A stretch of DNA of 26,568 bases from Promethearchaeota archaeon. Its GTDB lineage: Archaea; Asgardarchaeota; Lokiarchaeia; Sigyniarchaeales; SOKP01. The stretch spans positions 1 through 26,568 of the forward strand of contig JAFGOA010000195.1 in NCBI GenBank assembly GCA_016926735.1, given 5' to 3'. Position numbers and translations under genes: made by a program. The notes under the pieces are model-generated. The model had not been told where the DNA came from, did no database searches, and saw nothing but the letters and a program-made list of their open reading frames with translations. Positions 1-26,568 of this stretch are shown here, piece after piece. Within the stretch, counting starts at the first letter, position 1, and the number at the start of each line of letters is the position of its first letter.

Positions 1-29
1 AAAAAAAGGATTAAGTTATTTATTTCAAA

Positions 30-509
30 CTATTGAATAATTTTTTCTTCAATATAAAGTGATTTATTTGTAATATTTAGATTCTCTTCTTTTCCATTAT
101 TATTTATTTCTAATCCTGTTGCGAATTGGATCTTCTCCTCAAGGATGTGTTCTAATAATCTTCTTAATACTTCAATTTGAGCTATACCTAACATTTTTTT
201 GTATTGGTCAATTGAAATAAATAATTGCTCGGTATTTTGCATAGTAAATGATATTTGAGTTTTTATTTCATTATATCTATGATATGTTGTCCAAGAGTTT
301 TGTTGTTTTTGTAATACTCTTAATATCATTATAATTTCTTCAATTGTGAATTTAATTGCTTTTCCCTCATTTTTAGACCATTTTTCCCAAGAATTATTCT
401 TTTTTTTTCGAATGCATCTAAAAAATAGATAAGGATCGGTTTTTAAACTGCTTTGGAGGATTATAGCAGTTTCTTTTCCAAAAAATGAATACATATGCGA
501 GTCTGTCAT
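30..509 (-). CDS. Hypothetical protein, possible Whirly/PC4-like single-stranded nucleic acid binding fold
   Basis: 159-aa ORF with ATG start and a TATA-like TTAAATATAA about 22-31 nt upstream on the minus strand. It shows two repeats of a beta-strands-then-helix pattern (YSFFGKETAIIL...AIKFTIEEIIMIL; WTTYH...MLGIAQIEVLRRLLEHIL). The fold call is inference. Confidence 0.6.
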   Translation of the reverse strand: MTDSHMYSFFGKETAIILQSSLKTDPYLFFRCIRKKKNNSWEKWSKNEGKAIKFTIEEIIMILRVLQKQQNSWTTYHRYNEIKTQISFTMQNTEQLFISIDQYKKMLGIAQIEVLRRLLEHILEEKIQFATGLEINNNGKEENLNITNKSLYIEEKIIQ

Positions 510-652
510 AATAATATAAATATTGGGTGTTTATATTTAAAAAAAAACAGAATGATGATTTACTATTACTTTTCTTAATTAATAGAATATAATCTATATT
601 ACTAAATTCTCAATCTCTCTATATTTATATTAATAATTATATTCACTAGTAT

Positions 653-814
653 TAGGAATGGAGAACCATCCTAGATTTCCTAATTATATATTAGGAAATC
701 AATCTCTACTACAATTATGTAGTAGAAACAAATTTAGATTTCTCTATAAACAATAACATTGTCGAAATTTTTGATTATGGGGTATTATCCCCATAATCAT
801 TCTCTTTTTCTTTC
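653..814 (+). ncRNA. Candidate structured small RNA (five consecutive stem-loops plus U-rich tail)
   Basis: Stems: 653-673 TAGG(A)ATGG/CCATCCTA; 674-700 GATTTCCTAAT/ATTAGGAAATC; 705-726 TCTACTACA/TGTAGTAGA; 750-762 ACAAT/ATTGT, possibly extended by 736-742 pairing with 764-770; 772-799 TGATTATGGGG/CCCCATAATCA. TTTATATT at 624-631 and a pyrimidine tract at 800-814 suggest the + strand. Confidence 0.5.
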
Positions 815-941
815 AAATTATAATAATATTCATTTCACTTTTGATTTTTTAAATTCCACTATTTTATTCTAAAAAGAAAATAATTTTTAGAAATGATTTA
901 TTTTTATAATCATTACAAATAAATAAAATATTGATTTGAAA

Positions 942-1364
942 ATGTCTGAAGTTGAGAAACCATTTACAATAGAAAGTTATTTGGAAAATATTCAAAATAA
1001 GAAATTAATTGGAACTAAATGTAAAGATTGTGGGGAAAAGTATGTTCCAATAAGAAAATTATGCAAAAAATGTGGTTCGACTAATATGGAATGGATGGAA
1101 ATGTCTGGTGAAGGGACATTAGCTGCATTTACAAGCATTACTGTTGGAACTCCTTTCTTTGTGGAAAGAGGATATGGAAGAAATAAACCTTATTGTTTTT
1201 CTGTTGTCACACTCAAAGAAGGACCTATGATTAGTGGTCAATTAGTTGGTGTAGACGAAAGTAAGCCCGATACCATAAAAATTGGTATGTCCTTAAAAGC
1301 TAAATTTTTAGAATCAGAATCTAATGGCAAAACTCGAGTAGATTTAGGTTTTGAACCACTTTAA
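942..1364 (+). CDS. Zn-ribbon/OB-fold protein (DUF35/ChsH2-like acyl-CoA-binding scaffold)
   Basis: KLIGTKCKDCG...RKLCKKCGS rubredoxin-like ribbon, then GEGTLAAFTSI...PYCFSVVTLKEGPMISGQL OB fold. ATG 942 is preferred over TTG 936. Confidence 0.9.
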   Translation: MSEVEKPFTIESYLENIQNKKLIGTKCKDCGEKYVPIRKLCKKCGSTNMEWMEMSGEGTLAAFTSITVGTPFFVERGYGRNKPYCFSVVTLKEGPMISGQLVGVDESKPDTIKIGMSLKAKFLESESNGKTRVDLGFEPL

Positions 1365-1423
1365 TTCTGCTTTTTATATTTTCTTTTCTATATGAAGATA
1401 TTTTGATATGAAGTCCTAATTAA

Positions 1424-1430
1424 AGGTGAT
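1424..1430 (+). promoter_or_regulatory. Shine-Dalgarno-like AGGTGAT upstream of the extended M28 reading frame
   Basis: Matches the archaeal SD consensus GGTGAT and lies 2-5 nt before in-frame ATA codons at 1433 and 1436. Confidence 0.45.
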
Positions 1431-1435
1431 TTATA

Positions 1436-2593
1436 ATAAAAAAAAAAAGTCATACTTTTTTATTAGTATCCTTTTTAATTTCGGGACTTTTTTTAATAAT
1501 AATTTTTAATACTGTATTTACAACTCCCCAAAATTCTATTAAAAATATAGATATAGAACTATCTTTTAATGGAGAATATGCATATATCTCTGTTAAGAAC
1601 CAAACAGAAGATATTGGGAATAGAATTCCTGGAACTCAAGAACATCAAGAATGTATTGAATATTTTATATCAGAATTCGATAAAATTGACTTTAATTTTG
1701 ATTATTTTTTTCAAAATTTTACTCTTGATCCTCGAGATGATAATCCTATAAATTGTTCAAATCTCTTATTTAAATTAAATGAGGGAAATAAAAATATAAT
1801 TATACTAGGAGCTCACTATGATTCAAGAGCAAGAGCAACTAAAGATATCGATCCAAATTTACCAGTTCCTGGGGCAAATGATGGAGCTAGTGGATGTGCT
1901 GTTTTATTAGAATTAGCAAGAGTTTTGTATAGCAGAAGAATAAATTTAACATGTGAGATTTGGTTTTTATTTATTGATGCCGAAGATCAAGGAGTAGATT
2001 ACTCTTATGGAATTCCTGGATGGCATTGGTGTGAAGGATCAAGTCGATTTGTTGATAATCTTTATAATTTTTATAATTCATCAGATGAATATTTTGAATG
2101 TATGATACTTTTAGATATGGTTGGAGGAACTGGCTTAAGATTTATAAATGAAGAGCATTCTACATCATCATTATTAAATGAAATTTTTCAAATAGGAAGA
2201 CAATTAGGCTATACTTCAGCATTTCCAAGTTCTCCTGAATCTAATAGAATAATAGATGATCATATACCTTTTATAAATTATGGAATTCCATCTGCAGATC
2301 TTATAATCAATTTTCTAAGTAATTCCAATTGGCCTCATCATCATAAAACTAGTGATAATCTTACATATATATCAAATACCAGTCTTATGATAACTGGTAG
2401 AACAATAGAACAATTTATTTATAATAATTTCTATAATCCTTTTGAATATAATTATCAAGGTAATTATCCATGGATAATGGATTCAATATTTATTGATTAT
2501 AATATCTATTTCCAAATAGGAATTATTTTTATTTTCATAATATTCCCTATTATTATCTATTTTATGAAGTATTTACCTTCACAAATTAAATAA
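1436..2593 (+). CDS. Membrane-anchored M28 family zinc enzyme, glutaminyl cyclase-like (extended 5' of the called 1925..2593 ORF)
   Basis: The frame of 1925 is stop-free back to 1430. It reads KKSHTFLLVSFLISGLFLIIIF (signal/anchor)...GNRIPGTQEH...ILGAHYDSR...PGANDGASGCAVLLELAR, then FIDAEDQG, LLDMVG, IIDDHIPF, HHHKTSDN and a C-terminal TM helix. The start codon is uncertain. Confidence 0.85.
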   Translation: MKKKSHTFLLVSFLISGLFLIIIFNTVFTTPQNSIKNIDIELSFNGEYAYISVKNQTEDIGNRIPGTQEHQECIEYFISEFDKIDFNFDYFFQNFTLDPRDDNPINCSNLLFKLNEGNKNIIILGAHYDSRARATKDIDPNLPVPGANDGASGCAVLLELARVLYSRRINLTCEIWFLFIDAEDQGVDYSYGIPGWHWCEGSSRFVDNLYNFYNSSDEYFECMILLDMVGGTGLRFINEEHSTSSLLNEIFQIGRQLGYTSAFPSSPESNRIIDDHIPFINYGIPSADLIINFLSNSNWPHHHKTSDNLTYISNTSLMITGRTIEQFIYNNFYNPFEYNYQGNYPWIMDSIFIDYNIYFQIGIIFIFIIFPIIIYFMKYLPSQIK

Positions 2594-2713
2594 TAAATTA
2601 AAAGATTTTTAGACAAATTTATTCAGTTTTTTTTATAGTAATATAAATTAACAAAAAATCTTTTTTTGAATTGAAAATTAGGACATGTGTTTATTGATAA
2701 TATTGATAAAATT

Positions 2714-3397
2714 ATGAAACTCAAAGTTTTTAATAGTAAAAAACGAAAGGAAAAGAAAAAAACGCCTGGATCAAAAAAAAAAAAGATTATTATTACAATT
2801 ATTTTTATTGCAGTTTCGATTTCAACACCTTTTATTATTTGGGGGATTTTACAATTAGCATTAGGTACCCATATGCCAATAACAGTTGTTGCATCTGGAT
2901 CTATGGAACCAAATCTTTATGAGGGAGATTTAGTTTTCTTACAAGGAAAGAATCCAGAAGATATTAAGAATGGGACTGAGATAGATTTAGCAGGTGATAT
3001 TATTGTTTTTAATACAAATGGAGTATGGCCTTCTCCAGTAGAGTATCCGGTTATACATCGTGTAGTAGATAAACGAAATAATTCAGGGACTTGGGAATTC
3101 TTAACGAAAGGTGATCATAATGACCATTATGATGGTTATCCACTTGGATATTGGGTACCTGAACAAAAAATAATTGGTGTTGTATGTGGGGTTGTACCTA
3201 AAATTGGTTGGATCAAACTATGGTTTGAAAGATCAAGTATACTTATGACACTTCTATCTGTTGGATTATTATTACTAATAATTAGTATTATTTGGGACGT
3301 GATAAAAGAAAAAGAAGAAAAAAAAGAAGGAATAGATCCGAAAACAAAGTACGATTTCAATAAAGAAGAATTAAATAATAATACTACGGAATTTTGA
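2714..3397 (+). CDS. sec11: Signal peptidase I, archaeal/ER type (S26B, Sec11-like)
   Basis: N-terminal TM, VVASGSMEP catalytic Ser box, GDIIVF, PVIHRV (Ser-His type), TKGDHN, C-terminal TM. Start is ATG 2714 or GTG 2687. Confidence 0.93.
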   Translation: MKLKVFNSKKRKEKKKTPGSKKKKIIITIIFIAVSISTPFIIWGILQLALGTHMPITVVASGSMEPNLYEGDLVFLQGKNPEDIKNGTEIDLAGDIIVFNTNGVWPSPVEYPVIHRVVDKRNNSGTWEFLTKGDHNDHYDGYPLGYWVPEQKIIGVVCGVVPKIGWIKLWFERSSILMTLLSVGLLLLIISIIWDVIKEKEEKKEGIDPKTKYDFNKEELNNNTTEF

Positions 3398-3609
3398 AAT
3401 AAATCACAAATCATCTTTTTTTATAAATACCTTTTTTGATAAAATTTAAAAAATTTTCAAAATTTTTAGATATTACTCTGCATAATAAAAAATTGCAGAA
3501 AATAACTATAGTAATTTTAGTTTTTAAAATCGTGAATTACTGTAAAACACAATACAATATAACAAATAAAACTGAATAAAACAAACAATTACATTAGAGG
3601 TAAAAAAAA

Positions 3610-3891
3610 ATGGCTAATAAAGAAGAAAATGCTGTATTTGTTGGAAGACGCCCAACAATGAATTATGTAATGGCAACTATGATGATTTTAAATAAAGGTG
3701 AAGAATGTACAGTCAAAGCAAGAGGAAGAGCTATATCTCATGCTGTTGATGTATGTGAAATTTTAAGAAATCGTTTTCTCAAGGGAACTGAATATAAAGA
3801 CATTCGTCTTAGCACAGAAGTGTTAGAAGGAGACAATAGTAACACTAATAATGTTAGTTCAATTGAAATTGTCTTAGCACCTCCAAAATAA
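3610..3891 (+). CDS. albA: Chromatin protein Alba
   Basis: VFVGRRPTMNYV, VKARGRAISHAVDVCEI, NVSSIEIVL. SD-like GAGGT at 3597-3601. Confidence 0.97.
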   Translation: MANKEENAVFVGRRPTMNYVMATMMILNKGEECTVKARGRAISHAVDVCEILRNRFLKGTEYKDIRLSTEVLEGDNSNTNNVSSIEIVLAPPK

Positions 3892-3945
3892 AGAAAATAG
3901 ATTTTCATTTATGCATTAATACATTCTACTAGTGCTAAATTCGAC

Positions 3946-3953
3946 TTTTTTTT
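3946..3953 (+). terminator. T-tract terminator candidate after albA
   Basis: Oligo-T run about 55 nt after the stop codon, typical of archaeal termination. Confidence 0.4.
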
Positions 3954-4174
3954 CCTATTCTTCTTAATTTTAAACTAATAATTTGATATCAATAAAAATA
4001 ATCAATATTATTAAATATTAACATCTCTTAAATGAAAAATATTATTTCTCATGATATAATAAAGAGTTTTATAATCTTCTTAAAGACCCTACCTTGGAGA
4101 ATGTAGATAAATATTATTCTAAATAATAGTATTTCATTTTTTAAATTAATAAATAAAAAAAAAAGAATCAAAAA

Positions 4175-4906
4175 TTATTCTTTTACTTTTTTTTCTTTCA
4201 GTATTATTTTTTTAACCCAATTAGGTAGCATCCAAGCATTATAATATAAAAATGCACTTAAGATTAGTATTAATTTCCCTATTATCATAATTGTAATATC
4301 TAAATAACTCAGAATTTCAAATATTCCTCCAAGAAAGAATGAAAAAGTGGATAAAATCATTAGTTTACCTTTTAAAATAATTTCTCTATTTTCAGATTTG
4401 ATTGAAATTCTCCCAATTAAAAATCCTGTAACTAAAATAAAAACCACCATAGATGCATGATAAATTGTCAATATAAGATTATAATCTTCATCTATAGGAG
4501 GAATAAAAGTACCAAGGTGATTTGGATCCACAATTAGGAAAAATAGAAAATAGATCTCCATCAACAAACCATAAATAGTAAAAACAAGCAAGATATATTT
4601 TTTATATGGTTTAAAAACTAAATCTGTAAATGCTAAAAGCCAAATTAATACAGTTATTGGTATAAAGAAATTACCAATAAACATAAACAATCTTAGATCG
4701 AATTGATTACCAGATATAAGTTCATATAGTAATGATATAGATTTTGCCATCCAGAGGGAAGTTAGACCAATCCATGTCATTCCGACAAAGATAATTGATT
4801 TTTGCTTATATTTGAAATATTTCGAAATTATAAGCGAACCTGTAATAATTGATATTGATACAAAAATAATGCTAAAAATTCCATTAATAAGATCAGGGGT
4901 ATCCAT
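4175..4906 (-). CDS. Stand-alone 7TM membrane protein (sensor-like, no cytoplasmic output domain)
   Basis: About seven hydrophobic segments, SKYFKYKQK loop after TM1, LPNWVKK basic tail. Confidence 0.75.
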   Translation of the reverse strand: MDTPDLINGIFSIIFVSISIITGSLIISKYFKYKQKSIIFVGMTWIGLTSLWMAKSISLLYELISGNQFDLRLFMFIGNFFIPITVLIWLLAFTDLVFKPYKKYILLVFTIYGLLMEIYFLFFLIVDPNHLGTFIPPIDEDYNLILTIYHASMVVFILVTGFLIGRISIKSENREIILKGKLMILSTFSFFLGGIFEILSYLDITIMIIGKLILILSAFLYYNAWMLPNWVKKIILKEKKVKE

Positions 4907-5121
4907 TTTTAAAGAATATTGTTTAATAATTGAGTTTTATATAATGCTTACTGATATATAAAATTTTAAGAGAAAATTATATTAAAATAATATTGATTTT
5001 AAGGAGAAATATAAAAAAAGATTTTAAATATCCATTTTTAAAGCAAATAGTCATTTTAAAAAATTGAGAGAGTTGATATAAAATTTTTTTTCTAATTGTA
5101 TCTTTTATTGATTTTTTTATT

Positions 5122-6150
5122 GTGCTATTGATGTGTATCTATATCTATAAATCAAGGAATAAGAAAGAAAAAACAATCTATACTAAAATTAATGAGATCT
5201 TATATTGTATTTTGACTTTAGCATTTGGTATCTATTATCCTTTATTGATTATTATTCTTGGAAAAGATTATAATGGGTTAATATATGGAACTGCTGTAGA
5301 TGATTTTATATTATTAGGTAATGTTTTTATCGGAGGTGAAGTAGCTCTAATATTTTTATGGGCTCTCTCTGCTAAAATAAGAACAAAAAAAAATCCTAAA
5401 TTATTAGAAACAAAAAATAATTATAATCAATTTATTTCAAATTTTTTAGAAAATTATTCAATTAAGAATAAAATAAAAAGAAAATTATATCATACTTTAC
5501 CTTTTACTATTGTTGCTTTAATTCCTCTTATTTTTTTTGTTTTTAAGAATAATTTAGGTGAACGATGGATGAGCTATTCCATCTTTTTTATAGCTATTGT
5601 GGGAGTTGATTTTGCATTTACGTTTATAATTGGAGACGTTGTTAGGTTACTTGATTTTAGTTATATGCCTCCTAAAGCAGCAGATCTTTTTAAAGCAGCA
5701 ATGACCTCAGACGAGTTAAATACTTTCACAAGTACTTCTGTAATGGTATTTGGATTTGGACCCTTTATTTTCTTTAATTTTACTATTTTCTTTATAGTTG
5801 TTTTGATATCTGCGATTGCTGATGCTTTTGCTTCTATAACTGGATTGATGGCTTCAAAAATGGGTCATAACTTTCCAAAAGATACCTCTAAAACCATAGA
5901 GGGATATATTGGAGGAATAATTGTATGCTTTTTCTGTACAATATTTGGATCTTATTATTCAATTTTACTTGGAATTTCCAATTGGGATATTTACTCTATC
6001 TTATTAATTGCAATTGTACTTGCTATTGTCTTTTTTTTAATAGACCTTATAACAAGTAAGATCGAATTGCAGGATAATTATTTAAATTCTTTAATAATAG
6101 GATCTAGTTTATTGATCCTGCTTATTTTACTAAAAATTCAAATTTTTTGA
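5122..6150 (+). CDS. CTP-dependent polyprenol/diacylglycerol kinase family membrane protein (dolichol/phytol kinase, Dgk1-like)
   Basis: RKLYH motif, ADAFASITG...FP...KTIEGYIGG signature, terminal DNY, many TMs. The frame is open upstream to 5077, so the true start is uncertain. Confidence 0.8.
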   Translation: MLLMCIYIYKSRNKKEKTIYTKINEILYCILTLAFGIYYPLLIIILGKDYNGLIYGTAVDDFILLGNVFIGGEVALIFLWALSAKIRTKKNPKLLETKNNYNQFISNFLENYSIKNKIKRKLYHTLPFTIVALIPLIFFVFKNNLGERWMSYSIFFIAIVGVDFAFTFIIGDVVRLLDFSYMPPKAADLFKAAMTSDELNTFTSTSVMVFGFGPFIFFNFTIFFIVVLISAIADAFASITGLMASKMGHNFPKDTSKTIEGYIGGIIVCFFCTIFGSYYSILLGISNWDIYSILLIAIVLAIVFFLIDLITSKIELQDNYLNSLIIGSSLLILLILLKIQIF

Positions 6151-6173
6151 AATTTCCACATACATATTTGTCT

Positions 6174-6542
6174 TCAATATTGAAAGTTTTGATTTCTTAT
6201 TTTTGAAATCAAAAATCCTTTACTAAGTAATTGAATCCCAAATTGTTTTGAATAATCTTTAGAAAAATCAGTCACAATATTACAAACCATTATTCCTCCC
6301 TGTATCTCTGGAACATCTGTACAAGCTTTATGTAATTGCCTTAATTGAGTTATTGATATTTCTCTTTGCCAATCCCTTATAAATAAACCAAATCGTTCTG
6401 AATTTTCATTTTGAATAATTGCATCAAATGACCATTTTTTTCCAGAAGCTCCTTTTAAATTAGGAGGACCTTCAATGAACTTATATTTACGAGAAAACAA
6501 TAAACGTGATAATTCATATAAGTTTTTGTCGGAAAGAGCCAT
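6174..6542 (-). CDS. Mrr-like PD-(D/E)XK restriction-endonuclease-fold protein
   Basis: LKGASGKKWSFDAII...FGLFIRDW.REISITQLRQL...GGIMVCN..TDFSKDYSKQFGIQLL matches the Mrr catalytic-domain layout. Confidence 0.7.
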   Translation of the reverse strand: MALSDKNLYELSRLLFSRKYKFIEGPPNLKGASGKKWSFDAIIQNENSERFGLFIRDWQREISITQLRQLHKACTDVPEIQGGIMVCNIVTDFSKDYSKQFGIQLLSKGFLISKIRNQNFQY

Positions 6543-6729
6543 AGGATATATACTCTTTTTTTATTTTTAATTTAACTGTATTATATAAATACTATTATAG
6601 TATACTTCTATATATTTCTTAATGATTTGTAATATGTACATATTATCGTCATATAAATAATATTAATCCATAAATCTATGTTTTCTTTCTTTCGACATAA
6701 TATAACATGAGATTAAATATTTTTATCTA

Positions 6730-7572
6730 TTATTCTAGATATTTAAAGAGCAGAATAAAAGGATAATTACCATCAGAATCCACTCCCTCTTTTTTAATAA
6801 TAATATAAAGATTATTTTCTATGAAATTAACTAATTTTTGAGCAACCAGATTACAAATTTGATTACATTCTAAAAAATTATTTATTAAATATTTACATCC
6901 CTTATTATATTTCATACAAAATTTTTTCATTTGTAATGAAATCCCTTCAGCTGAGAGTGGTAATATATTATTCCAAGTGTCTTTAAAACCAGCTATGTCT
7001 TTAGGGGCATAATTATGTAATAATTTGGCCAAAGCTATTTTTTTATTATTTATTTCAACAAAATTATTTATTCGTTTCTTAATAAGTCTTATTTCTTTTT
7101 TTGCTTCCAACTGACATAAGAAATTATATTTATTAAGTATCTTTTTAGCTTCTTTTGTGTTTTCTAAGTTATTTATTCTCCAACCGCTTAATTTCTTACA
7201 AGATATTGGATTTCCATTTTTATTATTAAATTTAGTTGGATAGATCCAACATTGAGGTGGTTTAATTCCCGTTTCATGGACGCTGCATCCGTTTATATTC
7301 GAATCAAATAAGAAACATTTTCCAATTTTCTCATCAAACCGTAATTTAAAACTATAAATATCCGATCTTATAAAATCTTCTTTCTTTGCTTTTCCTAAAT
7401 TTATATATTCTTTAGCCAATATTTTGGGGATATCAATTTGAATTGAGCAACAATCTCCACGACAATTATTAGGATCAATACAATTTGGTCCATCTACAGA
7501 ATTTTTCATAAGAGTATTGAACTTAGATATTAGTTCCCAAAAATATTTATTTTTCATTAATATAAAATCCAC
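6730..7572 (-). CDS. YkgJ/CxxCxxCC family Fe-S or Zn cluster protein
   Basis: CIDPNNCRGDCC, CFLFD...CSVH...KPPQCWIYP, plus an extra C-terminal Cys cluster (FC...GC...ECNQIC). Confidence 0.75.
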   Translation of the reverse strand: MDFILMKNKYFWELISKFNTLMKNSVDGPNCIDPNNCRGDCCSIQIDIPKILAKEYINLGKAKKEDFIRSDIYSFKLRFDEKIGKCFLFDSNINGCSVHETGIKPPQCWIYPTKFNNKNGNPISCKKLSGWRINNLENTKEAKKILNKYNFLCQLEAKKEIRLIKKRINNFVEINNKKIALAKLLHNYAPKDIAGFKDTWNNILPLSAEGISLQMKKFCMKYNKGCKYLINNFLECNQICNLVAQKLVNFIENNLYIIIKKEGVDSDGNYPFILLFKYLE

Positions 7573-7856
7573 CTAGAAAACAATATTAAAAAGGATGTTA
7601 TTCATCTAAATTATGTTAAAATAATCATATTGAATAAATAAATTCTATAATTTTTAAGGTATTGTTTAATTCAATCAATAGAATTCTAAATTTGAAAATA
7701 AATGTAAATTTTTAATTTCTAACTTATAATTTAATTTATTTTATTCTAATATAAATTAATCTTTCAGCTAAAATTTATATTTGCAAACTCTATTTTTTTA
7801 TTATTAAAAATTATTGAATTCAAGTTTTTAAATTAAATAAGTGGGTTCAAGCAAAA

Positions 7857-9974
7857 ATGACAAATCTTATAATAATAGATATCACGGATAAGGAGAATAT
7901 TCTCCTAGATGGACCTCAAAACATAAAACAAATTAGTGGTAATGGAAAGGTAGTTGTTAAAAATCCTTCTGGATCTAGTCGTTTATGGAATCTTGAGATG
8001 GATTTAAAAGAAACTGTAAACACTGGGATAGAAAAACATCAAGATGTTGGAATGTTAAATCCTGGACAAGTATTTGAAAAAGAATATCAAATTCAAAATC
8101 TTAAAGATTCCTCTCTTAAACTTGAAGAAGTTTTTGATTCAGACAGAGATATTCCAAATCTTGTAAATAATGTTTTATTATTTAACAAATCTAATTCATG
8201 TAAATTAAAGATTTCACTGATAAATACTTTAGACCTTGGAATCTCAGATATTACTTATGCCAGAGAAGTACCTCCTTTTTTAAAAAATCTTCAAATAAAT
8301 GCTCCAAATATGGGTAAGGCAGAAATTGGAGAGGAAGAAGGTAAGAAAATGTTACAATGGCATATAGATTCTATTGAGGGAAATCAAACGGCCATTCTTG
8401 AAGTTATTTGTGATGCTCTTATAAATGAGCGCGAACCTCAAGCTCTTGGAAAGACTAAAGTAACCTATATTGCAAATAACTACAAATTAACTATGCTAAA
8501 TCCAGAAATTACAGGTCTTACTGATTCTTTAAGTGGAGTGACAACAGATGAGGGTTCCAGCCCTGGAACTTGGGAATGCAACGTAGAATTTATTAATGAA
8601 TCTGAATTTCAAGTAAAAGTAAAAAATGTAAAAGTCTCTCATAAGATTTCAACTGGAGAGGAAGTAATTGTTTCTGAAACCCCTGAAAGAATTCTTAATC
8701 CAGATGAGTCATGGGATCATGATTTTCAATTAGATTCTGAAAATGTTCCACAATTAGACTCTTCTGTTGAATTTACAACTCTTTATAAAGTAGTTACTAG
8801 AGTAATTGGAGAAATAAATAAAGAATCAACAATTTATCCTGTTTTGAGCTCTGAAGTAGTTAAAGCAATTTTACCGCCTGAGGTTGATGCTTATGCAAAT
8901 ACAAATATGACAATAGAAAACACAATTACCAATAAAGGGTCCTCTGAGATTGATTTATTAATAATCAGCGATGAAATTCCATCAGATTTTATTCCTCCTA
9001 CCTTAAAAGATATTAAATTATTACTAAATAGTAAAGATGGTCCAATTGAGATACACACTAGAGAAGAATTTGTAAAGAAATTTACAATTTCTCCAGAAGA
9101 TGTCAGTCCTGACTCAACTCATAGTATCAACATTGAATTACAAAATCTTACAAAGAATTTTATACCAAACACAGAAATAAAAATGAGTTATCCTTTATTA
9201 GCTAAAAATCCTAAACCTGAAACTCAATATAAAACACCTGTTGAGATTCAAACGAATTGTAGTATAAGGGGGGATGCTTTTGTAATATCTCCTGAAATAG
9301 AACCTGAAATTAAAATAAAATATGTCAAGCGTAAACTTAAAACACTAAAGAGCATTAAACCAGGAATTAATGAAGGAGAATTTGATATTACTGTAAGAAT
9401 TCAGAACAAAGGTGATGTAGAATTAGAAAATGTTGAAGTTAAAGATCAAATTCCTGAAGGATTCCAGCTTACTGATTTTAATCCAAAAGATATCAAATAT
9501 CAAGTATTAGATCAAGGAAAAGAAAAACTTTTAGACATACATATTATTGAATTAGCAGGTCAAGAAGCTATTAGTATCCAATATAGTTGTGAAGGATCTG
9601 GTGATTATCCAAGAAAAGAACCAAAAGTAATAGTTAGAGGAAGAGGTGGAGCTGCTAGTGAAGAATCAGTATCATTAGAATCAGGACCTACTCATCTTGA
9701 TACCTCAGTTACTGATGTAGGATTACAAAAGAAAGGACAGTTATATGATATATTTTTAAAAATTAATAAAGCAATTGATCAAGGGACATCTTGTAATAAT
9801 TTAGGTAATTTATTAGAATCATTGAGAGATGAAATACCTTCTGGTCCTGTATTACACCAATTGATGCAATTCTCTCGAGATTTGAAAACCAAAGGAGATA
9901 AAATGATTGTCGGTAATCTTCGTGATGAAATTATAGCAAAAGTTAAAGATTATCAACAGAAATATGACGCTTAA
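7857..9974 (+). CDS. Large acidic cytoplasmic multi-beta-sandwich (Ig-like/DUF11-like) protein with mu-homology-like N-terminus and helical C-terminus
   Basis: No signal peptide or TM. Repeated sandwich motifs (ISLINTLDLGISDITYAREVP; NTITNKGSSEIDLLIISDEIPSDF; VRIQNKGDVELENVEVKDQIPEGF), a G/S/A linker and an approximately 85-aa helical tail. Confidence 0.65.
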   Translation: MTNLIIIDITDKENILLDGPQNIKQISGNGKVVVKNPSGSSRLWNLEMDLKETVNTGIEKHQDVGMLNPGQVFEKEYQIQNLKDSSLKLEEVFDSDRDIPNLVNNVLLFNKSNSCKLKISLINTLDLGISDITYAREVPPFLKNLQINAPNMGKAEIGEEEGKKMLQWHIDSIEGNQTAILEVICDALINEREPQALGKTKVTYIANNYKLTMLNPEITGLTDSLSGVTTDEGSSPGTWECNVEFINESEFQVKVKNVKVSHKISTGEEVIVSETPERILNPDESWDHDFQLDSENVPQLDSSVEFTTLYKVVTRVIGEINKESTIYPVLSSEVVKAILPPEVDAYANTNMTIENTITNKGSSEIDLLIISDEIPSDFIPPTLKDIKLLLNSKDGPIEIHTREEFVKKFTISPEDVSPDSTHSINIELQNLTKNFIPNTEIKMSYPLLAKNPKPETQYKTPVEIQTNCSIRGDAFVISPEIEPEIKIKYVKRKLKTLKSIKPGINEGEFDITVRIQNKGDVELENVEVKDQIPEGFQLTDFNPKDIKYQVLDQGKEKLLDIHIIELAGQEAISIQYSCEGSGDYPRKEPKVIVRGRGGAASEESVSLESGPTHLDTSVTDVGLQKKGQLYDIFLKINKAIDQGTSCNNLGNLLESLRDEIPSGPVLHQLMQFSRDLKTKGDKMIVGNLRDEIIAKVKDYQQKYDA

Positions 9975-10063
9975 TTATATTTTTTTTTTAACTAATTTTT
10001 AATTCTTTTTTTATATTTTTTTAGTTATTTTTCAAATGATTTAAGAAAAAATAATGAAATTCA

Positions 10064-11302
10064 TTATTCAATCTTATCTGTATGTTTATGGATAATTAAT
10101 CCAGAAAGAGGTTTTGGATAAAAATATGTTGATTTTTGAGGCATAATTTCACCAAGATGAGTGATTGTATGAACTTCTTCTAAGGTGGTAGGATTTACTA
10201 TGAATAAAGCTTTAATTGTATTTTCATCTACATTTTTTATTCCTATATTGATATCTTTAATAAAAGATATATCTTCCTTTTGAATATCTAAACATTTTTC
10301 TAATAATATATTATGTAATATAGGAATATCCAGATTTTTCCATTCTTTAGAATGAGTACCTTTTATTATGTCTTCTGAATGAATATCTTCTTTTAATTTT
10401 AGATATATATATTTATTTTTAAAATATAATCCAAAGATATGTTTTTTATTTTCCATTAATGATTTTAAATCATTATATGATTCAAGAACTTCTATTTCAA
10501 AATATCTATTCGTCTTTTGTTCAAGTTCTTGAATAGTATCAATCGAAATTTTATGAATTTGACGATGACTTGTATATATTATTAATCCTGGATCGTTGAA
10601 ATCTATAAATATCGCCATAACATACTTACATCCTCCATGTTTACTATGTCTAAGACTGGTTACATATCTATGATGTCCATCGGCAATTATAATAGTGTTA
10701 TTTTTAACAATATTTTGAATAGCTGTAAGATCTCCATCATTAGTAATTTCCCATGTTTTATGTAAAAAACCATCTCTATCTCCTACTTTAAGATACGGTT
10801 CATTTTGAATATATTTGCGTATTATTTTCTCTGCTGAACCATTTCCATTATAAATCATAAAAAGTGGAGAAAAATTTGCATTAGTTTTTTGAATTAGATT
10901 TAATCTATCTGTAGTATATTTTCTAAATGTAGCTTCATGTGGGATAACACCATCATTAGCAGGAAATATTTCTACTAATTTTAAAAGGCCCACAAAACCA
11001 TATCTACTGATTTTTTCTCCAGTATCTGGTTTTATATAATCAATTCCATAGATGCATAAACATCTCTTCTTTCCGCAAGTTAATATCTCTGAATTAATCA
11101 TTTCATTTAATTGAATACCAGCTTTATCATACGATTCTGGTAAAATTATATGACAAATATTATTTATATCAAGACTTTTTAATTTTAGTTCTTCTTCTTT
11201 AGTGATTACATCATAAGGTGGTGCAACTAATTCCTCTAATCTTTTAGGATTATTTTTTCCTTCTTTATAATGGAAATTTCGAAACGGTATTAATTCAGGC
11301 AT
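10064..11302 (-). CDS. DUF1015 family protein (ParB/sulfiredoxin-like fold)
   Basis: APPYDVI, VIPHEAT, ANFSPLFMIY, IIADGHHRY, MPQKSTYFYPKPLSGL. Confidence 0.92.
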   Translation of the reverse strand: MPELIPFRNFHYKEGKNNPKRLEELVAPPYDVITKEEELKLKSLDINNICHIILPESYDKAGIQLNEMINSEILTCGKKRCLCIYGIDYIKPDTGEKISRYGFVGLLKLVEIFPANDGVIPHEATFRKYTTDRLNLIQKTNANFSPLFMIYNGNGSAEKIIRKYIQNEPYLKVGDRDGFLHKTWEITNDGDLTAIQNIVKNNTIIIADGHHRYVTSLRHSKHGGCKYVMAIFIDFNDPGLIIYTSHRQIHKISIDTIQELEQKTNRYFEIEVLESYNDLKSLMENKKHIFGLYFKNKYIYLKLKEDIHSEDIIKGTHSKEWKNLDIPILHNILLEKCLDIQKEDISFIKDINIGIKNVDENTIKALFIVNPTTLEEVHTITHLGEIMPQKSTYFYPKPLSGLIIHKHTDKIE

Positions 11303-11455
11303 TTTGTGTGAAAACTCTTAGTGAAATAAAAAGATAATAATCTTTTAAATAATTTAATTATAAAAAATCTTTTCCTCGATTTATAAAATTTATTGTTAAA
11401 ACTAAAAATCATATTCAAGAGCTTGATTACCTAATTTTTATATTAAAGGAAATTT

Positions 11456-12658
11456 TCATTTTAGCTTTTCTATTCTTTTTATTTCAAGAAGTATCAAATC
11501 TACTAAATTATTTACATTTTTGATATATTCTTCCAAAATATTGTCTTTTTTGTTTAAAGATTCGATATTAATATCTATGTTATTATCTAATTGATCTTTA
11601 TTGATATTTAGATTTTTTATTTGATTAATATAATTTTGAATTTTTTTAGATTTTATTCCTAATTTTTTATCGAGAGAGTTGAGTATTGTTACTTGAATTT
11701 CTATATTTTCAATACCTTTTAAAATAACATCCATATTTTTTTCATCTTTTAAATCATTAAGAACGGATTTAATTTTAGATAGAAGATGTATTGCTTTATC
11801 TTGTTGTTCTAGATCTATTAGGATGACATCTTCTTCATTTTCTAAACTAAACTCATCAACTATATTTGTTTCATATTTTACAGTTATCTTATTCAGAGTT
11901 TTTTCAACTTTATTTGGATTTATTTCTATATTGATTTTTTCAGTATCCTCAATATCCGTAATTAATTCTAATTCATCTAATTCTACTTGGGTCATTAAAG
12001 GTGAGAATCTAACTTGAAGTTGTTTCTTTCCATAAAAATTTTCATTGATCCTAAGGATTTGAGTATAAGTTTGGATGATTTCTTCACCTATAGGAGCATA
12101 AAGTACTCCTTCCTTTGAATCTAATTGTGCTAAAAGGGTATATATCTTATTTTCTTTTATAGCACCCGTTACTAATATTTTTTGCCATGGGGCTAATTCA
12201 GGCATTCCTTCCAGAGGATTTTTAACTATTACAGTAATATGTTCATTTAAACCTAATTTTAATAGATTTTCTTCAGTAAGTTTAGCAATATCAGAATTTG
12301 CTTCAAGAATTATTATTTCTCCTTTGGGTGATAAATGATGAGCTAAAGCAGCTATATAACCGGATTTGGCACCTAATATGAGTAAATCATCATCATTTTC
12401 TAAAACTAAACCTTGTAACATTATACTTATCATGTGAGGAGCTGAAATCGTTCTATAATTATTTGGATTTTGATAATAAAACAAATTTGGTGTATCTTCA
12501 TAGATTTTAAATGAATCTCTATATTGTAAAGGAATAAATTCTTCAAGAGGAACATCTATGAAGGCTTTATACAATCTTTTATCCTTCAAAATTTCATTCG
12601 TTACTAAAAAATCCAATAATTTTTTTTTCTTTTTTAAAATAATAGGATCTTCATTCAT
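11456..12658 (-). CDS. pcm: Protein-L-isoaspartate O-methyltransferase-like domain fused to an acidic/coiled-coil C-terminal extension
   Basis: AFIDVPLEEFIP, TISAPHM, LILGAKSGY (degenerate motif I), APWQKILVTGA, GVLYAPIG, VRFSPL, followed by about 175 extra residues. Confidence 0.8.
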   Translation of the reverse strand: MNEDPIILKKKKKLLDFLVTNEILKDKRLYKAFIDVPLEEFIPLQYRDSFKIYEDTPNLFYYQNPNNYRTISAPHMISIMLQGLVLENDDDLLILGAKSGYIAALAHHLSPKGEIIILEANSDIAKLTEENLLKLGLNEHITVIVKNPLEGMPELAPWQKILVTGAIKENKIYTLLAQLDSKEGVLYAPIGEEIIQTYTQILRINENFYGKKQLQVRFSPLMTQVELDELELITDIEDTEKINIEINPNKVEKTLNKITVKYETNIVDEFSLENEEDVILIDLEQQDKAIHLLSKIKSVLNDLKDEKNMDVILKGIENIEIQVTILNSLDKKLGIKSKKIQNYINQIKNLNINKDQLDNNIDINIESLNKKDNILEEYIKNVNNLVDLILLEIKRIEKLK

Positions 12659-12770
12659 GGTAACTTGTATAATCTCTCTTTAGAAGTATAATGATAAAAC
12701 TGACATTTAAAATTTTTTTATATCATCAATAATTACTTTGGTTATATAGAAAAAAAAGCAAATTTTTTTT

Positions 12771-13358
12771 ATGATTTTACTAAATATAGAAGATTTTAAA
12801 AGAGCTAGAATTACAATTGGATTGATTATTTTAAATATTGCTTGTTTCTTTATGTTTATAAATTCAAATAATGACACTCTATTTCTTCTCTTAGTACAAG
12901 ATAACCGAAGATTGATTGAGAATCTTGAAATTTGGAGATTATTCACAGCTATGTTTTTACATGCTGATATAACTCATTTATTTTCAAATATGTTATCACT
13001 TTTAATTTTTGGAACAACTATCGAAACATATTATAAGGTTATAAAAATAAGATATATTTTAATATATTTTATCTCGGGTTTAATAGGAAATTTATTTTCA
13101 TTAGTGTTTTTACCCCTAGATAGCTATAGTCTTGGTGCTTCTGGTGCAATATTAGGATTAATTGGTTTTATCCTAATTATGATAATATATGATGATCGGT
13201 CATTGCTCTTATTTACTATTTTATATATAGCATATTTCCTATTTGCTTCATTTTCCCCTGGAATTAACATTTGGGCTCATATTTTTGGATTTTTAGGTGG
13301 ATTATTATTTGGTTTTTTTATGAATTATAACTCTCATAAAAAATTGGAATTCCAATGA
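12771..13358 (+). CDS. Rhomboid family intramembrane serine protease
   Basis: WRLFTAMFLHA..HLFSNM, GASG catalytic Ser, AHIFGFLGG catalytic His. Confidence 0.95.
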   Translation: MILLNIEDFKRARITIGLIILNIACFFMFINSNNDTLFLLLVQDNRRLIENLEIWRLFTAMFLHADITHLFSNMLSLLIFGTTIETYYKVIKIRYILIYFISGLIGNLFSLVFLPLDSYSLGASGAILGLIGFILIMIIYDDRSLLLFTILYIAYFLFASFSPGINIWAHIFGFLGGLLFGFFMNYNSHKKLEFQ

Positions 13359-13407
13359 TATTAAATTCTATTTAATTTTGCGTGATTACTATGAATAAAA
13401 ATTAAAA

Positions 13408-14118
13408 TTATCCGACTCTCATTTTTTGTTTTATTCTAAAATTCTTTTTTTCTTTTGTCTTTTTTCTTTTTTCTCTTAATTCTTTTTCCATTGTAAAATC
13501 TTTTTGACAGATAGATTCTAACGGACAAATATTACATTTAGGACGAAAAGGTTTGCAAATTTGTTGTCCGAATTTAACAAATAATCTGGAAAATCTTAAC
13601 CAATTTTCTTTTGGTATTAATTCTTTTAAAGCAATTTCACTCTGTTCGGGTCTTTTTGTTTGAATCCATCCTAGTCGATTTGGAATACGATGAATATGTG
13701 TATCCACAGTTATTGCTGGAATCTTAAAAGCAAAAACAAGAACACAATTAGCTGTTTTTGGACCTACTCCTGGTAGTTCTACTAATTCTTGAAAATTGTT
13801 AGGGACTATACCATTATATTTTTTTATTAAAATATTTGAAATATCAATAATTCTCTGAGCTTTTACCCTATAAAATCCGATACTTTTTATTATATGTTCA
13901 ATATCTCCTAAATTTGCCGTAGCAATTAATTCTGGGGTATTATATCTCTTAAACAAATCTTCAGTCACTTTCTCTGTCATTATATCTTTAGTTCTTGCAG
14001 ATAAAACAGTAGCTATTAATATTTTAAATGGATCTGAACCTTTTTCTTCTAATTTCCCTAAGTTTGATTTACCCTTTATATTATTTTCGACTTTATCTAA
14101 AATTTCTCTGAAATTCAT
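13408..14118 (-). CDS. nth: Endonuclease III (HhH-GPD glycosylase/AP lyase with 4Fe-4S)
   Basis: LIATVLSARTKD, LPGVGPKTA, VDTHIHRI, C-x6-C-x2-C-x5-C (CKPFRPKCNICPLESIC). Confidence 0.96.
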   Translation of the reverse strand: MNFREILDKVENNIKGKSNLGKLEEKGSDPFKILIATVLSARTKDIMTEKVTEDLFKRYNTPELIATANLGDIEHIIKSIGFYRVKAQRIIDISNILIKKYNGIVPNNFQELVELPGVGPKTANCVLVFAFKIPAITVDTHIHRIPNRLGWIQTKRPEQSEIALKELIPKENWLRFSRLFVKFGQQICKPFRPKCNICPLESICQKDFTMEKELREKRKKTKEKKNFRIKQKMRVG

Positions 14119-14142
14119 AAGATTCTCTAATTTTATGATGAT

Positions 14143-14430
14143 CCCTCAAGAATACAACTACCTTCAGGGAGGTAATGAATTGAGCTAAATTAAAAATTAT
14201 CAAAATTCACTAAACATTCAATTTCTCATTCCTTTTAAACCATTCTATTTTAATAGTTTAATAAGGAAATTCTAATTATAAAGGTGAATTTCTTATTGCA
14301 TGAACCCTCTGTGAACGAGAAATCATTCCTAATACAATGGAATGGTTTTCTACGATAAACAGGCCAATCCGTAAGAGAAGAGATTGTATACTCGTAGGGA
14401 GCCATGATCTTCAGGTCGTGTGTAGTTCAT
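14143..14430 (+). mobile_element. Non-autonomous IS200/IS605-family element (288 bp, no tnpA/tnpB)
   Basis: Left end CTCAAGAATACAACTACC-TTCA-GGGAGGTAATGAATTGAG and right end GGGAGCCATGATC-TTCA-GGTCGTGTGTAGTTCAT. Both subterminal hairpins carry C-TTCA-GG. It is preceded by ATGAT, with no TIRs or target duplication. In-silico removal restores ...FEKESS-stop in the flanking gene. Confidence 0.75.
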
Positions 14431-14450
14431 TCCTTCTCAAATACATATAT
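14300..14450 (+). ncRNA. Candidate TnpB omegaRNA/reRNA scaffold with flanking guide (14431-14450)
   Basis: Stems 14319-14329/14339-14349, 14350-14355/14392-14397 enclosing 14365-14369/14382-14386, and 14403-14409/14414-14420. ATGAAC 14300-14305 is complementary to the terminal GTTCAT 14425-14430. TTATAAA lies at 14276-14282. Confidence 0.5.
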
Positions 14451-15830
14451 TTTTCTTTTTACAATTTGTCCTTTTTTTGTATCTATTATTGAAAATAGTT
14501 TTGATTTATTAAATTGTAGAATTTTATTCGATTTATTTACAATTCTTTTAGCTGTAATAAGTGGTATCGGTTTAAATTGATTTTTTCTTGCTATATTTTC
14601 AATATCAATACGTAGATCATGAGAATCATCAAGAATATTTATCACTGGTGATACAATACAGATTCTTGATTCAGGTTTTAACACTTTATAGGATTCTTTA
14701 AATATAGTTTCATATAAAGGCTGAAGTTTTACTTCCATTAATTCAATACCATCAGAATAATATGGTTTTTCATTAAAAAAAGGTCCTAAATCAGGCTCAG
14801 TTACTATTCCATCAAAAAATCCTTCTTTATATATTTTAGATAAATTCTTTATATCTATAGTTTTAAATTTATGACCAATATTTGGTATTGGCGGTAATTC
14901 TAATTCATTCTGAAGCCATTTAATATTTTCTATAGTATTATCTATTTTCTTTTTACTAATATCTGAACCAAACATTTGAAAATCTTCAATTAATCCAAAT
15001 AATGCAATAGTACCATTACCTACAAATGGATCAAGTATCTTTTTTTCCTTTCTACCTTCAAAAATATTGAGAAAATTTAACATTATTATTGCTAATTTTG
15101 GAGAAATTGCACTTTTGAATTCTCTTTTAGGTCTTTCTTCATCTATTTTCTTTTTAAAATTTGGATCATCTACAGTATAAGTTCTTCCAATATAAATTCC
15201 TTCTTCAGTTATTCCAATCACAATTTCTGCTCTATTTGGTTTGAGTAGTTGATATTTAATCACATGATGAGGAAATATTGGATTTAAATTACCAGAATCA
15301 ATATTTTTTTGAGGATATTTATAATATAGAGCTTTAATTGCTCCTTTTTCTTTTAAAATTGTTCTAATTCCTTTATTTAAAAATGGAAGTAAATGTTTTA
15401 ATACAACCTCTTTGTAGTAAATATCATCATATAAATTAGGATAAATTGAGTTCGCAAAGAAAATATTTTCGTTCTTAATATTTGGAAATATATCATCTAA
15501 AATAGTAACAAGTTCATCTTTAATTTTTTGTCTTTCCTTTTTAATTTCATTAAATTTAATTGTTTTAATTGGAAATGATTTTTTTAATGTTTGATAATTT
15601 ATGAAGCTGGAAACTTTTGCTATTTTTTGTATACCTCCTAAATAATATTGAAGAGTTTCTAATTTATCAACATAAAATTTATCATTTATAAGATTACTAA
15701 ATTCAACTATTGCAATATTAGAAGAATAATCGATTATCTTTCCTTTAAAAGGAGTACTTCTTAGGCATATATCCAGTTCTGCTAAGGAGAGTTTCCAATT
15801 ACTTCCAAGAATAAATATAAATTGTACCAT
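14427..15830 (-). CDS. Trm11-like SAM-dependent RNA methyltransferase (tRNA m2G10 type)
   Basis: N-terminal FILG...LSLAEL, ISPKLAIIMLN, ILDPFVGNGTI, GSDIS, DGIVTEPDLGP. Confidence 0.8.
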   Translation of the reverse strand: MVQFIFILGSNWKLSLAELDICLRSTPFKGKIIDYSSNIAIVEFSNLINDKFYVDKLETLQYYLGGIQKIAKVSSFINYQTLKKSFPIKTIKFNEIKKERQKIKDELVTILDDIFPNIKNENIFFANSIYPNLYDDIYYKEVVLKHLLPFLNKGIRTILKEKGAIKALYYKYPQKNIDSGNLNPIFPHHVIKYQLLKPNRAEIVIGITEEGIYIGRTYTVDDPNFKKKIDEERPKREFKSAISPKLAIIMLNFLNIFEGRKEKKILDPFVGNGTIALFGLIEDFQMFGSDISKKKIDNTIENIKWLQNELELPPIPNIGHKFKTIDIKNLSKIYKEGFFDGIVTEPDLGPFFNEKPYYSDGIELMEVKLQPLYETIFKESYKVLKPESRICIVSPVINILDDSHDLRIDIENIARKNQFKPIPLITAKRIVNKSNKILQFNKSKLFSIIDTKKGQIVKRKIYVFEKE

Positions 15831-15948
15831 ACCAACAACTTTTTTTCTTTGAATAAGAAAATGAATGATTCAATATCAATTTTTGGGATCGACGAGAATC
15901 TTTTAATTATTATATGAAAATAATTAAAAAATAAAATAAGAAAAATAT

Positions 15949-17112
15949 CTATTTCTTTTTAGGATTTTTTTTTTTTTCTTTTTTTTTAGTATCTATTCCT
16001 ATATCTGTCATATACTCGTATTTTTCTCCAGTAATGTCTTCTAAATCTTTCATAATATCTATTAAATCATCTTTACTTCTTTCAGGAATTAAATCTAACC
16101 TTTTTTTCTCTTTTTCTTCCTCTTTTTCAATATGAATTTTTTTAATTTTTTGTTTTTGCACTTGTTCTTTCTTATATGCTTCTTTTTTTTCTTCTCTTTT
16201 AAGTTGAAGATTATTCATAATTTCTTTATAATTTTTTCTAAAATTATCTATCCCAACGTTGAATAGGTCAGACATACTTTCCCAATTATCATCTGCTACT
16301 ATTTTATCTGCCCATTTATATAAATCTCTATCTATACTAAATGTAACTATCTTTCTTTCAGATGTATCTTTCTCAATTAACCATTTTAAAATATTTCCAA
16401 TAAGAACATCATTATCATATGCATAAAATCCATATTCTCTACTTAAAGAGGAGAATAAAGATAAACTACCAAATCCAACAACCCTTCCTTTAAAATATTT
16501 TACAGCTACTATCAAGGGCTTTTTTGGGATATCTTCTTCTACCCAATCTTTTCCATTATATACACTATGCCACGCATTTAAGTCTGAATGTAGAATATTA
16601 TCTATACTTATATCATTCTCTTCCTCAATATAATCATAGACTTTTATTGAGCAAGCACTCGATAGCACTATTTTATTTACATGTTCTGTAATTATATGTG
16701 CCTTAAATTTATTAAATAGAGGTCTTTTTTGAAGGTTAACATAATTCATAGAATCATTTATTTCATCACTAATAAACTCAAATTTAAAATGTTGGGTTAA
16801 TTCATTGAGATTTGTACGATTTTTATAATCCCCTCCAGTTGAACTTATAATTAATAAACTCCCGCCATTTTTTACATATTGTTCTATAATCTTTATTTCC
16901 GTTTCAGAAATTGTATTGTTTCTTGGAGAGGATAAAATAATTAGATTATATTGTTCTAACTTTTCCAATGAATCAAATCCTGCTTGTATTTTACCCAATT
17001 TAAAACCTGATGTAAATAAAAATTGGATAAAATCTGAATATGATGTTGCTTCTAAGGTTAATTTATTATTATGGCTGTAATCGAGCGCAATTTTTGCTGT
17101 TTCTTTCGACAT
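15949..17112 (-). CDS. GIFT/DUF4350 (GldG/IFT52-like) domain protein with ribbon-helix-helix-like and charged coiled-coil C-terminus
   Basis: IALDYSHNN, LEQYNLIILSSP...ISETEIKIIEQYVKNGGSLLI, NLNELT, GRVVGFGS, DNDVLIGNILKWL, then IVTFSIDRDLYKWADKIV...WESMSDLFNVGI. No signal peptide. Confidence 0.75.
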   Translation of the reverse strand: MSKETAKIALDYSHNNKLTLEATSYSDFIQFLFTSGFKLGKIQAGFDSLEKLEQYNLIILSSPRNNTISETEIKIIEQYVKNGGSLLIISSTGGDYKNRTNLNELTQHFKFEFISDEINDSMNYVNLQKRPLFNKFKAHIITEHVNKIVLSSACSIKVYDYIEEENDISIDNILHSDLNAWHSVYNGKDWVEEDIPKKPLIVAVKYFKGRVVGFGSLSLFSSLSREYGFYAYDNDVLIGNILKWLIEKDTSERKIVTFSIDRDLYKWADKIVADDNWESMSDLFNVGIDNFRKNYKEIMNNLQLKREEKKEAYKKEQVQKQKIKKIHIEKEEEKEKKRLDLIPERSKDDLIDIMKDLEDITGEKYEYMTDIGIDTKKKEKKKNPKKK

Positions 17113-17218
17113 TTTTATAAGGAATTTTTTTCAAAATAATATGTTATTTTTTAATACATATCTAAAATAAATTCCTATTTTTATGAATTTCGAAATCAAT
17201 TTTATAACTATTATTTCT

Positions 17219-18070
17219 TTAATTTACAAAAATATCATAAACGATATGGAATAATCCAGGACCGTAACTTTTAATATATCTTTTATTCTCTAATCTTGAA
17301 TTATAACCCGAATTTTCTGCTATTTCTGAAAATTCATTATAAAGTTCTAAATCATTGTTTTTGTCAATAACTCCTTCATAGTGGATATAAGTACCTGTTT
17401 CTTTACATAAAGATAGCGCTTCTTTTATATATTCTTTAGGGGCCGGAAAAACGCCCATAATTACACGATCTGCTTGAATACCTTGATTCCTTAACTTAAT
17501 TACAATTTCTTTACAATCACCATAAATTGGTATTATTTTTTCTTTTAAATTATTTATTTCAATATTCTGAACAAGGAAATTATAGGAAAGAATATTTAAT
17601 TCTATACTGTATATTATTTTAGCTTCTGAATATTTACCTATTGGAAGGGAAAAATATCCAATTCCAGCAAACATATCTACAATAGTTTCTCCTTTTTTAA
17701 CTAAACTAGCTAAATACTTTCTTTCAAAAAGATTACCCTTACTAAACATTATTTTTTCAATATTAAACCTGTATAAGATTCCATGTTCTTTGTGTTCTAC
17801 AAGAGGATTCTTTATTCCTACCAAATATTGTATACTTTTAGGTTCTCTGAATTGTCCTTCAATCTTTCCCTGATTTAAATAAATTGACTTTATAGATGAT
17901 ATTTCTTTTAAACAACTCTCTGCTATAATATATTTCTTCTCTAAAAGATTTGGATGAAGTTTTAATATCATAATCTTATCCAAAGTTTGAAAACCTCTCG
18001 GAAGTAAATTAAGTTCCTCTGTAGTTAAATCATTCTGTAATCTTTTTTGTAATTTTTGTTTAAATCCCAT
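17219..18070 (-). CDS. taw2: Met-10+/Trm5 family SAM enzyme, most like tRNA(Phe) wyosine aminocarboxypropyltransferase Taw2
   Basis: HKEHGILYRFN, IMFSKGNLFER (Tyw2-type MFSxGN..E), IVDMFAGIGYFSLP, IELN, ADRVIMG, IHYE. Confidence 0.8.
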   Translation of the reverse strand: MGFKQKLQKRLQNDLTTEELNLLPRGFQTLDKIMILKLHPNLLEKKYIIAESCLKEISSIKSIYLNQGKIEGQFREPKSIQYLVGIKNPLVEHKEHGILYRFNIEKIMFSKGNLFERKYLASLVKKGETIVDMFAGIGYFSLPIGKYSEAKIIYSIELNILSYNFLVQNIEINNLKEKIIPIYGDCKEIVIKLRNQGIQADRVIMGVFPAPKEYIKEALSLCKETGTYIHYEGVIDKNNDLELYNEFSEIAENSGYNSRLENKRYIKSYGPGLFHIVYDIFVN

Positions 18071-18287
18071 AAATCAAACCTTTTAAAAGTTTTGATAATT
18101 AATATTCTGTAATATAGCTGTATGTTTGTTTTTAAAAGTTAATTATTAATTTTCAATTTTATTTATCACTATATGAAAAAATTCTCAAAAATGTATTCGT
18201 AACTAAAGATAGTGTTAAGAAAAAATTTGATGTATTCTATAGATCTTATAAAATAATTATTAAGTAATGACATTCTAGAAAAAAAGG

Positions 18288-19109
18288 GTGAAAATTATAA
18301 AAAAAGTTCTAACAATTGCGGGTTCTGATTCTGGAGCTGGAGCTGGAGTTCAAGCGGATTTAAAGGTCTTTGCAGCACGGGGTGTATATGGGACTTGCGC
18401 AATTACAGCTCTTACAGCTCAAAACACTTTAGGTGTCGATGCTATAAAAGTCATAGATCCAGATTTTGTAGCTAAACAAATAGATAGCGTAATGCAAGAT
18501 ATTGGTGCAGATATTTGGAAAACTGGAATGCTTGTTAATGAAAAAATTATTAATATTGTTATAAAAAAAGCTAAAGAGTACAAAATTGAAAAAATAATAG
18601 TTGATCCTGTAATGATATCTACGAATGGCAATTATCTACTTGAATATGACGCAAATAAGGCATTAATTAATAATTTAATTCCCAAATCTTATTTATTGAC
18701 TCCAAATTCAATTGAAACTGAAGTTATAACTCAAATAAAAATTAATAATGTTAATGATGCAGAAAAAGCTGCTAAAAAAATATATCATATGGGGGCTAAA
18801 AATGTTCTTGTAAAAGGAGGGCATATTCCGGATGAAAATAATGCTATAGATATCTTATATAATGGTAAAGATATTATTAAAATAAGTTCACCGAGAATAA
18901 AATCAATGAATACTCATGGAACAGGGTGTTCTTATGCATCTTCAATCGCAGCTGAAATTGCAAAAGGTAATGATCTTGAAACCTCTATTAGAATATCTAA
19001 GGAATATATAACAAATGCTATAATTTTTGCAAAAGATTTTAGAATAGGTTCTGGACATGGCCCCTTAAATCTCTTTTTCCAACATACAATCAAAAAAAAT
19101 CCTAAATAA
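18288..19109 (+). CDS. thiD: Hydroxymethylpyrimidine/phosphomethylpyrimidine kinase
   Basis: VLTIAGSDSGAGAGVQADLK, TALTAQNT, KTGML, VDPVM, TPN, VKGGH, HGTGC, GSGHGP. Confidence 0.97.
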   Translation: MKIIKKVLTIAGSDSGAGAGVQADLKVFAARGVYGTCAITALTAQNTLGVDAIKVIDPDFVAKQIDSVMQDIGADIWKTGMLVNEKIINIVIKKAKEYKIEKIIVDPVMISTNGNYLLEYDANKALINNLIPKSYLLTPNSIETEVITQIKINNVNDAEKAAKKIYHMGAKNVLVKGGHIPDENNAIDILYNGKDIIKISSPRIKSMNTHGTGCSYASSIAAEIAKGNDLETSIRISKEYITNAIIFAKDFRIGSGHGPLNLFFQHTIKKNPK

Positions 19110-19124
19110 ATCTGATATTGAGGT

Positions 19125-19511
19125 CTAAATTGTAATTTCAACTCTATTACCATCGGGATCTAATATTACACTCTCAAAATATCCATCTCCCGTCGTTCTT
19201 GGATGACTAACAATTTCATATCCATCATTTTCTAATTCTTTTGTAATAGCAATTACTTTTTTTCTTGATCCTACTGAAATTGCAAAATGACTAATACCTA
19301 TGTATTGATTTGATGCTTTCTTCTTTTTTTTCTTTAAAGGTTTATACATAATTTCTATACGACAACCTTCATCAAAAATTAAAAAATAAGATTCAAATTG
19401 TGTTATTTCATTATGATATTTGTTACCTGCCTTAATACCAAAATATTTTTTATAAAAGTCTTTTAGAATTTCAAGATCATTCGTCCAAATTCCAATGTGT
19501 TCCATCTTCAT
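19125..19511 (-). CDS. VOC/glyoxalase family protein
   Basis: MEHIGIW..DLE, GCRIEIM, GISHFAISVG, PRTTGDGYFESVILDPDGNRVEI. ATG 19511 is preferred. Confidence 0.93.
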   Translation of the reverse strand: MKMEHIGIWTNDLEILKDFYKKYFGIKAGNKYHNEITQFESYFLIFDEGCRIEIMYKPLKKKKKKASNQYIGISHFAISVGSRKKVIAITKELENDGYEIVSHPRTTGDGYFESVILDPDGNRVEITI

Positions 19512-19913
19512 TATAATCAAATAAGCAAAAAATTATTTTTATTCTTAAATTAGATTTGATAAATTAATATCTATTTGAAATACAAATGCAAAATCCTTTT
19601 TATTTTAATTGGCTTAAAAAATACCTATTTTTTCATATATTCCTTTCTATTTTTCATAGATAAAGATTAGTTTTAAATAGAAACAATACATAATAATTTT
19701 GTTTGTCTAAATTCTAGCAAATAGATATAAGCATATCTCAGATTAAAAATTGTAATTTCATCAATTTTCAAGTACTTAATCAAACCGCTAATATTCATAG
19801 GTCATAAATCTATTTCACCATATCAAAGTTCCATATATTAGAAGAGAATAGTTCCTACTGTGTTATTATACTATAATCATATTAAATCACAAAATTATAA
19901 TAATAGTTATATA

Positions 19914-20897
19914 ATGTTAGATACAATTATCGCATTCATAATTCTTATTGGAGGAATCATCCTAATTCTCTTTAGTAGTAAATTGGCTGTTAAACATTCA
20001 ATCTTTTTAGCATCATGCTTTGGAGTTTCGAGTTTTATAATAGGAATTACGATGGTTTCAATAGGTACAGATATTTCAGAGATATTTAACTCAATTATTT
20101 CATGTTATTTAGGACATGGGGATATTAATGTGGGAGATTCTGTAGGTTCAGGATTATCACAACTGACATTAATTTTTGGAATTTTACCGATTGTTTGTGG
20201 AAAATTCTTTGTAAATAGAAGACAATTTCTAATTATTGGTTCTTGCAATGTTTTAGCCCTCATTTTAATTTATACTGTGATTGAAAAAGGATATTTTACA
20301 CATTTGGATTCCTTATTCCTTATATTAAGTCTATTCTTTTATCTTTTAGTTACTTTTAATGTAACCAAAGATGGAGTTGACAAACATGTAAATCTAATGA
20401 TATTAGATTCACCCGATCAACCCGTTCGAAGTAAATTATATTATTTAATTTTTGCAATGATTGGATTTTTGGGGGTTACTTTTAGTTCAATTTTGATAAT
20501 ACAATCAATTGTTTATTTATCAGATAAATTTAATGTGGAAGAATTTTTATTCAGTTTTTTTTTATTAAGTTTAGGTACATCTCTACCAGAATTATCTGTA
20601 GATATTACTGCACTAAAAAAAAAACATTATGACTTAGCAATTGGGGATATTATTGGGAGTTGTATTGTTGATTCCACTCTCTCTATTGCGATTGGTAACT
20701 TATTTTTTCCTCAACCTGTGACTGTAAATATTGTTGCTCCAGCAATAATATATAGTATTTGTATTTCTTTGATTGTAGTAGTTGTTTTATCAAAACGTCA
20801 AATTATGGATAAGAAGTTAGGAATATTCTTTATTATGCTTTTTCTTATTACTATTCCCGTTCTTTTTGTATTTTATTCATCTATGCATATTTTTTAA
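19914..20897 (+). CDS. Cation:Ca2+ antiporter (CaCA, YrbG-like)
   Basis: About 10 TMs with two alpha repeats: SIGTDISE...GDSVGS and SLGTSLPE...GDIIGS. ATG 19914 is preferred over GTG 19860. Confidence 0.9.
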   Translation: MLDTIIAFIILIGGIILILFSSKLAVKHSIFLASCFGVSSFIIGITMVSIGTDISEIFNSIISCYLGHGDINVGDSVGSGLSQLTLIFGILPIVCGKFFVNRRQFLIIGSCNVLALILIYTVIEKGYFTHLDSLFLILSLFFYLLVTFNVTKDGVDKHVNLMILDSPDQPVRSKLYYLIFAMIGFLGVTFSSILIIQSIVYLSDKFNVEEFLFSFFLLSLGTSLPELSVDITALKKKHYDLAIGDIIGSCIVDSTLSIAIGNLFFPQPVTVNIVAPAIIYSICISLIVVVVLSKRQIMDKKLGIFFIMLFLITIPVLFVFYSSMHIF

Positions 20898-20914
20898 TAT
20901 CAGTTATCAAATTT

Positions 20915-21268
20915 CTATGTGTATTTAGCTAAGCGGTCAGAAAATTGTTTAAAATCAATAGGTTTTTCAATAAAATCTAAAGCACCAATCTCTAAAGCTT
21001 TATCTCTTACACTATAATCAGCACTTAAAAAAATAATTTTATTTTTAGGATTAATTTTTAAAATCTCTTTAGTTGCAGTAAGACCATCCATTACTGGCAT
21101 TCTATTATCCATAAGTATAATATCAAAATATATCTGATTTTCTTCAATTAGTTTAATAGCAATTTTTCCATTAGATGCTGTTGCTACTACTTCATGCCCT
21201 AATTCTTTTAGAATTTCGGTGAATAGAAAAATTATGGCATTATTATCGTCAACTATTATAAATTTCAT
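20915..21268 (-). CDS. Single-domain response regulator (CheY-like receiver)
   Basis: IIVDDN, DIILMDNRMPVMDG, FLSA, FIEKP. Confidence 0.95.
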   Translation of the reverse strand: MKFIIVDDNNAIIFLFTEILKELGHEVVATASNGKIAIKLIEENQIYFDIILMDNRMPVMDGLTATKEILKINPKNKIIFLSADYSVRDKALEIGALDFIEKPIDFKQFSDRLAKYT

Positions 21269-21301
21269 AACTATTTCATTTAATTTTGATATGATGATTA
21301 T

Positions 21302-22153
21302 TTATTTTAATTCCCTAATTTCTTTCAACATCTTGCTTGCTTTTAAACAGATTTTTTCAGATTGAGATAATAAATCAATATTTTTTTTTTCGGTTAGAAT
21401 TTTCTTTTTAACCAGTTCAATCGTACTTAAAATTGATTGTAAATCATTTCCTAAATCATGAGAATATTTATCTTTTAACTCATAATTCAAACTAAACGAT
21501 GTAATATATTCAACATGGATAAATAATACGATTAATATAATATACCCAATTATTGGGCTTATGTAATTTAATATAATCAATACTTCATCATTTGAATTAT
21601 ATAATCCAAAGCTCTCTCCTTGTAATATGATGATTATGCTAACTATGAAATATATTATAAAATTAATAAGAAAAGCCCAATACCACACTATACTCTTTTT
21701 TAAATTTATTTTATATTTTTTATATTTTAATAATGGTAATATTATCAATAGAGCAAATCCAAAATAAAAGCTAGTCATAGGAATTGTAGTAGCTATTTCT
21801 GGATCATATACTAAATAGAGTATTGATGAGATAATAATAATTATAAATATACTTATTAAGAATTCCTTTAATCTGGGATGTGAATAATAAGAAGATAATC
21901 CTATTAAAAGTAAAATTGAATGAATAGATATGAATACACTGTTTAACCATAAGAATAAATTTGTAATAGTTATATTCTTGAAATAATCTGCGATAAAAGT
22001 ACAAATAGCAGCAAGAATCGAAAATAACCAAGCAAGAACAAAAATTATAAATTTAAAATCTTTTTTTCTGAAATAAAAATCTAAAGATACCCCTAATCCC
22101 ATAGATCTCACGAATTGCATAAAGATTAAGCTATAAATTACCAAAATATTCAA
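21302..22153 (-). CDS. 7TM membrane sensor ending in a HisKA-like H-box, without HATPase domain
   Basis: About seven TMs, then KDKYSHDLGNDLQSILSTIEL and a second helix ending KMLKEIRELK-stop, 33 nt before the receiver gene. Confidence 0.75.
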   Translation of the reverse strand: MNILVIYSLIFMQFVRSMGLGVSLDFYFRKKDFKFIIFVLAWLFSILAAICTFIADYFKNITITNLFLWLNSVFISIHSILLLIGLSSYYSHPRLKEFLISIFIIIIISSILYLVYDPEIATTIPMTSFYFGFALLIILPLLKYKKYKINLKKSIVWYWAFLINFIIYFIVSIIIILQGESFGLYNSNDEVLIILNYISPIIGYIILIVLFIHVEYITSFSLNYELKDKYSHDLGNDLQSILSTIELVKKKILTEKKNIDLLSQSEKICLKASKMLKEIRELK

Positions 22154-22309
22154 TTTTGAATCACAAACTAATATTGAATCGAACTTGATAGATCGATAAT
22201 CTAGCTGCTAATATTTATAATTTCATATTTTAAAAAATTATAAAATTGGATATACTAACTACTTCTAAACCAAAAATTAGTATTAATTTAAAGAATTTTT
22301 TCAATATAC

Positions 22310-22657
22310 TTATTTCGGTAAATAAAATTTACATAATGAGCATTGATTGACTCTTAATCGTTTTTCTGGTCCTAATACAATTAGGCGTTCTTGCATTGAA
22401 CCTCCACATTTGGGACATGATTCAATAAAATTCTTTTTTATAGAATTTAGTACATTTTCTATACCTTTTTCTAATTTTAAAATTTCTTTAGCGTTTTCTA
22501 TTATTTTATCTGCTGATATCTTACCTATACCTTTAATCCATGCTAATTCCTCAGTTCTCGAATTTGCTATCTCTTCTATTGATCTAATTCCTGCTTGCTG
22601 TAAACGATCTGCTGCAATAGGTCCAATTCCTCTAACTCTAACAAGTTCTTCAGACAT
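22310..22657 (-). CDS. Tandem helix-hairpin-helix protein with C-terminal Zn ribbon
   Basis: VRGIGPIAADRLQQAGI, LAWIKGIGKISADKII, CPKCGG...CSLC. Confidence 0.85.
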   Translation of the reverse strand: MSEELVRVRGIGPIAADRLQQAGIRSIEEIANSRTEELAWIKGIGKISADKIIENAKEILKLEKGIENVLNSIKKNFIESCPKCGGSMQERLIVLGPEKRLRVNQCSLCKFYLPK

Positions 22658-22813
22658 AATTCTTTCAAAATTAAATTATATTCATTCTATACTGAAACTG
22701 CCTATTCCTTAAATATAGTTTATCTGTTTAAGAGATTGATCTTTTTTAATTATTATAATGAAACAATCAAAAAAATATTTAAGATTTTAAAAAAGATAAA
22801 AAAAAAAAAACAT

Positions 22814-23563
22814 TTAATCTAATTGACGTAGTACTCCGTAATATGTCCCATAAGAACCTAATATTGAGAAGATGCCACATAATATGGAAAAAATTGTTCT
22901 AAGAAGAGGAATATTTAGTGTATTTGATAGAAAGATTAGATATATTACTAAATATAACCCAGTATTTCCTATAATAAAAACTCGCCATTTTTTCTTTAAA
23001 TCTTTATCTTCAAATTGATTATATACCTTTAATGTATAGTAATAACTTGGTAATACTGCATAAAACGTATAAATTAATATTATATAGAGAAATAAAGGCC
23101 AGTTCCAGGTAGGTAACCATTTAGTTGTTTCATTCATTGTTATTCCTATATCAGGATTATAATAAATAAAAATTGACATTACTAATGCAATACCATATAC
23201 TGTTGTAAATCCAATCTGTTTAAAAGTATTAATAACTTTTTCTGATTTCAAAATTATTAATATAAACAATAAATTAAAAATAGTGCTTATAGCTGTCAAT
23301 ATTGTAGTAATAAAATTTAATGCTAATACAGTTGATTCTATCGTTAACGGAGCATAAAAGAAATTTAAAGATAGAGCAATTGCCGGAATTATATACTGTA
23401 GACTAAATATATAATTTAGTCTTTTTGTATCTCTTTTTAAAATTTTATAGACTAAATATATAAAAAAAGCAACTAAAAAACCTTGTACAACATATACTGT
23501 TATAATTCGGACTGGAGTTAATGGTGATTCTTGAAAAAGAATATCGATCATTTTTTTTGTCAC
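22814..23563 (-). CDS. Stand-alone 7TM membrane protein (HisKA_7TM-like sensor domain only)
   Basis: About seven hydrophobic segments, YKILKRD loop, LPTWNW, FEDKDLKKKWRVFIIG, no cytoplasmic domain. Confidence 0.75.
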   Translation of the reverse strand: MTKKMIDILFQESPLTPVRIITVYVVQGFLVAFFIYLVYKILKRDTKRLNYIFSLQYIIPAIALSLNFFYAPLTIESTVLALNFITTILTAISTIFNLLFILIILKSEKVINTFKQIGFTTVYGIALVMSIFIYYNPDIGITMNETTKWLPTWNWPLFLYIILIYTFYAVLPSYYYTLKVYNQFEDKDLKKKWRVFIIGNTGLYLVIYLIFLSNTLNIPLLRTIFSILCGIFSILGSYGTYYGVLRQLD

Positions 23564-23756
23564 TCTGATTTTAAAATTATCTTTAATATTATATTCAGTA
23601 CTTATTCTTAATAAAGATTCTTAGTGTTATAGTTCAATTCATTGATACAAGTTACTTCTTTTTCTTATAAATAAAATTCATATTATTAATTATCAAAGTA
23701 TATAAAAACATCAAAAGATTTAATTAAGCAGATAATAATTTTGTAGTTATGAGGAA

Positions 23757-26513
23757 ATGACAGAAACCACACAAAATAAAAATCATAATTTTAAAGATAA
23801 AATAGCTGAATCATTAATAGCAAAAATAAGAAAGTCTGCCAATTATTGTTATAGTTGCAATAAATGTACAAATGTATGTCCAGTATCTCATTTGGGGCTC
23901 TTTTTTCCTAGAAATTTGATAATGGACTTAATTTTTTCATCTTTAGATAAGGCTTTAGAGAATAATAATATTTGGTATTGTCTAACTTGTGGACAATGTG
24001 ATGTTTATTGTCCTATGACAAAAGGCAATATAGGTGTTAATATAGTTAATATTATCAATGAATTAAGATCTTTAACACATAAAAATGAATATTTAAAGAA
24101 TACATTGGTTAGTTGTCATCATGAAAGAATATATTCTAGTCTACCAAAACTAATGGCAGATAATAAAATAAAAATTACTAATAAATTAGGATTCTTGGAG
24201 GGAACAGGCTTAAAAATAAAAAAAAAAGGGGATACTGCATATTTTTTAGGATGTATTCCTTTTTTAAATGGTACTGCTCCATGTGTTGTTGGATGTCCTG
24301 CTGGTGTTGATGTACAAGGATATATTTCATTAATTTCAGAAGGGAAATTCCAAGAAGCTATTGATCTTATTAGAGAAAAAAATCCTCTCCCATATTTATG
24401 TGGAAGGATTTGCACAGCTCAATGTGCATTAAACTGTAACCGTCAATATTTTGATGAACCTGTTGCAATAAGAGAGTTAAAAAGATTTGTATCTGATTGG
24501 GAATCGGAACATCCTAACCAAAGTAAAATAAAACCTGTTGACCAAACGAGAGAAAAAGTAGCAATTATTGGGGCAGGACCTGCAGGATTATCTGCAGCTT
24601 ATTTCTTAGCTAGATTAGGATATAGACCTACGATTTTTGAAAAAGGAGATAAAATTGGAGGTGTTGTAAGATATGGAGTTCCTCAATATAGATTATCTGA
24701 TGAGGCTCTTAAATATGATATTGAATTTATAAAGAGTATGGGTGTAGAAATAGTATTAAATACTCCTTTTGGTGTTGATTTGACTCTTAAGGATCTAAAA
24801 AATAGAGGATTTAAAGCAGTTTTCATTGCAGTTGGGTTATATATTCCACGTACATTAAAACTTGAAGGTGAAGATCTACCTAATGTGCATGTAGCACTTG
24901 ATTTTTTATTAGAACGAAAATACAAATGTACTGAAAATTTAGAAGAATTTAAAGGAAAGACATTTGGAATAATTGGAGGTGGAGCAGTAGCAGTTGATGT
25001 TGGTGAAACAGCAATTCGATTAGGTGCAAAAAAAGTAGATCTTGTAGATATTCTTACTCAAGAAGCTTTAAAAAATGTTCTTAAAGATTTACATCATGCT
25101 GAGAAAGAAATCATGGAATATCATTTTGAAACATCGACTGTAAATATAACAAAAGAACCAAATGGTAAACTAGCCTTAAATTGTTATAAAATAAAATGGG
25201 GGGAACCAGATCCAGAAACAGGGAGAAGATCAATAAATAAAATAGAAGGATCGGAATACAAAATTTTAATTGATCATATAGTTATTGCTATTGGTCAAGG
25301 GCTTGATATTGAACCTTTAGATATTGCTACGGACAAAAAACTAAAGATTGAAAGAGGAAAAATATACGTAGATGAATTAACCTATGAAACAGGGATTCCT
25401 GGTGTATTTGCTGGAGGGGATATAATAAGTGGTTCATTAATGTGTGCAGTTGATGCAATTGGAGATGGAAGAGAGGCAGCTTTTTCTATTGATCGATATT
25501 TAAAGGGTTTAAACTTAAAAGAAAATAGAATTCGAAAGCAGAATTTAAAAAGATCTCCAATCCCAAAAAAGAATATTCAGATAAATTCATGTCAAATAAT
25601 GAACTTCCTTCCAGAAGATCGACGATTGATATGCTTTGATGAAATGGAATTAGGATATACAAAAGAGCAAGCTATAAAAGAAGCAAATCGATGTTTAAAT
25701 TGTAATTGTTGTTGTAGTTCTGATCAAATTCCTGAAGACTTTGAAAAATCTCTTGATTCATCTGGAGTTATGATATGTAATTATGGAAACCAAGATAATT
25801 GGAAATCAATTAATTCACCAGATTATTTACAAATACCAAAAAGTGTTATTGGAATATTAAATCAAAATAATAAAATTCCAGTAGTTTTAAATGATGAAAG
25901 ATGTTGTGGTCATGATATATTAGCAAGAGGAGATTTAGACTCTTTTAAAAAACTTGCAGACTATAATGTCAAATTGTTTAAAGATGCTGGAGTAAAAAAA
26001 ATAATCTTTAGTTGTGCAGAGGGATATTATACATGGAAGAATAATTATAAGGCTTTATTTAAAAAAGAGGATTTTAATTTTGAAATATATCATATTACAG
26101 AATATATTATTAAAGAGAAACTGATTGAAAATACAAATTTTCCTCAATTAGATAATATAAGAGTAACTTATCATGATGCCTGCAGACTTGGGAGATTAAG
26201 CGGGATATATGATGAACCACGTGAAATACTAACACATATACCTGGTATTGAACTTGTTGAAATGAAAAATTCTCGAGAAGATGCTGATTGTTGCGGTATT
26301 AATGCCTATATTAATTGTGATCAAATAACAAAGAATCTTCAAAAAGATAGGATCCAGCAAGCCATTGATGTTGGGGCTGAATATTTGATTACTTCTTGTC
26401 CTAAATGTCTAACACATTTTAATTGCTATTTAAATGAAAATAAAGAATTAAAAAACAAAATTAAAGTTATTGACCTTATAAGTTTACTTGGAAAAAGATT
26501 GTTCCTTATTTGA
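23757..26513 (+). CDS. Heterodisulfide reductase-like fusion: HdrC-type 2x[4Fe-4S] + GltD/NfnB-type FAD/NAD(P)H module + two CCG domains
   Basis: CYSCNKCTNVCP, CLTCGQCDVYCP; APCVVGCP...CGRIC...CALNCNR; VAIIGAGPAGL; IIGGGAVA; VFAGGD; EANRCLNC; ERCCG...SCAEG; TYHDACRLGR...DCCG...TSCPKC. Confidence 0.9.
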   Translation: MTETTQNKNHNFKDKIAESLIAKIRKSANYCYSCNKCTNVCPVSHLGLFFPRNLIMDLIFSSLDKALENNNIWYCLTCGQCDVYCPMTKGNIGVNIVNIINELRSLTHKNEYLKNTLVSCHHERIYSSLPKLMADNKIKITNKLGFLEGTGLKIKKKGDTAYFLGCIPFLNGTAPCVVGCPAGVDVQGYISLISEGKFQEAIDLIREKNPLPYLCGRICTAQCALNCNRQYFDEPVAIRELKRFVSDWESEHPNQSKIKPVDQTREKVAIIGAGPAGLSAAYFLARLGYRPTIFEKGDKIGGVVRYGVPQYRLSDEALKYDIEFIKSMGVEIVLNTPFGVDLTLKDLKNRGFKAVFIAVGLYIPRTLKLEGEDLPNVHVALDFLLERKYKCTENLEEFKGKTFGIIGGGAVAVDVGETAIRLGAKKVDLVDILTQEALKNVLKDLHHAEKEIMEYHFETSTVNITKEPNGKLALNCYKIKWGEPDPETGRRSINKIEGSEYKILIDHIVIAIGQGLDIEPLDIATDKKLKIERGKIYVDELTYETGIPGVFAGGDIISGSLMCAVDAIGDGREAAFSIDRYLKGLNLKENRIRKQNLKRSPIPKKNIQINSCQIMNFLPEDRRLICFDEMELGYTKEQAIKEANRCLNCNCCCSSDQIPEDFEKSLDSSGVMICNYGNQDNWKSINSPDYLQIPKSVIGILNQNNKIPVVLNDERCCGHDILARGDLDSFKKLADYNVKLFKDAGVKKIIFSCAEGYYTWKNNYKALFKKEDFNFEIYHITEYIIKEKLIENTNFPQLDNIRVTYHDACRLGRLSGIYDEPREILTHIPGIELVEMKNSREDADCCGINAYINCDQITKNLQKDRIQQAIDVGAEYLITSCPKCLTHFNCYLNENKELKNKIKVIDLISLLGKRLFLI

Positions 26514-26568
26514 ATTCATTTTTTATTTTTTTTAAAAATTAACTTAAAAATATAAAAGAACTTGGTTT

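Follow-up and report, generated by a model that had tools for sequence, protein, structure and literature searches.

A protein-free IS200/IS605-type element with a covarying omegaRNA-like scaffold in a Promethearchaeota genome

The window analyzed here, a stretch of 26,568 nucleotides from a Promethearchaeota genome, contains a 294-bp protein-free element of the IS200/IS605 type (14137-14430) that resembles palindrome-associated transposable elements (PATEs) and MITEs. The element is a deletion derivative of a solo-tnpB (IS1341-like) element of approximately 1.46 kb, of which it retains the left end together with some 140-170 nt from the opposite end. The stretch flagged in the first-pass annotation (14260-14450) is the right half of this element, which comprises the omegaRNA scaffold, together with 20 nt of flanking DNA. 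Taken together, the observations described below are most compatible with a gene-less PATE whose covarying scaffold likely gives rise to an omegaRNA that is loaded in trans.

Identity and boundaries of the element

The flagged stretch is located in the 308-nt gap between two minus-strand genes, one encoding a HhH-GPD glycosylase-like protein (13408-14118) and the other a protein with a weak methyltransferase match (14427-15830). As the first-pass annotation had stated, there is no ORF in this stretch beyond two chance ORFs of 51 aa and a remnant of the TnpB C-terminus that is interrupted by an in-frame TAA (14356-58) and ends at the ancestral stop codon TAG (14395-97); the TnpB remnants in other copies contain 2-6 stops each. 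The accompanying claim that the element descends from a tnpB element and has lost the protein is borne out, and its right half is homologous to the 3' end and right end of tnpB loci. A search of the middle part (14185-14252) against the full-length tnpB element finds no significant similarity, and this is also the least conserved part of the gene-less element.

The boundaries are defined by comparison of filled and empty sites in the window's own assembly (G000; 3.88 Mb, 238 contigs, 26% G+C) and three congeners (G001-G003). The site of the window is empty in the closest congener (locus L052, G003:C36), where flanks that are 93-95% identical to those of the window are joined with the pentamer only. 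Read without gaps, this comparison places the element at 14137-14430 and reveals no target duplication; the pentamer in the empty site is TTGAT, compared with TTTAT in the window. In the second clean pair (G000:C69 filled, G003:C155 empty), TTTAT is retained in the empty site. The same pentamer directly precedes all 15 aligned independent insertions in the four genomes, and the right flanks that follow the terminal GTTCAC are unrelated among the aligned copies. The filled/empty pairs formed with G001 and G002 have junctions too diverged to decide boundaries. The empty sites and aligned insertions, which put the end of the element at 14430, also uphold 14431 as the start of the guide in the first-pass annotation. 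The putative 20-nt guide (14431-14450) occurs once in the genome and matches 20 of the 20 bases that adjoin TTGAT in the empty site of G003.

The two ends of the element are asymmetric and contain subterminal hairpins. The left end (LE) and the right end (RE) are common to the elements in C61, C63, C111, C112, C36, G001:C1 and G001:C50. The LE subterminal hairpin (14157-62/14167-72) is degenerate in the window copy, with two mismatches, and is followed by a ATGAATTGAG box; the terminal GTTCAT of the window copy is GTTCAC in most of the other copies. Because there is no target duplication, the ends are asymmetric and hairpinned and the target pentamer lies on the 5' side, an origin from IS200/IS605 appears to fit the sequence better than an origin from IS607-type elements, which employ a serine recombinase.

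Table 1. Features of the element and its immediate flanks (positions in the window)
Feature	Position	Strand	Details and source
TTTAT target, TAM-like pentamer	14132..14136	+	stays outside the element, abutting its 5' side
Whole element	14137..14430	+	filled/empty comparison with G003:C36; near-full copies C69, C78 and congeners G001-G003
Left end common to tnpB-bearing elements	14137..14184	+	LE of C61, C63, C111, C112, G001:C1
T-rich box of the TTTTAA type	14231..14239	+	approximately 25-30 nt upstream of the first stem; conserved as T-run plus TAAR in PATE copies
P0, 5' closing stem-loop	14260..14297	+	specific to the PATE lineage
TnpB C-terminal reading-frame remnant	14287..14397	+	tblastn match to the C36 TnpB C-terminus
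P1 hairpin	14306..14320	+	stem 14306-09/14317-20; loop GTGAAC 14311-16
P2 hairpin, 9 bp	14321..14347	+	arms 14321-29/14339-47
P3 long helix	14348..14399	+	14348-55/14392-99; encloses P3b 14365-69/14382-86
P4 terminal hairpin, TTCA loop, 7 bp	14403..14420	+	arms 14403-09/14414-20
3' tail GTTCAT, element boundary and pseudoknot partner of the P1 loop	14425..14430	+	
Flanking DNA, putative guide	14431..14450	+	opposite strand holds the last methyltransferase codons

Fold and covariation of the scaffold

The stems listed in the first-pass annotation are all present in the sequence, namely, 14260-14272/14286-14297, 14319-14329/14339-14349 and CTACGA (14350-55)/TCGTAG (14392-97); the enclosed helix CAATC (14365-69)/GATTG (14382-86) and the TTCA-loop hairpin can be read directly as well. 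The model that was tested across the family consists of five helices (P1, P2, P3, P3b and P4) and one long-range pairing. These stems covary, both in 21 copies from the window's genome and in 20 protein-free copies from the four congeneric genomes. Among the 21 copies of G000, 84.6% of the cells pair, compared with 34-45% when the partners are slid. The same alignment contains 60 double-sided changes versus 27.6 in shuffles, a count reached by none of the 500 shuffles; RNAalifold independently finds P1, P3 and P4 in these copies. For the 20 gene-less copies, with P0 added to the model, 94.3% of the cells pair versus 32-46% after sliding, and 23 double-sided changes compare with 7.8 in shuffles; significance judged by shuffling is overstated here because these copies are related. 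The slid controls preserve the relatedness of the copies and still differ strongly. As judged from these alignments, the helices are kept by compensatory changes, even in copies that no longer code for a protein.

Among individual helices, the strongest covariation is observed in P4, where all seven pairs show changes on both sides in the wider family. P0, in which 14260-14272 pairs with 14286-14297 to form 12 bp with one bulge, is paired in 92.1% of the cells and has three pairs changed on both sides among the 20 PATE copies. The P1 stem is paired in 85.7% of the cells in the wider family and in 98.8% in the PATE copies. In P2 (96.1% paired in the PATE copies), one pair changes from A-U to C-G in six copies of the wider family, and in P3b a C-G pair is replaced by U-A in four PATE copies; pairing amounts to 89.8-96.9% for P3 and 83.8-91.0% for P3b. 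Pairwise identity within the PATEs is 85-89% for P1-P3, 49-66% for the middle and 78% for the terminal hairpin. The conservation of the internal P1-P3 segment would be hard to explain through transposition signals alone.

In the long-range pairing, the P1 loop (14311-16) can bind the final six bases of the element, with 81.7% of the cells paired in the wider family. The first-pass annotation had instead assigned the role of the 3'-end partner to ATGAAC (14300-05). This hexamer is indeed complementary to GTTCAT (14425-30); however, its pairing is specific to the PATE subfamily and holds in 60.8% of the cells family-wide, so that it was downgraded in favor of the P1 loop.

The minimum free energy (MFE) fold of 14256-14430 on the plus strand reproduces the listed helices at -43.4 kcal/mol (z = -2.45), a value that 2 of 200 shuffles equal; the z-score of the minus strand is -1.69. 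For the whole intergenic stretch, the respective values are -2.34 (+) and -0.15 (-). Certain pairs are G.U almost universally in the PATE copies (14349.14398 in 20 of 20, 14323.14345 in 18 of 20), which fits an RNA read from the plus strand. The argument of the first-pass annotation that the G-U pairs favor this strand is in agreement with these findings, considering that several positions are G.U in nearly all copies and that the plus strand folds better than the minus strand. The window copy itself is slightly defective: a C.A mismatch breaks the outer pair of P1, the last base is changed from C to T, and there are the two mismatches in the LE hairpin.

The stretch has no match in Rfam 15 at the gathering score, and at E-values up to 10 it yields chance-level matches alone (csRNA, snoRNAs and a CRISPR repeat, at E 2-7). 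A scan of the stretch for tRNA and tmRNA found none. The scaffold is not a chance feature, since it is a repeat with 29 covariance-model matches in the genome.

Copies of the element and the cognate TnpB

BLAST against the G000 assembly identifies two near-full copies with 90-91% identity (C69 and C78), several diverged full copies and about 20 copies of the right 140 nt only. The covariance model, which was built from 21 right ends of G000, finds 29 copies in this genome; overall, the copy counts range from 19 to 29. For at least 13 of the 29 copies, the LE motif lies just 190-425 nt upstream, so that they are protein-free; six are located at contig ends. The element family is present in all three congeners, and the right end extends beyond this genus to further genera within the family and order. 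In G002 (3.4 Mb), more than 130 remnants of the right end and the TnpB C-terminus are detected, many of these at contig ends, which amounts to a massive expansion compared to the 29 matches in the window's genome.

The lack of a tnpB locus with the same right end had been named beforehand as the observation that would speak against the first-pass annotation. Such loci do exist, as fragments in G000 and as intact genes in the congener G001. In these loci, the right end coincides with the 3' part of tnpB, including approximately 37 codons at its end. For example, the copies at the ends of contigs C36, C191 and C17 directly follow tnpB zinc-ribbon fragments (PF07282). The tnpB frame crosses the scaffold and ends at a TAG in the P3 3' arm, approximately 35 nt before the end of the element; a location of the scaffold at the tnpB 3' end, which is typical of omegaRNAs, is seen in C36, C17, C191, L060 and L065. 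The 3' parts of tnpB in C36 and C17 are intact, and that in C191 has a frameshift within the zinc ribbon. The sole body of this tnpB family assembled in G000 is in C61 (G000:C61:2-1051, minus strand; 350 aa) and contains two in-frame stops (TAG and TAA). The assembly breaks inside this tnpB family, with left and right ends found at contig ends (C61, C36, C191, C17, C63, C111 and C112). Intact tnpB genes of other families in G000 (C151, C172, C43, C188 and C50) were considered as the cognate and rejected, as none of them adjoins a match to the scaffold model.

The congener G001 possesses intact elements of approximately 1.46 kb with the same LE and RE that encode a 434-aa TnpB (P0001; L060:148-1449). 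This protein contains the Pfam domains HTH_OrfB_IS605, OrfB_IS605 and Cas12f1-like_TNB and is similar to the ISDra2 TnpB structures over residues 7-389, with an E-value of about 4e-14. P0001 retains the RuvC-I aspartate (FDVGI) and the RuvC-III DRD motif, together with the cysteines of the zinc ribbon. In the phmmer alignment, the ISDra2 segment IIGTEHL, which we take to hold the RuvC-II glutamate, falls on IIVGKLKV of P0001, without a glutamate. There is a conserved glutamate near RIDES, just before the TSQ motif of P0001. This glutamate, within the I(D/N)ES motif, may be the alternative catalytic residue of the rearranged type, on which nuclease activity would then depend. In large branches of TnpB, the RuvC-II glutamate is replaced (by glycine in the largest branch) and an alternative glutamate compensates for the loss (PMC10691335); judging by the motifs, the TnpB of the present family looks like a member of these RuvC-II-rearranged branches. 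A Trm5/TYW2 protein encoded nearby has its nearest matches among Promethearchaeota clusters, which is a lead to the host lineage.

Predicted function and mobilization

In the published model of IS200/IS605 elements, the right-end RNA, with a guide taken from the flank, directs TnpB to cut the scarless donor joint (TAM plus flank), and the element is restored by recombination (10.1101/2023.03.14.532601). PATEs often encode omegaRNAs, which would depend on TnpB of other elements for use in trans (10.1101/2023.03.14.532601), and standalone omegaRNAs have reportedly been shown to work in trans (PMC10691335). By analogy, the plus strand of the scaffold would be transcribed, perhaps from the TATA-like box near 14231-39, with the transcript running into the flank, so that the guide of the resulting omegaRNA would start at 14431. 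Because the scaffold and the host operon are read from opposite strands, the RNA would need its own promoter. The T-rich box may serve this RNA as an archaeal TATA box, and five consecutive T residues (T5) follow 20 nt downstream of the element; in a genome with 26% G+C, these two features represent weak evidence. The TnpB produced by a full-length copy would then load the RNA of the gene-less element in trans, and together they would cleave the empty donor joint that excision leaves next to TTTAT, with the element restored by recombination.

The P4 hairpin is probably also bound by the transposase at the right end and would thereby act as a signal recognized by a Y1 TnpA that is provided in trans. 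A search for Y1 TnpA (PF01797) in G000 and G001 found none; the domain is present in G002 and G003, beside a different tnpB. The tnpA- and tnpB-containing IS605 elements of the congeners are L069 (G002:C109) and L071 (G003:C396). Their LE hairpin (approximately 1325-1375 in L069), GCCACG...CGTGG followed by ATGAATGG, closely resembles P4 and the ATGAATTGAG box, and a similar ATGAAT box comes after it. Given the resemblance of this hairpin to P4, the TnpA of the congener IS605 elements is a plausible mobilizer of the gene-less copies in trans.

Alternative explanations

The principal alternative, to which we assign a minor although still appreciable probability, is that the element is an inert relic, i.e., a decaying deletion derivative devoid of an RNA function, with helices that reflect the recent spread of a few master copies and the requirements of single-strand transposition for hairpins read by TnpA. 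The scaffolds of the PATEs are on average 89% identical and many pairs never vary, P4 is similar to the transposase-binding hairpin of a tnpA-bearing IS605 element, the window copy carries the small defects listed above, and an intact cognate tnpB is not assembled in this genome; all this is compatible with a relic. However, conservation is highest in the interior (P1-P3, at 30-125 nt from the tip) rather than in the terminal hairpin, the double-sided changes in the protein-free copies exceed both the shuffled and the slid controls, and P0, a stem found in the PATE lineage only, closes the scaffold and covaries. A more far-reaching scheme, which we regard as improbable, is that the gene-less copies, which outnumber tnpB several-fold, are selected as a dispersed guide library for the RuvC-II-rearranged TnpB. 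Under this scheme, their movement in the genomes without Y1 (G000 and G001) would depend on an unknown mobilizer, possibly TnpB-dependent, or else the copies would be put to use by the host, e.g., in the control of split operons. If true, the guide library would point to an unknown mobilizing activity or to a host-level use of some copies.

Still less credence can be given to recruitment of the element as a host regulator, either as an antisense RNA against the 3' end of the methyltransferase mRNA or as a terminator or promoter between the methyltransferase and HhH-GPD genes. The element does part two genes with a spacing of 8 nt in the empty site, the insertion swaps the last two codons and provides a stop codon, and the guide is complementary to the 3' end of the mRNA. 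Yet the insertion is missing in the closest congener, with its 93-95% identical flanks, the same family occupies about 29 unrelated sites in G000 and many more in the congeners, and the place of insertion is sufficient to account for the antisense relation. Least tenable of all is the first-pass annotation in its exact form, with ATGAT (14135-39) as the TAM, a left end that starts from 14140 and a scaffold closed by the pairing of ATGAAC (14300-05). It is true that ATGAT precedes GATCC in the window copy and that the ATGAAC/GTTCAT helix appears in the MFE fold of this copy. However, this TAM is three bases off, as the two empty sites and the 15 insertions give TTTAT (14132-36), and ATGAT was rejected because the empty sites keep TTTAT or TTGAT and nothing of the GAT/CAT that follows. 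Positions 14137-39 correspond to CAT, CAC or nothing in other copies, and the helix with 14300-05 has the lower family-wide pairing given above. A gene-less PATE that supplies an omegaRNA in trans remains the most probable reading. Weighing against it are the in-frame stops in C61 and the frameshift in C191, the small defects of the window copy, the requirement for a separate promoter, the absence of the canonical RuvC-II glutamate and the negative search for Y1 TnpA in G000 and G001.

Relationship to known systems

The fold is real and conserved, and elements of this kind have already been published. PATEs were described in archaea in 2011, first in Haloquadratum walsbyi (PMC3119063), and PATE-like elements that encode omegaRNAs are known in Geobacillus stearothermophilus (10.1101/2023.03.14.532601). 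The element of the window shares with PATEs a length too short to code and the absence of a conserved ORF, the lack of terminal inverted repeats and of a target duplication, the subterminal hairpins, the insertion beside an oligonucleotide of 4-6 nt, the ends common to tnpB elements and the origin through core deletion. The disrupted C-terminal coding remnant also has a counterpart, in the PATE HqIRS71 (PMC3119063). In contrast to the published PATEs, the present element belongs to another host lineage, is unrelated in sequence and has a scaffold that covaries across four genomes.

With the standalone omegaRNAs (OMEGA; Altae-Tran et al. 2021, via PMC10691335), it has in common a mobilized scaffold without a nuclease or transposase, copies with effector sequences elsewhere in the genome and a putative guide from the flank; those RNAs are active in trans by experiment, whereas here the case is made from sequence and structure, and an intact effector is assembled in a congener only. 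Compared to ISDra2 TnpB with its right-end RNA (PDB 8bf8, 8exa, 8h1j), the protein is homologous, the predicted RNA likewise shares sequence with the tnpB 3' end and terminates its scaffold at the right end, and the putative TAM is likewise a T-rich pentamer (TTGAT in ISDra2; TTTAT here and TTGAT in one empty site). The differences are that the RNA shows no detectable sequence similarity and has no Rfam model, that the canonical RuvC-II glutamate appears to be replaced, and that the tnpB frame reaches much deeper into the scaffold, to within approximately 35 nt of the element end. The sotRNAs of IS1341-type tnpB from Halobacterium salinarum (PMC4615843) are also archaeal sense-overlapping ncRNAs at the 3' end of a solo tnpB; those were detected experimentally within full tnpB genes, whereas the RNA of the window is predicted in a gene-less copy.

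Although the current understanding of such elements is unchanged by this case, it adds a well-delimited family with defined boundaries, a TTTAT target, a scaffold backed by covariation and an intact 434-aa TnpB apparently of the RuvC-II-rearranged type. The scaffold, TAM and compact TnpB can be tested together as a nuclease system, the practical value of which is modest. The excess of gene-less over gene-bearing copies represents a natural data set on guide RNAs that are kept without the protein.

Insertion sites and the host operon

In the empty site of G003:C36, only 8 nt separate the methyltransferase stop codon from the start codon of the HhH-GPD gene, so that the two genes form one operon. 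The insertion widens this spacing to 297 nt, removes the last two methyltransferase codons (Ser and Ile) and supplies a TGA from the last bases of the element (14427-29). The downstream gene now must be read either through the element or from a promoter inside it. The antisense orientation of the guide relative to the end of the methyltransferase gene, pointed out in the first-pass annotation, is confirmed for the final codons and is a trivial result of the insertion site. Approximately 11 of 19 copies in G000 have convergent gene ends within 110 nt or so of the right end, and in three copies the stop codon of the gene falls in or at the element end (the right ends concerned are those in C13, C58, C22, C69, C4, C212, C164 and C11). 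This distribution suggests that AT-rich gene 3' ends that hold TTTAT are preferred as insertion sites.
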